From a phage: a stretch of 64,000 nt of DNA. Each line of letters starts with the position of its first letter. The stretch's first letter is position 1. The position numbers and the translations under genes were made by a program. Positions 1 to 64,000 of the stretch are shown here, piece after piece. The notes under the pieces were generated by a model. The model had not been told where the DNA came from. It searched no databases and saw nothing but the letters and a program-made list of their open reading frames with translations. The stretch lies in assembly GCA_013585095.1 (NCBI GenBank), contig GCA_013585095.1_3039.1; one strand, 5' to 3'.

Positions 1-39
1 TGGGCGTATTGTTAGTATTCCAATTGCAGGGACTTTCCG

Positions 40-1359
40 ATGACATTTGATGATTTGACAGAAGGCCAGAAAAATGCCTTTAACATCGTTATGAGGGCTA
101 TTAAAGAAAAGAAACATCATGTAACTATTAATGGACCTGCTGGTACTGGTAAGACTACTCTTACAAAATTCATCATTGAAGCTTTAATATCTACGGGTGA
201 AACTGGTATTATTTTAGCAGCTCCTACTCATGCAGCTAAAAAGATTCTTTCAAAACTGTCGGGGAAAGAAGCGAGTACTATTCACAGTATTCTTAAAATT
301 AACCCAGTTACGTATGAAGAAAACGTTCTTTTTGAACAAAAAGAAGTACCAGATTTAGCTAAATGTAGGGTATTAATCTGCGACGAAGTGTCAATGTATG
401 ATAGAAAGCTCTTCAAAATTTTGCTTTCAACTATCCCACCGTGGTGTACTATAATTGGAATAGGCGATAATAAGCAAATTAGACCTGTTGACCCAGGAGA
501 AAATACTGCTTATATCAGTCCATTCTTTACACACAAAGATTTTTATCAGTGTGAACTTACTGAAGTTAAACGCAGTAATGCTCCTATTATTGATGTAGCT
601 ACTGATGTTCGCAACGGTAAGTGGATTTATGATAAAGTTGTTGACGGGCATGGAGTACGTGGATTTACTGGTGATACCGCTTTACGCGATTTTATGGTAA
701 ATTATTTTTCAATCGTAAAATCATTAGATGATTTGTTTGAAAATCGCGTAATGGCATTTACGAATAAATCTGTTGACAAGTTAAATAGCATTATTCGTAA
801 AAAGATTTTTGAAACTGATAAAGATTTTATTGTTGGTGAAATTATTGTAATGCAGGAACCATTAATTAAAACATATAAAATTGATGGAAAGCCTGTGTCA
901 GAAATTATTTTTAATAACGGACAATTAGTTCGTATTATAGAAGCAGAGTATACATCAACGTTTGTTAAAGCTCGTGGTGTTCCTGGAGAATACTTAATTC
1001 GTCATTGGGATTTAACAGTAGAAACTTATGGCGATGATGAATATTATCGTGAAAAGATTAAAATAATTTCATCTGATGAAGAGTTATATAAGTTTAACCT
1101 GTTTTTAGGTAAAACGGCAGAAACTTATAAAAATTGGAATAAAGGCGGAAAGGTTCCGTGGAGTGATTTTTGGGATGCTAAATCACAGTTTAGTAAAGTG
1201 AAAGCACTTCCTGCATCAACATTCCATAAAGCTCAGGGTATGTCTGTAGACCGTGCTTTCATTTATACGCCTTGTATTCATTATGCAGATGCTGAACTAG
1301 CTCAGCAGCTTCTTTATGTTGGTGTAACACGTGGTCGTTATGATGTGTTTTATGTGTGA
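40..1359 (+). CDS. dda: Dda DNA helicase (SF1)
   Basis: 439 aa; Walker A GPAGTGKTT; N-terminus matches remembered T4 Dda; ATG at 40. Confidence 0.93.
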   Translation: MTFDDLTEGQKNAFNIVMRAIKEKKHHVTINGPAGTGKTTLTKFIIEALISTGETGIILAAPTHAAKKILSKLSGKEASTIHSILKINPVTYEENVLFEQKEVPDLAKCRVLICDEVSMYDRKLFKILLSTIPPWCTIIGIGDNKQIRPVDPGENTAYISPFFTHKDFYQCELTEVKRSNAPIIDVATDVRNGKWIYDKVVDGHGVRGFTGDTALRDFMVNYFSIVKSLDDLFENRVMAFTNKSVDKLNSIIRKKIFETDKDFIVGEIIVMQEPLIKTYKIDGKPVSEIIFNNGQLVRIIEAEYTSTFVKARGVPGEYLIRHWDLTVETYGDDEYYREKIKIISSDEELYKFNLFLGKTAETYKNWNKGGKVPWSDFWDAKSQFSKVKALPASTFHKAQGMSVDRAFIYTPCIHYADAELAQQLLYVGVTRGRYDVFYV

Positions 1360-1365
1360 GGCTAT

Positions 1366-1626
1366 ATGATTAACATCAATTCAAAATATTTAAATCGTCT
1401 AATAGATGGTATAAGGAAGCATACTAATAAGCAAGATAATCTCGATGTTATGGTAACAGGAGCTGAGCTCCTTCATAAGCTTTATCTTATAAGTGATACT
1501 ATATTAGCAATTAAACGAATTGAAAAACAATCATATCACAGTAATACAGATACGGTAATTACACTAGATGAAAGTGTCTGTAAATTACTAATTAAATTTG
1601 AGGAAGCTATTCGTGGAAATAACTAA
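1366..1626 (+). CDS. hypothetical small protein (dexA.2 position)
   Basis: ATG start 4 nt after dda stop; 86 aa ORF. Confidence 0.5.
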   Translation: MININSKYLNRLIDGIRKHTNKQDNLDVMVTGAELLHKLYLISDTILAIKRIEKQSYHSNTDTVITLDESVCKLLIKFEEAIRGNN

Positions 1627-1858
1627 AGATCAGTTTTATCTTCTTCAGGATAAAGTTAGCGAAATTTATGAATTAGCTTATAGTAAAAATCGTAGAAATG
1701 TAAAAATTGAATCTGGAAAGTTAATGCTTCAATTAGAAGAAATTGAACGAGATTTAATTGCGTTAGAATTCTTTTGTGGTGAAGTGAAAACTGTCACAAT
1801 CTGTGATTATGTTTTAGGTGAAATTAGCCATCTTTATGAGGCGATTATTAATGATTGA
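1613..1858 (+). CDS. hypothetical small protein; start uncertain (GTG 1613 after GAGGAA)
   Basis: track ORF begins at TTG 1598; C-terminal motif V-x-I-x-DY-x-x-G-x-I shared with next ORF. Confidence 0.4.
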   Translation: MEITKDQFYLLQDKVSEIYELAYSKNRRNVKIESGKLMLQLEEIERDLIALEFFCGEVKTVTICDYVLGEISHLYEAIIND

Positions 1859-2093
1859 ATTAAGTTGGTACCAGTTTAAATCTCTTATGACAAATGTTAA
1901 AGCTGTCATTCAAGAAAATCCAGGACCTGATAATGTTACTATTCGCGAAAAAGCTTCAAAGATAGTATACAGTCTTGAAGAGATACAAAAAGACATTGAA
2001 TCTATGGCAAAATTTATTGATGAGCCTATTAATAAAGTTTATATTCAAGACTATACTGTAGGTCAAATTCGTGATTTAGCGAGGAAAATTTAA
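1851..2093 (+). CDS. hypothetical small protein, paralog of preceding ORF
   Basis: first ATG in frame with RBS; track start is GTG 1818; shared C-terminal motif. Confidence 0.4.
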   Translation: MIELSWYQFKSLMTNVKAVIQENPGPDNVTIREKASKIVYSLEEIQKDIESMAKFIDEPINKVYIQDYTVGQIRDLARKI

Positions 2094-2776
2094 TGTTTGA
2101 TTTTATTATAGATTTTGAAACAATGGGAAGCGGTGAAAAAGCAGCTGTTATTGATTTGGCTGTAATTGCTTTTGACCCTAACCCAGAAGTAGTTGAAACA
2201 TTTGATGAATTAGTTTCACGTGGCATTAAAATCAAATTTGATTTAAAAAGCCAAAAAGGACATCGTCTTTTTACTAAAAGCACTATCGAATGGTGGAAAA
2301 ATCAATCTCCTGAAGCTCGAAAAAATATTGCACCATCCGATGAAGATGTAAGCACTATCGACGGTATTGTAAAATTTAATGATTACATCAATGCACATAA
2401 TATCGATCCTTGGAAATCTCAAGGCTGGTGCCGTGGAATGTCGTTTGATTTTCCAATTTTAGTCGATCTCATTCGTGATATTCAACGTCTTAATGGTGTT
2501 TCTGAGAATGAGCTTGACACATTTAAGTTAGAACCATGTAAATTCTGGAATCAGCGTGATATTCGTACCAGAATTGAAGCACTTCTGCTTGTTCGTGATA
2601 TGACAACATGTCCTCTTCCAAAGGGAACCTTAGATGGATTCGTTGCGCATGATTCTATTCATGACTGTGCGAAAGACATCCTGATGATGAAGTATGCTTT
2701 GCGATACGCTATGGGTCTTGAAGATGCTCCGTCAGAGGAAGAGTGCGATCCTCTGTCTCTTCCAACAAAACGATAA
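2093..2776 (+). CDS. dexA: exonuclease A (DEDD-type 3'-5' exonuclease)
   Basis: 227 aa (T4 DexA size); IIDFETMG exo motif; position after dda. Confidence 0.8.
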   Translation: MFDFIIDFETMGSGEKAAVIDLAVIAFDPNPEVVETFDELVSRGIKIKFDLKSQKGHRLFTKSTIEWWKNQSPEARKNIAPSDEDVSTIDGIVKFNDYINAHNIDPWKSQGWCRGMSFDFPILVDLIRDIQRLNGVSENELDTFKLEPCKFWNQRDIRTRIEALLLVRDMTTCPLPKGTLDGFVAHDSIHDCAKDILMMKYALRYAMGLEDAPSEEECDPLSLPTKR

Positions 2777-2782
2777 AAAGTT

Positions 2783-2812
2783 GTTTACTTCCTCGGTTAG
2801 TTGTGGTATTAT
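2783..2812 (+). promoter_or_regulatory. T4-type early promoter (-35 GTTTAC, -10 TATTAT)
   Basis: gtttacttcctcggttagttgtggtattat, 18-nt spacer. Confidence 0.55.
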
Positions 2813-2839
2813 AACACCATAGCTACTGAGGATAATAAA

Positions 2840-3343
2840 ATGAAAATTTATCGTGTTGAATCATCATTTAGTATTCTTAATTATGAAGATGCTATAACAA
2901 TACGTCGAGATCTTTGTGTTCAAATAACGCCATACAGGAGTATAATGGATTCATGGAGCGAAGAGTGGTTATTACACGTAGGTTATGACAGACCTAATTT
3001 TATGCATCATAGTAATGATAATAAAAGAATTCCTCTTCCGCACGAAGACAAACTATTAGTTAAAAATGCTAATATAGCAATTAATACTAATTTTGAGAAA
3101 GAAGAATATGTAGGCGTAGATCACTATATTCCAGGATGGTTTATAGCTCTTTATCATTTTGCTTTTGCTAGTGAATATGATATGATGAGATGGTTCACAC
3201 GAGAAGAGCGTGAAGAATTAGCTTCTAAAGGATTTTATCTTGCTGTATACGAAGTACCTGAAGATAAAGTTATCATTGGTGGGCATCAAGTAATGTTCCG
3301 TAAATCCCATGCCGAATTAAAAGGCTTTATTACCTTAGATTAA
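2840..3343 (+). CDS. hypothetical protein
   Basis: ATG after GAGGA; track start TTG 2801 lies inside an upstream early promoter. Confidence 0.5.
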   Translation: MKIYRVESSFSILNYEDAITIRRDLCVQITPYRSIMDSWSEEWLLHVGYDRPNFMHHSNDNKRIPLPHEDKLLVKNANIAINTNFEKEEYVGVDHYIPGWFIALYHFAFASEYDMMRWFTREEREELASKGFYLAVYEVPEDKVIIGGHQVMFRKSHAELKGFITLD

Positions 3344-3353
3344 AGAGAAAATT

Positions 3354-3791
3354 ATGATTAAAAATAATGCTGTTTATCAATTGAAAAAATTTGATGAAAT
3401 TAAGAATTTTTCGGTACTGTCTAATACAGCTCATAATAAGTTTTGTGAACTTCTTGGTTTAACTGGCGGATATCCTTTTACTGTTATTAGTGTTAATAGC
3501 GGAATTCTTATCGGTATGATGTATATTGAAATTAGAAACTATTATGGAATGGTATCACCGCTTATTATTTATGAAAAAGATTTTAGTCTATTGACAGAAA
3601 TTGAAAAACCTGAAGATCCAACTGATCTACTGTGTAAGGCAGTTTATATTCGTCGTCCATTCGCGAATCCTGTGGGTGGATGGGTGACTGATCAGTGGAT
3701 TGAAGATGGTGTTGAACTTCTGAACGTAGTTCATGCTGGAGAGTACTCTGTAGTTCCTCGCAGCGCAGTGATTAATGTTCGTGTAAGCTAG
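3354..3791 (+). CDS. hypothetical protein; C-terminal domain paralogous to next ORF
   Basis: C-terminus TDQWIEDGVELLNVVHAGEYSVVP resembles TDQWVEDGVKLYNAVFLGTYKVIP of 3865..4356. Confidence 0.5.
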   Translation: MIKNNAVYQLKKFDEIKNFSVLSNTAHNKFCELLGLTGGYPFTVISVNSGILIGMMYIEIRNYYGMVSPLIIYEKDFSLLTEIEKPEDPTDLLCKAVYIRRPFANPVGGWVTDQWIEDGVELLNVVHAGEYSVVPRSAVINVRVS

Positions 3792-3820
3792 TTTACAAAC
3801 TCTTGGGACCAGAGTATAAT
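3791..3820 (+). promoter_or_regulatory. T4-type early promoter (-35 GTTTAC, -10 TATAAT inside an inverted repeat)
   Basis: gtttacaaactcttgggaccagagtataat followed by ggtcc. Confidence 0.6.
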
Positions 3821-3864
3821 GGTCCTGCGGAGTATAAAATCTTTTTAACAAGTGAGAGATAACT

Positions 3865-4356
3865 ATGATTATTAATATTGGTGAATTAGCTCGTGTATCT
3901 GATAAATCCCGCTCTAAAGCAGCAGGAAAATTGGTCGAAGTTGTAAGCATTCAGCTTAAACACGGTGTTAAAGATGAAGATTCTGAAGTAAAAGTGCGTA
4001 TCATTCCTAAAGATGGAAAGTCTAAAACTCAGTTTGGCTATGTTCGTGCGAAATTTCTTGAATCTGCGTTTTTGAAAGCTGTTCCTGCTAAAGGAATTGA
4101 AACGATTGATACTTCGCATGTAGGTGTAGACTTTAAGTGGAAACTCGGTCAGGCTATTAAGTTCGTTGCTCCTTATGAGTTTGAATTTACTGAAGGTGAG
4201 GAAGGTGTTGTTAACCGTACTCGCGCTATGTGTGCATACATTACTGATCAATGGGTAGAAGATGGCGTTAAGTTATACAACGCGGTATTTTTAGGAACAT
4301 ACAAAGTCATTCCTGAAAGTTGGATTAAACACTACAGCAAAGCTCGCTATGCATAA
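3865..4356 (+). CDS. MotB-like protein (by size and position; not sequence-verified)
   Basis: 163 aa (T4 MotB 162 aa); basic N-terminus; own early promoter upstream. Confidence 0.4.
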   Translation: MIINIGELARVSDKSRSKAAGKLVEVVSIQLKHGVKDEDSEVKVRIIPKDGKSKTQFGYVRAKFLESAFLKAVPAKGIETIDTSHVGVDFKWKLGQAIKFVAPYEFEFTEGEEGVVNRTRAMCAYITDQWVEDGVKLYNAVFLGTYKVIPESWIKHYSKARYA

Positions 4357-4453
4357 AGTTTAAAATTTTTTCATAAAACTATATACATCAGTAGTTGATT
4401 ATGGTACTATATCAATATCAACTACTGATACAGAAAACAACTTGGAGAATAAA

Positions 4454-4723
4454 ATGGAAAATTTAATTATCATCGAGCAATCTTTCAATGATTATGGTAT
4501 GGCTTACGGTTATCGTGCGATAATGGAAGATTCTCGTGGATGTGTTATCGATATTGCTGAATGTAAAGATTTACTGCAGCTTTTGAAGATTGTTCGCAAA
4601 AATTGGGATTGTGAAAACATTAAAGCTCGTGTTGTAACGGAAGAAGAAACTGTTTTTCATGATGTAAAATTCGCTAAAGGTGCTGCTACTCTTCTGAAAC
4701 GCATCGCTCCACTGTTCAATTAA
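4454..4723 (+). CDS. hypothetical protein
   Basis: ATG after GGAGAA; track start is TTG 4442. Confidence 0.45.
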   Translation: MENLIIIEQSFNDYGMAYGYRAIMEDSRGCVIDIAECKDLLQLLKIVRKNWDCENIKARVVTEEETVFHDVKFAKGAATLLKRIAPLFN

Positions 4724-4736
4724 TGAGGAAATTGTA

Positions 4737-4952
4737 ATGAAACGTAAAATTGTTCAGAATTGCACTAATGACGAATTTGAAGATGTATTATTCGATCCAG
4801 ATTTGGTAGTAGTTCAAAAAGAACATACCGTTAAGTTTACTCACTTGACTTCGGTTTATGTGTATGAAAAGGTTGGTGATAAACAACCAATTTACGGTGT
4901 ATTTCGTGAAATTACTGAAGATGGCACAACTTACTGGAAGGAAACTTATTAA
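4737..4952 (+). CDS. hypothetical protein (cef-region, 71 aa)
   Basis: ATG start; RBS GAGGAA upstream. Confidence 0.45.
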
Positions 4953-5377
4953 TGGCTATTAGATTTGAAGTTAATAAATGGTATCAATTTAAAAATAAAC
5001 AAGCTCAAGAAAATTTTATTAAAGATCATACTGATAACGGAATCTATGCACGCCGTTTAGGTATGCATCCTTTTAAAATTTTAGATGTTGACCATCTTGG
5101 TCGTCCTACTAAAATTGTGACATCTACTGGCACAATTGGATATGCAACACATGGTGATATCCTTGACGAAAACTTTATCTGGCTCTCTACTAACGAAGCC
5201 GAGTTCTTTGATGAAGTGGAAAATCCATATCAGGCAGCTGAAGAGCAAGAGCAGGAAGAGAAAGAGCAAGAACAAATAGAAGATTTCACAGAATTCCCAG
5301 TCATGAAAGTTACTATTGAAAATAATGAACAGGCATGGTCCTTGTATCAGATGTTGAAAGCTCACTTTAAGGAATAA
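4952..5377 (+). CDS. hypothetical acidic protein (goF position, 141 aa)
   Basis: ATG overlaps previous stop; [12 protein letters not shown] acidic tract. Confidence 0.45.
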
Positions 5378-5379
5378 TT

Positions 5380-5556
5380 ATGCCAATGTATGATTATAAA
5401 TGCCAATCCGAAGATTGCGGGCATGAATATGAAAAAATTAAAAAGATTTCTGAACGAGAAAATGATGTTTGCCCTAAATGTCATCGTCTGTCTACTCGTC
5501 GGCCTTCTGCTCCTAAGCATGTGAATGGCGGATTTTACGACTTACTTAAAGGATAA
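5380..5556 (+). CDS. small zinc-ribbon protein (CxxC..CxxC), not in ORF track
   Basis: 58 aa MPMYDYKCQSEDCGHEYEKIKKISERENDVCPKCHRLSTRRPS...; below the track's 60-aa cutoff. Confidence 0.45.
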   Translation: MPMYDYKCQSEDCGHEYEKIKKISERENDVCPKCHRLSTRRPSAPKHVNGGFYDLLKG

Positions 5557-5558
5557 TT

Positions 5559-5930
5559 ATGTTTAAAATCGGTAAGAAATATCGTATTCGCGAAGGCGAA
5601 GAAAAGAAATATCTAATGTCTGCTATTTATAGGAATGGTTCTATTAATGCTGTAATATCTACAAGCGAATTTATCGTTGAAGATATGAAAGGTCATAATG
5701 TTACGATGATTAGTACAGCGTCTGGAAATAACGGAAAAATTCTTCACAGTTTTCAGAGTAATGTTCTAATTTATGCTGAAGAATTTGACTTCTTCGAAGA
5801 AGTCACAGAAGATTTTGATTTTGAATGCACTATTACCATGAAATCTGGCGACCCTCTTTCCTTTACAGTTAAAGATGAAAGAAGTCGCTTGAGAATTATT
5901 AGTCTTCTTCAAGCTATTAAATTTAAGTGA
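5559..5930 (+). CDS. hypothetical protein
   Basis: 123 aa ORF, ATG start overlapping previous stop region. Confidence 0.5.
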   Translation: MFKIGKKYRIREGEEKKYLMSAIYRNGSINAVISTSEFIVEDMKGHNVTMISTASGNNGKILHSFQSNVLIYAEEFDFFEEVTEDFDFECTITMKSGDPLSFTVKDERSRLRIISLLQAIKFK

Positions 5931-5935
5931 AAATT

Positions 5936-6196
5936 ATGAAATATATTAATCGTTCTATCGCAGCATTAGTATTAGCAGTATCTTTAGTAGGATGTACTGA
6001 TGCTGATAATGCAACTAAAATTTTATCATCAAGTGGTTTTACGAATATTGAAATCACTGGATATAACTGGTTCGGTTGCTCTGAAAATGATTTCCAACAT
6101 ACTGGATTTCGTGCTATTGGACCTACCGGGCAGAAAGTAGAAGGAACAGTATGTTCTGGGCTGTTCTTTAAGGATTCAACTATTCGTTTTAAATAA
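5936..6196 (+). CDS. putative lipoprotein
   Basis: MKYINRSIAALVLAVSLVGC signal peptide with lipobox LVGC; hairpin follows. Confidence 0.5.
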   Translation: MKYINRSIAALVLAVSLVGCTDADNATKILSSSGFTNIEITGYNWFGCSENDFQHTGFRAIGPTGQKVEGTVCSGLFFKDSTIRFK

Positions 6197-6220
6197 AAGG
6201 CCTTCGGGCCTTTAGCTTTA
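6197..6220 (+). terminator. UUCG-tetraloop hairpin, weak intrinsic terminator
   Basis: aaggccTTCGggcctt followed by tttagcttta. Confidence 0.45.
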
Positions 6221-6265
6221 TGATTACTGGAGTATAATATTCCCGAAACCAAACGAGGATAAGTG

Positions 6266-8083
6266 ATGATTAAGAATGAAATTAAAATTCTGAGCGATAT
6301 TGAACATATCAAAAAGCGTAGCGGCATGTACATTGGCTCTTCAGCTAATGAAATGCATGAGCGCTTTCTGTTTGGTAAATGGGAAAGTGTTCAGTATGTA
6401 CCTGGTCTTGTTAAGCTTATTGATGAAATTATCGATAACTCAGTAGATGAAGGTATTCGTACTAAGTTTAAATTCGCAAATAAAATTAATGTTACTATCA
6501 AAAACAATCAAGTAACAGTTGAAGATAACGGTCGTGGTATTCCACAAGCGATGGTTAAAACACCTACCGGTGAAGAAATTCCTGGTCCAGTTGCTGCTTG
6601 GACTATTCCAAAAGCGGGTGGTAACTTCGGTGATGATAAAGAACGCGTCACCGGTGGTATGAATGGTGTTGGTTCTAGTTTGACAAACATTTTTTCTGTG
6701 ATGTTTGTCGGTGAAACTGGCGACGGTCAAAATAATATTGTAGTTCGTTGTTCAAATGGCATGGAAAATAAATCCTGGGAAGATATTCCTGGAAAATGGA
6801 AAGGAACCCGTGTTACTTTCATTCCTGATTTTATGTCATTTGAAACTAATGAGCTGTCCCAAGTTTATCTTGACATTACACTGGATCGTCTCCAGACACT
6901 TGCTGTTGTTTATCCTGATATTCAATTTACCTTTAATGGTAAAAAGGTTCAGGGCAATTTTAAGAAATATGCACGACAGTATGATGAACATGCTATTGTT
7001 CAAGAACAAGAAAATTGTTCTATTGCGGTTGGTCGTTCACCGGATGGTTTTCGTCAGTTAACATACGTCAATAACATTCACACTAAGAATGGTGGCCATC
7101 ATATTGACTGTGTTATGGATGATATTTGTGAAGACCTCATTCCACAAATCAAGCGCAAGTTCAAAATTGATGTAACTAAAGCGCGTGTCAAAGAATGTTT
7201 GACTATCGTTATGTTTGTTCGTGATATGAAAAACATGCGATTTGATTCTCAGACTAAAGAGCGTTTGACTTCTCCATTTGGTGAAATTCGTAGTCATATT
7301 CAGCTTGATGCTAAAAAGATTTCACGCGCTATTCTAAATAATGAAGCTATTTTGATGCCAATTATTGAAGCTGCCTTGGCCCGTAAATTAGCAGCAGAAA
7401 AAGCAGCAGAAACTAAAGCAGCTAAAAAGGCTTCTAAAGCTAAGGTTCATAAACATATCAAAGCGAATCTTTGCGGTAAAGATGCTGATACTACTCTTTT
7501 CTTGACTGAGGGTGATTCTGCTATCGGATATCTTATTGATGTTCGTGATAAAGAACTTCATGGTGGTTATCCATTACGTGGTAAAGTTCTTAACAGCTGG
7601 GGTATGTCATATGCTGATATGCTTAAAAACAAAGAACTGTTTGATATTTGCGCAATCACTGGATTAGTTCTTGGTGAAAAAGCTGAAAACTTGAATTATC
7701 ATAATATTGCTATTATGACCGATGCTGACCATGATGGTTTAGGAAGCATTTATCCTTCTCTGCTCGGATTTTTTAGTAATTGGCCAGAATTGTTTGAGCA
7801 AGGACGAATTCGCTTCGTCAAAACTCCTGTAATCATCGCTCAGGTCGGTAAAAAACAAGAATGGTTTTATACAGTCGCTGAATATGAGAGTGCCAAAGAT
7901 GCTCTACCTAAACATAGCATCCGTTATATTAAAGGACTTGGCTCTTTGGAAAAATCTGAATATCGTGAGATGATTCAAAATCCAGTATATGATGTTGTTA
8001 AACTTCCTGAGAATTGGAAAGAGCTTTTTGAAATGCTCATGGGAGATAATGCTGACCTTCGTAAAGAATGGATGAGCCAGTAG
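6266..8083 (+). CDS. 39: topoisomerase II large subunit (GyrB-like ATPase + Toprim), unsplit
   Basis: 605 aa; DNSVDEG (GHKL), LTEGDSA and MTDADHDG (Toprim); no gene-60 split. Confidence 0.9.
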   Translation: MIKNEIKILSDIEHIKKRSGMYIGSSANEMHERFLFGKWESVQYVPGLVKLIDEIIDNSVDEGIRTKFKFANKINVTIKNNQVTVEDNGRGIPQAMVKTPTGEEIPGPVAAWTIPKAGGNFGDDKERVTGGMNGVGSSLTNIFSVMFVGETGDGQNNIVVRCSNGMENKSWEDIPGKWKGTRVTFIPDFMSFETNELSQVYLDITLDRLQTLAVVYPDIQFTFNGKKVQGNFKKYARQYDEHAIVQEQENCSIAVGRSPDGFRQLTYVNNIHTKNGGHHIDCVMDDICEDLIPQIKRKFKIDVTKARVKECLTIVMFVRDMKNMRFDSQTKERLTSPFGEIRSHIQLDAKKISRAILNNEAILMPIIEAALARKLAAEKAAETKAAKKASKAKVHKHIKANLCGKDADTTLFLTEGDSAIGYLIDVRDKELHGGYPLRGKVLNSWGMSYADMLKNKELFDICAITGLVLGEKAENLNYHNIAIMTDADHDGLGSIYPSLLGFFSNWPELFEQGRIRFVKTPVIIAQVGKKQEWFYTVAEYESAKDALPKHSIRYIKGLGSLEKSEYREMIQNPVYDVVKLPENWKELFEMLMGDNADLRKEWMSQ

Positions 8084-8112
8084 TTTACTTTACCACAAGG
8101 ATGTGGTATAAT
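8083..8112 (+). promoter_or_regulatory. T4-type early promoter
   Basis: gtttactttaccacaaggatgtggtataat. Confidence 0.6.
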
Positions 8113-8137
8113 TAATTGGGCAAATGAGGATATTGAA

Positions 8138-8341
8138 ATGAAATCATATAGAGTAAATTTAGAACTTTTTGATAAAGCAGTTCATCGAGAATATAGAATC
8201 ATTCAACGCTTTTTCGATATGGGAGAAGCCGAAGAATTTAAAAACCGCTTTAAAGATATTAGAGATAAAATTCAATCCGACACTGCAACTAAAGATGAAC
8301 TACTAGAAGTTGCTGAAGTTATTAAGCGTAATATGAATTAA
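8138..8341 (+). CDS. hypothetical protein (rIIA.1 position)
   Basis: 67 aa, ATG with GAGGA RBS, own early promoter. Confidence 0.5.
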
Positions 8342-8351
8342 TGAGGAAATT

Positions 8352-10529
8352 ATGATTATCACCACTGAAAAAGAAACAATTCTTGGCAATGGTTCTAAAT
8401 CAAAAGCATTTAGCATCGCAGCAAATCCTAAAGTATTTAAAATTCTATCATCTGATTTGTATACAAACAAGATTCGCGCAGTGGTCCGTGAATTGATTAC
8501 CAACATGATTGATGCCCATGCTCTCAATGGAAATCCTGAAAAATTTATCATTCAAGTTCCTGGACGTTTAGATCCACGATTTGTTTGCCGAGATTTTGGT
8601 CCCGGTATGAGTGATTTTGATATTCAGGGTGATGATAATTCTCCCGGTCTGTATAATTCATACTTCAGTTCATCTAAGGCTGAATCTAACGATTTCATTG
8701 GCGGATTTGGTTTAGGTTCTAAATCTCCGTTTAGTTATACTGATACATTTAGTATTACTTCGTATCATAAAGGTGAAATTCGTGGCTATGTAGCTTACAT
8801 GGATGGTGATGGTCCACAGATTAAACCTACATTCGTAAAAGAAATGGGTCCAGATGATAAAACTGGTATTGAAATCGTAGTTCCAGTTGAAGAAAAAGAC
8901 TTTAGAAACTTTGCTTATGAAGTTTCTTATATCATGCGACCGTTCAAAGATTTGGCTATCATTAATGGTCTTGACCGTGAAATTGATTATTTTCCGGATT
9001 TTGATGATTATTACGGTGTAAATCCAGAAAGATACTGGCCTGATCGTGGTGGATTATATGCTATCTATGGCGGTATTGTTTATCCTATCGATGGTGTTAT
9101 TAGAGACCGTAATTGGCTAAGCATTCGCAATGAAGTGAATTACATTAAGTTTCCAATGGGTTCACTTGATATTGCTCCATCTCGCGAGGCTCTTTCACTT
9201 GATGATCGTACTCGTAAAAATATTATTGAGCGAGTTAAAGAACTCAGTGAGAAAGCATTTAATGAAGATGTAAAACGATTTAAAGAATCTACATCTCCTC
9301 GTCACACATATCGTGAATTGATGAAGATGGGGTATTCTGCTCGAGATTATATGATTAGTAATTCGGTCAAATTCACGACTAAAAATCTGTCATATAAAAA
9401 GATGCAGAGCATGTTTGAACCTGACAGTAAGTTATGTAATGCAGGCGTGGTGTATGAAGTAAATCTTGACCCTCGACTGAAGCGCATTAAGCAAAGTCAT
9501 GAAACATCAGCCGTTGCATCAAGTTATCGTCTGTTTGGTATTAATACAACAAAAATTAATATCGTTATTGATAATATTAAAAATCGTGTTAATATTGTCC
9601 GTGGATTAGCGCATGCGTTAGATGATAGTGAATTTAATAACACTTTGAATATTCATCATAACGAACGCCTTTTGTTTATTAACCCAGAAGTAGAATCGCA
9701 GATTGATTTACTCCCTGATATTATGGCGATGTTTGAAAGTGATGAAGTTAACATTCATTATTTGTCAGAAATTGAAGCTTTAGTTAAAAGCTATATTCCA
9801 AAGGTAGTTAAAAGTAAAGCTCCTCGTCCTAAAGCTGCTACAGCATTTAAATTTGAAATTAAAGATGGACGATGGGAAAAAGAGGAACTATTTACACTTA
9901 CGTCAGAAGCAGATGAAATTACTGGTTATGTAGCGTATATGCATCGTTCTGATATTTTCTCTATGGATGGTACTACATCGCTTTGTCATCCATCTATGAA
10001 TATTTTGATTCGTATGGCTAATCTTATTGGCATTAATGAATTTTATGTTATTCGTCCGCTTTTGCAGAAAAAGGTAAAAGAGCTTGGTCAGTGCCAATGT
10101 ATTTTTGAAGCTTTACGTGATTTATATGTAGATGCTTTTGATGATGTAGATTATGATAAGTATGTAGGTTATTCAAGTTCAGCTCAACGATATATTGATA
10201 AAATTATCAAGTATCCTGAACTAGATTTTATGATGAAGTACTTCAGTACAGATGAAGTTTCTGAAGAATATACACGACTTGGTAATATGGTTAGTTCATT
10301 ACGCGGTGTGTATTTCAATGGTGGAAAAGATACCATCGGTCATGATATCTGGACAGTAACTAATCTCTTTGATGAATTATCACGTAATGCTTCAAAAAAT
10401 AGTGATAAAATGGTTGCTGAGTTTACCAAGAAATTCCGTATTGTTTCCGACTTCATCGGTTATCGCAACTCTTTAAGTGATGATGAAGTTTCCCAAATCG
10501 CTAAAACTATGAAGGCCCTTGCGGCCTAA
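8352..10529 (+). CDS. rIIA: rIIA protein (GHKL-type ATPase fold)
   Basis: 725 aa as in T4; ELITNMIDA and DFGPGMS Bergerat-fold motifs. Confidence 0.9.
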
Positions 10530-10540
10530 TAAGGAAAATT

Positions 10541-11479
10541 ATGTACAATATTAAATGCCTGACCAAAAACGAACAAGCTGAAATTGTTAAATTGTATTCA
10601 AGCGGTAATTACACCCAACAGGAATTGGCTGATTGGCAAGGTGTATCGGTTGACACAATTCGTCGTGTTTTGAAAAATGCTGAAGAAGCTAAACGCTCTA
10701 AAGTTACTATTAGCGGTGACATTACGGTTAAAGTTAATAGCGATACAGCTATTGCTCCAGTTACTAAATCTGACATTATTTGGAATGCATCTAAAAAATT
10801 CATTTCAATTACTGTTGACGGTGTAACTTATAACGCAACTCCTAATACTCATTCAAACTTCCAGGAAATTCTTAATCTGCTTGTAGCAGATAAGTTGGAA
10901 GAAGCGGTACAAAAAATTAATGTTCGTCGCGCTGTTGAAAAATATATTTCCGGCGATGTTCGAATTGAAGGCGGAAGCTTGTTCTATCAAAATATCGAAT
11001 TACGGTCTGGTTTAGTTGATCGTATTCTCGATTCGATGGAAAAAGGTGAAAACTTTGAATTTTATTTTCCGTTCTTGGAAAATCTGCTGGAAAACCCAAG
11101 CCAGAAAGCGGTATCTCGACTCTTTGATTTCTTGGTAGCAAACGATATTGAAATTACAGAAGATGGTTACTTCTATGCTTGGAAAGTAGTTCGTGACAAC
11201 TACTTTGACTGTCACTCAAACACCTTTGATAACAGTCCTGGTAAAGTAGTTAAAATGCCGCGTACTCGTGTGAATGACGATGATACACAAACTTGTTCTC
11301 GTGGTCTGCATGTGTGTTCTAAATCTTATATTCGTCACTTTGGCAGTTCAACCAGCCGAGTTGTAAAAGTTAAAGTACATCCACGTGATGTAGTATCAAT
11401 TCCGATTGATTACAACGATGCTAAAATGCGTACCTGCCAATACGAAGTAGTTGAAGACGTTACTGAACAATTTAAATAA
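10541..11479 (+). CDS. rIIB: rIIB protein
   Basis: 312 aa as in T4, directly downstream of rIIA; hairpin follows. Confidence 0.85.
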   Translation: MYNIKCLTKNEQAEIVKLYSSGNYTQQELADWQGVSVDTIRRVLKNAEEAKRSKVTISGDITVKVNSDTAIAPVTKSDIIWNASKKFISITVDGVTYNATPNTHSNFQEILNLLVADKLEEAVQKINVRRAVEKYISGDVRIEGGSLFYQNIELRSGLVDRILDSMEKGENFEFYFPFLENLLENPSQKAVSRLFDFLVANDIEITEDGYFYAWKVVRDNYFDCHSNTFDNSPGKVVKMPRTRVNDDDTQTCSRGLHVCSKSYIRHFGSSTSRVVKVKVHPRDVVSIPIDYNDAKMRTCQYEVVEDVTEQFK

Positions 11480-11496
11480 GGGCTTCGGCCCTTATC
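11479..11496 (+). terminator. UUCG-tetraloop hairpin after rIIB
   Basis: agggcTTCGgccct; weak U-tract. Confidence 0.4.
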
Positions 11497-11511
11497 ATAT
11501 TAAGGAAAATT

Positions 11512-11706
11512 ATGTTAGGTTATCAAGCACGAGTAAAAGAAGAATACGATCAATTAATGCTCAAAATTAATGCACTGAGCAAATTTTTAGAAAGCACAAA
11601 GTTTCTAACGGTTAGTGCAGTTGAGCAAGAACTGCTGCTTTCACAGTTCATCTCAATGAAATCTTATGCTGAGTGTCTAGAGAAAAGAATCGCACAATTC
11701 AAATAA
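11512..11706 (+). CDS. hypothetical protein
   Basis: 64 aa between two UUCG hairpins. Confidence 0.45.
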   Translation: MLGYQARVKEEYDQLMLKINALSKFLESTKFLTVSAVEQELLLSQFISMKSYAECLEKRIAQFK

Positions 11707-11710
11707 AATA

Positions 11711-11732
11711 AGGGCTTCGGCCCTTTTGTTTT
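11711..11732 (+). terminator. intrinsic terminator
   Basis: agggcTTCGgccct followed by tttgtttt. Confidence 0.55.
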
Positions 11733-11769
11733 AAGAGAAATTATGATTCCGACATAAAGGAAAGTTTAA

Positions 11770-12327
11770 ATGCAGAAAACGAATCCGGGTTTGCAGAGAC
11801 TATTTCAGATTCCGACATTTACTCTATCGAACAGCGATTTAACCAATGAAATGAAGGTCAAAATTGCTGATACAGCAAGATACTCTTTAAAACAAAACCC
11901 GAACCAGGATAAGGCAGAAGTTATCGAAAGATGTCGTATCGCTGTGTATGCTGAGTATGTTGTAGCAGATTGGTTAAGCGGGTATGTTAATAAAGGTCAA
12001 GAAGATGTCGATGATCCGTACACATATGCATGGGATGTTTTAGCGCATCCAAAATATTGCGGGCTTCGTGTAGAAGTCAAAACACATCAAACTGACTCGC
12101 GTTGGATTTCGGTAACAACGGGATGCAGCGGAGAGTATCCATATGGTTCTGGAATAAATTTAGGGCCCATTCTAAATCATCAAGTCGCTGACTGTATAAT
12201 TATATTCAACACTAAAGAAATTCATCCAGGTGTCATCCAGTACACTCCGAAGTTCATCGGTGACAGAGAAGACCTTCGTAAGGTTGTAAGAAAAAGCAAC
12301 TACAACGGATGGTATCTTTCCATTTAA
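11770..12327 (+). CDS. endonuclease IV-like (denB position and size)
   Basis: 185 aa equals T4 DenB length; location after rIIB. Confidence 0.5.
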   Translation: MQKTNPGLQRLFQIPTFTLSNSDLTNEMKVKIADTARYSLKQNPNQDKAEVIERCRIAVYAEYVVADWLSGYVNKGQEDVDDPYTYAWDVLAHPKYCGLRVEVKTHQTDSRWISVTTGCSGEYPYGSGINLGPILNHQVADCIIIFNTKEIHPGVIQYTPKFIGDREDLRKVVRKSNYNGWYLSI

Positions 12328-12345
12328 AAATTTTTTCACAAAACG

Positions 12346-12375
12346 GTTTACATACCACAAGGACCGTGGTACTAT
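12346..12375 (+). promoter_or_regulatory. T4-type early promoter with A/T-rich upstream element
   Basis: aaaattttttcacaaaacGGTTTACataccacaaggaccgtggTACTAT. Confidence 0.55.
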
Positions 12376-12403
12376 TACCCTATCAACTACGGAGGAGCGG
12401 AAA

Positions 12404-12667
12404 ATGAAATTTAAATTTTATTACGCTAAACATAAAATAACTGATGAGTTTGTGTCAGTTGAATATTCTAGCGATGATGAAGGTATGATTTATACTCGCT
12501 TAGGATTATCGCATTGGGAGTCTGATACGCCTTATTTTTCAACTCCCGAAGAAATTACACGCTTAGTTAATGGTCATATGAATGACCACTGGAATGTAAT
12601 TCTTTCAGATAGTCTTAAAGCGGCTATTAATAGTAATGAAATGAAAATCGCTGAGATTGAGTTATGA
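12404..12667 (+). CDS. hypothetical protein
   Basis: 87 aa; early promoter and GGAGGAG RBS upstream. Confidence 0.45.
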   Translation: MKFKFYYAKHKITDEFVSVEYSSDDEGMIYTRLGLSHWESDTPYFSTPEEITRLVNGHMNDHWNVILSDSLKAAINSNEMKIAEIEL

Positions 12668-12853
12668 GTTCACTATGGTGGTGTTTCGTTTGGTTAATTA
12701 GTATTCCATTAATTTGTTTAACATTTACTTTTGTAATGAGATTATTATGAAAATTTTGAATTCTGTACTTATTGCTTGCGCGTGGTGGGTTGCACAGGTT
12801 TCAGCGGTAGTAGTTGGTATTCACATTTATTACGAATATTTTTAAAAAAGTTG

Positions 12854-12882
12854 TTTACAAGACTGTTCTTCCGTGGTACTAT
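12854..12882 (+). promoter_or_regulatory. T4-type early promoter
   Basis: gtttacaagactgttcttccgtggtactat. Confidence 0.55.
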
Positions 12883-12910
12883 TACTCTATCAACTACGGA
12901 GGAACAGAAA

Positions 12911-13024
12911 ATGAAAAAGATTATTAAAGCTATATGGAATGTAGTTATAATATTAATAGTTTTGAGTATATTCCCAATCGTTTTAATGATTGATGTATTA
13001 AACGCTTACTTTGGATTTATGTGA
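12911..13024 (+). CDS. small hydrophobic membrane peptide (37 aa)
   Basis: MKKIIKAIWNVVIILIVLSIFPIVLMIDV...; RBS GGAGGAA; promoter upstream. Confidence 0.4.
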   Translation: MKKIIKAIWNVVIILIVLSIFPIVLMIDVLNAYFGFM

Positions 13025-13031
13025 GGAAAAT

Positions 13032-13229
13032 ATGAAGCGTAAACGCAGTGCTTTTACATTTATTGAATGGTTTTTCGATAATATTTTTCCGGCTTTATTC
13101 ATTTTCATGCTGATTTTTGCCTTAGGTTCAGTTGTAGTTGGAATCTATTTGATGGCGGTAGTCGGAATGGATATTCATCAAAATGGTTTAAAATCCGTAG
13201 TTGAAACAATTTGGAATGGTGTAAAATAA
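13032..13229 (+). CDS. small membrane protein (65 aa)
   Basis: ATG after GAGGAAAA; hydrophobic core FPALFIFMLIFALGSVVVGIYLMAVVG. Confidence 0.4.
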   Translation: MKRKRSAFTFIEWFFDNIFPALFIFMLIFALGSVVVGIYLMAVVGMDIHQNGLKSVVETIWNGVK

Positions 13230-13344
13230 TGAATTTACTAAACATTTGGTTTTATATTCTTATGTTTTACATTGGCGCAAATTTTCCATATTGGATGGGA
13301 TGGTCAACAACTGCATTTGGATTTTATACTCCTTGAGGTGAATT

Positions 13345-13560
13345 ATGAAAATCTTTAAAGATGTAAAAGTTGGTGAAATTTTCTGTTTAGATAACGGTGA
13401 TCAGTTAATTCGTATTTCACCTCTTAAGAGCACTAGCGAGAAACCGACAGTTAATGCTACTTTAGCAAATAATAGTAATGAACGTTTCTGTATTGAAAAT
13501 GATACTGAAACTTACACCGTAGAAGAATTCTGGGAATTGAGCGTCGACTGCGACGAGTAA
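13345..13560 (+). CDS. hypothetical protein
   Basis: 71 aa, ATG with GAGGTG RBS. Confidence 0.45.
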   Translation: MKIFKDVKVGEIFCLDNGDQLIRISPLKSTSEKPTVNATLANNSNERFCIENDTETYTVEEFWELSVDCDE

Positions 13561-13620
13561 TTTAATGGCCGTGTGTATTCATGCGGCCTTGGAGTAGAAA
13601 ATAATTTAGAGGAAATTAAT

Positions 13621-14079
13621 ATGAAATATATGACTGTTACTGATCTGAACAACGCAGGTGCTACTGTTATTGGTACAATCAAGGGTGGTGAATGGTTTTT
13701 GGGAACTCCGCATAAAGATATTTTATCTAAACCTGGATTTTACTTTTTAGTAAGTAAATTAGATGGTCGTCTATTTAGTAATCCATGCGTGTCTGCACGA
13801 TTTTATGTAGGTAATCAGCGTTCTAAGCAAGGATTCAGTGCAGTTCTAAGTCATATTCGTCAACGTCGGTCTCAGCTTGCACGTACTATTGCAAATAACA
13901 ATGTTCCATACACAGTATTTTATCTGCCTGCTTCTAAGATGAAACCTCTGACGACAGGATTTGGTAAAGGTCAGTTAGCTTTGGCGTTTACTCGTAATCA
14001 TCATTCTGAGTATCAAACACTTGAAGAAATGAACCGTATGTTGGCTGATAACTTTAAATTCGTTTTGCAGGCATATTAA
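13621..14079 (+). CDS. ndd: nucleoid disruption protein
   Basis: 152 aa from ATG 13621 (GAGGAAA RBS); matches remembered T4 Ndd ([13 protein letters not shown]...). Confidence 0.75.
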
Positions 14080-14159
14080 TGAGTAATTTCCACAACGAAC
14101 ACGTGATGCAGTTCTATCGTAACAATCTTAAAACCAAAGGCGTCTTCGGACGCCAGTGA
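14079..14159 (+). CDS. stp: Stp peptide (activator of host PrrC anticodon nuclease / inhibitor of EcoprrI)
   Basis: 26 aa [26 protein letters not shown], identical to remembered T4 Stp; not in ORF track. Confidence 0.85.
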
Positions 14160-14166
14160 GGAAAAT

Positions 14167-14322
14167 ATGAAATTTGTTCACGGTATAGCCTTTTTCTGTT
14201 GGTTCTTTTTATGCATCGGAACAGTAATAACTGGAGAAACTTCAGTATTTTTGCAAGCATCAGCTCAGGGCGTATTAGCGATTTTATCATTATTCGCGTA
14301 CATTGGTTCTAAAAATAGTTGA
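14167..14322 (+). CDS. small hydrophobic membrane peptide (51 aa)
   Basis: MKFVHGIAFFCWFFLCIG...; paralog of next ORF (SVFxQAxAQG motif). Confidence 0.4.
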   Translation: MKFVHGIAFFCWFFLCIGTVITGETSVFLQASAQGVLAILSLFAYIGSKNS

Positions 14323-14332
14323 GGAGAATATT

Positions 14333-14491
14333 ATGAATATCGCAAAATTATTAGGAGTTATTTCATTTATTTGTTGGATAGTAGCATGTGTTTTAACTAT
14401 CTGTATTGATGCTAGCAGTGTGTTTTCGCAAGCTTTAGCTCAGGGTATGTGTGCATATTTAACATTTGTGTTGTTATCTACTAATGATTAA
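14333..14491 (+). CDS. small hydrophobic membrane peptide (52 aa)
   Basis: ATG after GAGGAG; track start 14303 is upstream extension. Confidence 0.4.
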   Translation: MNIAKLLGVISFICWIVACVLTICIDASSVFSQALAQGMCAYLTFVLLSTND

Positions 14492-14624
14492 GAAAATCTT
14501 GGGCTATTCATTAGCCCTTGCTATTTTATTAATAGCACTATATTATGGAGTAATGTTTGGATTAATTCAAGTCGTGCTTTTCATTTCTGATGTTATTATG
14601 GCACTACATTCACTAGTATGGTAA
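14484..14624 (+). CDS. small membrane peptide (ac-like position just upstream of gene 52)
   Basis: 46 aa MIKKILGYSLALAILLIALYYGVMFGLIQVV...; not in ORF track. Confidence 0.35.
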   Translation: MIKKILGYSLALAILLIALYYGVMFGLIQVVLFISDVIMALHSLVW

Positions 14625-14628
14625 ATTT

Positions 14629-15957
14629 ATGCAACTGAATAATCGCGATTTAAAAAGTATCATTGATAATGAAGCATTGGCTTATGCTATGTACACGGTT
14701 GAAAATCGTGCTATTCCAAATATGATTGATGGATTTAAGCCAGTTCAACGATTTGTTATTGCTCGAGCTCTTGATTTGGCACGAGGAAATAAAGATAAGT
14801 TTCACAAACTCGCTTCTATTGCAGGTGGTGTAGCGGACCTTGGATATCACCATGGTGAAAACTCTGCACAAGATGCGGGGGCTTTGATGGCTAACACTTG
14901 GAATAATAACTTTCCTTTATTAGATGGTCAAGGAAACTTCGGTTCTCGTACTGTCCAAAAGGCAGCAGCTAGTCGTTATATTTTTGCTCGTGTAAGTAAA
15001 AATTTCTATAACGTATATAAAGATACTGAATATGCTCCAGTACATCAAGATAAAGAACACATTCCGCCTGCTTTCTATTTGCCTATTATTCCTACTGTTC
15101 TTCTTAATGGCGTTTCCGGTATTGCAACTGGTTATGCAACTTACATTCTTCCTCATAGTGTTTCTTCTGTTAAGAAAGCTGTACTGCAAGCTCTTCAAGG
15201 AAAGAAAGTAACTAAACCGAAGGTAGAATTCCCAGAATTTCGTGGTGAAGTCGTTGAAATTGATGGGCAATATGAAATTCGTGGAACATATAAGTTTACT
15301 TCACGAACTCAAATGCATATCACTGAGATTCCGTATAAGTATGATCGTGAAACTTATGTGAGTAAAATCTTAGACCCACTTGAAGATAAAGGCTTCATTA
15401 CATGGGATGATGCTTGTGGTGAGCATGGTTTTGGATTCAAAGTTAAATTCCGTAAAGAATATTCTTTGAGCGATAATGAAGAAGAACGCCATGCAAAAAT
15501 TATGAAAGACTTCGGGTTGATTGAGCGTCGTTCTCAGAATATTACCGTCATTAATGAGAAAGGAAAACTGCAAGTTTACGATAACGTAGTTGATTTAATT
15601 AAAGACTTTGTTGAAGTTCGTAAAACTTATGTCCAAAAACGAATTGATAACAAAATCAAAGAAACTGAGTCAGCTTTTCGTTTAGCCTTTGCCAAGGCAC
15701 ATTTCATTAAGAAAGTAATTTCAGGTGAAATTGTTGTACAAGGTAAAACTCGCAAAGAACTGACCGAAGAACTTTCTAAAATTGATATGTATTCTTCTTA
15801 TGTTGATAAACTAGTTGGAATGAATATTTTTCATATGGCTTCCGACGAAGCAAAGAAACTTGCTGAAGAAGCTAAAGCTAAAAAAGAAGAAAACGAATAT
15901 TGGAAAACTACTGATGTAGTTACAGAATACACCAAAGATTTAGAGGAAATCAAATGA
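14629..15957 (+). CDS. 52: topoisomerase II medium subunit (GyrA-like)
   Basis: 442 aa as in T4; AIPNMIDGFKPVQRFV and AASRY active-site Tyr region. Confidence 0.9.
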   Translation: MQLNNRDLKSIIDNEALAYAMYTVENRAIPNMIDGFKPVQRFVIARALDLARGNKDKFHKLASIAGGVADLGYHHGENSAQDAGALMANTWNNNFPLLDGQGNFGSRTVQKAAASRYIFARVSKNFYNVYKDTEYAPVHQDKEHIPPAFYLPIIPTVLLNGVSGIATGYATYILPHSVSSVKKAVLQALQGKKVTKPKVEFPEFRGEVVEIDGQYEIRGTYKFTSRTQMHITEIPYKYDRETYVSKILDPLEDKGFITWDDACGEHGFGFKVKFRKEYSLSDNEEERHAKIMKDFGLIERRSQNITVINEKGKLQVYDNVVDLIKDFVEVRKTYVQKRIDNKIKETESAFRLAFAKAHFIKKVISGEIVVQGKTRKELTEELSKIDMYSSYVDKLVGMNIFHMASDEAKKLAEEAKAKKEENEYWKTTDVVTEYTKDLEEIK

Positions 15958-16103
15958 GTCCATTCATAGGTATTACAAGCGCTGCATTAGTATCCGGTAG
16001 CATTTTACTGGCGGGTTTAGGTGTTGTTCCAGCCGTAGCAGGAGGTCTTCTTGCGTTCGGAATTCAACGTGTTATCATGACAGTTATCACAGTCATGCAG
16101 TAA
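15954..16103 (+). CDS. small membrane peptide (49 aa)
   Basis: overlaps gp52 stop; strong terminator follows; not in ORF track. Confidence 0.35.
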   Translation: MSPFIGITSAALVSGSILLAGLGVVPAVAGGLLAFGIQRVIMTVITVMQ

Positions 16104-16108
16104 TTTTA

Positions 16109-16136
16109 GGGAGAGCCTCGGCTCTCCCTTTTTTAT
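16109..16136 (+). terminator. intrinsic terminator downstream of gene 52
   Basis: gggagagcCTCGgctctccc followed by tttttt. Confidence 0.75.
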
Positions 16137-16158
16137 TTTAAAATTTTTTCACAAAACG

Positions 16159-16188
16159 GTTTACAACCAAAGCATTCTATGGTACTAT
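16159..16188 (+). promoter_or_regulatory. T4-type early promoter upstream of motA
   Basis: aaaattttttcacaaaacggtttacaaccaaagcattctatggtactat. Confidence 0.6.
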
Positions 16189-16229
16189 ACAACTATCAAC
16201 TACTGATACAGAATTACGGAGATTAGAAA

Positions 16230-16865
16230 ATGTCTAAAGTAACTTACATCATTAAAGCTTCTAACGATGTTCTGAATGAAAAAACTGCTGCGATTTTAAT
16301 TACCATTGCTAAGAAAGATTTCATTACAGCTGCAGAAGTTCGTGAGGTGCATCCAGATTTAGGTAACGCAGTAGTTAATAGTAATATTGGGGTATTGATT
16401 AAAAAAGGCCTGGTGGAGAAATCTGGTGATGGATTAATCATTACTGGTGAAGCTCAGGATATTATTTCAAATGCAGCAACTTTATACGCACAGGAAAACG
16501 CTCCTGAACTGCTGAAAAAACGAGCAACTCGTAAAGCTCGCGAAATTACTTCTGATATGGAAGAAGATAAAGACTTCATGTTAAAACTTTTGGATGAAAA
16601 TGGATTTGTTCTTAAAAAGGTTGAAACTTATCGTAGTAACTATCTCGCTATTTTAGAAAAACGCACTCACGGAATTCGTAATTTTGAAATTAACAACAAT
16701 GGAAATATGCGAATTTTTGGATACAAAATGATGGAACATCATATTCAGAAATTTACTGACATCGGAATGTCATGTAAAATCGCTAAAAACGGTAATGTGT
16801 ATCTTGACATTAAACGCTCGGCAGAAAACATTGAAGCAGTAATCACTGTAGCATCTGAACTGTGA
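16230..16865 (+). CDS. motA: MotA middle-promoter transcription activator
   Basis: 211 aa; matches remembered T4 MotA (MSKVTYIIKASNDVLNEKTAAIL...). Confidence 0.9.
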   Translation: MSKVTYIIKASNDVLNEKTAAILITIAKKDFITAAEVREVHPDLGNAVVNSNIGVLIKKGLVEKSGDGLIITGEAQDIISNAATLYAQENAPELLKKRATRKAREITSDMEEDKDFMLKLLDENGFVLKKVETYRSNYLAILEKRTHGIRNFEINNNGNMRIFGYKMMEHHIQKFTDIGMSCKIAKNGNVYLDIKRSAENIEAVITVASEL

Positions 16866-16875
16866 GGAATAAATA

Positions 16876-17205
16876 ATGAACAAGTTAGAAATTGTCAATG
16901 AACTTCGTCGTTGTGCAGAACCTACTCAAGAGGGTTGGGATATTTGGTACCATGGAGCTTATCTTGGAACTATTGTAAAGATTAAGACTGGTAAATACAT
17001 GATTATTCGTGAAAGTAAAGATGCTCCAGTAGGTATTCGCAATAATTTTATGGCAGCGATAAGTTCCTTTACAGATGCAGCTTACGAAATTTACCTTGCC
17101 GATTATAAAGAATTCCAGGAATCTCAACCGGTTATTCGTTCAATTGGTGTTAACAAAGCTCAACAGAAAACTTTGTGGCAGCGTATTAAAGGATGGTTTA
17201 AATGA
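16876..17205 (+). CDS. hypothetical protein
   Basis: 109 aa, ATG with GAGGAA RBS. Confidence 0.5.
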
Positions 17206-17663
17206 AAACTTTTAAAGAACGTTTAGCTCTGTTAGATAAAGCTTTATCTCGTGAGACTCCGGAAAGTCTGGCTGCTAAATTAGCTTCTTATGGTGGTGAA
17301 TATACAGAACAAAATGTTTTAGATGAAGTTCCTGAAATCTGTTGGCAGACTGCATATTGGGATGAAAACCAAAAGTATCAACGACGAATTGTCTGTGCAG
17401 CCAACCGTTTTAAATTAAAAGATGGACGAACTCTTATTATTCCAGGTGCTCGTCATTATTCTAAAGATATGGCAGAAGTTTTAGATGTAGTTAAACCTCA
17501 ATTAGTTACTCAACAAGTTTGTGATGATGACCAAGGGTTTATTGACCAATATAGTAATTATTGGACTCGCGAAGAAGCAATGATTATTGCAACTTACGCT
17601 GGACAAGTACGTATTGAACGTGGTGGTAGTGAAAAAGAACTTTACTCTGAGGACCTTTACTAA
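17202..17663 (+). CDS. hypothetical protein
   Basis: 153 aa, start overlaps previous stop. Confidence 0.5.
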
Positions 17664-17959
17664 TGAATATTAAAAAGTTTCAAATCGATGGAATTATGAA
17701 TCAAATCCAGGCACTAGAATATGCCAATAAAATGATGTCAACTAATTGGGGAATTTATACCAATGAGCCGGGATTTAAGTTCTGTGATATGGAATTTACT
17801 AAAAAGCTTGTAGGAAAAGATTATGTATGTCCATTTAGTTCTATAATAAATGACATGCTAAAACCTGCTTTACGCGATCTTTATATTGCGATGAACGAAG
17901 AGATGATAAAAGAGCTAAAACGTCAACTGAAGGTGATTCAATTTGGCCAGGGAAATTAA
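17663..17959 (+). CDS. hypothetical protein
   Basis: 98 aa, ATG overlapping previous stop (TAATG). Confidence 0.45.
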   Translation: MNIKKFQIDGIMNQIQALEYANKMMSTNWGIYTNEPGFKFCDMEFTKKLVGKDYVCPFSSIINDMLKPALRDLYIAMNEEMIKELKRQLKVIQFGQGN

Positions 17960-18244
17960 TTCAAAATCTGACTATTTTAATTCTCTTAATGATAAAGATA
18001 AAAATCTAATACGGCATTTTATTGTTGAGATGGGATATACCGATACACGCGATTTAAGAGAACATATATTTGAATGTGGTGTAGCTAAAAAGTTTTCATT
18101 CACATGCAAATGTTTAAGAGAGGTAATTCAGCACTATGAACAATTTAGTCGCAAAACATAATTTTAATAAAGCTTCTGTTCATAAGGATAAGAAGAAAGC
18201 GTTTAAAGAATCTAATCGCAAACAGAAACATAAGGGGAAGGTCT

Positions 18245-18523
18245 ATGATTATTGATTCTCAGTCCGTGGTTCAATATACAATCAAAATTGATATTCTAGA
18301 AAAGCTATATAAGTTTCTACCAAATTTATACCACTCAATTGTTAATGAATTAGTTGAAGAACTACATCTTGAGAATAATGATTTCTTGATTGGAACTTAT
18401 AAAGACCTCTCAAAAGCAGGATATTTTTACGTAATTCCAGCTCCAGGAAAAAGTATTGATGATGTATTAAAAACTATAATGATTTACGTCCATGATTATG
18501 AAATTGAAGATTATTTCGAATGA
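18245..18523 (+). CDS. Arn-like protein (anti-restriction nuclease; by size and position)
   Basis: 92 aa acidic protein immediately upstream of asiA region. Confidence 0.4.
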   Translation: MIIDSQSVVQYTIKIDILEKLYKFLPNLYHSIVNELVEELHLENNDFLIGTYKDLSKAGYFYVIPAPGKSIDDVLKTIMIYVHDYEIEDYFE

Positions 18524-18672
18524 GTCATAATCTTGAAAAAGTAATCGAGCATAATGTAGCTCAGGAACGTAAGTCGTTCAAGGAATTCGTAGAAAAAATT
18601 TTTGAAGAAAATAACACAGACCAGTTTACAAATCAAGCGTCTGATGATATTATAACAAAGTCAACTAATTGA
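18520..18672 (+). CDS. hypothetical small protein (50 aa)
   Basis: ATG overlapping previous stop; not in ORF track. Confidence 0.3.
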   Translation: MSHNLEKVIEHNVAQERKSFKEFVEKIFEENNTDQFTNQASDDIITKSTN

Positions 18673-18684
18673 GTGGTATAGTTA

Positions 18685-18957
18685 ATGAATAAAAATATTG
18701 ATACAGTTCGTGAAATTATTACTGTTGCGTCTATTTTGATTAAATTTTCCAGAGAAGATATTGTTGAGAATCGTGCTAATTTTATTGCATTTCTGAATGA
18801 GATTGGAGTAACGCATGAAGGTAGAAAGTTAAATCAGAATTCATTCCGTAAAATTGTTTCTGAATTAACTCAGGAAGATAAGAAAACCCTCATCGACGAA
18901 TTCAACGAGGGTTTTGAGGGTGTATATCGATATCTAGAGATGTATACGAACAAATAA
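18685..18957 (+). CDS. asiA: AsiA anti-sigma70 factor
   Basis: 90 aa; matches remembered T4 AsiA (MNKNIDTVREIITVASILIKF...). Confidence 0.9.
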   Translation: MNKNIDTVREIITVASILIKFSREDIVENRANFIAFLNEIGVTHEGRKLNQNSFRKIVSELTQEDKKTLIDEFNEGFEGVYRYLEMYTNK

Positions 18958-19614
18958 TTATTTAGCCCTTCCTAATATTCTGGCCGCCTGAGCACATATT
19001 GATTCAAGGCGGTCATTACTTATATGATCATTTCTATACCAGTACATGGTTATTGTTCCAGCATAGATATTATCCAAATTAAAATATGGACAACTGTACA
19101 TGTAGTTTATTTCGGGAGTAGGCTTTTTAGTTGGTAAAAAAGCAAATTTTGAGTTGGAATAATAATGACGTCCATTTAAATGAACTGCATATTCATCCAT
19201 AGTTTTATCAACAGGATATCCTCCAAGTGATTTTTCACTTATTGTTGAAGGTAATTTTCCTTCATATGCTATAATATCAACAAAATAGTTTAAGTTTTTA
19301 GGGCGGAAAGAATACACCGCACTAAAGTCTGCCTCAGATGATATGTGAACTATCTGGAGTTGTTCCAGGGCGACAGATTCAAAGCGTGCATTTCTTTCCT
19401 TTTCAATAATTTCACTGTATGTTTCATACTTTGATTGCTTATAGTACTCAAAGAAACTATCTCCCCTATACCAAACAATCGCCATCATAAACAAAAGAAT
19501 TACGACAGCTACCCGGGAAGCAAGAACTTTCCCGGTAGCGTTATCTTTGAACAAGCGATCTAGAACACCAAATAGAATATCAGAGGGCGAAAGTGATATT
19601 CTAGGTGCTGCCAT
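18958..19614 (-). CDS. t: holin T
   Basis: 218 aa as in T4; N-terminal transmembrane segment VAVVILLFMMAIVWY; convergent with asiA. Confidence 0.85.
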   Translation of the reverse strand: MAAPRISLSPSDILFGVLDRLFKDNATGKVLASRVAVVILLFMMAIVWYRGDSFFEYYKQSKYETYSEIIEKERNARFESVALEQLQIVHISSEADFSAVYSFRPKNLNYFVDIIAYEGKLPSTISEKSLGGYPVDKTMDEYAVHLNGRHYYSNSKFAFLPTKKPTPEINYMYSCPYFNLDNIYAGTITMYWYRNDHISNDRLESICAQAARILGRAK

Positions 19615-19646
19615 AGACCCTCCTTTTAAGGATATTTATTCAAAAA

Positions 19647-20432
19647 TTATACTCTTGAACCATATATTGTGCCAACTTTAGTCCAAGTTGGAGCATTACC
19701 AGTAACAGCTTTACCAGCCGCACCGCCGTTATATTCTGATCCTTGACCACGAATATTACATTTACCACCTGCGGCACCAGCATCACCGCCGTTTCCGCCA
19801 TTGTAGATACCGTTTACAGACCCTTTACCGGGTGCAGAAATAGTACCAGCAGTAGCACCTTGTTCCATATTAGCAGACCCACCAGCAGCGCCAAATGGAC
19901 GACCGCCGCCACCGCCAAAGGTTAATCTCATTTGTGAAAAAGGAGAATAATACCCGCCGCCACCGCCGCCACCGCCGCCTGCGATAACACCATTGTTGTT
20001 AATACGTAATCTAGTTCCAATTCCGTTATTTATTGCAGTTCCTCCTGCTCCACCAGCAGAGTTATTTCCGCCATTCCCGCCGCGACCCCAAACATGCACG
20101 CCTGAATTGATATTAAGTGTCACGTATGCATTAGTTAATGAGCTAGGAAAATCTAAGCACGGTTGACCTGTCGATGAAGAAACGATATTGCCTGTAATTG
20201 TAATAACAACAGGAGTACTTCCTTGGGCTTTTATCCAATTTATTAGTGTGTCTTTATTGTAAGAATTGCTAGCACCAATGCTATAATATACTTCTTTAGA
20301 TTGCCCAGCCATTGAACTCATCCAACCGGGAACTGAAACACGAACAGCTTTCATAGCAGCATCCATCCAGCGTTGTCCAGTTTCATTCACGGCAGATTCG
20401 CCAATCCAGCCAGGAACACCTACAATTGCCAT
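19647..20432 (-). CDS. 38: gp38 receptor-binding adhesin (T2/T6 type, glycine-rich motifs)
   Basis: 261 aa; poly-Gly motifs GGNGGNNSAGGAGG, GGGGGGGGGYY, GGGGRPFGAAGG, GGNGGDAGAAGG. Confidence 0.85.
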   Translation of the reverse strand: MAIVGVPGWIGESAVNETGQRWMDAAMKAVRVSVPGWMSSMAGQSKEVYYSIGASNSYNKDTLINWIKAQGSTPVVITITGNIVSSSTGQPCLDFPSSLTNAYVTLNINSGVHVWGRGGNGGNNSAGGAGGTAINNGIGTRLRINNNGVIAGGGGGGGGGYYSPFSQMRLTFGGGGGRPFGAAGGSANMEQGATAGTISAPGKGSVNGIYNGGNGGDAGAAGGKCNIRGQGSEYNGGAAGKAVTGNAPTWTKVGTIYGSRV

Positions 20433-20443
20433 TAAAAATCCTT

Positions 20444-20461
20444 AGAGGGCCGAAGCCCTCT
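20444..20461 (-). other. stem-loop between genes 37 and 38
   Basis: agagggccgaagccctct; on the - strand sits just upstream of the gp38 SD AAGGA. Confidence 0.4.
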
Positions 20462-20462
20462 T

Positions 20463-23400
20463 TTACATAAGTTTAGATTCAAGTTCTTTTACACGAGCAG
20501 AAAGTGTTTTCACAGCTTCAACTAGAAGAGCAATCTGGGATTGAGAAGAAACAGTGAGTATTTTATTACCCTTAATATCTTCAACTTCACGAACTGCTTC
20601 TGGTAAAACATCTTGCAGTGTTTGAGCCACAATACCCGCTTCAGTCTGAACAATTTCACCGCCTATATAGTCAGCTTTATCATAGATTAAACCATCAAGC
20701 TGTTCAACCTTTTCAAGAGCATTTTCAATAGGTCTGAAATTAGATTTCAAATGAATATCAGAACGAATATAAACGTTTGGTGCATTTATATTCATGTCAG
20801 AATAAGTGTCACCCGACTGAAATCTCATTCGGCGTGCGGCGTTAGTAATGATATCAAGAATTCCGTCACCGGATTGTTTAATTCCAGTATCATTATCACC
20901 AAATGCTATACTATTTCCACCAAGTGCGTTATTGATATTAATACCAAATGAATTTGTTTGATTAATACCAGCTACAGTAGCATTATTTACTACAAAGCGG
21001 TTAGCTCCACCTGGAGTCTTTTCAAAGTAAGCAATATAGTTAGTTTCATCTGCAATTTCAATGCGGTTACCGCGAGAAGCATCGCCAGCATGAAATATTC
21101 TCATATTTCTCGGGTTAGCACCAGACTTATCAAAGTTAATGCTTCCATTATTTTTGATGTTAAGGCCATTATAAAACTCTGATGCCCCAGAAACGCTCAT
21201 AGAGTTTGAAATAGTTACTTTACCTGAAGCGATATTGATAGAAAAAGGTCTCAAGCTATTATAAGAACCCGAGGCTTTAGTTTTATCAGTATCGGTATTT
21301 TTATCTGTTAATAATATGTGGAACGTAGTACCATCATTATAAAACAGAGCAGCTGCAGAGCCACTTTCGTCGCCGTTAGATTTGTGACGGTATCCTATAG
21401 TAGTATTTGCCACAAAAGTTGCATTTGTAGAAATATTAGAACTACCCGCGTCAAAAACGCCTGAGCTATTATTAAGAAGTTTAAAAACACGACCTTTAAC
21501 AATATCTACAGGAAGCTCTTCTACCGGTGATTGCGTAGGCCCATATAATCCATGAACTACCACAGAAGCATTTTCTGAAGTGCTATATTCTATGGTAAGT
21601 CTATTTAAATAAGTGCCACAACTAATATAAACATCATACTCATCGCCTGAGGTATTAATATACGCAATATCTTTAATAGCATCTGTTTCACGTTGCCACA
21701 AAACACCGTTAATTCCTTTAGGTGTATTATTACCAGAACGTAATACAATTTCATTAATTGTTGCTTGTTTGAAAATACCAACGTTAAAACCGGAACCGCC
21801 TGTTATTTTAAATTGGACCGTAGCTACACCTTGAGGCATAGTTACTGTTGCCAATTTATACCAACCGCTTACAGAAGAATAGTTAATCCAGCCGGTAGTT
21901 ACTTTATGGTTTAAAGTCGTATCTAAGTTAGCAAAATTGCCAGAACCACCGGTAATATTACCAGTTCTATCAAATCTGACTTTGCCTGCTATTAAATCGC
22001 GAGGTGAAATAAAATCACCGTTTTTAATAAATTCCCATCCAAAATCAGCAGTCTGTGGACCTGTAGAACCGTTATCTCCGCCGCCATGGTAATGAACTCG
22101 GAAATTACCATTATTAATTAAAGTCCCTAATGAATAGCAGCCGTTGCCTTGAACATATCGTTGTTTCAAAATCGGAACATATGTACTAGTATCAGTTCTA
22201 TCAATATTCATATAGAACGGCGCACGGACATTTTCATTATTCTGAGAAGCAAATGAACCCGCGCCTGCCGGGCGAACAGCATCAGTACATTCTGCATCAA
22301 TGTACGCAGCCTGACCTATCTGCATACGATAATTAGGAGAAATACGACTATGACTAGTAACAACAACAAGTTTATTATCGTTGTCTACGGTAATCATATT
22401 GCCACCTCTACCATCATCGCCTAACGTGACAGAATGACGCATTTGTACCATACCGTTATTAAGGCTGATACTTAACGGGCGAAGATTACTTATTCCACCA
22501 CTTTCACCAGCATCTTTAGGGGTTGGAATAATATGCAATGATGCTTCTGAACGACGGAAAATAGCACCATATTCAGCATTCCAAATTCTTAATGCATCTG
22601 CCGTTCCACCAAATTTAGCCTGACCATTTACAGATAATCCATTATTTGCAACTAAACTTGATTCAGTAACAATAGAACCAGATGATGTAATACCACCACC
22701 GGTTAATAATGCTCCAGCAACTCTAAATTGAATTACTCCAGTTGTTGAACCTGGTGCAGGAGCTATACGTTGCGCATAAAAATAATAACCTTGTCCATCA
22801 GCTACTTCAAAAACTGATTCACGAGTGCGATCGCCAGATGCGTTAAATGAATTACCCCACGCTTTAATAGATACATAACTTTTATTCTGACCTGCGCGAG
22901 TACCACCAGCCCACAGTATAGTTTTAGTGCCATCTACTGATGTAGGCGCATCAAGTTGAATACCATCAGGTCTAGCACCAGTAAGAACTAATCCGTTATC
23001 AAATTTAATTCTTTGTATTGAAGATACTGTTCCATTAGCATAAAACTGTACGTTATTAGAGCCAGTTACCAATTTCAAAATACCAGGGTTAATTTCCATA
23101 CCTTCCTGCGTATTAATGTTGGTTTGGCCTTTACCGCGGAAATAATGGGAAAATTTACCGCCAGAATTATATCCAATGTGGGTTTGACCATCGCCTGCGT
23201 TATTCACATCTGCCTGGGTTTGAACAGACAAGAGAGCAGCGTTCGTTCCAGGCATTGTCCAGGTTCCGCCTTGGTCTTCTGAACGTCCAAATAAACCTTT
23301 GCGAGTACTGCGGAAACTGTCAGGAGTAATAGAAGCAACAGAATTCCAATTACCTACTAAATCATAAACACCTTGCTTAATATATTTTAAACCGGTTGCA

Positions 23401-24362
23401 GCATCACCCAAAGCAATATATCTTTCTCCCATTGGAGTAGGAGAGCCGTAGTTGTTAGTATTTTCGTCAGTGGTAATTGTGCCAATAGCAAGTGAACGAC
23501 GTAATACCATTGCGCCATCATTACGAAGACCCATTAATTTAGTAGTAAGTGTATTTCCGGTCCACCAAGAAATTTCATCATTTTTACCGGTTTGAGCTGA
23601 AGCGATTTCATGGTAAATAGTTCCGCCTGATTTAGCTCGAACTTTACGAAGATAGTTTATACCGTTTTCTTCACCGGTTCCAGGATAAACATATTGAACT
23701 AATGATTGCGAATCGTATTGTCCAAATGCTTTTGTGTCTAAAACAATGGTTTTCGTATTAACTTGTGGAGCAGAAACTATTCCAGTAGCTGAATTAATAT
23801 TGCCTGAAGCGGAAATATTACCTTTGCTGACAAATAAATCGCCTGTGTCAACTTGGAAATTACCATTACGATTAAAAGTCCAATATTTCGAATCCCCAGA
23901 TTCATTGATGTAATGAATCTTAAAACTTCCTTCAGCAACCAATGTACCCGCTGAAAAAGTTCCATCTTTATAGCGTTGCTTAATGAGTGGATGATATTCT
24001 GAAATAGAAGTAGTTGAACTTAAATCTGTAAAGATAGGAGCTTTATTTAGGTGTTGATTTGCCCACGCACCATTACCAGCTGTTTTAGGTAAAAATTCAA
24101 TATATTTTCCTGCATAAACAAACTGATTTCCATTGAGATTGTATGTACCGTTCTGTAAATAATCTCCAGTTTGAGTGATATTACCACTGATATTACCGCC
24201 AGTGGAAATGCTTAAGTCAATGATATTTCCTGAATCATCTTTAGTAAAAAGAGTACGGTCTTTTAAGTTTATAGCCAATTCGCCTTCGGCTAATACTGAA
24301 GCAGCAGGACGTGCACCTGCGATTTTGCTTCTTTTAAATTGTATTTGTTTTAAAGTAGCCAT
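20463..24362 (-). CDS. 37: long tail fibre distal subunit gp37 with C-terminal chaperone-like domain
   Basis: 1299 aa; tail-fibre order 34-35-36-37-38; C-terminal RSDIHLKSN...ELESKLM. Confidence 0.9.
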
Positions 24363-24370
24363 AAGTCCTC

Positions 24371-25033
24371 TTAATAATAGCCGAAATCTTGAACAGAATC
24401 CTTAATTACGATTTGGTCAAATCGTGGAACGTGTGAAGGTTGAGATGCAGGATTCTGCGAAAAAAAGTTTGGTGCGGTTAAGTTTCCCGTCATAGTGTCA
24501 CCAGATCGTAACACTCTAGAGTTAGCATTTGCCGTAACAGTATTTATTGCTCCATCAACATAGTCCTTTCTAGTAAGGTCATTTGCTGATACAGGAGAAA
24601 CTGCATTACTTCTTATTTGACCTACTGCTGTCACAACGCCTTTTGTACTAATATCACCATTACGTGCATTAATTACAACAGTTCGGTCTGCTGAACCTTG
24701 TGATGATTTAAAACCAATACCATTCCACGAAACGATGTCAATATTTGCCATAGCAAAAGTAGCTGCATCACCGTTACCTGGATAAACACCGCACTGTTGA
24801 CTACTACCTATAGTAGGAACATGTACTCCTCCATTAAATCGAACAGTCGCGGCGTAAGTACCACCATTAGCTTTAGAAACAAAATCGTTATCAACAGCTT
24901 GTGGTTTATTGTATTCTGAATATATTTTAAATGATTTATAGAGTACATCGTCACCAGCTGGATTCAATGGAAAATTTCCTTGATGCCAAATGACAGAGCC
25001 TCCGGTTGTTGAACCTACTTTTAAATCAGCCAT
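24371..25033 (-). CDS. 36: long tail fibre subunit gp36
   Basis: 220 aa; position between 35 and 37. Confidence 0.8.
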
Positions 25034-25056
25034 TGTATGCCCCTTTATTTTAATAG

Positions 25057-25064
25057 TATTTATA
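25057..25064 (-). promoter_or_regulatory. late promoter TATAAATA upstream of gene 36
   Basis: + strand tatttata = TATAAATA on - strand, about 25 nt upstream of the gp36 start. Confidence 0.5.
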
Positions 25065-25095
25065 AAGAAAAAGGGAACCCGAAGGCTCCCTCAAT

Positions 25096-26211
25096 TTATA
25101 CTTCTCTAAATTCTTGCCCAAACACTTTACCAGTTTTAGACGATGCTTGCGTAGGAAGTACCATTATATCCGGAGGTGAAGCAGATTCACAGATATAATT
25201 AACACGAATACCATTGACGCCAAATTCAGCAGGTTTTGAAATGCCGCCATTTCTTGATACTTCAGAAAAGCTTAAATTTCTCATGCCACCTTGACCAGCT
25301 TGTGCAGTTCTTTGTGCGTATATCGTAAATCCCACAGCGTTTTCTGGAACAACTACATAATCTTCCTTTAATTCCCAAGACCCAGCTTGTCCGGTGAACT
25401 CAGCTTGTGTTGAAGAAATATATCCATTAGATGCATTATAAAAACGGATGGATATATTTGTGGTTCCAAGCGCAAGTAAATCAGCATCAGCATATAACTG
25501 AGCTTTAAGATAAAGAACATCACCAGGAATTAAATTATAATCAGATAATTTACTTATAGCAGCTGAAGTTGGTAGACGCGCAATTTCGTTATTAGTTCCA
25601 CCAACCGCTGACATAAATTGCTCAACGCTTTCATACGTTCTTCTTGGAAACCCGGTAGCTCCGACGTCTTCTAAACTGTCAAATACAACATCTAAAATAG
25701 TTTGATAATCATCTGTGCTTTTTCTATTACTCAGTTTAACATGCTCTAATGCAATAGCTCTTTTAGAAGAAGTATAAAAAGCAGCATATGATACGTCAAA
25801 TCTTGACAATATAGAGTCAGATGGAAAGGCAGACGTTCCGGCGGTTCTTAACCAAGATACTACTTCAGGAGGAAAATTAACCTTTCCGTTAGTTAATATA
25901 GCAACAATTCGATTATTCGTCAAAGAATTCATGAAACTAACAAAAGCAGCTGATGTAGTATCATTTGAAGTCGAAAAAGCATATGATTTACTATCAACTA
26001 ATGCTCCGGTGGAAGGGTCAAAAACTCTTAAATGAAGGCCTGCGCTAAATGTTTGACTTCCTACAGGATTATCCTGAAATTTAACGTATGGTCCTGCTGT
26101 AGAAAGCGGGCAAGAACCCGCTATACTTATTTTGTATCTTACTGAATTACTTTCCGATAAAAATGGCGTTTGGACATATCCTTGTCCAAACTCTGCCATA
26201 AATTTTTCCAT
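25096..26211 (-). CDS. 35: long tail fibre hinge gp35
   Basis: 371 aa; position. Confidence 0.8.
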   Translation of the reverse strand: MEKFMAEFGQGYVQTPFLSESNSVRYKISIAGSCPLSTAGPYVKFQDNPVGSQTFSAGLHLRVFDPSTGALVDSKSYAFSTSNDTTSAAFVSFMNSLTNNRIVAILTNGKVNFPPEVVSWLRTAGTSAFPSDSILSRFDVSYAAFYTSSKRAIALEHVKLSNRKSTDDYQTILDVVFDSLEDVGATGFPRRTYESVEQFMSAVGGTNNEIARLPTSAAISKLSDYNLIPGDVLYLKAQLYADADLLALGTTNISIRFYNASNGYISSTQAEFTGQAGSWELKEDYVVVPENAVGFTIYAQRTAQAGQGGMRNLSFSEVSRNGGISKPAEFGVNGIRVNYICESASPPDIMVLPTQASSKTGKVFGQEFREV

Positions 26212-26219
26212 AATACCTC

Positions 26220-29200
26220 TTATTCAACCCATTCAAATTTAACAGTTTTATTCACTGGGTCAGGAATAATGCGAACATTACCAATTCGCAAGAAATCGCG
26301 AATAGTAAGATTCCCCATTGTAGCATTATCAGATGGTAAAGCACCGATATCAGATGGTTGAGGAGGGTTACCTCCATCAAATACCTGAACAAAACTTGAC
26401 CAAGAGTTTTTGGTTTTCTGCCATGTACGTGTCCAGCGAGTGGTACGCGCTTCTGGTGTCGTTGGATAAGTAATCCAATCTTGGTAAAGCGAATCAAGTG
26501 TGTTACCAAATTGTGTCAGTGTACCAGGAGATTTAACTTCTTCGCCACGTTCTAAGTACGGAAGTCCAGTCACTTCATTAGTTTTTTCAACCATTTTAAA
26601 ATAACCCGGGAACTGGTTATAAGTAGCTGAATCATTAATATCAATTGACCAGAATCCTACAGTATCAGATGTTGGTGCGCGAGTGTATAAATCAGCAGTT
26701 TTAGTACCCTGAGAACGAATTCTCGAGTTAACGGTTAAACCACCAGAATTTATAGTAGCGCCTTTGGCAATGATTAAGCTTTCACCGATCGTTACTTGTC
26801 CAGATGCATTATTAATAGCTAAAGGGCGTAATCCATTAAATCCACCGGTCTGATCACCCGATGCAGTAAGCATAAAATAGGTGTTAGCAGCATCATTGCG
26901 AATAAAGAATCCATAGTCGCCATTTATTGCTCTGAAAGCATTTGTTGATTTACTGATGAATTCGCCATTAGCAGTAACTGAACTACCAAATGTTGCAACG
27001 CCGTTAGCGTTCAAAGAACCTGAAGCGTTAACATTTATCGGCATCACAGTACCATTAATGCTAAACGTTATATTCCCAGCTTTATTACGTTGAGAATAAA
27101 AGTGATTAGACGTTTCATCACCAACTTCAAATACAGTAGAACGTGTTGTATCTGAACCGCCACCAAACTGATTTCCCCAAACTCTGATAGTCATCGTCTG
27201 CGCTGGGTTAGTTCCAGTTTGAGGTCCTTTCTCAAAAATCAGACGAGTTGCCGTTCCAGTATTAGAAATAGTTAATGTACTATTTGCCGAAACTGAACCA
27301 CCAAACGTAGCAGTACTAGATGATACAAGAGGGGCACTCAGATTCGTTTGTTGGGTTAAGGTTAGTGAACCATTAACCGTCTGTGCAATATCCCTACGAA
27401 TGAACTGAGATGAATCTAGGCCATCTAATAAATTTGCGTCAGCAGCTTTTGCTTTTAACGGCAGATAATTTGCTAATACACGGTTTAATTCATATGGTGA
27501 TACCGCATAGCTATTTTTCTCATACAGTTCTAAATCTTGGGTAGAACCGACTGTATCATTACCAACGAATGTAATTGAACCAGATGAAGTTTTAACAAAA
27601 CCTCTTATTGCAGTAGTAGCTGCCCAAGTAGGTTCACTCTGCACAATCCATTTTAAATTTTTTGGAGATACAGCAGTATTTGCTGATGTTCCAGCTACGG
27701 TTTCAGCTTGAGTTGCAACTTTAATAACACCTTCTTGCGATTCGGTAGATTTAGTACCTAAAAGCTTTTTAGGAGTTATTAAAACATTATCTAATGTTCC
27801 TGCAGCAGCTTCAACTTGTGTAGCTACACGAAGTGTACCACGTTGCGTCTCATTTGCTTCAAGAATATTAAGGGTATAATGGTCCCAGAGAGTTCCTGAT
27901 TCAACTAATCCAGATAGAGCAACAACAGAAGTACGATCAGTACTATTAAATCTGGTTTTAATTTTTAATGGTGTAGAGATACGAGTATCGTCGACGCCTG
28001 CGTCGAATTCAACTTGTGTAGCAATTTCAGCTATACCACTTAAACTTTCAGTTGCTCTACGGTCATTTAAAGTTTTAGGAGTGACTGCACGAGTATAATC
28101 AGTTCCTGTATTAACTTCACTTTGCGTAGCAATTTCAATTAAACCAATTCTTGCATCAGTTGATGTCTTTTTATGTAACGTTTCTGGCGTTACAACCGCA
28201 TTTGCCCATCCTTCTTGGCTTTGTCCAGCAATTACTTCACTTTCAACTGCTAAAATTACTGCACCTTGCTGTGTTGGAGTAGCTTTATACTGATCCAAAG
28301 CTTTAGGTGAAACAACTAAATTATTAGTGTTTTTATTATAAACATTCGTACCATTTAATTCACGGCTAGAAGCTGGAGTAGCTCCTGCAGTAGATACAAA
28401 AGTTACAATACCAGATAATGATTCAGAACCTTGACGAGCTTGAAGCTTTTTAGGAGTAATGATTGTAGTATCATCAGTACCTGCATTAGTTTCTTGCTGC
28501 GTAGCAATTTCTGCGACACCTCTGCGAGTTTCTGTAGCAGTTCTTTCATTCAGCTTTTTAGGAGTGATGATAATATCATCAGCAAAAGAGAATGTGGTGT
28601 TCTGATTCACTTGAGCAGTAGTTGCTATTCTTGCGATACCTCTACGAGTTTCTGTAGCAGTACGATTAGCTAACGTTTCTGGAGTAATTGCTAATTCTTT
28701 TTGTGGAGAATTTTCTAAATCGACATTAGCTTGAGCTTGTGTAGCTAAAGCAATTACGCCTAATCTTGCTCTAGTAGAATCATTTAAAGAATCTACTCTT
28801 TCGACAGTTGGAACGTTTTGCTGTACAACCCAGTATTTTCCATCAGAATCTTCTATATAAGCAAGCTCTAAAACTGGAACATAATTAGTTTCACCATTAA
28901 AAACTAATTCTTGAACTGTAACCCACTCAGCTTCAGGCGGATATTCTGAGCGTTTTGGGAATTGCAGCAATTGAACTGAAGAAGCAATTTTATCTTCACC
29001 AGCAGCTTTGATTTTAACTGTTTGTCCTTTTCTCATGTAATTCATGGAAATTTTAACAGTATCACCAACAGAGATATCAGTAGGAAGCTGAAGCTCAATT
29101 GTCTGAGTCATTCCATTATTCGCTCCAAATACCATAACTTCTTCATTTGGACGAATGTTTGAATTAGTCGTTATAATACGTAAACGTGCTTTACTGTCCC

Positions 29201-30089
29201 CGTCAAACAATCTCCACAATTTCTCGTTATCATCAAACATCAAGAAACCGTCAATCGATGTACGGCCTTCAATAGAATGAGTTCCATCTTCTTGTATTGA
29301 AGTAGTTTCATCGTATGTAGTAACAATTGTATGATAAAGTGGATTCAGTTTATCTAAATCGACGAAATTAATAATATCGCCATGATTAGCAAATCTTGGA
29401 AGCTTAATATTTATCGGTGCAGCAGAAGTAAATCTACGTACGATAAAATCGTTTGATTGCGCTTGATAAGTATTCGCTGGTGTTACAATTACAGCTTCTC
29501 TACTATAATCAGCAACATACATTTGCCACAGACGATTACTAAAAATTAAAACTAGCTGTGACTTTGGATGAGTCATTAGTACTGAACGTACTTGTTCACC
29601 TCTGAAGTTTACAATACTTTGCACTGGAGCTACAATTAAAACTTGGTTAACTCCAGGTTTTCCTCCAATATCTTGGAGAACGATAGTATCACCATCAATT
29701 GGGGTAGATGGTAAAGTAAATGTAATATCATTACCAGCTGCGGTGTTAACCGAAATAGCTTCACCGGATTTTAATTGATATGAACCAGATGAAACCGTAA
29801 TCCAGTTAGCATCGGTACGTAATGCTCTCCAGCGTCCGCTATTAAAAGCTCCTGCCGGTTTTGGAATATCATTTATAGCAGCCCAAAAGCGGTTATCATA
29901 AATGATTACAAAATCTTTTAAATATCCACGAGTTGGATCATATTGTTGAACTGTGTTTTCTTGAATTAAGTAATCAACGTTAACACCGTCAGTTCCTACG
30001 GCACGATCAGCTAAAGCTACGTTGATTATTTTATCGCCACCTGCGTCCAGACCGTCTTCTGCTCTGAACTTTCTTTTAATCTCGGCCAT
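26220..30089 (-). CDS. 34: long tail fibre proximal subunit gp34
   Basis: 1289 aa as in T4; internal ~35-aa repeats; late promoter upstream. Confidence 0.9.
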   Translation of the reverse strand: MAEIKRKFRAEDGLDAGGDKIINVALADRAVGTDGVNVDYLIQENTVQQYDPTRGYLKDFVIIYDNRFWAAINDIPKPAGAFNSGRWRALRTDANWITVSSGSYQLKSGEAISVNTAAGNDITFTLPSTPIDGDTIVLQDIGGKPGVNQVLIVAPVQSIVNFRGEQVRSVLMTHPKSQLVLIFSNRLWQMYVADYSREAVIVTPANTYQAQSNDFIVRRFTSAAPINIKLPRFANHGDIINFVDLDKLNPLYHTIVTTYDETTSIQEDGTHSIEGRTSIDGFLMFDDNEKLWRLFDGDSKARLRIITTNSNIRPNEEVMVFGANNGMTQTIELQLPTDISVGDTVKISMNYMRKGQTVKIKAAGEDKIASSVQLLQFPKRSEYPPEAEWVTVQELVFNGETNYVPVLELAYIEDSDGKYWVVQQNVPTVERVDSLNDSTRARLGVIALATQAQANVDLENSPQKELAITPETLANRTATETRRGIARIATTAQVNQNTTFSFADDIIITPKKLNERTATETRRGVAEIATQQETNAGTDDTTIITPKKLQARQGSESLSGIVTFVSTAGATPASSRELNGTNVYNKNTNNLVVSPKALDQYKATPTQQGAVILAVESEVIAGQSQEGWANAVVTPETLHKKTSTDARIGLIEIATQSEVNTGTDYTRAVTPKTLNDRRATESLSGIAEIATQVEFDAGVDDTRISTPLKIKTRFNSTDRTSVVALSGLVESGTLWDHYTLNILEANETQRGTLRVATQVEAAAGTLDNVLITPKKLLGTKSTESQEGVIKVATQAETVAGTSANTAVSPKNLKWIVQSEPTWAATTAIRGFVKTSSGSITFVGNDTVGSTQDLELYEKNSYAVSPYELNRVLANYLPLKAKAADANLLDGLDSSQFIRRDIAQTVNGSLTLTQQTNLSAPLVSSSTATFGGSVSANSTLTISNTGTATRLIFEKGPQTGTNPAQTMTIRVWGNQFGGGSDTTRSTVFEVGDETSNHFYSQRNKAGNITFSINGTVMPINVNASGSLNANGVATFGSSVTANGEFISKSTNAFRAINGDYGFFIRNDAANTYFMLTASGDQTGGFNGLRPLAINNASGQVTIGESLIIAKGATINSGGLTVNSRIRSQGTKTADLYTRAPTSDTVGFWSIDINDSATYNQFPGYFKMVEKTNEVTGLPYLERGEEVKSPGTLTQFGNTLDSLYQDWITYPTTPEARTTRWTRTWQKTKNSWSSFVQVFDGGNPPQPSDIGALPSDNATMGNLTIRDFLRIGNVRIIPDPVNKTVKFEWVE

Positions 30090-30142
30090 TCTCCCGGGCT
30101 CCTATTGTGTTTTCAATAATAAGTATTTATACTTGTTTACTT

Positions 30143-30150
30143 TAAGATTT
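30143..30150 (-). promoter_or_regulatory. late promoter TATAAATA upstream of gene 34
   Basis: + strand tatttata = TATAAATA on - strand, about 55 nt upstream of the gp34 start. Confidence 0.55.
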
Positions 30151-30193
30151 GGATGGTATATAATAAAAATCTCACTAATTGAACGAGGTTCAT

Positions 30194-31111
30194 ATGGATT
30201 TAGAAATGATGTTGGATGAAGATTACAAAGAAGGAATTTGCTTTATTGACTTTAGTCAAATTGCGCTTTCAACTGCTTTAGTAAACTTCCCAGATAAAGA
30301 AAAAATTAATTTATCAATGGTTCGTCATTTGATATTGAACTCAATTAAGTTTAATGTCAAAAAAGCAAAAACGCTTGGATACACTAAAATTGTACTGTGT
30401 ATTGATAACGCGAAATCTGGATACTGGCGTCGTGATTTCGCGTATTATTATAAGAAAAACCGTGGAAAAGCACGAGAAGAATCGACTTGGGACTGGGAAG
30501 GTTATTTTGAATCCAGCCATAAAGTTATAGATGAATTGAAAGCTTATATGCCATACATTGTTATGGATATTGATAAGTATGAAGCAGATGACCACATTGC
30601 TGTTCTTGTTAAAAAGTTCTCTTTAGAAGGACACAAGATTTTAATCATTTCATCGGATGGTGACTTTACTCAACTTCACAAATATCCAAATGTTAAGCAA
30701 TGGTCACCGATGCATAAGAAATGGGTTAAAATTAAAAGCGGTTCTGCTGAAATTGACTGTATGACTAAAATCCTTAAAGGCGATAAAAAGGATAACGTTG
30801 CTTCAGTTAAAGTACGATCTGACTTTTGGTTTACCAAAGTTGAAGGTGAACGAACTCCTTCAATGAAAACTTCAATCGTTGAAGCTATTGCTAATGACCG
30901 TGAGCAAGCTAAGGTGCTTCTCACAGAATCTGAATATAATCGTTATAAAGAAAATTTAGTTCTAATTGATTTTGATTATATTCCTGATAATATTGCTTCA
31001 AACATTGTGAATTACTATAATTCATATAAATTACCACCGCGTGGCAAAATTTATTCATATTTTGTAAAAGCGGGTCTTTCTAAATTAACTAATAGCATTA
31101 ATGAATTTTGA
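30194..31111 (+). CDS. rnh: RNase H (5'-3' exonuclease, FEN-1 family)
   Basis: 305 aa from ATG 30194 (MDLEMMLDEDYKEG...) matches remembered T4 RNase H; track start is TTG 30179. Confidence 0.9.
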   Translation: MDLEMMLDEDYKEGICFIDFSQIALSTALVNFPDKEKINLSMVRHLILNSIKFNVKKAKTLGYTKIVLCIDNAKSGYWRRDFAYYYKKNRGKAREESTWDWEGYFESSHKVIDELKAYMPYIVMDIDKYEADDHIAVLVKKFSLEGHKILIISSDGDFTQLHKYPNVKQWSPMHKKWVKIKSGSAEIDCMTKILKGDKKDNVASVKVRSDFWFTKVEGERTPSMKTSIVEAIANDREQAKVLLTESEYNRYKENLVLIDFDYIPDNIASNIVNYYNSYKLPPRGKIYSYFVKAGLSKLTNSINEF

Positions 31112-31119
31112 GGTGAATA

Positions 31120-31389
31120 ATGGCTAAAAAAGAAATGGTTGAATTTGATGAAGCTATCCATGGCGAAGACTTGGCTAAATTTATTAAAGAAGCATCTGAT
31201 CATAAACTGAAAATTTCCGGTTATAATGAACTGATTAAAGATATTCGAATTCGTGCTAAAGATGAACTTGGCGTTGATGGTAAGATGTTTAATCGTCTAT
31301 TAGCTTTGTATCATAAAGATAACCGTGATGTGTTTGAAGCTGAAACTGAAGAGGTAGTTGAACTTTATGACACAGTTTTCTCTAAATGA
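31120..31389 (+). CDS. dsbA: DsbA dsDNA-binding late transcription enhancer
   Basis: 89 aa as in T4; position between rnh and 33. Confidence 0.7.
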   Translation: MAKKEMVEFDEAIHGEDLAKFIKEASDHKLKISGYNELIKDIRIRAKDELGVDGKMFNRLLALYHKDNRDVFEAETEEVVELYDTVFSK

Positions 31390-31705
31390 TATTCGTCCGG
31401 TCGATGAGACCGGTCTTTCAGAAAAAGAACTTTCAATTAAGAAAGAAAAGGATGAAATTGCAAAGCTTCTTGACCGCCAAGAAAATGGATTTATTATTGA
31501 AAAAATGGTAGAAGAGTTTGGAATGAGTTATCTTGAAGCTACAACAGCATTCTTGGAAGAAAATTCTATTCCTGAAACTCAATTTGCTAAATTTATTCCT
31601 TCGGGTATAATTGAAAAAATTCAGTCAGAAGCTATTGACGAAAATCTTTTACGTCCTTCTGTTGTTCGTTGTGAAAAAACTAATACATTAGATTTTCTAT
31701 TATGA
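31367..31705 (+). CDS. 33: gp33 late transcription co-activator
   Basis: 112 aa from ATG 31367 with GAGGTAG RBS; track start is TTG 31358. Confidence 0.7.
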   Translation: MTQFSLNDIRPVDETGLSEKELSIKKEKDEIAKLLDRQENGFIIEKMVEEFGMSYLEATTAFLEENSIPETQFAKFIPSGIIEKIQSEAIDENLLRPSVVRCEKTNTLDFLL

Positions 31706-32355
31706 TTAAACTCCGCATGCCTGCTGGTGGTGAAAGATATATTGATGGTAAATCAGTTTATAAATTATACTTAATGATAAAACAACATATGAATGGAAAG
31801 TATGATGTAATTAAGTATAATTGGTGCATGCGGGTGTCTGATGCCGCTTATCAAAAGCGAAGGGATAAGTATTTTTTCCAGAAGTTATCAGAAAAATATA
31901 AATTAAAGGAACTTGCTTTAATTTTTATAAGTAATTTGGTTGCTAACCAAGATGCTTGGATTGGCGACATCTCTGACGCTGATGCACTTGTGTTTTATCG
32001 TGAATATATTGGACGCTTAAAGCAAATTAAATTTAAGTTTGAAGAAGATATTCGCAACATTTATTATTTTAGTAAAAAAGTTGAAGTTTCTGCTTTTAAA
32101 GAAATCTTTGAATATAATCCAAAAGTTCAGTCAAGTTATATTTTTAAACTTCTGCAATCAAACATAATTTCGTTTGAGACGTTTATCTTGCTTGATTCGT
32201 TTTTAAATATAATTGATAAACATGATGAACAGACTGATAATTTAGTTTGGAATAATTATTCTATAAAGTTAAAGGCTTATAGAAAAATTTTAAATATCGA
32301 TTCACAGGAAGCTAAAAAAGTTTTTATTGAAACTGTGAAATCTTGTAAGTATTAA
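31702..32355 (+). CDS. 59: gp59 helicase loader
   Basis: 217 aa as in T4; immediately upstream of gene 32. Confidence 0.75.
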   Translation: MIKLRMPAGGERYIDGKSVYKLYLMIKQHMNGKYDVIKYNWCMRVSDAAYQKRRDKYFFQKLSEKYKLKELALIFISNLVANQDAWIGDISDADALVFYREYIGRLKQIKFKFEEDIRNIYYFSKKVEVSAFKEIFEYNPKVQSSYIFKLLQSNIISFETFILLDSFLNIIDKHDEQTDNLVWNNYSIKLKAYRKILNIDSQEAKKVFIETVKSCKY

Positions 32356-32363
32356 TTGCTTAT

Positions 32364-32371
32364 TATAAATA
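32364..32371 (+). promoter_or_regulatory. late promoter TATAAATA upstream of gene 32
   Basis: exact tataaata about 85 nt upstream of the gene 32 ATG. Confidence 0.4.
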
Positions 32372-32388
32372 GATTATAATTATCTCAC

Positions 32389-32454
32389 TGACCAGCTATG
32401 AGGTCATACATCGTCATAGCACCAACTGTTAATTAAATTAAAAAGGAAATAAAA
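32389..32454 (+). promoter_or_regulatory. gene 32 autoregulatory translational operator (pseudoknot + A/U-rich tract)
   Basis: tgaccagctatgaggtcatacatcgtcatagca matches the remembered T4 gene 32 pseudoknot, then ttaattaaattaaaaaggaaataaaa before ATG. Confidence 0.7.
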
Positions 32455-33363
32455 ATGTTTAAACGTAAATCTACTGCTGAACTCGCTGCACAAATGGCTA
32501 AACTGGCTGGAAATAAAGGTGGTTTTTCTTCTGAAGATAAAGGCGAGTGGAAACTGAAACTCGACAATGCGGGTAACGGTCAAGCAGTAATTCGTTTTCT
32601 TCCGTCTAAAAATGATGAACAAGCACCATTCGCAATTCTTGTAAATCACGGTTTCAAGAAAAATGGTAAATGGTATATTGAAAACTGTTCATCTACCCAC
32701 GGTGATTACGATTCTTGCCCAGTATGTCAGTACATCAGTAAAAATGATTTGTACAACACTGACAATAAAGAGTACAGTCTTGTTAAACGCAAAACTTCTT
32801 ACTGGGCTAACATTCTTGTTGTAAAAGACCCAGCTGCTCCAGAAAATGAAGGTAAAGTATTTAAATACCGTTTCGGTAAGAAAATCTGGGATAAAATCAA
32901 TGCAATGATTGCGGTTGATGTTGAAATGGGTGAAACTCCGGTTGATGTAACTTGTCCGTGGGAAGGTGCTAACTTTGTACTGAAAGTTAAACAAGTTTCT
33001 GGATTTAGTAACTACGACGAATCTAAATTCCTGAATCAATCTGCGATTCCAAACATTGATGATGAATCTTTCCAGAAAGAATTGTTCGAACAAATGGTTG
33101 ACCTTTCTGAAATGACTTCTAAAGATAAATTCAAATCGTTTGAAGAACTGAGCACTAAATTCGGTCAAGTTATGGGAACTGCTGTGATGGGTGGTGCCGC
33201 TGCAACTGCTGCTAAGAAAGCTGATAAAGTTGCTGATGATTTGGATGCATTCAATGTTGATGACTTCAATACAAAAACTGAAGATGATTTTATGAGCTCA
33301 AGCTCTGGCAGTTCATCTAGTGCTGATGACACGGACCTGGATGACCTTTTGAATGACCTTTAA
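32455..33363 (+). CDS. 32: gp32 single-stranded DNA-binding protein
   Basis: 302 aa, near-identical to remembered T4 gp32 incl. acidic tail [12 protein letters not shown]. Confidence 0.95.
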
Positions 33364-33386
33364 TAGATTATATTACTAATTAATTG

Positions 33387-33410
33387 GGGACCCTAGAGGT
33401 CCCCTTTTTA
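33387..33410 (+). terminator. intrinsic terminator after gene 32
   Basis: ggggaccctagaggtcccc followed by ttttta. Confidence 0.7.
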
Positions 33411-33434
33411 TTTCAAAAATTTTTTCACAAAACG

Positions 33435-33464
33435 GTTTACATCCTTGTCCTTCCATGGTACTAT
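33435..33464 (+). promoter_or_regulatory. T4-type early promoter
   Basis: caaaaattttttcacaaaacggtttacatccttgtccttccatggtactat. Confidence 0.55.
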
Positions 33465-33507
33465 ACAACTATCGGCAATACTGCTGATGATTAAAGAGGA
33501 AAATAAT

Positions 33508-33738
33508 ATGGCTAAAGTTGATATTGACATCGTTGATTTTGAATATATTGAAGAAATTATTCGTAATCGTTATCCTGAACTTAGTATCACAAGTATTCAC
33601 GATGATCCCAATTATTGCAATTTTTCTATTGTCATTGAAGGTCCTCTTGAAGACCTCACCCGCTTTATGGCTAATGAATATTGCGATGGCATGGATTCTG
33701 AAGACGCAGAATTTTACATGGGACTGATTGAACAATAA
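33508..33738 (+). CDS. hypothetical protein
   Basis: 76 aa from ATG after AGAGGAAA; track start 33445 runs through the promoter. Confidence 0.4.
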
Positions 33739-33784
33739 TTATCAAGGGGCTATTTGATAGCCCCGTTAAAATGAGGAAATCAAA

Positions 33785-34171
33785 ATGGAAGTTGGAAAAA
33801 CTTATATCATTAACCCTTTATTTAAAAATGACTTTGCTAACGAGTGTCGTTGCAATGTAATGATGCTAAATTTAATAGAGAAGCACGGACCTAGTTTTGT
33901 TGTAGATGAAATGGAAAGTGATGATTGTGCTGGTGAATGTGTGGTACGTGTAACTATGGAAGATGGCACTGAATACATGGCGGGTGGCCCACTTGAGACG
34001 TATTTTGAGATTTACTCTGAAGAATTCAAATACTTTACTGAGGTAACTTTAGAAAAGCCTCAATCCGCTAATGAAGGTATAGTTTCTGGCGTAACAAAAA
34101 TTCACTGCATTGTAGATGAAAACAATGTAGATGAAATCATTGAACTTTTGCGAAAAACTTTCAAAAAGTAG
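33785..34171 (+). CDS. hypothetical protein
   Basis: 128 aa, ATG with GAGGAAA RBS. Confidence 0.5.
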   Translation: MEVGKTYIINPLFKNDFANECRCNVMMLNLIEKHGPSFVVDEMESDDCAGECVVRVTMEDGTEYMAGGPLETYFEIYSEEFKYFTEVTLEKPQSANEGIVSGVTKIHCIVDENNVDEIIELLRKTFKK

Positions 34172-34200
34172 TTTACAACGGGCTATGGTAATGATACTAT
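34171..34200 (+). promoter_or_regulatory. T4-type early promoter with -10 inside an inverted repeat
   Basis: gtttacaacgGGCTATggtaatgatactATAGCC. Confidence 0.55.
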
Positions 34201-34228
34201 AGCCTTATCAACTACTGAGGAGAATAAA

Positions 34229-34471
34229 ATGAGATTACAACGTCAGAGCATCAAAGATTCAGAAGTTAGAGGTAAATGGTATTTTAATATCATCGGTAAA
34301 GATTCTGAACTTGTTGAAAAAGCTGAACATCTTTTACGTGATATGGGATGGGAAGATGAATGCGATGGATGTCCTCTTTATGAAGACGGAGAAAGCGCAG
34401 GATTCTGGATTTACCATTCTGACGTCGAGCAGTTTAAAGCTGATTGGAAAATTGTGAAAAGGTCTGTTTAA
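34229..34471 (+). CDS. hypothetical protein
   Basis: 80 aa, early promoter and GAGGAG RBS upstream. Confidence 0.45.
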   Translation: MRLQRQSIKDSEVRGKWYFNIIGKDSELVEKAEHLLRDMGWEDECDGCPLYEDGESAGFWIYHSDVEQFKADWKIVKRSV

Positions 34472-34481
34472 GGAAAATAAT

Positions 34482-35308
<827 letters not shown>

Positions 35309-35328
35309 AATAACACGTGGCGGAAAAT

Positions 35329-35676
35329 ATGAATTTTAATTATTATCCTATTCTATTAGAAAAAGACGCGAAACAGCCAAAATGGCAAGGTCCTCAGTTT
35401 ATTAAAGGTGTCTATCAATTAGTAGTTCCTAAAGACAAGATTTATAGTAGCTGTTTCACTGAATCCGCTTGTAGTATTTTTGGTAATAGTTCTCCGTATT
35501 GGAATTTTGACATAAAGCTGGATAGAAATATCGATATTTGGTTGAAAGCTATGGATATTGGTAATATCACGTTTGATGAGAATAATTATCATATTATTGG
35601 TCGCTTTTCCAAACGCGGTAAAGAATTATATTTCACACCTGAAATTGAGAGAAAATTTGATGCTAAACCGTATTGA
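35329..35676 (+). CDS. hypothetical protein between frd and td
   Basis: 115 aa from ATG 35329; track start is GTG 35317. Confidence 0.5.
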   Translation: MNFNYYPILLEKDAKQPKWQGPQFIKGVYQLVVPKDKIYSSCFTESACSIFGNSSPYWNFDIKLDRNIDIWLKAMDIGNITFDENNYHIIGRFSKRGKELYFTPEIERKFDAKPY

Positions 35677-35691
35677 TTATATAGGTGTTAA

Positions 35692-36552
35692 ATGAAACAA
35701 TACCAAGATTTAATTAAAGACATTTTTGAAAATGGTTATGAAACCGATGATCGTACAGGCACAGGAACAATCGCTTTGTTCGGTACTAAATTGCGTTGGG
35801 ATTTAACTAAAGGCTTTCCTGCAGTAACAACTAAAAAGCTCGCCTGGAACGCATGTATTGCTGAGCTTCTATGGTTTATTTCCGGTTCTACCAATGTTAA
35901 TGATTTACGTCTTCGTACTCATGGTAGTCTTATTCAAGGTAAAACTATCTGGGATGACAATTATGAAAACCAAGCTAAAGACCTAGGATATCATAGTGGT
36001 GAACTTGGTCCAATTTATGGAAAACAGTGGCGTGATTTCGGTGGTGTGGATCAATTAGTTGAAACTATTGATCGTATTAAAAAATTACCAACTGATCGAC
36101 GTCAAATCGTTTCAGCATGGAATCCAGCTGAAATCAATCAAATGGCATTACCACCCTGTCATATGTTCTATCAGTTTAATGTGCGTAATGGTTATCTTGA
36201 TTTACAATGGTACCAAAGAAGTGTAGATGTTTTCTTGGGATTGCCATTCAACATTGCCTCGTACGCTGCCTTGACACATATTGTGGCTAAGATGTGTAAT
36301 CTTATCCCAGGAGATTTGATATTTTCTGGTGGTAATACTCACATCTATATGAATCATACTGAGCAATGTAAAGAAATTTTACGTCGTGAGCCTAAAGAAC
36401 TATGTGAACTTAAAATTGATTGGCCTATAGAGTTTGGAAATTGTGACACCGAAACACAGCTTTACTGGTTAACTGAATACATGAAACCGAAAGATTTTAT
36501 CCTTGAAAATTATGAATCGCATTCAGCAATTAAAGGGAAAATGGCAATATGA
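35692..36552 (+). CDS. td: thymidylate synthase, uninterrupted (no intron)
   Basis: 286 aa continuous ORF; active-site [10 protein letters not shown]. Confidence 0.95.
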
Positions 36553-36812
36553 TTTTACGATTTAAAGATACTTCTGGCGTTGTTCTTTTTACACTTCCTA
36601 ACCCAAGCGAGTTAGAAGTTCCAGGACCAGAACAGCCTATTACCATTTATGGTAAAAAATACTATACTCATAAAATGACTCGTGAGTATTTTGATAATAA
36701 AATTTCCACAGTTAAAACTTCTTCTGACTGTTACTACGATATTACTGTTTTAACGGAAAAACAATATGACGAATTATTCCAGCGTGGGCCGTCTATGCCG
36801 GGTAGTGAATAA
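36549..36812 (+). CDS. hypothetical protein
   Basis: 87 aa, ATG overlapping td stop. Confidence 0.4.
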
Positions 36813-37092
36813 ATATAAATCCGACTTTGATGTTAATATTCACCGTGGTACATTTTGGGGAAATTACGTCGGTAAAGATGCTGGCAGCCGGGAGGCTGCC
36901 ATTGAATTATTCAAAAAAGATTTTATACGTCGAATTAAATCCGGAGAAATAACTAAAGCACATTTAGAGCCTTTACGTGGAATGAGGCTAGGATGCACAT
37001 GTAAACCAAAGCCGTGTCATGGTGATATAATAGCTCATATAGTTAACCGATTGTTTAAAGACGATTTTCAAGTTGAGGACTTATGCAATTAA
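36766..37092 (+). CDS. hypothetical protein; start uncertain (ATG 36766 or GTG 36805)
   Basis: 108 aa; overlaps previous ORF by 47 nt; Cys/His cluster [11 protein letters not shown]. Confidence 0.4.
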
Positions 37093-39347
37093 TTAATGTT
37101 ATCAAAAGTAGTGGTGTTTCTCAGAGCTTTGACCCACAAAAAATTATTAAAGTTTTATCTTGGGCAGCTGAAGGAACATCAGTAGATCCTTATGAATTAT
37201 ATGAAAATATTAAATCTTATCTCCGTGATGGAATGACAACTGATGATATTCAGACTATTGTCATTAAGGCTGCAGCGAATTCTATTTCGGTTGAAGAGCC
37301 TGATTATCAATATGTAGCTGCACGTTGTTTAATGTTCGCTCTTCGTAAGCATGTTTATGGACAGTATGAACCACGTTCATTTATTGACCATATTTCTTAC
37401 TGTGTAAATGAAGGTAAATATGACCCTGAATTATTGTCAAAATATTCAGCAGAAGAAATTACATTTTTAGAATCAAAAATTAAGCACGAGCGGGATATGG
37501 AATTTACTTATTCCGGGGCGATGCAATTAAAAGAAAAATATCTAGTTAAAGATAAAACCACTGGTCAAATTTATGAAACTCCACAGTTTGCATTTATGAC
37601 TATTGGAATGGCATTGCATCAAGATGAACCTGTTGATAGACTAAAACACGTTATCCGTTTTTATGAAGCAGTATCTACTCGACAGATTTCATTGCCAACT
37701 CCTATTATGGCTGGATGTCGTACTCCAACTCGGCAGTTTAGTTCATGCGTTGTTATTGAGGCAGGTGATTCATTAAAGTCTATCAATAAGGCTTCTGCTT
37801 CAATTGTTGAATATATCTCTAAACGCGCTGGAATTGGTATTAACGTTGGTATGATTCGTGCCGAAGGTTCTAAGATTGGCATGGGTGAAGTACGCCATAC
37901 TGGTGTTATTCCTTTTTGGAAACATTTTCAGACTGCAGTTAAATCATGTTCACAGGGTGGAATTCGTGGCGGCGCTGCTACTGCTTATTATCCTATTTGG
38001 CATTTGGAAGTTGAAAATCTTCTTGTTTTGAAAAATAACAAAGGCGTAGAAGAAAACCGCATTCGTCATATGGATTATGGCGTTCAACTGAATGACCTAA
38101 TGATGGAACGTTTTGGAAAGAACGATTACATTACTTTGTTCAGTCCGCATGAAATGGGTGGAGAGCTTTATTATTCTTATTTTAAAGACCAAGACCGTTT
38201 CCGTGAATTGTACGAAGCAGCAGAAAAAGACCCTAATATTCGCAAAAAGCGTATTAAAGCCCGTGAACTATTTGAATTGCTCATGACTGAACGTTCAGGA
38301 ACAGCAAGGATTTATGTGCAGTTCATTGATAATACGAATAACTATACTCCATTTATTCGTGAAAAGGCACCTATTCGTCAGAGTAACTTGTGCTGTGAAA
38401 TTGCTATTCCAACAAATGATGTGAATAGTCCTGATGCTGAAATTGGATTGTGCACGTTATCTGCATTTGTGCTGGATAACTTCGATTGGCAAGACCAAGA
38501 TAAAATTAATGAATTGGCAGAAGTCCAAGTTCGTGCTCTTGATAATCTTTTGGACTACCAAGGATATCCAGTTCCTGAAGCAGAAAAAGCTAAAAAGCGT
38601 CGAAACCTTGGTGTAGGTGTTACTAACTATGCAGCTTGGCTGGCAAGTAACTTTGCTTCTTATGAAGATGCTAACGATTTAACACATGAACTATTTGAGA
38701 GATTACAGTATGGACTCATTAAAGCATCCATTAAACTCGCCAAAGAAAAAGGACCTTGCGAATATTATTCAGACACTCGTTGGTCTCGAGGCGAATTACC
38801 TATCGACTGGTACAATAAAAAGATTGACCAAATCGCAGCTCCAAAATACGTTTGTGACTGGTCGTCGTTGCGGGAAGACCTTAAGCTCTTTGGCATCCGT
38901 AATAGCACATTATCAGCACTTATGCCATGTGAGTCATCTTCCCAAGTTTCTAACAGTACAAACGGTATCGAGCCTCCACGTGGACCAGTCTCTGTTAAAG
39001 AATCAAAAGAGGGCTCCTTTAATCAAGTCGTGCCCAATATTGAGCATAACATAGACCTCTATGATTATACCTGGAAATTAGCTAAGAAAGGTAATAAACC
39101 TTATCTTACGCAGGTAGCTATTATGCTGAAATGGGTATGTCAATCAGCTTCAGCGAATACATACTATGACCCTCAAATCTTCCCTAAAGGAAAGGTTCCA
39201 ATGTCAATAATGATTGATGACCTTTTGTATTTTTGGTACTTTGGTGGAAAAAATTTCTATTATCATAATACCCGTGATGGTTCTGGTACTGATGATTATG
39301 AAATAGAAACTCCAAAAGCTGAAGATTGTGCAGCGTGTAAATTGTAA
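37083..39347 (+). CDS. nrdA: ribonucleotide reductase large subunit (class Ia)
   Basis: 754 aa as in T4; catalytic SNLCCEIA; C-terminal CAACKL. Confidence 0.95.
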   Translation: MQLINVIKSSGVSQSFDPQKIIKVLSWAAEGTSVDPYELYENIKSYLRDGMTTDDIQTIVIKAAANSISVEEPDYQYVAARCLMFALRKHVYGQYEPRSFIDHISYCVNEGKYDPELLSKYSAEEITFLESKIKHERDMEFTYSGAMQLKEKYLVKDKTTGQIYETPQFAFMTIGMALHQDEPVDRLKHVIRFYEAVSTRQISLPTPIMAGCRTPTRQFSSCVVIEAGDSLKSINKASASIVEYISKRAGIGINVGMIRAEGSKIGMGEVRHTGVIPFWKHFQTAVKSCSQGGIRGGAATAYYPIWHLEVENLLVLKNNKGVEENRIRHMDYGVQLNDLMMERFGKNDYITLFSPHEMGGELYYSYFKDQDRFRELYEAAEKDPNIRKKRIKARELFELLMTERSGTARIYVQFIDNTNNYTPFIREKAPIRQSNLCCEIAIPTNDVNSPDAEIGLCTLSAFVLDNFDWQDQDKINELAEVQVRALDNLLDYQGYPVPEAEKAKKRRNLGVGVTNYAAWLASNFASYEDANDLTHELFERLQYGLIKASIKLAKEKGPCEYYSDTRWSRGELPIDWYNKKIDQIAAPKYVCDWSSLREDLKLFGIRNSTLSALMPCESSSQVSNSTNGIEPPRGPVSVKESKEGSFNQVVPNIEHNIDLYDYTWKLAKKGNKPYLTQVAIMLKWVCQSASANTYYDPQIFPKGKVPMSIMIDDLLYFWYFGGKNFYYHNTRDGSGTDDYEIETPKAEDCAACKL

Positions 39348-39988
39348 TGAATTATCAAAAAATCTATAACGACCTAATTTCCCGAGCTCAGGCTCGGGAA
39401 CCTTTATTAGGATATAAAGAGACTCATCATATAATCCCTAGATGCATGGGAGGTTCTGATGATAAAGAAAATTTAGTTGAATTAACAGGTAGAGAGCATT
39501 TTATAGCTCATTGGCTTTTATGCAAAATATATGACACACCAGGATTAAAGAAAGCTTTTGGTTTAATGTGCTTGACTGGTAAAAATCGCTCATATAAAAT
39601 TTCTTCTCAACTATACGAATTAGGTAGACGACGTTTATCTGAAGCTGCTATAGGACGTGAAGTTTCTATAGAAACCAGGGAAAAGATAAGTAGAGCTCTT
39701 AAAGGAAGGAAATTTACCAAAGAGCATTTAGCTCGCATGAGAAAACCTAAAACCGAAGAAGCTAAAAAGAATATAGCTGCTGCTAAAGTCGGCGTGCTTA
39801 ATCCGATGTATGGTACAATCTCTCCGACAAGAGATGTTCCTCATACTAAAGAAACTCGCGATTTGATTTCTTTGAGAACTAAGCAAAGTATAGAGTATCC
39901 GCCTTGTCCGCATTGTGGCAAGAAAGTTAATAAAGGCAATGCTCTAAGATGGCATTATGATAAATGTAAATTTAAGGATTCTAAATGA
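39347..39988 (+). CDS. HNH homing endonuclease with NUMOD3-like repeats (mobE-like)
   Basis: HHIIPRCMGGSDDKENLVELTGREHFIAH HNH motif; located between nrdA and nrdB. Confidence 0.75.
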   Translation: MNYQKIYNDLISRAQAREPLLGYKETHHIIPRCMGGSDDKENLVELTGREHFIAHWLLCKIYDTPGLKKAFGLMCLTGKNRSYKISSQLYELGRRRLSEAAIGREVSIETREKISRALKGRKFTKEHLARMRKPKTEEAKKNIAAAKVGVLNPMYGTISPTRDVPHTKETRDLISLRTKQSIEYPPCPHCGKKVNKGNALRWHYDKCKFKDSK

Positions 39989-41163
39989 GTACAGTTTTTA
40001 ATACATCCCCTGTTAATATTTTGACTGAGCCGATGTTTTTTGGTTCTGGATTGGGTTTAGCTCGATATGATATTCAACGGCATAGAGTATTTGAAGAACT
40101 TATTGAGAAATCTTTATCATTTTTCTGGCGTCCTGAAGAAGTAAACTTGATGATGGATGCTGCACAGTTTAATAAGCTTCCTCAGTATCAGCAAAATATT
40201 TTTACTAATAATCTGAAGTATCAATCACTTTTGGATAGCATTCAGGGTCGTGCGCCGTCTGCTGTACTTATGTCATTAATTTCAGACCCGAGCCTTGATA
40301 CATGGGTTGCTACATGGACTTTTAGTGAAACTATTCACAGTCGTTCATATACTCATATCATGCGAAATCTTTATACTGATCCATCGAAGGTATTTGATGA
40401 AATTGTATTAGATGAAGCTATTATGAAACGTGCTGAATCCATTGGACGTTATTATGATGATGTTCTGATTAAAACTCGCTATTGGGAAAACGCTAAAGCT
40501 GATATCGAATACCAAAAAGAAATTAATGCAGACGAAGACGTTATTGAAGATGCTATTGAGCATGAGACATATTGGAAGCGTGAGCTAATGAAATCTCTTT
40601 ACCTCTGTTTGCATGTAATCAACGCATTGGAAGCTATTCGTTTTTATGTATCTTTCGCATGTACCTTTAACTTCCATAAGAACATGGAAATCATGGAAGG
40701 TAATGCCAAGATTATGAAGTTCATTGCACGCGATGAACAGCTTCACCTTAAAGGCACCCAATATATTATTCGTCAACTTCAATCTGGTACTGATGGCGAT
40801 CAATGGGTTAAAATTGCTCAAGAGTGTGAACAAGAAGCAGTTGATATTTTCATGGAAGTTAACCGCCAAGAAAAAGATTGGGCAGTTCATTTATTTAAAG
40901 ATGGCGATGTTCCTGGATTAAATACAAATAGCATGTGGAGCTTTATTGATTACTTAACTGTATCTCGTATGAAACAGTGTGGTCTTCCATGCCCAATTAC
41001 CGATGCTCCGGTTAAACACCCGTATCCTTGGATTCGTGAATATCTTAATTCTGATAATGTTCAATCCGCGCCACAAGAAGTAGAACTGTCATCTTATCTT
41101 GTAGCACAGATTGATAATGATGTTGATGATAAAGTTATGATGAGTTTTAAAAAATATTTTTAA
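39985..41163 (+). CDS. nrdB: ribonucleotide reductase small subunit, uninterrupted (no intron)
   Basis: 392 aa continuous ORF; di-iron ExxH motif SETIHSRSY. Confidence 0.9.
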   Translation: MSTVFNTSPVNILTEPMFFGSGLGLARYDIQRHRVFEELIEKSLSFFWRPEEVNLMMDAAQFNKLPQYQQNIFTNNLKYQSLLDSIQGRAPSAVLMSLISDPSLDTWVATWTFSETIHSRSYTHIMRNLYTDPSKVFDEIVLDEAIMKRAESIGRYYDDVLIKTRYWENAKADIEYQKEINADEDVIEDAIEHETYWKRELMKSLYLCLHVINALEAIRFYVSFACTFNFHKNMEIMEGNAKIMKFIARDEQLHLKGTQYIIRQLQSGTDGDQWVKIAQECEQEAVDIFMEVNRQEKDWAVHLFKDGDVPGLNTNSMWSFIDYLTVSRMKQCGLPCPITDAPVKHPYPWIREYLNSDNVQSAPQEVELSSYLVAQIDNDVDDKVMMSFKKYF

Positions 41164-41167
41164 GGAG

Positions 41168-41190
41168 TGGGCCGCAAGGCCCATTTTATT
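41168..41190 (+). terminator. hairpin with U-tract between nrdB stop/SD and denA ATG
   Basis: tgggccgcaaggccca + ttttatt; SD AAGGAG lies upstream of the hairpin. Confidence 0.5.
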
Positions 41191-42778
<1,588 letters not shown>

Positions 42779-42781
42779 GCT

Positions 42782-42836
42782 GTTTACAAGTCCCTCGTGT
42801 TGTGTTATAGTAATCTTACTGACATAACATGAGGAC
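42782..42836 (+). promoter_or_regulatory. early promoter plus 5'UTR hairpin cassette (repeat copy A)
   Basis: gtttacaagtccctcgtgttgtgttatagtaatcttactgacataacatgagga; 54/55 identical to 58088..58142. Confidence 0.6.
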
Positions 42837-42842
42837 TTTATG

Positions 42843-43346
42843 ATGGATTTACAGCTTATTACTACTGAAATGGTCGTTGAAGCATACGGTGATACTACAG
42901 ATGGGATTTCTGTATTCAAAGGAAATCGTCGAGTTGGATATATCACCGATCTTAAGAAAGATTTAGCTAAGCAAGTCAAGCGGAAAACGACCATTAAAGA
43001 ATATCGAAATCGTCGTCTTGAGCAAGCCCGTGATATGCTTCCTGATGCGGTTGAAGAGATGAAAGTCTTTTTAGAAAATCAACTCGCTAAGTATGATTGC
43101 GAAGTGTTCATTAATCAGACTCAACCTAATGTTCATATCAATAGCTGCAAATGCTATATCATCGTTAATCCTTTGACTGGAAAGCATCGTCTTGGAATTA
43201 GTAATCCAAATCGTAGTGCATCGGATATGGCAGAAGATGTTGAGGCATGCTTTAAAATTTCTAAATCTCCGGCTGAACATCATATTTTAATTAACGGTCT
43301 TTCTCAAGACGATATTATAGAGGTTATTAAAACTTTATGCAATTAA
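42843..43346 (+). CDS. Alc-like protein (by size and position)
   Basis: 167 aa from second ATG (T4 Alc 167 aa); between rnlA and pseT. Confidence 0.45.
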   Translation: MDLQLITTEMVVEAYGDTTDGISVFKGNRRVGYITDLKKDLAKQVKRKTTIKEYRNRRLEQARDMLPDAVEEMKVFLENQLAKYDCEVFINQTQPNVHINSCKCYIIVNPLTGKHRLGISNPNRSASDMAEDVEACFKISKSPAEHHILINGLSQDDIIEVIKTLCN

Positions 43347-43690
43347 GTAATACGACAGCAGGCTTGCTATTAATTGTAATTGCATTGGGCGGAACTTCTT
43401 TAATTTTAAAAAATAAAATTGAAAGATTAGAAACGTCTGTTGTAGAAATTACAAAAACGGCCAATGAAAACGCTTTAGCATTAAATAATTTGCGAATTCA
43501 GTATAATTATATTGATGCGATGAATAATAAAAATCGTGAGGCAATTGCTGCTATTGAGCGTGAAAATGAAAAACTGCGCAAAGACGCAAAGAAGGCGGAT
43601 GTGGTGGCTCATAAGCCAGGATTGGTTGAAAAACAAATCAACAACTCCTTCAACAAGTTCGCAGAAGACATCCAGGACCTTTCTAAATGA
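43337..43690 (+). CDS. membrane-anchored coiled-coil protein
   Basis: N-terminal TM segment TAGLLLIVIALGGTSLIL followed by charged helical region. Confidence 0.45.
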   Translation: MQLSNTTAGLLLIVIALGGTSLILKNKIERLETSVVEITKTANENALALNNLRIQYNYIDAMNNKNREAIAAIERENEKLRKDAKKADVVAHKPGLVEKQINNSFNKFAEDIQDLSK

Positions 43691-43986
43691 TTAGACTATC
43701 AGCAGTAATATTATCTATTGGTCTTCTAGTTGGTTGTTCGACAAAGCCTCTAGAAGTAAAGAAAGAAACAGTTCATCCTAATTGGCCAGTACAAATAAAG
43801 TCATATGATGAAGCTAAACTATCCTGGCAAGTTAAAGTTATTGATGGTAAAGCTTGGGTCGGTATGCCATTCGAAGATTCCCAGGAATTTCGTATTTGGC
43901 TTAATGATGTAAAACGATATGTACATGATCAGAAAACTATGATATGTTATTATCGCCAAGAGTTAAAAGAGGATAAATGCAAATGA
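43687..43986 (+). CDS. putative lipoprotein
   Basis: MIRLSAVILSIGLLVGCSTK signal peptide with lipobox LVGC. Confidence 0.45.
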   Translation: MIRLSAVILSIGLLVGCSTKPLEVKKETVHPNWPVQIKSYDEAKLSWQVKVIDGKAWVGMPFEDSQEFRIWLNDVKRYVHDQKTMICYYRQELKEDKCK

Positions 43987-44207
43987 TTTCATGGCATCAA
44001 TTTGAACATCTCAAAGGATTGATTTATGAATCCGAGATGGCTGCAATGATTTATGGACGCCAGATTCAACGATTAGAATCTTTACCTCCAACTAATGATG
44101 TTTTATTAGCTCAATCACGTGCTAATCTTAAAAATGAATACCAAAATAAGTGGGGTAAAGCATCTAAAGACCTGCATGATTATATTCAATCATTGGTTGA
44201 GAAATAA
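43977..44207 (+). CDS. hypothetical protein
   Basis: 76 aa, ATG start overlapping previous ORF end. Confidence 0.4.
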   Translation: MQMISWHQFEHLKGLIYESEMAAMIYGRQIQRLESLPPTNDVLLAQSRANLKNEYQNKWGKASKDLHDYIQSLVEK

Positions 44208-44210
44208 TAA

Positions 44211-45435
<1,225 letters not shown>

Positions 45436-45436
<1 letters not shown>

Positions 45437-45633
45437 TGGCGTGGCATCATGAAACTTGGTCTATTGTTATTGTAAATAGTGGTTTAGTTGGTACTAGTAA
45501 TGGGCAATTTTGTGTATTCACTAGTGAAATAAGAGCTTGGGAGGAATGCCTTAAATTAAGAGAAAAGAATCCTGATGTTGAACTAACAGTAAAGAAAACT
45601 AAACTGCCTTTACCATGGAAAACTTATGAATAA
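45436..45633 (+). CDS. hypothetical protein
   Basis: 65 aa from ATG overlapping pseT stop, AGGAG RBS. Confidence 0.35.
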
Positions 45634-45826
45634 CATAGAAAAGATTTATCGACTTTGTGATAAAATTGAAAAAGAAAAGAAATATCTATTTTGTTTATGG
45701 CCTATTGTTGATGGAAGAGTAGACTTAGATATTCTTGATTATGAAACAGAAGACATAGTAGATGGTTCAACTTTTGATAATGCGTTGGATGTTATTAATT
45801 GGCTTGAAGAAAATTATGTGAGGTGA
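45626..45826 (+). CDS. hypothetical protein
   Basis: 66 aa ATG start. Confidence 0.4.
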   Translation: MNNIEKIYRLCDKIEKEKKYLFCLWPIVDGRVDLDILDYETEDIVDGSTFDNALDVINWLEENYVR

Positions 45827-45828
45827 AT

Positions 45829-46104
45829 ATGTTTCCGACTTATTCTAAAATCGTAGAAGTAGTGTTTAGTCAAATTATCGCTAATAATATGTTTGAAAAG
45901 CTTGATAACGCAGCCGAGCTTCGAATTCATGCTCAAGTGACTCATGTATTGAACACTTTGCTTCCAGACCAGGTGGATTCTATTGCAATTACGCTGTATC
46001 CAGGTTCCGCGCATATCATTGTTGTATTCGGTCTTGATGCTGAGCTAGTTATCAAAGGCGACATTCGTTTTGAATCACAGACATCAGAATTCAAGGCAAT
46101 TTAA
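45829..46104 (+). CDS. hypothetical protein
   Basis: first ATG; track start is GTG 45823. Confidence 0.4.
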   Translation: MFPTYSKIVEVVFSQIIANNMFEKLDNAAELRIHAQVTHVLNTLLPDQVDSIAITLYPGSAHIIVVFGLDAELVIKGDIRFESQTSEFKAI

Positions 46105-46106
46105 TA

Positions 46107-46136
46107 GTTTACTTTTTGGTAGAGTTGTGATATTAT
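46107..46136 (+). promoter_or_regulatory. T4-type early promoter with -10 inside an inverted repeat
   Basis: gtttactttttGGTAGAGttgtgatattatagCTCTACC. Confidence 0.55.
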
Positions 46137-46166
46137 AGCTCTACCAAAACAAATGAGGAAATTGAA

Positions 46167-46403
46167 ATGCTAAGTGAAAAACCAATTACTGTTAAAGAAT
46201 TCCAAGAAAAAGTTAAGCTATTTGCGCAGGAATTGGTAAATAAGGTTTCTGAACGATTTCCTGAAACATCGGTTCGTGTTATTACCGAAACTCCTCGTTC
46301 AGTATTAGTAATTGTGAATCCAGGTGATGGCGATCAAATATCGCATCTTAAACTGGATTTTGATGGATTAGTTGAAGCACAAAGGGTGTATGGCGTACTA
46401 TGA
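46167..46403 (+). CDS. hypothetical protein
   Basis: 78 aa; GAGGAAA RBS; early promoter upstream. Confidence 0.45.
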   Translation: MLSEKPITVKEFQEKVKLFAQELVNKVSERFPETSVRVITETPRSVLVIVNPGDGDQISHLKLDFDGLVEAQRVYGVL

Positions 46404-46738
46404 TGAATTTAACTGATATAATTGATAATTGTCTTGAAAATGATACTGGCGATCATAGAGCGCTTGATTCTGAAACAACACAGTTCATTAGAATAACTTT
46501 AATGAATGACACTCTAGTGAATAGTATTCATCCTTCTGTGTATGATGCTATTATTGTGACGAAGTGTCCAGTTGAGCTTCACAAAAAGATGGTTGGCGCA
46601 GTTTTTATTGATAAGAAAAACCGCTTTAAAGATGGGCAGAATATAATTAGTTCTGTTATTAAAAGTATAACTAAACTTCGTCACGAAATTTATCGTGTTG
46701 AAACTGCTAAATCTGCTTATCTGGTGATTATGAAATGA
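46400..46738 (+). CDS. hypothetical protein
   Basis: 112 aa, overlapping start/stop. Confidence 0.45.
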   Translation: MMNLTDIIDNCLENDTGDHRALDSETTQFIRITLMNDTLVNSIHPSVYDAIIVTKCPVELHKKMVGAVFIDKKNRFKDGQNIISSVIKSITKLRHEIYRVETAKSAYLVIMK

Positions 46739-47316
46739 AAGCGAGTACAGTACTTCAAATTGCATATTTAGTATCACAAGAATCAAAATGTTGCTCCTGG
46801 AAGGTAGGAGCAGTAATTGAAAAGAATGGACGTATTATTTCTACTGGGTATAATGGTTCACCCGCAGGGGGTGTGAACTGCTGTGATTATGCTGCTGAGC
46901 AAGGTTGGTTGCTAAATAAACCTAAACATACTATCATTCAAGGTCATAAGCCCGAATGTGTATCATTTGGTTCAACTGATCGTTTTGTCTTGGCGAAAGA
47001 ACATCGTAGCGCTCACTCTGAATGGTCGTCTAAAAATGAAATTCATGCTGAACTAAATGCAATTTTGTTTGCTGCACGAAACGGTTCTTCTATTGAAGGT
47101 GCTACTATGTATGTAACACTTTCTCCTTGTCCGGATTGTGCAAAAGCGATAGCTCAATCTGGTATTAAAAAGCTGGTTTATTGCGAAACATACGATAAAA
47201 ATAAACCTGGTTGGGATGATATTCTGCGAAATGCAGGTATTGAAGTGTTTAATGTTCCTAAGAAAAACTTGAATAAGTTAAACTGGGAAAATATCAACGA
47301 ATTCTGTGGTGAATAA
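46735..47316 (+). CDS. cd: dCMP deaminase
   Basis: 193 aa as in T4; zinc motifs HAELNAI and PCPDCAKAI. Confidence 0.9.
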   Translation: MKASTVLQIAYLVSQESKCCSWKVGAVIEKNGRIISTGYNGSPAGGVNCCDYAAEQGWLLNKPKHTIIQGHKPECVSFGSTDRFVLAKEHRSAHSEWSSKNEIHAELNAILFAARNGSSIEGATMYVTLSPCPDCAKAIAQSGIKKLVYCETYDKNKPGWDDILRNAGIEVFNVPKKNLNKLNWENINEFCGE

Positions 47317-47552
47317 TGAAATTTCGTTTGGTACAGCTTACAGCAATTAGTTCTTATTCTAACGAGAACATCTCATTTGCTGTAGAGTATAAGAAATATT
47401 TTTTCTCTAAATGGAAACAGTATTATAAAACTGATTGGACTAGTATTGATAGACCATATAGTTGGAAATCTGATTTAGAAAAATGCCAAAAATTACTTTC
47501 CACCCTTAAAGAACGTGGAACAACTCATATTAAAACTGTGATAGGTAAATAA
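47316..47552 (+). CDS. hypothetical protein
   Basis: 78 aa, ATG overlapping cd stop. Confidence 0.45.
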   Translation: MKFRLVQLTAISSYSNENISFAVEYKKYFFSKWKQYYKTDWTSIDRPYSWKSDLEKCQKLLSTLKERGTTHIKTVIGK

Positions 47553-47861
47553 ATGAAACTGACAACTGAGCAGAAAGTAGCAGTTCGTGAAATTTTGAAA
47601 ACTAAATTGTCCATGGGTGTTTCAAACATAGTTTTTGAAAAGTCTGATGGTACTATTCGTACTATGAAAGGTACTCGTGATGCAGACTTTATGCCAACCA
47701 TGCAAACCGGTAAATTGACTGAATCTACTCGGAAAGAATCTACTGACATGATTCCAGTATTTGATGTTGAGCTTGGCGAGTGGCGAGGTTTTTCTATTGA
47801 CAAATTGATTTCTGTTAATGGTATGAAAGTTGAGCATTTACTCCAATTTATTGGTAAATAA
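47553..47861 (+). CDS. hypothetical protein
   Basis: 102 aa ATG start. Confidence 0.45.
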   Translation: MKLTTEQKVAVREILKTKLSMGVSNIVFEKSDGTIRTMKGTRDADFMPTMQTGKLTESTRKESTDMIPVFDVELGEWRGFSIDKLISVNGMKVEHLLQFIGK

Positions 47862-47917
47862 ATGCTTTAAGAATTATTTGTTATTATTAATTCATCTGTT
47901 AACAAAAAGGAAAAACG

Positions 47918-48253
47918 ATGTCTGAAGTACAACAGCTACCAATTCGTGCTGTCGGTGAATATGTTATTTTAGTTTCTGAACCTGCACAAGCCGGTGATGA
48001 AGAAGTTACAGAATCAGGACTTATTATCGGTAAACGTGTTCAAGGTGAAGTTCCTGAACTGTGTGTAGTTCACTCTGTTGGTCCTGATGTTCCTGAAGGT
48101 TTCTGCGAAGTTGGTGATTTGACTTCTCTTCCAGTTGGTCAAATTCGAAATGTTCCGCATCCTTTTGTAGCTCTGGGTCTTAAGCAGCCAAAAGAAATTA
48201 AACAAAAATTCGTTACTTGTCACTATAAAGCTATTCCGTGTCTTTATAAGTGA
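47918..48253 (+). CDS. 31: gp31 co-chaperonin (GroES-like)
   Basis: 111 aa; matches remembered T4 gp31 ([19 protein letters not shown]...). Confidence 0.9.
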
Positions 48254-48261
48254 TATAAATA
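48254..48261 (+). promoter_or_regulatory. late-promoter-like TATAAATA upstream of rIII
   Basis: exact tataaata right after the gene 31 stop, 140 nt before rIII. Confidence 0.3.
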
Positions 48262-48400
48262 ATAATATGAATTGGGTGTCGGAATAATAAGTTAACCGAA
48301 CAATTCTATGTGGTAGTCTACAACTGAGAGATCTGTCGAAAGAAGATGAAATTCAGAAGAACGTGACTACCGAGTTTTAATCTCTAACGAGAATTTTTAA

Positions 48401-48649
48401 ATGATTAAACAATTACAACACGCTCTTGAACTGCAACGAAACGCATGGAATAATGGTCACGAAAACTATGGCGCATCTATTGATGTTGAAGCCGAAGCTC
48501 TTGAAATCCTGCGTTATTTCAAACATCTGAATCCTGCTCAAACTGCATTAGCTGCTGAGCTTCAGGAAAAAGATGAACTTAAATATGCTAAGCCTCTGGC
48601 TTCTGCTGCACGAAAAGCAGTTCGTCACTTTGTGGTAACACTGAAGTAA
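48401..48649 (+). CDS. rIII: rIII lysis-inhibition accessory protein
   Basis: 82 aa as in T4; position after gene 31. Confidence 0.7.
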   Translation: MIKQLQHALELQRNAWNNGHENYGASIDVEAEALEILRYFKHLNPAQTALAAELQEKDELKYAKPLASAARKAVRHFVVTLK

Positions 48650-48894
48650 TTTATTGGAGATTCACTGCCTTAGTGTGAGCTAAAATCGAGGAGCCGTCGA
48701 ACTGTCTGATTAATGATTTGCGAATCATTATAGTTTTAAGACCCCGGCAGTTTTACGGTGTACCTCTTGAATGTGAATGATGACGGGTTTATGGTTATCC
48801 TGGTCGTTAAATATCCAAAAACCTATGTTCCCCTTGAGGGCTTGCGCAGGCAATGCCAATAAGTCCTGCATTTTCATTTAAAAGAGAATTTATA

Positions 48895-49071
48895 ATGGCA
48901 AAACAAGCTAAAGCAAAGAAAGCAGTTGAAAAGAAAGTTGGTGATTCTAAACGCGCTGGCTACAAGCGTGGGTCGAACTCTCGTATCAATCAAACTGTTG
49001 AGAAGATCATGCGCCGAGCACGTGCGGTTCTTCGAGATGATGCTTCTCGTTTTGGTAAGCAGAAAGCATAA
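48895..49071 (+). CDS. small basic protein (58 aa)
   Basis: ATG after AAAGAGAA; lysine-rich; terminator follows; track start 48853 is upstream extension. Confidence 0.35.
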   Translation: MAKQAKAKKAVEKKVGDSKRAGYKRGSNSRINQTVEKIMRRARAVLRDDASRFGKQKA

Positions 49072-49075
49072 GTTG

Positions 49076-49104
49076 AGGACTCCTTCGGGAGTCCTTTTTT
49101 ATTT
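49076..49104 (+). terminator. intrinsic terminator
   Basis: aggactccTTCGggagtcct + tttttatttt. Confidence 0.7.
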
Positions 49105-49124
49105 TCCAAAGATTGCATAAAGTT

Positions 49125-49157
49125 GTTTACAGTATGGTTCCTTTGTGATAGTATTAT
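49125..49157 (+). promoter_or_regulatory. T4-type early promoter
   Basis: gtttacagtatggttcctttgtgatagtattat. Confidence 0.5.
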
Positions 49158-49181
49158 CTTACACAAACAAAGGAGAATAAA

Positions 49182-49514
49182 ATGAAAACGATTAATCTGA
49201 ACGCTACAGTTAAAACTAAATGCTTCAATGGTAAATATGATGAAACTATGTGGTTCTTAATGGCAGTTGAAGGTGATATTATTGAAGTAGAAACAACAGA
49301 AGGTATGGGAACAGATTTCACCTTTACAATTCAAGTTCATAATTTCTTTACTGGTTGGATTTATGAATTGAATACAGTAATCGTTGGAAAAATTGAACAA
49401 AATGAATTAGGCGAATGGCATTATGTTACAGCTCGCCAACGTGCCGAACGTTTGATTGAGAAGATGAAAAAAGTTGGTAAACTTGACATGCAACATTGGA
49501 AAGTAGTAAAATAA
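49182..49514 (+). CDS. hypothetical protein
   Basis: 110 aa; early promoter and AAGGAG RBS. Confidence 0.45.
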   Translation: MKTINLNATVKTKCFNGKYDETMWFLMAVEGDIIEVETTEGMGTDFTFTIQVHNFFTGWIYELNTVIVGKIEQNELGEWHYVTARQRAERLIEKMKKVGKLDMQHWKVVK

Positions 49515-49516
49515 TT

Positions 49517-49545
49517 GTTTACTTTGGTACAGGATATGATATTAT
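49517..49545 (+). promoter_or_regulatory. T4-type early promoter with -10 inside an inverted repeat
   Basis: gtttactttGGTACAGGatatgatattatataCCTGTACC. Confidence 0.55.
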
Positions 49546-49582
49546 ATACCTGTACCGCAATTAAACATCTCGGAGAATAAAA

Positions 49583-49948
49583 ATGAACTACATCAACTTT
49601 GAACGTAAATATGTTTCTAATGGTATTGCAGGTTCTATTGATACTATTTGCCTCTGGAAACATCAAAATGGTTCAGTATGCGAAATTGAACAGTATATGA
49701 CTCCTAACTACGTTTATATGCGATTTGAAAACGGTATCACAGTTTCAATCACAATGGAAGGTTCCAACTTCAAAATCGCTCTGGATGATGATTTCCGTCA
49801 ACGCGATTTAGGGACTCATCCTTGCTGGAATGGCGTTAATCGCAAGCTTTTGGTTAAAACTTGGATTCGTCATATTCTGAGTAACAGAGCTAAACCTGAG
49901 CATCTTGAAGCAATCTTTGATGTAGTTCTTAATGAATTTGATATTTAA
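49583..49948 (+). CDS. hypothetical protein
   Basis: 121 aa; early promoter and GGAGAA RBS. Confidence 0.45.
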   Translation: MNYINFERKYVSNGIAGSIDTICLWKHQNGSVCEIEQYMTPNYVYMRFENGITVSITMEGSNFKIALDDDFRQRDLGTHPCWNGVNRKLLVKTWIRHILSNRAKPEHLEAIFDVVLNEFDI

Positions 49949-49957
49949 AATAAAATG

Positions 49958-49975
49958 AGGGGCTTTGGCCCCTTA
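49958..49975 (+). other. GC-rich stem-loop without U-tract
   Basis: aggggctttggcccct. Confidence 0.35.
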
Positions 49976-49989
49976 CTGAGGAAAATATT

Positions 49990-50277
49990 ATGTTTATGAC
50001 TACTTATTTTGATACCCGTAAAAACTTCTGCGAAGTAGTTTTCTCAAAGGCGCCTAAAGATCTTCCTGCACATTTGCAACCTACTAGCGAATCGATTAAA
50101 AACTACGTTGATGTGGTTTGTCCTTTAGAGTTTCGTACTGTAAATGGGCGCGATACTTTAGCTATCACTAAACTCAATCGTGAAATTGACATTGACCCTT
50201 CAATTGCGCGCGAAATTAATATCTCTGATATTGGTGGCGGTAATGTTAAATCGCATGGTTTTCAGATGAGGTTCTAA
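49990..50277 (+). CDS. hypothetical protein
   Basis: 95 aa ATG start. Confidence 0.4.
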   Translation: MFMTTYFDTRKNFCEVVFSKAPKDLPAHLQPTSESIKNYVDVVCPLEFRTVNGRDTLAITKLNREIDIDPSIAREINISDIGGGNVKSHGFQMRF

Positions 50278-50474
50278 TGAAATTCTTTTTGGGTCAAACT
50301 GTTGAATTAAAGGGAGTTGGTATACCTGGATTAATTTCTAAGGTTCTACCTCCATTTAAATGGAGTGGTATTCAAATAAAAGAGGCTTATATTGTTTCCT
50401 GGGTAGATGGAAATGAAGACCTTCGTATGGGTGATGAATTATCTCCTATCTATGGATTAAAGGAATTAATATGA
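50277..50474 (+). CDS. hypothetical protein
   Basis: 65 aa ATG overlapping previous stop. Confidence 0.4.
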   Translation: MKFFLGQTVELKGVGIPGLISKVLPPFKWSGIQIKEAYIVSWVDGNEDLRMGDELSPIYGLKELI

Positions 50475-50677
50475 ATATAATTAATAAGATTTTTGGAATT
50501 CAGTACATTAAGGTTACATATAAAGTAACGTATAAAGGTCCGTATACCGATGAACATGAAGAGCCACAAGTTCAGTCTATTATATTAGAAAAGGACCCTA
50601 ACTGGCCAGTTGAATTTCGTCTTCCTTGCTATGGTCATTGGGCTGATGTTGAAATTATAAGTATTGAAAATGTCTGA
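50471..50677 (+). CDS. hypothetical protein
   Basis: 68 aa ATG start. Confidence 0.4.
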   Translation: MNIINKIFGIQYIKVTYKVTYKGPYTDEHEEPQVQSIILEKDPNWPVEFRLPCYGHWADVEIISIENV

Positions 50678-51128
50678 GTTAGAGATAAGAAGCAATTTTA
50701 GATGGCCATCATGTGCATTAAGTAATTTCGCCCAATGGCCTTTTGTTATGGATGGTATCCAATTTGGAGGTCTCGAAGGATTCCTCCAAGGATGCAAGGT
50801 GAAAAATGTTGAACAACAGCGTCGTATATTTGGGTTATCCGGGCTTGCCGCCCAACAAGCTGGAAGGTCTTATGCTAGAGCTCAGGACCGTGGGACCCTC
50901 TTCTGGCTTGGAGTTCCGTTTTCAAGATACTCCCCAGCGTGGAAAGAATTATACACAAATGCATATTTTGAAGCAGCGTTCCAAAACAAGGGCTTTCGCG
51001 ATGCATTACAAGCCTCGAAAGGAAAAGTTTTGAAGCACAGCATGGCTAGTGGTCTAACAAAAGATGATACAATACTAACCGAAGCTGAATTTATTGATGT
51101 GTTAAACCTATTAAGAGACTCTCTATGA
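50670..51128 (+). CDS. NADAR / YbiA-like (DUF1768) domain protein
   Basis: SNFAQWPFVMDGIQFGGLEGFLQGCKV resembles remembered E. coli YbiA FSNFAAWPIKVDGKTWPTSEHYFQAQKF; ATG 50670. Confidence 0.6.
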   Translation: MSELEIRSNFRWPSCALSNFAQWPFVMDGIQFGGLEGFLQGCKVKNVEQQRRIFGLSGLAAQQAGRSYARAQDRGTLFWLGVPFSRYSPAWKELYTNAYFEAAFQNKGFRDALQASKGKVLKHSMASGLTKDDTILTEAEFIDVLNLLRDSL

Positions 51129-51967
51129 AGCCTACTATTTTGACTGATATTGACGGGGTGTGTTTAAGCTGGCAATCAGGCCTTCCTTATTTTGCCCAAA
51201 AATATAATCTTCCGTTGGAACATATTTTAAAAATGATTCAGGACGAAAAATTTATTTCTCCTGGTAAGCTCTTTAATTGCGATGAAGAACTTGGTGTTAA
51301 ATTAATCGAAAAGTATAATCGTTCAGATTTTATTCGCTATTTGTCTCCATATAAAGATGCCCTGTGTGTAATTAACAAATTAAAAGAAGATTATAATTTT
51401 GTAGCTGTTACAGCATTGGGTGATTCTATTGATGCTTTGCTGAATCGTCAATTTAATTTGAACGCTCTTTTTCCTGGTGCCTTCTCAGAAGTACTGATGT
51501 GTGGTCATGATTCTTCAAAAGAAGAGTTATTCAAAAAGGCAAAAGAGAAATATAACGTAATTTGTTATATTGACGATCTCGCTCACCACTGCGATCACGC
51601 GAGTGAAATATTAAATGTTCCTGTTTATTGGATGGCTCGAGGGGAGCGTGACAGTATTCCAAAAACCGCTCAGCGAGTTTATACATGGAATGATGTAGAG
51701 AATAAGCTTTTTCCATCGAAGGAAAATAAAGAAAGTTTTGATAGTGAAAAAGCTATAAAAGATGTAATTGAAAAGATGATTAAAAACGATTCTTTTCGTT
51801 GGAATACTACCTGGAGAACTCCTGGATTAAATCCATACCATCCATATTATACACATCCATATCATGTGCATCCATTTCATACATGGAACTATATTAAACC
51901 TGGTGGCATAGAGTATTTGTATAATAGACCTACTAGTGGTGATAATATTTTCCAAGGAGCATTCTAA
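51125..51967 (+). CDS. HAD-superfamily phosphatase-like protein with His/Pro/Tyr-rich C-terminus
   Basis: N-terminal ILTDIDGVCL (HAD motif I DxDxV); later CYIDDLAHH; C-terminal PYHPYYTHPYHVHPFHTW. Confidence 0.55.
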   Translation: MKPTILTDIDGVCLSWQSGLPYFAQKYNLPLEHILKMIQDEKFISPGKLFNCDEELGVKLIEKYNRSDFIRYLSPYKDALCVINKLKEDYNFVAVTALGDSIDALLNRQFNLNALFPGAFSEVLMCGHDSSKEELFKKAKEKYNVICYIDDLAHHCDHASEILNVPVYWMARGERDSIPKTAQRVYTWNDVENKLFPSKENKESFDSEKAIKDVIEKMIKNDSFRWNTTWRTPGLNPYHPYYTHPYHVHPFHTWNYIKPGGIEYLYNRPTSGDNIFQGAF

Positions 51968-52236
51968 TGTTTGTCGTTCACACTATTTATGAAAATGAAG
52001 GTAATACTACACGTGATTACGGTCACGTAAATCAATTTTTTAGATGCAATCCAGAATTCCGATCTCAAAAAGACGAACGAATTTTTAAAAAATGCGTAGA
52101 GCAAGGTTTCATTTACGTCAAGCACTGGATGCAAGGAAATAAAGTTAGAACCACGTACCACAGGTCTTTGACTGAGCTTAATGATGAATTGATTTATAAT
52201 AGAGCTGTAAACCAAACTCTAAAGGATGAACAATGA
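51967..52236 (+). CDS. hypothetical protein
   Basis: 89 aa ATG overlapping stop. Confidence 0.4.
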   Translation: MFVVHTIYENEGNTTRDYGHVNQFFRCNPEFRSQKDERIFKKCVEQGFIYVKHWMQGNKVRTTYHRSLTELNDELIYNRAVNQTLKDEQ

Positions 52237-53696
52237 TTCTTAAAATTCTGAACGAAATAGCATCTATTGGTTCAACTAAGCAGAAGCAAGCAATTCTTGA
52301 AAAGAACAAAGATAATGAATTGCTTAAACGAGTATATCGTCTGACTTATTCTCGTGGGTTACAGTATTATATCAAGAAATGGCCTAAACCTGGTATTGCT
52401 ACCCAGAGTTTTGGAATGTTGACTCTTACCGATATGCTTGACTTCATTGAATTCACGTTAGCTACTCGGAAATTGACCGGAAATGCGGCAATTGAGGAAT
52501 TAACTGGATATATTACTGACGGTAAAAAAGATGATGTTGAAGTTTTGCGTCGGGTGATGATGCGAGACCTTGAATGCGGTGCTTCAGTATCTATTGCAAA
52601 CAAAGTTTGGCCAGGTTTAATTCCTGAACAACCTCAAATGCTGGCAAGTTCTTATGATGAAAAAGGCATTAATAAGAATATCAAATTTCCAGCCTTTGCC
52701 CAATTAAAAGCTGATGGAGCTCGGTGCTTTGCTGAAGTCAGAGGTGATGAATTAGATGATGTTCGTCTTTTATCACGAGCTGGTAATGAATATCTAGGAT
52801 TAGATCTTCTCAAGGAAGAGTTAATCAAAATGACTGCAGAAGCTCGCCAGATTCATCCAGAAGGTGTGTTAATTGATGGCGAATTGGTATACCATGAGCA
52901 AGTTGAAAAGGAACCAGAAGGCCTAGATTTTCTTTTTGATGCTTATCCTGAAATTAGTAAAGCTAAAGAATTCGCTGAAGTAGCTGAATCACGTACTACT
53001 TCTAATGGAATCGCTAATAAATCTTTAAAGGGAACCATTTCTGAAAAAGAAGCACAATGCATGAAGTTTCAGGTCTGGGACTATGTTCCATTAGTAGAAA
53101 TATATGGTCTTCCAGCGTTTCGTTTAAAATATGATGTACGTTTTTCTAAACTAGAACAAATGACATCAGGCTATGATAAAGTAATTTTAATTGAAAACCA
53201 AGTAGTAAATAACCTAGATGAAGCTAAGGTAATTTACAAAAAGTATATTGACCAAGGTCTTGAAGGTATTATTCTCAAAAATATCGATGGATTATGGGAA
53301 AATGCTCGTTCAAAAAATCTTTATAAATTTAAAGAAGTAATTGATGTTGATTTAAAAATTGTAGGAATTTATCCTCACCGTAAAGACCCTACTAAAGCGG
53401 GTGGATTTATTCTTGAGTCAGAGTGTGGAAAAATTAAAGTAAATGCTGGTTCAGGCTTAAAAGATAAAGCCGGTGTAAAATCGCATGAACTTGACCGTAC
53501 TCGCATTATGGAAAACCAAAATTATTATATTGGAAAAATTCTAGAGTGCGAATGCAACGGTTGGTTAAAATCTGATGGCCGCACTGATTACGTTAAATTA
53601 TTTCTTCCGATTGCGATTCGTTTACGTGAAGATAAAACTAAAGCTAATACATTCGAGGATGTATTTGGCGATTTTCATGAGGTAACTGGTTTATGA
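52233..53696 (+). CDS. 30: ATP-dependent DNA ligase
   Basis: 487 aa as in T4; adenylation motif LKADGARCF. Confidence 0.95.
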   Translation: MILKILNEIASIGSTKQKQAILEKNKDNELLKRVYRLTYSRGLQYYIKKWPKPGIATQSFGMLTLTDMLDFIEFTLATRKLTGNAAIEELTGYITDGKKDDVEVLRRVMMRDLECGASVSIANKVWPGLIPEQPQMLASSYDEKGINKNIKFPAFAQLKADGARCFAEVRGDELDDVRLLSRAGNEYLGLDLLKEELIKMTAEARQIHPEGVLIDGELVYHEQVEKEPEGLDFLFDAYPEISKAKEFAEVAESRTTSNGIANKSLKGTISEKEAQCMKFQVWDYVPLVEIYGLPAFRLKYDVRFSKLEQMTSGYDKVILIENQVVNNLDEAKVIYKKYIDQGLEGIILKNIDGLWENARSKNLYKFKEVIDVDLKIVGIYPHRKDPTKAGGFILESECGKIKVNAGSGLKDKAGVKSHELDRTRIMENQNYYIGKILECECNGWLKSDGRTDYVKLFLPIAIRLREDKTKANTFEDVFGDFHEVTGL

Positions 53697-53881
53697 AAGC
53701 TTACTTAGAAACAATTGTCATTGCTCAAAAAGAAGGTGGAGATGTTTCTACTTCTGTATCACAAGTCATTCTCGAATTTGTAGATGCATATGCTTATAAT
53801 AAATTCACAGAAACATTTGATGCTTATGAAAAAGGTCCAAAGTTTGAAATATATCGTACTCTCTTACCAATAGATTATTAA
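53693..53881 (+). CDS. hypothetical protein
   Basis: 62 aa; terminator hairpin follows. Confidence 0.4.
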   Translation: MKAYLETIVIAQKEGGDVSTSVSQVILEFVDAYAYNKFTETFDAYEKGPKFEIYRTLLPIDY

Positions 53882-53900
53882 AGGCCTTCGGGCCTTTAAT
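53881..53900 (+). terminator. UUCG-tetraloop hairpin terminator before the alt late promoter
   Basis: aaggccTTCGggcctt + taatttta. Confidence 0.5.
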
Positions 53901-53902
53901 TT

Positions 53903-53910
53903 TATAAATA
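53903..53910 (+). promoter_or_regulatory. late promoter TATAAATA upstream of alt
   Basis: tataaata about 24 nt upstream of the alt ATG; Alt is a late, virion-packaged protein. Confidence 0.55.
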
Positions 53911-53933
53911 GAATAAACACTAGAGAGGATATG

Positions 53934-56027
53934 ATGGAACTCATTACAGAATTATTTGACGAAGATACTACTCTTCCGATTACAAACTTAAATCCAAAGA
54001 AGAAAATACCACAAATTTTTTCAGTTCATGTTGATGATGCAATTGAACAACCAGGCTTTCGTTTATGTACCTATACATCTGGAGGTGATACTAATCGTGA
54101 TTTAAAGATGGGCGATAAAATGATGCATATTGTTCCTTTTACATTAACTGCTAAAGGTTCAATTGCTAAATTAAAAGGTCTTGGTCCAAGCCCGATTAAT
54201 TATATCAATTCAGTTTTTACTGTTGCAATGCAAACAATGCGTCAATATAAAATTGATGCCTGCATGCTTCGTATTCTTAAGTCTAAAACCGCCGGTCAAG
54301 CTCGACAAATTCAACTTATTGCTGATAGACTCATCCGCAGTCGTTCAGGTGGCAGATACGTCCTTCTTAAGGAACTCTGGGATTACGATAAAAAGTATGC
54401 ATATATTCTTATACATCGTAAAAATGTATCACTAGAAGACATTCCAGGAGTTCCAGAAATTAGCACCGAGCTCTTTACTAAAGTTGAATCGAAGGTCGGT
54501 GATGTTTATATCAATAAAGATAATGGAGCTCAAGTAACTAAAAATGAGGCAATTGCAGCATCTATTGCACAAGAAAATGATAAACGTTCTGACCAAGCTG
54601 TAATCGTTAAAGTTAAAATTTCCCGTAGAGCAATTGCGCAAAGTCAATCATTGGAATCTTCTAGATTTGAAAGTGAATTATTCCAGAAGTATGAATCTAC
54701 AGCAGCTAATTTTAATAAACCTGCTACCGCTCCTTTAATTCCCGAAGCAGAAGAAATGAAGCTTGGAATTAATTCATTAGCTTCTAAAACTAAGGCAGCA
54801 AAAATTATTGCCGAAGGAACTGCAGATGAACTTCACTATGACTATAAATTCTTTTCAAAAAGTGAGGTTGATGAAGTTTCAGAAAAAATTAAAGATGTAA
54901 TTCTTAATGCGATTAAAAATGAACCAACTACTTCAATAAAATGTTTAGAGAAATACGCAGCAGCTGTTAATCAACTCTTTGAAGAATATAAAGATAATTG
55001 GCTTGATAAACATAATAAAACTCGTAAAGGGCAGCCAGATGAAGTCTGGGAAGAAATGACTAAAAATTCCTGGAACGCAGCAAAAACTAAATTCCTCAAA
55101 AGAATGATTTATAGTTTTTCTGGAATTGGTGCAGGTCCAATGATTGATATTACTATTGCCCGTGATGGTTCTAAATATACTCCATCACAAAAGCGCGGCA
55201 TTAGAGAGTATTGTGGATCAGGATATACTGACATTAATAATCTTCTTTTAGGTCGTTACAATCCAGAACGATATGATGTAATGAGTGAAAAAGAAATTGA
55301 ATCTGCTATAAATAATTTAGATTCAGCTTTTGAAAATGGTGACCGCATACCGGAAGGCATTACAGTTTATCGTGCTCAAAGTATGACTGCTCCTATATAC
55401 GAAGCACTAGTTAAAAATAAAGTATTCTATTTCAGAAATTTTGTATCTACTTCTTTAACTCCTATCATTTTTGGACGTTTTGGAATTACACATGCTGGTA
55501 TTGGTCTTTTAGAACCAGAAGCTCGCAATGAATTAACAGTTGATAAAAATGAAGAAGGAATAACTATTAATCCAAGCGAAATAAGAGCGTATAAAGAAAA
55601 TCCTGAATACGTTAAAGTTCAAATAGGATGGGCAATTGATGGAGCTCATAAAGTTAATGTTGTATATCCAGGAAGTCTCGGAATAGCAACCGAAGCTGAA
55701 GTTATTCTACCACGCGGATTGATGGTCAAAGTTAATAAAATAACTGATGCTTCTAATAACGACGGAACAACATCTAATAATACAAAACTCATTCAAGCTG
55801 AAGTTATGACTACGGAAGAACTCACCGAATCCGTAATTTATGACGGTGACCGTCTAATGGAAACCGGCGAAGTAGTTGCAATGACAGGTGATATTGAAAT
55901 AGAAGACAGAGTTGACTTTGCATCATTTGTTTCATCAAATGTTAAACAAAAAGTAGAATCATCTCTTGGAATTATTGCATCTTGCATAGATATTGCAAAC
56001 ATGCCTTACAAGTTCGTTCAAGGATAA
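53934..56027 (+). CDS. alt: Alt ADP-ribosyltransferase (copy 1)
   Basis: N-terminus MELITELFDEDTTLPITNLNPKKKIPQIF matches remembered T4 Alt; R (VYRAQS), STS (FVSTSL), ExE (ATEAEVILPRG); late promoter upstream. Confidence 0.85.
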   Translation: MELITELFDEDTTLPITNLNPKKKIPQIFSVHVDDAIEQPGFRLCTYTSGGDTNRDLKMGDKMMHIVPFTLTAKGSIAKLKGLGPSPINYINSVFTVAMQTMRQYKIDACMLRILKSKTAGQARQIQLIADRLIRSRSGGRYVLLKELWDYDKKYAYILIHRKNVSLEDIPGVPEISTELFTKVESKVGDVYINKDNGAQVTKNEAIAASIAQENDKRSDQAVIVKVKISRRAIAQSQSLESSRFESELFQKYESTAANFNKPATAPLIPEAEEMKLGINSLASKTKAAKIIAEGTADELHYDYKFFSKSEVDEVSEKIKDVILNAIKNEPTTSIKCLEKYAAAVNQLFEEYKDNWLDKHNKTRKGQPDEVWEEMTKNSWNAAKTKFLKRMIYSFSGIGAGPMIDITIARDGSKYTPSQKRGIREYCGSGYTDINNLLLGRYNPERYDVMSEKEIESAINNLDSAFENGDRIPEGITVYRAQSMTAPIYEALVKNKVFYFRNFVSTSLTPIIFGRFGITHAGIGLLEPEARNELTVDKNEEGITINPSEIRAYKENPEYVKVQIGWAIDGAHKVNVVYPGSLGIATEAEVILPRGLMVKVNKITDASNNDGTTSNNTKLIQAEVMTTEELTESVIYDGDRLMETGEVVAMTGDIEIEDRVDFASFVSSNVKQKVESSLGIIASCIDIANMPYKFVQG

Positions 56028-56030
56028 ATC

Positions 56031-58088
56031 ATGGAACTTATTACAGAATTATTTGACGGCGCTTCGGCGCCGGTTGTTAACTTAAATCCTAAGCATAAAA
56101 TACCACAAATTTTTGCTATTCAAGCCGGCGAAGAAAGTGTGCTTCCTGGATTTAGATTTTGTACATACACCTCTGGCGGTGATACAAATAAAAACGTTAA
56201 GCCAGGCGACAAAATGATGCATATCGTAATGATAGGTGTCAACGAGAAATTATCGCTGGTTAAGCTTAGAAACTTGGGTGGAAATCCAATTGGCGTCATT
56301 AATGCTGTTTTTGATACTGCTCTTCAAACAATGAAACAGTATAAAATTGACGCATGCCTATTCCGCGTACTAAAAAGTAAAACAAATGGCGCTGCTCGTC
56401 AAATGCAAGTTATTGCTGACCGTTTAGTACGTACTAAAGGAGCAGGTCGATATGTTCTTTTAAAGGAAATCTGGGATTATGATAAAAAGTACGCATATAT
56501 TATGGTTTACCGTAAAAATGCCAATTTAGAAGACATTCCAGGTGTACCTCCTATTTCAACTGAGTTATTCACAAAAGTTGAATCAAAGGTTGGTGATGTT
56601 TATGTAGACGTTAAAACAGGTAATGCTGTTCCTAAAGCTGTCGCTGTTGCTGCTTCTATTGCTTTAGAAAATGATAAGCGCACTGATCAAGCTGTTATTC
56701 AGAAAACTAAAATTAGTCGTCGATTAGCAGCACAAGCTCAATATTCTACTGTCGATGCTTCACTTCAGGGTGATAGCTTCGCTGCCAAGAAATATCAAGA
56801 GTTTGAATCTAAAGTTCCGGTATATAAAGCAGAAGGACCAATGAACTCCGGGGTTATCCAGATTGGTTCAAACTTTAGCAAAGGAGCTATCGGTGGTATG
56901 AGAAGTGCTTCTCGTTTTAAATCTAACGATTATGAACTAGAAAACTTCCGAAATCATATTGCATTAGCACATGCACGTTTACGTGATCCATCTATCAAGT
57001 TGCAGAGCGATATAACATATCAAGGTTCTCAAGAATATTTAAAGAATAAAGAATTCTTTGATTATAAAACTGATAAAATTTTAAGCGATCTTGCTGACAT
57101 TAATATTTCTAATAGCTTTGATGTTATTAAGAAAATTATCAATGATTTAGTTAAAGGTTCTAAAGCTACACCAGATGAAAAGACAGCTATTATTCAATTT
57201 GTCATGAATGGCATTTATAAATTGATTAATGAATCTGCCGCTCAGGCATATGAATATGCAAGTACTGAAGTAACTCCAAAAGGATTAACTCAGGCTGAGT
57301 CTGATGTAATTGAAGATTATTGTGCAGATTCATATGTTGAAATGAACTCGTTCCTTTTGGGTAAACCAGATTCTACCCGTGAAGAATATATGGAACGAGC
57401 TATTAAACATATTGAGACTCTTGATTCTGCATTCGCTAAAGGTTCAGTTCTTCCTCCAGGAACTACACTTTACCGTGGACAAGAAGTTACCTTTAAAACT
57501 TTGCGTCATAACATTGAAAATAAAATGTTCTATTTCAAGAACTTCGTATCCACATCGCTTAAACCAAATATCTTCGGTGAGCATGGTAAAAACTATATGG
57601 CTCTAGATGATTCCGGCGCAGTATTTTCTGGCGAAGGAGAAGGTTCCGTTGATGCAGAAGATTTGATGCATATGGGTAGTCATTCTACATATGCTAATGA
57701 AGATGCTGAAACTAGCGTGGGTATGGTAATTAAAGGAGCTGAGCGAATCAAAGTTATCGTTCCAGGTCATTTATCAGGATTTCCATCAGAAGCTGAAGTT
57801 ATTCTACCGCGTGGAATTTTACTGAAGATTAATAAAGTGAGCACGTACTTTATGAAAGAAACTGCTTATAACAAGTATCTAATAGAAGGTACAATCGTTC
57901 CTCCTTCTGAACAATTAGAGGAATCGGTATATGATGGCGACCATCTAATGGAAACTGGTGAAGTTCGTCCAATGGCTGGATTTAATCAATTCCTTGTAGA
58001 AGAATCAAAAGAAGAGGAAAACGAAGTTTCTCAAATCTTGGCTTCTTTGGTTAACATCAACGGAATGTCTAAAAAGTTCAAAATGTAG
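56031..58088 (+). CDS. Alt-like ADP-ribosyltransferase paralog (copy 2)
   Basis: 685 aa; shared N- and C-termini with copy 1, divergent middle; YRGQE, FVSTSL, PSEAEVILPRG. Confidence 0.8.
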   Translation: MELITELFDGASAPVVNLNPKHKIPQIFAIQAGEESVLPGFRFCTYTSGGDTNKNVKPGDKMMHIVMIGVNEKLSLVKLRNLGGNPIGVINAVFDTALQTMKQYKIDACLFRVLKSKTNGAARQMQVIADRLVRTKGAGRYVLLKEIWDYDKKYAYIMVYRKNANLEDIPGVPPISTELFTKVESKVGDVYVDVKTGNAVPKAVAVAASIALENDKRTDQAVIQKTKISRRLAAQAQYSTVDASLQGDSFAAKKYQEFESKVPVYKAEGPMNSGVIQIGSNFSKGAIGGMRSASRFKSNDYELENFRNHIALAHARLRDPSIKLQSDITYQGSQEYLKNKEFFDYKTDKILSDLADINISNSFDVIKKIINDLVKGSKATPDEKTAIIQFVMNGIYKLINESAAQAYEYASTEVTPKGLTQAESDVIEDYCADSYVEMNSFLLGKPDSTREEYMERAIKHIETLDSAFAKGSVLPPGTTLYRGQEVTFKTLRHNIENKMFYFKNFVSTSLKPNIFGEHGKNYMALDDSGAVFSGEGEGSVDAEDLMHMGSHSTYANEDAETSVGMVIKGAERIKVIVPGHLSGFPSEAEVILPRGILLKINKVSTYFMKETAYNKYLIEGTIVPPSEQLEESVYDGDHLMETGEVRPMAGFNQFLVEESKEEENEVSQILASLVNINGMSKKFKM

Positions 58089-58142
58089 TTTACAAGTCCC
58101 TCGTGTTGTGTTATAGTAGTCTTACTGACATAACATGAGGAA
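58088..58142 (+). promoter_or_regulatory. early promoter plus 5'UTR hairpin cassette (repeat copy B)
   Basis: gtttacaagtccctcgtgttgtgttatagtagtcttactgacataacatgagga. Confidence 0.6.
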
Positions 58143-58148
58143 CACAAA

Positions 58149-58439
58149 ATGAAATCTTCTTTGCGCTTTTTAGGTCAAGAACTTGTAGTTGAAGGCGTTA
58201 TTCCTGCTGATAATGCTTTTAATGAAGCAGTTTACGATGAATTTATCAAAATTTTTGGAACAGATAAAAAGTTCGGAATTTTTCCTTCTGAAAATTTTTC
58301 AAAGCCAGAACAGACTGAAAGTATTTTCCAAGGTGTAGTAACAGGTAAATTTGAGTCAGAAGCTCCGGTAAAAATTGAGGTTTATATTGAAGACAGTTTA
58401 GTTGCTTCAGTTGCTGCTTTTATTTCATTCCGTAAATAA
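58149..58439 (+). CDS. hypothetical protein
   Basis: 96 aa; preceded by repeated promoter cassette; hairpin follows. Confidence 0.45.
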   Translation: MKSSLRFLGQELVVEGVIPADNAFNEAVYDEFIKIFGTDKKFGIFPSENFSKPEQTESIFQGVVTGKFESEAPVKIEVYIEDSLVASVAAFISFRK

Positions 58440-58445
58440 AAATAT

Positions 58446-58467
58446 GGGGACCTTTCGGTCCCCATTG
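58446..58467. terminator. terminator hairpin between convergent units (strongest for the - strand gp54 operon)
   Basis: ggggacctttcggtcccc; on the - strand followed by AUAUUUUUAUUU. Confidence 0.6.
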
Positions 58468-59433
58468 TTATATTGCTCCTAATATTTTACTTTGCGAATT
58501 GACAATTCCTGTCATAGTATTAATGTTTGAAATGCTTCCTGCAGTTCCCCCTAATCTACTGAGTCGTGAAAGCGAATTAGATAGTCCAGTAACACCTCCA
58601 CTATTTCCGAGAACGCTTTGAATACCATTTATAGCAGCAGATTCAAGCCATTCAAGCGCAGCTTGCCTATCAACTGCTCCAGCCTGCATCACTCTATACG
58701 CAAAAGTAACATCAAATGTAGTTATTTGGTTATCTCCATCATATGATAACTCAGGAGCGCTCACTGACACTGGAATGCATCCGGTGAACATCACCGCAGT
58801 ATGAGGCAATCCATTACGAGAATGAAGATTAACCTGAATATCTGCCTCGACATCTTGCGGTAAAGCGCGTAATCCAGTTACTGGGTCTTGAACGGAGTTA
58901 ACCCAGTCTTGCATTGCACGATAGTTACAAGCTTCTGAATCCATTCTAAATGAAATAACCAAAGGGTCTAATTCTCTCCCGGTTATGCGAATATTAGGAG
59001 AATTGTAGTTCCAGTCAGTTTCATAGGATAATCTATTCTCTGGCATTTTTACAGAATATATCATCAATCCAGATGAATTATATGCCATATTAAAGAAGTC
59101 AATTAAATATGTACCAACTGTAAATGAGCCCAATAAACTTTGAACTGTACGTTGACTCATGGCACCAATAAGATATTTACTAACCCCTGATTTTCTTATC
59201 AGTTTTTGTGTGCCAGCAGTAATTAGCGTGGTAATTCCCTGATTAATATCGCCTTGAGACAATCCTAACCAGTCTGAATTTAGACCCAAGTTATTATAAG
59301 AAAAGTTGCTAATTGAACTTATCAACGAAGAGCTTTTAGTTGATGGAGTTGTCGCAAAAACGCAGCTAAACATATTATTACGTTGGAAATCTGCGTTTAT
59401 TGCTTGATTATTAAATTCCTCTAAAGAATACAT
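58468..59433 (-). CDS. 54: baseplate tail-tube initiator gp54
   Basis: 321 aa; position in 27-28-29-48-54 hub block. Confidence 0.8.
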   Translation of the reverse strand: MYSLEEFNNQAINADFQRNNMFSCVFATTPSTKSSSLISSISNFSYNNLGLNSDWLGLSQGDINQGITTLITAGTQKLIRKSGVSKYLIGAMSQRTVQSLLGSFTVGTYLIDFFNMAYNSSGLMIYSVKMPENRLSYETDWNYNSPNIRITGRELDPLVISFRMDSEACNYRAMQDWVNSVQDPVTGLRALPQDVEADIQVNLHSRNGLPHTAVMFTGCIPVSVSAPELSYDGDNQITTFDVTFAYRVMQAGAVDRQAALEWLESAAINGIQSVLGNSGGVTGLSNSLSRLSRLGGTAGSISNINTMTGIVNSQSKILGAI

Positions 59434-60527
59434 TAAAAAGTCCCCGCATATAAAGAAGCACGGTTTAACGTGATAATTTCTCTCATAGTAATCTCAAGAG
59501 TAAATGTACTAGGGAGGTTTGGAGCAATAGCTAATCCGTTAAAGTTACCATTAGGCGTTTTATCAAATCTGATGCTCTGTATTTGGCACGGGCCAAATAT
59601 TTCCGTTTTTCCATCAAACTTAGATGTTGCACCAAAGTTTTTCACCATCCAAATTGTCGGGTTTGAAACTACTAGAACGTTAGTTAAACTCGATGTCATT
59701 TTCTCAAATAGTGTTTTATTTTTAGCTGCGTCTTCCGGAGATAAAGGTTCAATTAACGTAGAACGATACCAATCATCTAAATACCCCTTTATTTCAGCAG
59801 CATATTGAGATTTACCCGTTTCACCATAAGAAAAATAGTTAAAATATTGATAGATATTAATAATAGCCATTAAATCTTCTGTTGAACGTGGCGTCAAATC
59901 CCATGTAAACACTTTAGTTCTATTCTCAGCACCGCCATACATACTTCTAGCTGTCGTATAAATCTGTTCATTATTATCAGCCATTATACCTTGTGTTATA
60001 CTTTCCAGTGCCCCAAATACTGCAGTTGAAGCAATATTACTTAACACACCAGTAGCAGTACCTCCGCCTCTGCTGATAAGACTTTCTTGAACATCGTTAA
60101 ATCTATGTGATGACGTATCAACGTCAGATTTAGATCTCGGTAAAAGAATGTTTGCGACAGGAGCTTTACTTATTGTTCCTGAATTATTGTTGGATATTAA
60201 TCCATTTGATAGTTTTGATACTGTACTACTAATAGTGTTTCTAGCTGTACTTAAAATACTCGAAGATGAAGAAGAGTAGTTAGATCTCATCGATCTAAGA
60301 CTTCCAGAATCCCTAGATGACATATTGTATGCAGTAAATAATAATCCATTCTTATATAGATCTGTTACCTGGAAGTCCCCTGTAGTGTCATTACCACTAG
60401 CACGCCCAGTTGGAAACTGGGCAGTGTATGTTTTAGTTACTACTTCTGATTTAGTACTCTGTCCGGCTGAAATTTTCTCACCGGACTTTTTAATTAAATC
60501 AGCAGTTATTTCTTTAACAATTGCCAT
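59433..60527 (-). CDS. 48: baseplate tail-tube junction protein gp48
   Basis: 364 aa as in T4; position. Confidence 0.8.
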   Translation of the reverse strand: MAIVKEITADLIKKSGEKISAGQSTKSEVVTKTYTAQFPTGRASGNDTTGDFQVTDLYKNGLLFTAYNMSSRDSGSLRSMRSNYSSSSSSILSTARNTISSTVSKLSNGLISNNNSGTISKAPVANILLPRSKSDVDTSSHRFNDVQESLISRGGGTATGVLSNIASTAVFGALESITQGIMADNNEQIYTTARSMYGGAENRTKVFTWDLTPRSTEDLMAIINIYQYFNYFSYGETGKSQYAAEIKGYLDDWYRSTLIEPLSPEDAAKNKTLFEKMTSSLTNVLVVSNPTIWMVKNFGATSKFDGKTEIFGPCQIQSIRFDKTPNGNFNGLAIAPNLPSTFTLEITMREIITLNRASLYAGTF

Positions 60528-60535
60528 ATTATTCC

Positions 60536-62308
60536 TTAATTAACTCCAGTCGCATCAAATACACCAGGAGCAGTCGTGCTCGTTACGGGTGTCATATTAT
60601 GAACGACAGTATTTTTCTTAACAACATTATTAGTATTATTGATCGAAGGAGATGCTTGTTGAACAGGAGCTTGCTGTGCTTTGTTCTTTTCTATTACCTG
60701 GACTTGTTTTGCTTCTGGCGATTTAGCAGAAGTTTCAGGTTTGGCATTAGGCTGATTTTTCTTGAGCTCTTGATAAGTAGCATCAATTTTAGAAAATCTA
60801 GCAGCAAGTTCTTTTTTAACTGCCGGTGAATTATTTAAATCCGGGTCATCCATCCGTTTTTTAAGGTCTTCATAGGCAGCTTCAACTGATTTAACCGTTG
60901 AGTCTTTACTCATATCAGCCGAATCAGCGTATTTTTCAAAACGAATCATCGCGGCCCGAGCTTCATTAGCCTTCATTAAAGCATTTTTTCTTTCTTCTGG
61001 TGAAAGTTGCTTTAATTTTTCTTCTTCTGCTGCACGTTCTTCGTCGGTAGTTAGTGCTTCTTTATTATCAACGCCACGAATCCAGTTAGATGCACGAGTT
61101 TTCCAATTAGCAATTTTATCTAATCCTTTTGCTATCGGACCAAGGTCTCCGTTCATTCGTTTATCTTGATAATTTGCAACTTTTTCCTGGTCTTCTTTAT
61201 TGAGAGATGCTCCAGTAGAATTTTGGAAATTTTCTAGTGCTCTTCCTTCTACTTCATCAGCGGTATCCTTCATGCCAGGAATGACTCGAAGAATTGCAGC
61301 AGATAATTTAGCCATTCCAAGCTGAATAAGTTCTCCTAAATTATAAAGAACCTTTCCAAGCCCTTCTACAATAGCTACCGTCAAACCGCCCCAATCTCCC
61401 TCTTCCCAGAATTTTTTAATTTCATCAATAGAACTAAAGATGCTCTGTAATAAAGGACCCCATGTTCCTGTTTCACTAGAGAATTTAGTAAAGTTTGAAC
61501 TAAACAAATCCCAAGCCTGTGAAAATTTATCTGACCAATATTTGAAATGAACCATCAACAGGTCTATTCCGACAACAACAGCCAATATCATTGCTGTCAT
61601 TTTAGCAGCTTCAATAGCAGCACTGACGGTATACTTAAATAGCATGCTTGATATTTTATCAGTAATTGAAATAGATTTCTTAAATCCGAAATCAACAGTC
61701 TTTGTTAATTTATCTAAAGCTTGAGATAATTTTAAGTTAAATGCGTCTTTTTTCTGTTTTTCTTCTGGCGATTCTTGTTTAGGTTCAACTGGCTGAGGGG
61801 TAGGGAAAAAATCAGCATCAGGATCATTATTAACTGCTTCAGGAGCCGGTAATAAAGGACCCACAGATTCAGCTGTATCGTCCTCAACAACTTTAACAGG
61901 AATAGCGCTTTCAACCGTAGCTAAACTAGTTCCTGTTTGTTGAATTCCAGCTGTCTGAATTTTTTGCTCGAGTAAACTCGTTAATTTATCTAATTTACTT
62001 CCGAGCGATTCACCGATTTCTTTATTAATATTATTGCCAATTTCGACAGTTTCAGCAATTAACTCAGAACCAGCAGTAGTATCACTCACTGCGCTTTCTA
62101 CATTGTCAATTGCTCCAATTATTTCATTCGATTTTTCTTCGACAGTTTGAGCAATTAATTCAGAAGCAGCTTGAGCATCATCCAATTTCGTAGATATATC
62201 GTTAAGTCCAGATAAAGTGTTAGAAGCGGATTTAGCCGCTTCCTGTGTTGGTTTATTATCTGAAATAACTTTTCTACGCATCGTTTGCATTTCTTGTGGC
62301 TTTTTCAT
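60536..62308 (-). CDS. 29: baseplate hub / tail length determinant gp29
   Basis: 590 aa as in T4; extended helical region with TM-like segment. Confidence 0.85.
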   Translation of the reverse strand: MKKPQEMQTMRRKVISDNKPTQEAAKSASNTLSGLNDISTKLDDAQAASELIAQTVEEKSNEIIGAIDNVESAVSDTTAGSELIAETVEIGNNINKEIGESLGSKLDKLTSLLEQKIQTAGIQQTGTSLATVESAIPVKVVEDDTAESVGPLLPAPEAVNNDPDADFFPTPQPVEPKQESPEEKQKKDAFNLKLSQALDKLTKTVDFGFKKSISITDKISSMLFKYTVSAAIEAAKMTAMILAVVVGIDLLMVHFKYWSDKFSQAWDLFSSNFTKFSSETGTWGPLLQSIFSSIDEIKKFWEEGDWGGLTVAIVEGLGKVLYNLGELIQLGMAKLSAAILRVIPGMKDTADEVEGRALENFQNSTGASLNKEDQEKVANYQDKRMNGDLGPIAKGLDKIANWKTRASNWIRGVDNKEALTTDEERAAEEEKLKQLSPEERKNALMKANEARAAMIRFEKYADSADMSKDSTVKSVEAAYEDLKKRMDDPDLNNSPAVKKELAARFSKIDATYQELKKNQPNAKPETSAKSPEAKQVQVIEKNKAQQAPVQQASPSINNTNNVVKKNTVVHNMTPVTSTTAPGVFDATGVN

Positions 62309-62838
62309 TCAAATAATCCAATAATATTGCCAATTCCGGTTATTGGACCATTAGGGCCAGGAATTGCTAAAGTTGTAAAAATATCATTTGCCCATTTTAA
62401 AACGAATGCTGGCATCTCAAGAAAATTAATTTCTTTAACTTCATCATTGACCTTAAGCAAGCATTTGGATAACATATCGCTCACAGTTAAAAATTGTTCA
62501 AATTTTCCAGGCGGTCTAAAATAAAATGTATTTCCTTGGTATTGAAATTCTAATCTTTGGCATACATAAACATCATTAATGTCATAAGTATAACCATCTA
62601 TTTCTTTACGAGATTTAATCTTTCCATTAAATTCTAATAAATGAATGGAAACGAAATCAACTTCTGCCGGTGATAAATTCGGACAAATAGAATCAATAAG
62701 AAGTTTTAAATTTTCATCAGGACCTTTAACATCTTTTAAAATGTTATAATGTTTAAGACCCATTTTAGGAATAGAAACTTCTTTATTGCTTATTGGAAGA
62801 ACTACTTTCTTCAGTGGTAGTATCAGATTTAAATTCAT
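62305..62838 (-). CDS. 28: baseplate hub distal subunit gp28
   Basis: 177 aa as in T4; position. Confidence 0.75.
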
Positions 62839-63958
62839 TTTTAACCTTAACTGGGTCTATTGTTTCCAGTTTCGTTGCATTAGTGAACATATATAGATGA
62901 GTTACTGAATTATTATTGGATAATTCGTGGATAACTTCATCAACGTAAAATTCTGTTTTAAATTGGTTTTTACTATCATTAAAAATAATTTTAACACCAG
63001 GAGTCAAGTTAAAATTACCGACAGTAGAACATTTAGCATAGCCGTCATATTGTGCCATAGTTTGAAGACGAATAGCTTCTTCATATCCATTCCTATAAGT
63101 CATTTCAGAATAAGCACCTGACCTTGACACCACAATAGAGTTTTCGCCCTTTCCTGTAGTAATCATTGGCAGTGAAGAATCTAAAAATGAATGAGCATAG
63201 ATAGTAGCATTTTTCATTGGGTCACGTTTGTGAGGATTCGATTTAGTCAACCAAACGAAATCATATGCTAATGGATATTTTAATTCTTGGACAAATTGAC
63301 CTATTAAAGATGGCTCACCGACAATCATTGGATACGGTTCTTGATTTATCATCATATCATAGTCCATCATGTTAACTCCCATGATGTCTTGCCACACAAA
63401 TACAAATTTGTCACTTCCTACAGCTAGAGCAACTTCTCTAACATACGACAAATAGTTTTCAAATGTGCTAGTCCATGGAATATCAGGAACATAAGCATTT
63501 ATAGCATTTATTGCTGGAGTTAATAACGTGCGATCCTGATAAATGACACCAAGCATTTCCTTTATAGATTCACCTGCATCAGAGAAAAACGGTCTGCCGA
63601 ATTTAAGATTTTCTATAGAATGAATAGTTCCCAATTCAATAGCAATGATGTTATCGCCTTTTGAATCTACAGATACAGAAAAATGCTTACATCCATAAAT
63701 TCGTGTTTTAACATTATTAATATCGTTTGCATTAGCTACAGAAATCTGAATTATTTCATTTCCATCCATTTTTGTATGGATATTTTTAGAATCATAAAAC
63801 TGCAGCATTCCTTCATTTCGGCCATAAAGAGAATCCCGCATAGTTAATGTGGTAATAGTAGCAGCTAATTCAACAAATCTATTATTACTCCAAGCGTCGT
63901 AGCTATCAAATAATTTAACGCTGAGATTTGGATATCCTGGGCGTTGCAACATACTCAT
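62783..63958 (-). CDS. 27: baseplate hub subunit gp27
   Basis: 391 aa as in T4; position. Confidence 0.8.
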
Positions 63959-64000
63959 TATTGTTTATCCTTCTCAATCAGTTTTAATACGAATCCGCGC

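Follow-up and report, generated by a model that had tools for sequence, protein, structure and literature searches.

Gene 30.3 of bacteriophage T4 encodes the closest described counterpart of the locus considered here, a protein that Johannesman et al. renamed AdfN (Nat Commun 2025, PMC11825919). T4 AdfN strips ADP-ribose off phage DNA and defeats DarTG1: T4 without AdfN is DarTG1-sensitive, and ectopic expression of AdfN rescues RB69 (PMC11825919). The purified T4 protein alone removes ADP-ribose from DarT1-modified DNA in vitro, and its E36A and K43A variants are defective (PMC11825919). Hydrolysis of guanine-ADPr in vitro by the T4 protein has also been demonstrated independently (Toxins 2024, PMC11125620). 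The residue on the last strand is His in phage gp30.3-type NADARs, Glu in the YbiA family and Asp in the DarT1-linked NADARs (PMC11125620). In cells that are not infected, T4 AdfN is no substitute for DarG1 (PMC11825919, PMC11125620). Its full activity is confined to infection by T-even phages and may depend on another T-even protein (PMC11825919), which leaves room for a partner. The searchable literature yielded no functional study of the adjacent gene 30.2 or its product.

The window analyzed here, a 64,000-nucleotide stretch of phage DNA, comes from a T4-like phage (Tequatrovirus). Gene 30.3 occupies the same place in it as in T4, between 30.4 and 30.2. The features of the region are as follows.

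50670-51128, + strand: gene 30.3 (adfN), a full-length NADAR-family protein of 152 aa, assigned from PF08010, identity to T4 and AF2/Foldseek.
50775-50798, + strand: catalytic Glu36 (GAA, 50775-50777) to Lys43 (AAG, 50796-50798) in the EGFLQGCK motif, from the alignment and PMC11825919.
51036-51038, + strand: codon (CAC) of His123, the last-strand residue of gp30.3, invariant in the 30.3-family alignment.
50806-51033, + strand: ORF 30.3' (75 aa), in another frame within 30.3, from the ORF list and the T4 annotation.
51125-51128, + strand: ATGA junction of the 30.3 stop and the 30.2 start, read from the sequence.
51125-51724, + strand: gene 30.2, residues 1-200, predicted HAD domain with a helical C1-type cap, nearest to 5'(3')-deoxyribonucleotidases (NT5C).
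51725-51967, + strand: C-terminal tail of gene 30.2, residues ~201-280, delimited by pLDDT and the alignment of relatives.
51967-52236, + strand: gene 30.1 (DUF3045), from PF11243 (E=1e-63) and the T4 map.
52233-53696, + strand: gene 30, ATP-dependent DNA ligase, from the T4 map.
53931-56027 and 56031-58088, + strand: two tandem full-length alt paralogs, from identity to T4 Alt (70% and 41%, respectively), given as context only.

An earlier note on this DNA had described two overlapping frames upstream of a pair of alt genes, and both are present on the + strand, at 50670-51128 and 51125-51967. The TGA stop of 30.3 (51126-51128) shares bases with the ATG of 30.2 (51125-51127). Similar overlaps appear in the ORF list at the junctions 30.6/30.5, 30.5/30.4, 30.4/30.3, 30.2/30.1, 30.1/30 and 30/alt.1. 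Since such junctions run throughout the early gene cluster, the ATGA overlap is not specific to this pair and loses its value as a sign of coupling. A scan of positions 48000-54200 for promoters and terminators gave no excess of sites over shuffled sequence, and we therefore build no operon claim on it. Within 30.3, the 30.3' frame is annotated in T4 as an internal translation product. Its 75 codons are open in 12 of 13 relatives, in 8 of which the ATG is replaced, and its coding status is doubtful.

The product of gene 30.3 matches Pfam PF08010 (Phage_30_3) with E=8.6e-70 (233 bits, cutoff 36). It aligns end to end with T4 gp30.3 at equal length, with 150 of 152 residues identical. Glu36 and His123 are invariant among 40 aligned members of the gp30.3 family, Lys43 is at least 90% conserved, and the codons of all three were confirmed directly in the window sequence. 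The C-terminal helix is intact (residues 138-151 in the model). With its full 152 aa, the window protein differs from the RB69 frameshift allele, which is 15 residues shorter.

The NADAR/YbiA-like call made in the earlier note relied on a motif block, SNFAQWPFVMDGIQFGGLEGFLQGCKV, which forms residues 18-44 of the 152-aa ORF at 50670-51128. In the Pfam search, the window protein itself does not match the NADAR family PF08719, and PF08010 scores instead; a single-sequence search of PDB sequences returned an unrelated best match at E=0.82. Among the 40 relatives, however, 16 match PF08719 (best 1.5e-7), and a gp30.3-family profile reaches YbiA (2b3w) with E=0.01 across the flagged block (SNFA...E.F.Q..K). 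The AF2 model (pLDDT 93.5, pTM 0.89) has the YbiA fold, with small β-sheets beside a helical core, and finds YbiA (2b3w), PnNADAR (8bau) and G. lovleyi NADAR (8bat) as its top three PDB folds in Foldseek; these NADAR structures are also its sole convincing PDB matches. With YbiA as the top fold match, the catalytic Glu36 and Lys43 kept, and the profile and the matches of relatives pointing the same way, the call holds: the ORF encodes a NADAR/YbiA-like protein of the phage gp30.3/AdfN clade. NADARs of the gp30.3 type are also present in phages outside the Straboviridae, among them Rhizobium phage RHph_Y68 and Ralstonia phage RSP15.

Comparison with the known systems places the protein closest to T4 AdfN, with which it shares its length, Glu36, Lys43 and His123, the intact C-terminal helix and the site between 30.4 and 30.2. 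The window allele differs from T4 AdfN by the substitutions I104F and I125M, and the activity ascribed to it below is inferred. The NADAR antitoxins associated with DarG1/DarT1 (the BC4488 family and G. lovleyi NADAR 8bat) have the same fold as gp30.3, and T4 AdfN runs the same reaction as they do, the removal of ADP-ribose from DNA guanine. In contrast to these, gp30.3 is an orphan, flanked by 30.4 and 30.2 with no adjacent DarT, and carries His rather than Asp on its last strand. E. coli YbiA (2b3w, PF08719) is the best structural match (E=8.8e-5, TM 0.69), but it is only 17% identical to gp30.3 and has a last-strand Glu in place of His.

Near-identity to T4 AdfN suggests that the window protein is a guanine-ADP-ribose DNA glycohydrolase and an anti-DarTG1 factor. 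In such a pathway, the host DarT1 toxin would ADP-ribosylate guanines in replicating phage DNA, and AdfN would hydrolyze the N-glycosidic bond and free ADP-ribose, with Glu36, Lys43 and, on the last strand, the His123 typical of phage NADARs as its catalytic residues. Reversal of the DarT1 damage would then let replication continue in DarTG1-carrying hosts, and the allele predicts that the source phage is resistant to DarTG1. The NADAR and anti-DarT reading of gene 30.3 is right and already published. What the earlier note found is correct but mostly known, because the activity of AdfN has been described for the T4 protein; gene 30.3, as an allele of an anti-DarTG1 enzyme already in the literature, calls for no more work of discovery.

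The 280-aa gp30.2 (51125-51967) is 95% identical to T4 gp30.2 and matches phrog_420 with E=3.6e-92. The motifs DIDGV and CYIDDL, which had been read as HAD motif I and a DD motif, are found at residues 8-12 and 147-152 and belong to a set of four HAD motifs: I, D8-x-D10-G; II, T96; III, K132; and IV, D150-D151. In 40 relatives, D8, D10 and K132 are invariant and T96, D150 and D151 are at least 90% conserved; the first three stay invariant in 118 divergent relatives. The core of the AF2 model has pLDDT above 90 and forms a Rossmann-like α/β HAD core, with cap helices (16-26, 32-40, 46-49 and 54-65) inserted between strands 1 and 2, after motif I. Foldseek gives 90 matches at E≤1e-3, the best 50 of the 90 being all HAD-fold, and the best is a cytosolic 5'(3')-deoxyribonucleotidase (E=1.9e-8).

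Searched by itself, the gp30.2 of the window had no HAD match with E≤1 in either Pfam (PF00702 and PF13419 included) or NCBIfam, did not pass the Pfam NT5C gathering threshold, and gave nothing significant among PDB sequences (best E=1.1). Spurious weak matches to thiamine pyrophosphokinase are all that gp30.2 yields in Pfam and NCBIfam. A profile of 40 sequences reached cdN at E=0.1, and a broader one was needed: built from 118 sequences, it matches the deoxyribonucleotidase-like 3bwv over its full length (E=6.5e-7), followed by mdN/cdN and further nucleotide phosphatases. Pfam NT5C (PF06941) is matched by 43 of the 118 relatives at E≤0.01 (best 4.2e-10), Hydrolase by 20 and HAD_2 by 16. The four motifs, the Foldseek result, the 118-sequence profile and the NT5C matches of relatives all support the HAD call, which is right: ORF 51125-51967 encodes a HAD-type protein, predicted to be a phosphatase. 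Neither of the two proteins matches a Pfam NADAR or HAD model directly; for both, the family relationships had to be drawn from family profiles and predicted structures, which confirmed them.

With cdN, mdN and the bacterial 3bwv (NT5C), gp30.2 shares the HAD core, the DxDGV form of motif I, the helical cap and an aromatic residue at +8 from the nucleophile. The latter, Trp16, is at least 90% conserved and aligns with cdN Phe18, the residue that stacks on the base of the substrate. Identity to these enzymes is 14-20%, and gp30.2 has an extra tail of ~80 residues that is predicted to be disordered. The HAD phosphatase domain of T4 PseT is likewise phage-encoded, has the HAD catalytic motifs and gives weak profile matches, but gp30.2 has a cap and no kinase domain, and the similarity is far below that to the nucleotidases. 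Because gp30.2 resembles 5'(3')-deoxyribonucleotidases most, its substrate, judged by motifs, fold and family links, is most likely small and nucleotide-like, for example a (deoxy)nucleoside monophosphate. Near-universal in the T4 family (~1,440 phage records; ~1,300 cluster representatives), the gene keeps a conserved place next to DNA ligase, and the active site of its product is clearly HAD/nucleotidase-like. Identifying the substrate would close a gap in the nucleotide or DNA metabolism of T4, and would also decide any bearing on the T-even dependence of AdfN. Among the fusion partners of distant relatives, the sole informative case is P0254, which has a DNA-polymerase-like N-terminus.

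We consider it highly probable that 30.3 (AdfN) and 30.2 (HAD phosphatase), two early genes of a T4-like phage, are neighbors whose functions are separate. Like the rest of the cluster, they have overlapping stop and start codons and are taken to be co-transcribed, and gp30.2 would act as a Mg2+-dependent, capped HAD phosphatase that dephosphorylates a small nucleotide-like substrate.

The ligase gene is downstream of gp30.2 in 71 of 79 loci, at a distance of up to 400 bp in 63. This tight and conserved linkage raises an alternative role for gp30.2 as a DNA-end 3'-phosphatase that readies nicks for ligase, analogous to the HAD domain of PNKP. Weak polynucleotide kinase matches (phrog_415, E=0.004 for gp30.2 and 5e-4 for its relative P0254), a match of one relative to Pfam HAD_PNKP at 0.003, and the fusion of P0254 to a DNA-polymerase-like region are consistent with such a role. 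In the HAD superfamily, helical caps are typical of phosphatases that act on small molecules, while DNA phosphatases of the PNKP type have no cap. The model of gp30.2, however, shows a helical cap inserted behind motif I, its helices falling within residues 16-65; nucleotidases are its best matches both in Foldseek and, over the full length, by profile; and the 43 NT5C matches among 118 relatives far exceed the single PNKP match. T4 moreover already encodes the PseT 3'-phosphatase. We regard an end-healing function as unlikely.

Still less likely is the two-gene module that the earlier note envisaged. In it gp30.2 would cooperate with AdfN, for example as its T-even factor or as a phosphatase acting on an ADP-ribose-derived product. 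The two genes adjoin with the ATGA overlap here and in T4, 30.3 is directly upstream of gp30.2 in 21 of 79 loci, and the full function of AdfN is tied to T-even infection, with RB69, which supports AdfN, possessing 30.2. Both genes also occur in essentially one set of T4-like phages (roughly the same ~1,450-1,500 records, the genus counts of the two running parallel), so that co-occurrence at the genome level is compatible with cooperation, although it is also expected of any two quasi-core Straboviridae genes. Against this, gp30.2 is found within 6 kb in just 21 of 80 gp30.3-family loci, and a distance of 55-64 kb separates the two genes in Aeromonas phage 31 and in seven or more complete genomes of T4-like phages. 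The neighborhoods of the 80 gp30.3 loci and 79 gp30.2 loci thus reject 30.3-30.2 as a conserved unit. The conserved partner of gp30.2 is DNA ligase, in a 30.2-(30.1)-ligase block, and not the NADAR; 30.2 adjoins adfN only in T4's nearer relatives. Overlapping junctions are generic across the cluster, purified AdfN de-ADP-ribosylates DNA alone in vitro, and the nearest families of gp30.2 are nucleotide phosphatases rather than ADP-ribose-processing enzymes. Of the suggested ADP-ribose-processing or anti-defense module, the anti-DarT role stands through the 99%-identical T4 AdfN, while the two-gene unit does not survive the linkage counts. We give a very small chance to gp30.2 being a T-even-specific helper of AdfN, or processing what DNA de-ADP-ribosylation yields, be it a nucleotide or a derivative of ADP-ribose; if it did, 30.3-30.2 would be a real two-enzyme counter-defense unit in T-even phages.

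Least credible is that AdfN reverses or tunes ADP-ribosylation by the phage's own Alt, ModA or ModB, which would explain its site near alt: the two alt genes do lie 2.8 kb downstream of 30.3, close to the 3 kb given earlier, but this proximity follows from the fixed T4 gene order cd-31-rIII-30.x-30-alt (cd-31-30-alt being conserved T4 synteny), the NADAR of gp30.3-family loci outside T4's nearer relatives lies mostly away from the ligase-alt region, and the published guanine-ADPr DNA glycohydrolase activity comes with a DarTG1-specific phenotype, nothing in the data or papers linking it to Alt protein targets.

The C-terminal tail of gp30.2 is rich in Pro, His and Tyr and predicted to be mostly disordered (pLDDT <50 at residues 228-232, 239-261 and 271-280), save for a helix at residues 200-221. 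A short conserved motif, GGIEYLYNRPT, lies near its end (residues 260-270), and the pattern G-x-G-I-E-Y-L-x-x-Q/R-P-T turns up again in several genera of T4-like phages, beyond linkers that do not align, but not in others. The gp45-binding motif of T4 ligase and polymerase is LDFLF (PMC6212786), and its likeness to GIEYLY led us to consider the tail as a gp45 clamp-binding element. This is not supported: the ligase loop varies (LDFLF, LGFLF, LDDIFG, LDDMFG, DLFSMF) while gp30.2 stays IEYL..QPT, the third hydrophobic position is unconserved, and many genera have no tail. A separate and improbable reading is that the motif (GxGIEYLxxQPT) tethers a nucleotidase to a replication protein beside ligase.

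The window belongs to a T4-like phage. Its segment 50400-52300 shares 97.9% identity with Escherichia phage vB_Eco_F25 and has matches in about 700 Tequatrovirus-type records, and the genes of this region follow the T4 order: cd, 31.2, 31.1, 31, rIII, 30.9 to 30.4, 30.3, 30.2, 30.1, 30 (ligase), alt.1, alt. The earlier note reported a NADAR/YbiA-like ORF running into an ORF with HAD phosphatase motifs. This observation is confirmed: direct reading of the sequence finds both ORFs, the quoted motifs and the overlap between the stop of ORF1 and the start of ORF2 (ATGA). Its interpretation as a two-gene ADP-ribose-processing or anti-defence module near the Alt genes is partly supported, in that the NADAR and HAD calls and an anti-defence role for the NADAR stand, while the two-gene module and the link to Alt are not supported.

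Features of the locus
50670-51128, + strand, ORF1, counterpart of T4 gene 30.3, 152 aa
51125-51967, + strand, ORF2, counterpart of T4 gene 30.2, 280 aa
51725-51967, C-terminal tail of gp30.2 (residues ~201-280), last ~80 residues, mostly predicted disordered, Pro/His/Tyr-rich
52233-53696, DNA ligase gene, with the loop EPEGLDFLFD
53931-56027, alt paralog 1, full-length, 70% identical to T4 Alt
56031-58088, alt paralog 2, full-length, 41% identical to T4 Alt

ORF1 is the anti-DarT factor NADAR, AdfN. It is identical to T4 gp30.3 at 150/152 positions over its full length and matches Pfam PF08010 (Phage_30_3; E=8.6e-70). Across 40 gp30.3 relatives, the most distant at 35% identity, E36 and H123 never vary and K43 hardly does; 16 of the 40 match Pfam NADAR (PF08719), and the family profile matches YbiA (2b3w) across the motif block flagged previously. 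The only convincing PDB neighbours of the AlphaFold model (pLDDT 93.5) are YbiA, the Phytophthora NADAR and the DarT-associated NADAR of Geobacter lovleyi, the same three given in the published AdfN paper. Together these results bear out the recognition of ORF1 as a NADAR.

The guess of an anti-DarT role proved correct through experiments on the nearly identical T4 protein, whose gene 30.3 has been renamed adfN (Johannesman et al., Nat Commun 2025, PMC11825919). Without adfN, T4 becomes sensitive to DarTG1, a toxin-antitoxin defence; RB69, in which the native allele is 15 residues short, is rescued by ectopic expression of T4 adfN; and purified AdfN strips ADP-ribose from DarT1-modified DNA, with the E36A and K43A variants impaired (PMC11825919). 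An independent study found that T4 gp30.3 hydrolyses guanine-ADP-ribose in vitro and defined phage NADARs by a last-strand His (PMC11125620). Both the NADAR identity and the anti-DarT role are thus in the literature, and the headline gene of the locus was already known. Within gene 30.3, an overlapping ORF of 75 codons (30.3'; 50806-51033, + strand) is uninterrupted in 12 of 13 relatives, some of them at ~86% identity, and truncated in one. Eight of them have ATT, ATC or ACG in place of its ATG start; the open frame is kept without a conserved start codon.

ORF2 is a predicted HAD phosphatase of nucleotidase type, as its motifs and modelled fold indicate. The protein, 95% identical to T4 gp30.2, had no match in the curated profile libraries (Pfam, NCBIfam) and belongs to phrog_420, a family without assigned function. 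All four HAD motifs (D8-x-D10-G, T96, K132, D150-D151) are conserved in 40 relatives, and D8, D10 and K132 are invariant in a 118-member alignment spanning 21-60% identity. The AlphaFold model, confident (pLDDT above 90) across residues ~1-190, has a Rossmann-like core in which a helical segment is inserted behind strand 1. Foldseek returned 90 matches at E<=1e-3, of which the best 50 are all HAD-fold proteins, led among PDB entries by mouse cytosolic 5'(3')-deoxyribonucleotidase (E=1.9e-8). An exhaustive profile search gathered 1,305 cluster representatives of the family, and a profile including them matches the whole length of the deoxyribonucleotidase-like 3bwv (E=6.5e-7), with other nucleotide phosphatases ranking next. 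Taken one by one, 43 of the 118 members match Pfam NT5C, 20 match the generic Hydrolase model and 16 match HAD_2. The HAD call is upheld by this agreement of motifs, fold and profiles. From the nucleotidase-type matches, the chemistry is therefore most likely Mg2+-dependent hydrolysis of a small molecule, putatively nucleoside monophosphate-like. A literature search found no paper studying gp30.2, and the annotation is new, although of a known kind. A metagenomic protein of 591 aa (P0254) carries a distant HAD domain of this family at residues 385-583, and its N-terminal region matches the phage DNA-polymerase family phrog_24943 (E=1.7e-34); this fusion hints at a role for the family in DNA or nucleotide metabolism.

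The proposed pairing of the two genes was examined in IMG/VR neighbourhoods anchored on each gene separately (80 gp30.3-family and 79 gp30.2 loci). A gp30.2 gene lies within 6 kb of only 21 of the 80 NADARs and is adjacent to 14, whereas in 71 of the 79 gp30.2 loci a DNA ligase gene follows downstream in the same orientation, within 400 bp in 63, and in three more it lies upstream. Gene 30.3 is upstream in 37 of the 79 and directly adjacent in 21. In seven complete genomes common to both locus lists the two genes are ~55 kb apart, and the annotation of Aeromonas phage 31 places 30.3 at 65 kb and 30.2 at 130 kb. Junctions like this ATGA overlap are numerous in the surrounding gene cluster. Because T4-like phages carry both genes as quasi-core members (1,439 and 1,511 records, with parallel genus counts), finding the two in one genome says nothing about a partnership. 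On these data gp30.2 belongs with the ligase block rather than with the NADAR, and the module reading is not upheld. Separately, NADARs of the gp30.3 type are found on contigs of jumbo-phage size (213-424 kb) with no gp30.2 within 6 kb (L018, L019, L026, L041, L050, L053, L061, L064, L065, L071, L073, L081), as well as in Rhizobium phage RHph_Y68 and Ralstonia phage RSP15.

A different connection between the two proteins would be that gp30.2 assists AdfN. In uninfected cells T4 AdfN fails to neutralise DarT1, and it gives T5 and Bas25 hardly any help; the authors suggest that it requires another T-even protein, a requirement from which NADARs of other phage groups are free (PMC11825919). Nothing was found that singles out gp30.2 from the many T-even-specific candidates, and because AdfN works alone in vitro we consider it very improbable that gp30.2 is this protein.

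The gp30.2 tail ends in a short motif, GGIEYLYNRPT, whose consensus (G-x-G-I-E-Y-L-x-x-Q/R-P-T) recurs in several T4-like genera, preceded there by linkers that do not align, is degenerate in some Tequatroviruses (loci L083 and L085) and is absent from many genera. It resembles LDFLF, the published binding motif for the gp45 clamp in ligase and polymerase (PMC6212786), which the ligase of the window carries in its EPEGLDFLFD loop. That loop varies markedly among T4-like genera (LDFLF, LGFLF, DLFSMF, LDDIFG, LDDMFG, with long acidic insertions in some phages), and a clamp-binding function for the tail is not supported because its motif fails to co-vary with the loop.

The proximity of 30.3 and 30.2 to alt is inherited T4 synteny, and the published substrate of AdfN is guanine-ADP-ribose in DNA, not the protein targets of Alt (PMC11825919, PMC11125620); the suggested functional link to Alt is not supported. 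The two alt paralogs stand in tandem. The first is a mosaic, with a diverged middle and ends near-identical to T4 Alt, and the second occupies the place of the T4 remnants alt.-1 and alt.-2.

Follow-up and report, generated by a model that had tools for sequence, protein, structure and literature searches.

Alt has become the standard example of an enzyme that a phage injects along with its DNA so as to reprogramme the host. Nearly all studies of it have used T4, in which about 40 copies per virion enter together with the genome. Why does the alt locus of the phage studied here hold two neighbouring alt-like genes that agree at their ends and disagree in their middles, and what might the second of them contribute? 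The window (the whole stretch of DNA analysed, 64,000 nt) is a Tequatrovirus segment in which ligase, alt.1, AltA, AltB and alt.-3 are followed by gp54/48/29 on the opposite strand. A preliminary description of this sequence had seen in the pair a tandem duplication with diversified target specificity. In our view it is likely that AltA and AltB are both functional paralogues of T4 Alt that diverged long ago, and this judgement is meant to cover the whole of the mechanism developed below.

Two full-length genes of the T4 Alt family

The preliminary description spoke of two adjacent ORFs of ~690 aa, and this is what we find: AltA (53934..56027, on the plus strand like every feature given coordinates here; 697 aa) and AltB (56031..58088; 685 aa) follow one another on the same strand with a gap of 3 nt. 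The AltA frame is open from 53931/53934 to 56027, and the second ATG (53934) appears the likelier start because it is preceded by GAGG at a distance of 5 nt and is also the start annotated in RB32, T2 and T6. AltA is the positional orthologue of T4 alt and represents the RB32/T2/T6-type allele (98% identity to RB32 Alt, 72% to T4 Alt), while AltB is the orthologue of RB32 alt.-2 and of an unnamed T2/T6 'hypothetical protein', with no difference of substance from them. T4 Alt itself (gpAlt, 682 aa, a head-packaged NAD+--arginine ADP-ribosyltransferase) occupies the same locus, from alt.1/ligase to alt.-3/gp54. Both ORFs match phrog_802 end to end (AltA 1-696, E = 5e-272; AltB 1-685, E = 2e-256), both score well above the Pfam gathering cut-off of 23.4 bits for ADPrib_exo_Tox, PF03496 (AltA 130.5 bits, E = 6.6e-38; AltB 71.9 bits, E = 5.8e-20), and their homologues carry precomputed PF26846 and PF03496 annotations. 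By these profile matches, both ORFs belong to the T4 Alt family over their full length.

That the pair arose by tandem duplication is borne out by 40% identity over the full length (BLASTP, E = 4e-155). Nucleotide identity is just 70-78%, over stretches of <=158 nt, and dS between AltA and AltB is saturated while dN in the N-domain is ~0.17-0.5. Saturation of synonymous sites therefore points to an old duplication, not to an artefact of assembly or a recent conversion event, and, taken together with the N-domain dN, to ends that are kept by selection and not by gene conversion. Purifying selection acts strongly on both copies, with dN/dS of 0.02-0.07 in a comparison of the window with RB32, T2 and T6 (0.02-0.05 for AltB).

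The preliminary description had itself raised the prospect of an assembly duplication; local nucleotide identity of 70-78% and saturated dS exclude it, and lead us to reject a recent duplication as well. Put more broadly, the second copy might be an assembly duplication or a decaying pseudogene, and T4 does hold a decayed remnant of the AltB gene (alt.-1/alt.-2, a frameshifted N-terminal stub of ~130 codons, in agreement with the GenBank note). Here, in contrast, the AltB frame is intact throughout its 685 aa, the same gene recurs in hundreds of independent genomes, and with copies so far apart in amino-acid and nucleotide identity and under such strong selection we consider this idea refuted, leaving it practically no probability.

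The first 31 nt of AltA and AltB are 94% identical. Gene conversion at the 5' end was considered in this connection, and with 7/8 identical codons against a background of 0.55 (P = 0.064 only) we make no claim for it.

Conserved ends, divergent middle and intact catalytic motifs

The architecture that we propose for both proteins would consist of four parts: a 6-residue propeptide with an alpha/beta domain of ~230 aa, a helical and variable middle, an ART domain and a conserved acidic C-propeptide. The conserved N-domains span residues 7-238 (AltA, 53952..54647, with 97-100% nucleotide identity to T4; AltB, 56049..56744, an alpha/beta fold without a close solved homologue), and AltA and AltB share 67% of their amino acids in this domain and about 65% over residues 1-238. 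The common N-terminus reported earlier is real, MELITELFD standing at both starts and LNPK.KIPQIF recurring in both proteins. For the common C-terminus that had also been reported, a conserved block is indeed present in both, but the blocks are similar rather than identical (LTESVIYDGDRLMETGEV in AltA vs LEESVYDGDHLMETGEV in AltB). Between the ends the divergent centre holds up: residues ~240-415 are essentially unalignable (17-26% identity; about 18% for 240-415), with the ART domain coming next at about 40%. The variable central region of AltA (residues 239-412; 54648..55169) is 16-38% identical to T4 Alt over most of its length, 53% at its start and 65% at its end. That of AltB (residues 239-415; 56745..57275) is all-helical in an AF2 model with a pLDDT of 83; a PDB sequence search with AltB gave no match.

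T4 Alt shares with AltA and AltB the four-part architecture, MELITE, the LxE-SV(I)YDGD C-terminal site and the R/S-T-S/E-x-E residues. Its nucleotides are near-identical to those of AltA in residues 1-230 and in the C-terminal ~60 residues, whereas from residue ~240 to ~600 it represents another allele (45-70% nucleotide identity). To AltB it is 41% identical overall with an unrelated middle, and T4 is without an intact AltB.

The ART domains themselves lie at residues 413-623 in AltA (55170..55802; PF03496) and 416-622 in AltB (57276..57896; PF03496 and Foldseek). In keeping with what the preliminary description had claimed, each retains R, S-T-S and E-x-E, with VYRAQ in AltA, LYRGQ in AltB and FVSTSL and EAEVILPRG in both; the catalytic residues are R480 (55371-55373), S505-T-S507 (55446-55454), and E587 and E589 (55692-55700) in AltA, and R482 (57474-57476), S507-T-S509 (57549-57557), and E587 and E589 (57789-57797) in AltB. 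An inactivated triad in one copy, which had been named as a finding that would refute the earlier reading, is therefore not what we see. On the contrary, R482, S507, E587 and E589 of AltB are invariant in 64 diverse relatives, mostly picked from clusters at <=50% identity. Alignments of AltA with CdtA (phmmer) place VYR at the toxin's VYRR and TEAEV at its GEYEV, and the ART domain of the AltB model matches Vis (Foldseek E = 3e-7; TM-score 0.6-0.65 on target), C3bot, Certhrax, CDTa and VIP2. C3bot, Vis, Certhrax, iota Ia, CDTa and VIP2 (PF03496) have the same catalytic fold and motifs as AltA and AltB. Since E-x-E is a mark of arginine specificity, established for the iota/C2/VIP2 class, we infer that both are C3/iota-type arginine-specific mono-ADP-ribosyltransferases, the specificity being read from E-x-E only.

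T4 ModA and ModB are ART-only proteins of ~200 aa, without N-domain, middle or propeptides. They resemble Alt as ARTs of the R-S-E clade from the same phage group with host proteins as targets, but they are early products and not head proteins injected with the DNA (PMC5512222; PMC2988021). An early ART of the ModA/ModB type can be ruled out here, the ORFs being ~690 aa long, having an N-domain, a middle and predicted propeptides, and standing behind a putative late-type promoter.

Putative signals for late and coupled expression

After alt.1 follows a GC-rich hairpin, AAGGCCTTCGGGCCTT (53881..53898), which was read from the sequence and is the same in T4 and RB32. It is likely to be a terminator that shields alt from early transcription arriving from upstream; a consensus scan did not flag it, and a terminator upstream of alt is kept in 5/6 T4-like genomes (Nolan 2006, PMC1524935). 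The T4 late-promoter-type box TATAAATA (53903..53910) stands 23 nt before the AltA start, with the same placement in T4 and RB32. This octamer is not enriched in the 64,000-nt window (8 found vs 9.6 expected by chance), and it is its position before AltA, not its mere occurrence, that supports a putative promoter function. The preliminary description had allowed a late promoter upstream of the first ORF only. While the upstream box agrees with this, the restriction needs qualifying, for a second TATAAATA is found within the AltA coding sequence (55307..55314), 724 nt upstream of AltB, where it spans A-I-N-N codons; present in RB32 and absent from T4 alt, it is a possible extra late promoter for AltB.

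At the AltA/AltB junction (56020..56033) an AAGGA Shine-Dalgarno sequence in the end of AltA is followed by TAA, a 3-nt spacer and the AltB ATG. Co-transcription of the second ORF, as had been proposed, is supported by this gap, which is too small for a promoter, and since AAGGA for AltB lies inside AltA, late co-transcription with coupled translation is a reasonable reading of the junction. In the mechanism that we favour, the pair would be transcribed late from TATAAATA before AltA, and AltB would be translated off the AltA message via a coupled start at 3-nt spacing.

Predicted gp21 sites at the conserved ends

For the conservation of the ends the preliminary description had given no reason, and their explanation by gp21 sites is an addition of the present analysis. 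In T4 Alt, gp21 cuts at ITE-6, which removes six residues, and at LTE-619 (PMC5694885); the C-terminal cut removes 63 residues (PMC5694885; PMC9026906). In sequence alignments, the conserved ends of AltA and AltB coincide with both of these published sites. At the N-terminus, residues 1-6 (MELITE) form the predicted propeptide with its gp21 site in AltA (53934..53951; ITE-6, identical to T4 Alt) and in AltB (56031..56048), the motif reading MELITE-LFD in both with the hyphen at the predicted cut. At the C-terminus, the predicted sites are L630-T-E632 in AltA (55821..55829; LTE632-SVIYDGD), which is homologous to T4 LTE-619, and L629-E-E631 in AltB (57915..57923; LEE631-SVYDGD), the latter assigned from column conservation and low pLDDT, which falls below 50 at exactly residues 630-633 of the model. 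Cleavage there would release predicted C-terminal propeptides of 65 aa with a pI of 4.2 from AltA (55830..56024) and of 54 aa with a pI of 4.6 from AltB (57924..58085). The P1 Glu of the N-terminal site (E6) is Glu in 62/64 relatives and that of the C-terminal site in 63/64, where P3 is L or I in 57/64.

Tripeptides of the form (L/I)xE are common, and the motif alone does not prove cleavage. Among other T4 head proteins, IPI-III (with their capsid targeting sequence) are like Alt in having a short N-propeptide that ends in (L/I)xE and is removed by gp21, but the Alt proteins add to this a sizeable conserved N-domain and a propeptide at the C-terminus.

According to our proposal, gp21 would trim both proteins twice, behind residue 6 at (I/L)xE and, about 55-65 residues before the C-terminus, at LxE, leaving products of about 70 kDa and 69 kDa; the shared ends would be what the assembly and processing machinery reads. 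Both proteins would enter the host together with the DNA and there modify arginines of host proteins by ADP-ribosylation. Because its conserved ends match gp21 sites and P1 Glu is kept in nearly all relatives at both of them, AltB is most likely another arginine-specific ART that is packaged in the head, processed and injected. It might instead be an active ART without being a virion protein - made late and acting in the producing cell, or packaged inefficiently - and its ends would then be conserved for folding or for some form of control such as auto-inhibition through the C-tail. In line with this, the authors who located the cleavage sites of T4 Alt raise the question whether its propeptides serve in targeting, in tethering or in the control of activity (PMC5694885), and AltB in virions was not found in published data: searches of the virion-proteome literature turned up an Alt homologue packaged by a phage then placed in the genus Rb69virus (PMC6563131) and nothing on AltB, and literature searches for 'alt.-2' returned only Nolan 2006 and no proteomic, biochemical or functional study of AltB. 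However, AltB has the very MELITE of T4 Alt, a known head protein, Glu persists at both cleavage positions in 62-63/64 relatives and AltB would belong to the same late, coupled unit as AltA. Moreover, a natural hybrid, A(1-180)/B(181-684), suggests that N-modules are interchangeable. To our minds, a role for AltB outside the virion is therefore unlikely, and packaging remains the reading on which we build.

A proposed difference in targets between the two enzymes

What would distinguish two packaged Alt proteins is the choice of host proteins modified, which we propose to be set by the divergent middle and the ARTT-loop region. The data are consistent with target specificity having diversified between AltA and AltB, and AltB probably has targets of its own; ADP-ribosylation of RNA polymerase alpha Arg265 is known for T4 Alt only (PMC2988021). 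If AltA and AltB were redundant, both modifying Arg265, the second copy would provide dosage or robustness and the divergent middle would be a poorly constrained linker. Identical catalytic motifs in the two proteins would fit such a scenario, as would the fact that Alt is non-essential in T4, where one copy suffices. Yet there is no drift in the AltB middle: identity among ~400 AltB records is 97-100%, length and position of AltB agree in RB32, T2 and T6, its dN/dS is 0.02-0.05, and its middle can still be recognised in Dhakavirus orthologues at 48% overall identity. Nor is the loop before E-x-E alike in the copies, SGFPSEAE in AltB facing LGIATEAE in AltA. Hence we judge redundancy to be quite improbable and prefer distinct targets.

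Distribution and wider readings

As a sequence feature the AltA/AltB pair is unsurprising; it is already known and widely annotated, in hundreds of phages, and not peculiar to this genome. AltB occurs at >=90% identity in ~402 phage records, including T2, T6 and RB32 (there named alt.-2). It is T4 that is atypical, for a strongly conserved second Alt paralogue is present in T2, T6 and RB32 and in about three quarters of the Tequatrovirus records. T4 has lost AltB without obvious cost, and AltB is therefore dispensable at least on laboratory hosts; that the model phage is a natural AltB-null may be why AltB was overlooked. If AltB is packaged and has its own targets, T4-based models of host takeover miss an effector, and the alt locus would also lend itself as a scaffold for bringing foreign proteins into T-even heads.

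In a Dhakavirus there are three tandem copies, a third paralogue being flanked by A and B orthologues with 3-nt spacing throughout. A wider reading, in which AltB is an injected effector with targets unlike those of T4 Alt and the alt locus is an expandable array, is put forward tentatively, as we hold it to be somewhat less than probable. Targets of AltB may include a defence or stress protein, the locus may be an array in which a gene made of delivery module plus effector occurs one to three times or more, and the N-domain with two gp21-cleaved ends may be a generic head-loading/ejection cassette whose effector part is exchanged by recombination. Such a conserved delivery end with a swappable effector (AltA allele swap, A/B hybrid) resembles the logic of polymorphic toxins, but unlike these the alt locus has no adjacent immunity gene.

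Counted as hints for the array reading were the AltA allele swap, the natural A/B hybrid and weak N-domain fold matches, the last to proteins from unrelated phages that contain Zeta toxin, deaminase or ParB (Foldseek, BFVD). For fusions to other effectors these BFVD matches only hint, there being no evidence for them at the sequence level. Four weak N-domain profile matches came without a Pfam ART (P0182, P0184, P0187, P0188), and a fusion of the N-domain to a non-ART effector was rejected for three of them: by eye, P0182, P0187 and P0188 show degenerate ART-like motifs.

Results and Discussion

The preliminary description saw in AltA and AltB, the two tandem Alt-family ADP-ribosyltransferase (ART) genes of the window, ORFs with shared ends and a divergent middle, and a full-length alignment (40% identity, E = 4e-155) bears this out. 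By sliding-window analysis (coordinates are AltA residues), amino acid identity is 53-82% over residues 1-238 (67% overall), drops to a gap-rich 17-26% over residues ~240-415 and reaches 35-49% near the catalytic motifs of the ART domain, and the C-terminal block is conserved. Both proteins match phrog_802 end to end. What we mainly add is an explanation of the conserved ends by sites for gp21, the T4 prohead protease. In T4 heads, gp21 was shown by mass spectrometry to cut Alt twice, at ITE-6 and at LTE-619, the latter cut with loss of 63 C-terminal residues, and mature Alt is 68.2 kDa (PMC5694885; reviewed in PMC9026906). The two end motifs singled out earlier are, judged by their sequence, gp21 sites: MELITE↓LFD (the arrow marks the predicted cut) is common to AltA and AltB, and the C-terminal sites read EELTE↓SVIYDGDRLMETGEV in AltA and EQLEE↓SVYDGDHLMETGEV in AltB. 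Among 64 diverse relatives, mostly representatives of clusters at 50% identity, the N-terminal site has Glu at P1 in 62 and L or I at P3 in 58 (63 and 57 of the 64, respectively, at the C-terminal one), and the tail beyond the C-terminal site spans 25-77 residues. In an AlphaFold2 model of AltB built from 64 sequences (pLDDT 83, pTM 0.77), pLDDT falls below 50 at exactly residues 630-633, which fits an exposed cleavage linker. Predicted mature AltA (residues 7-632) and AltB (residues 7-631) are ~70.1 and ~69.2 kDa, and the predicted C-tails removed are acidic (pI 4.2 and 4.6).

The catalytic triad, previously described as intact in both copies, is indeed so: R480, S505-T-S507 and E587-A-E589 in AltA, and R482, S507-T-S509 and E587-A-E589 in AltB, whose R482, S507, E587 and E589 are invariant in the alignment of 64 relatives. 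Pfam PF03496 is matched with 130.5 bits by AltA and 71.9 bits by AltB (cut-off 23.4), phmmer alignments place the CdtA motifs VYRR and GEYEV as counterparts of the AltA catalytic positions, and the modelled AltB ART domain resembles Vis, C3bot, Certhrax, CDTa and VIP2. The best-supported reading is that AltA and AltB are head-packaged, gp21-processed and injected arginine-specific ARTs. Both copies would be packaged in the head (for AltB we infer this), processed by gp21 and injected to act as arginine-specific ARTs; the conserved ends would serve assembly and processing, while the divergent middle and substrate loops may direct the two enzymes to different targets, those of AltB being putative. 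Three relatives from the protein searches (P0182, P0187 of 1142 aa, and P0188) have an Alt-type N-domain but show no ART match in Pfam; visual inspection reveals degenerate ART-like motifs, for example LYK for LYR and NSE for E-x-E in P0182, and these proteins may be altered-specificity or inactive relatives.

Nucleotide similarity between AltA and AltB is 70-78% in stretches of at most 158 nt, and dS is saturated almost everywhere (>1 or not computable), which rules out an assembly artefact or a recent copy; the duplication is, on these data, judged to be old rather than recent. Gene conversion as the cause of the alike ends is ruled out by saturated dS alongside dN of ~0.17-0.5 in the N-domain, so that the ends are kept alike by purifying selection on an old duplication. 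Among the window and phages RB32, T2 and T6, a dS of ~0.1 goes with dN/dS values of 0.03-0.07 in AltA and 0.02-0.05 in AltB; both genes are functional.

The region is part of a T4-like (Tequatrovirus) genome. On the plus strand, DNA ligase gp30 (52233-53696) is followed by alt.1 (53693-53881, 62 aa), whose start overlaps the ligase stop and which matches Pfam PF24647 'Phage blade protein' along its full length (E = 2e-29). The long ORFs of AltA (53931/53934-56027) and AltB (56031-58088) come next; the second ATG of AltA (53934, giving 697 aa) is the likelier start because GAGG lies 5 nt upstream and RB32, T2 and T6 carry the same annotation. Directly 3' of alt.1 is a GC hairpin, and TATAAATA stands at 53903-53910, 23 nt ahead of the AltA start, an arrangement kept in T4 and RB32. 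The earlier claim that AltA alone has this promoter box holds for the upstream copy but has to be amended, as AltA contains a second TATAAATA in its coding sequence (55307-55314), which lies 724 nt ahead of AltB; RB32 shares this internal copy, whereas T4 alt lacks it, and the window holds 8 copies against 9.6 expected by chance. Since only 3 nt separate the AltA stop from the AltB start, AAGGA lies inside the AltA end, and the hairpin and TATAAATA are found upstream of the pair, we infer co-transcription and translational coupling of the pair.

Downstream on the plus strand lies an alt.-3 homologue (58149-58439, 96 aa, DUF5498), followed on the minus strand by gp54, gp48 and gp29. A promoter-like site of T4 early type, TTTACA-17-TATAGT, precedes alt.-3 (58089-58117). 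T4 mutants escape the CmdTAC defence system through read-through extensions of Alt.-3 (PMC11618068). Between the convergent alt.-3 and gp54, a hairpin with a perfect 9-bp stem (58444-58465, ATGGGGACC-TTTC-GGTCCCCAT) and a T-run on the minus strand is likely a bidirectional terminator.

The pair is a correct but ordinary sequence feature, consisting of known and widely annotated Alt-family genes. Of the 545 phage records that Megablast returned for 53600-58500, 357 have a single match spanning 80% or more of that query, in most cases with 95-99% identity; in many records two genes at this position bear the label 'Alt-like RNA polymerase ADP-ribosyltransferase'. Intact AltB is alt.-2 in the RB32 annotation, and T2 and T6 have the same pair (2094 nt + 2058 nt). 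The T4 GenBank record traces alt.-1 and alt.-2 to an old duplication of the alt start; translated, this stretch gives MELITELFDGASAPVV..., i.e. the AltB N-terminus, and the remnant is frameshifted, ending after ~130 codons and directly before sequence found 3' of AltB in the window. Our literature search found no experimental studies of AltB, and a modest residual interest lies in the model phage T4 being a natural AltB-null, unlike T2 and T6. By tblastn, AltB has at least 90% identity in ~402 records and less than 60% in 820 others, with one record between. Nolan et al. 2006 (PMC1524935) had already reported paralogues of alt from T4, RB49 and 44RR. At the same locus, Dhakavirus UGJNEcP4 (L005:861-7124) has three tandem paralogues (695, 681 and 707 aa) with 3-nt spacers as in our pair, all retaining R/S-x-S/E-x-E and both (L/I)xE sites; the first, ending KFIQG, is nearest AltA (48%) and the last, ending KFKM, nearest AltB (48%). 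On this evidence AltA and AltB diverged before the two genera did, and the locus is apparently an array that can expand. Other records (QL01, phage 04086) show 3-4 matching places.

Relative to T4 Alt (L001:4455-6503), AltA is a mosaic: at the nucleotide level, codons 1-230 are 97-100% identical and the final ~60 codons ~90% identical, with identity falling to 45-70% in codons ~240-600. AltA occurs in two allele classes among Tequatrovirus records (~317 at ≥90%, 211 at 60-80%), and the mosaic resembles the outcome of an effector-cassette exchange through recombination in conserved flanks. P0005, a metagenomic protein of 684 aa from a 65-kb Logan contig, is a clean hybrid, identical to AltA over residues 1-180 and to AltB over 181-684, with its crossover within the ISTELFTKVESKVGDVY block common to both; it is either a natural product of unequal recombination or an assembly chimera. 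Mosaic and hybrid together suggest that the N-domain acts as a module, for which core binding, ejection and target docking are candidate roles. Foldseek searches of BFVD with the N-domain model (56031-56747) gave non-Alt matches (E = 1e-7 to 1e-5, 12-18% identity, TM ~0.5); the proteins matched are large and uncharacterised and come from phages of Erwinia, Dickeya and Shigella, from Vibrio phages and from one Agrobacterium phage, some with Zeta-toxin, cytidine-deaminase or ParB domain annotations; such fold matches may point to a shared delivery module.
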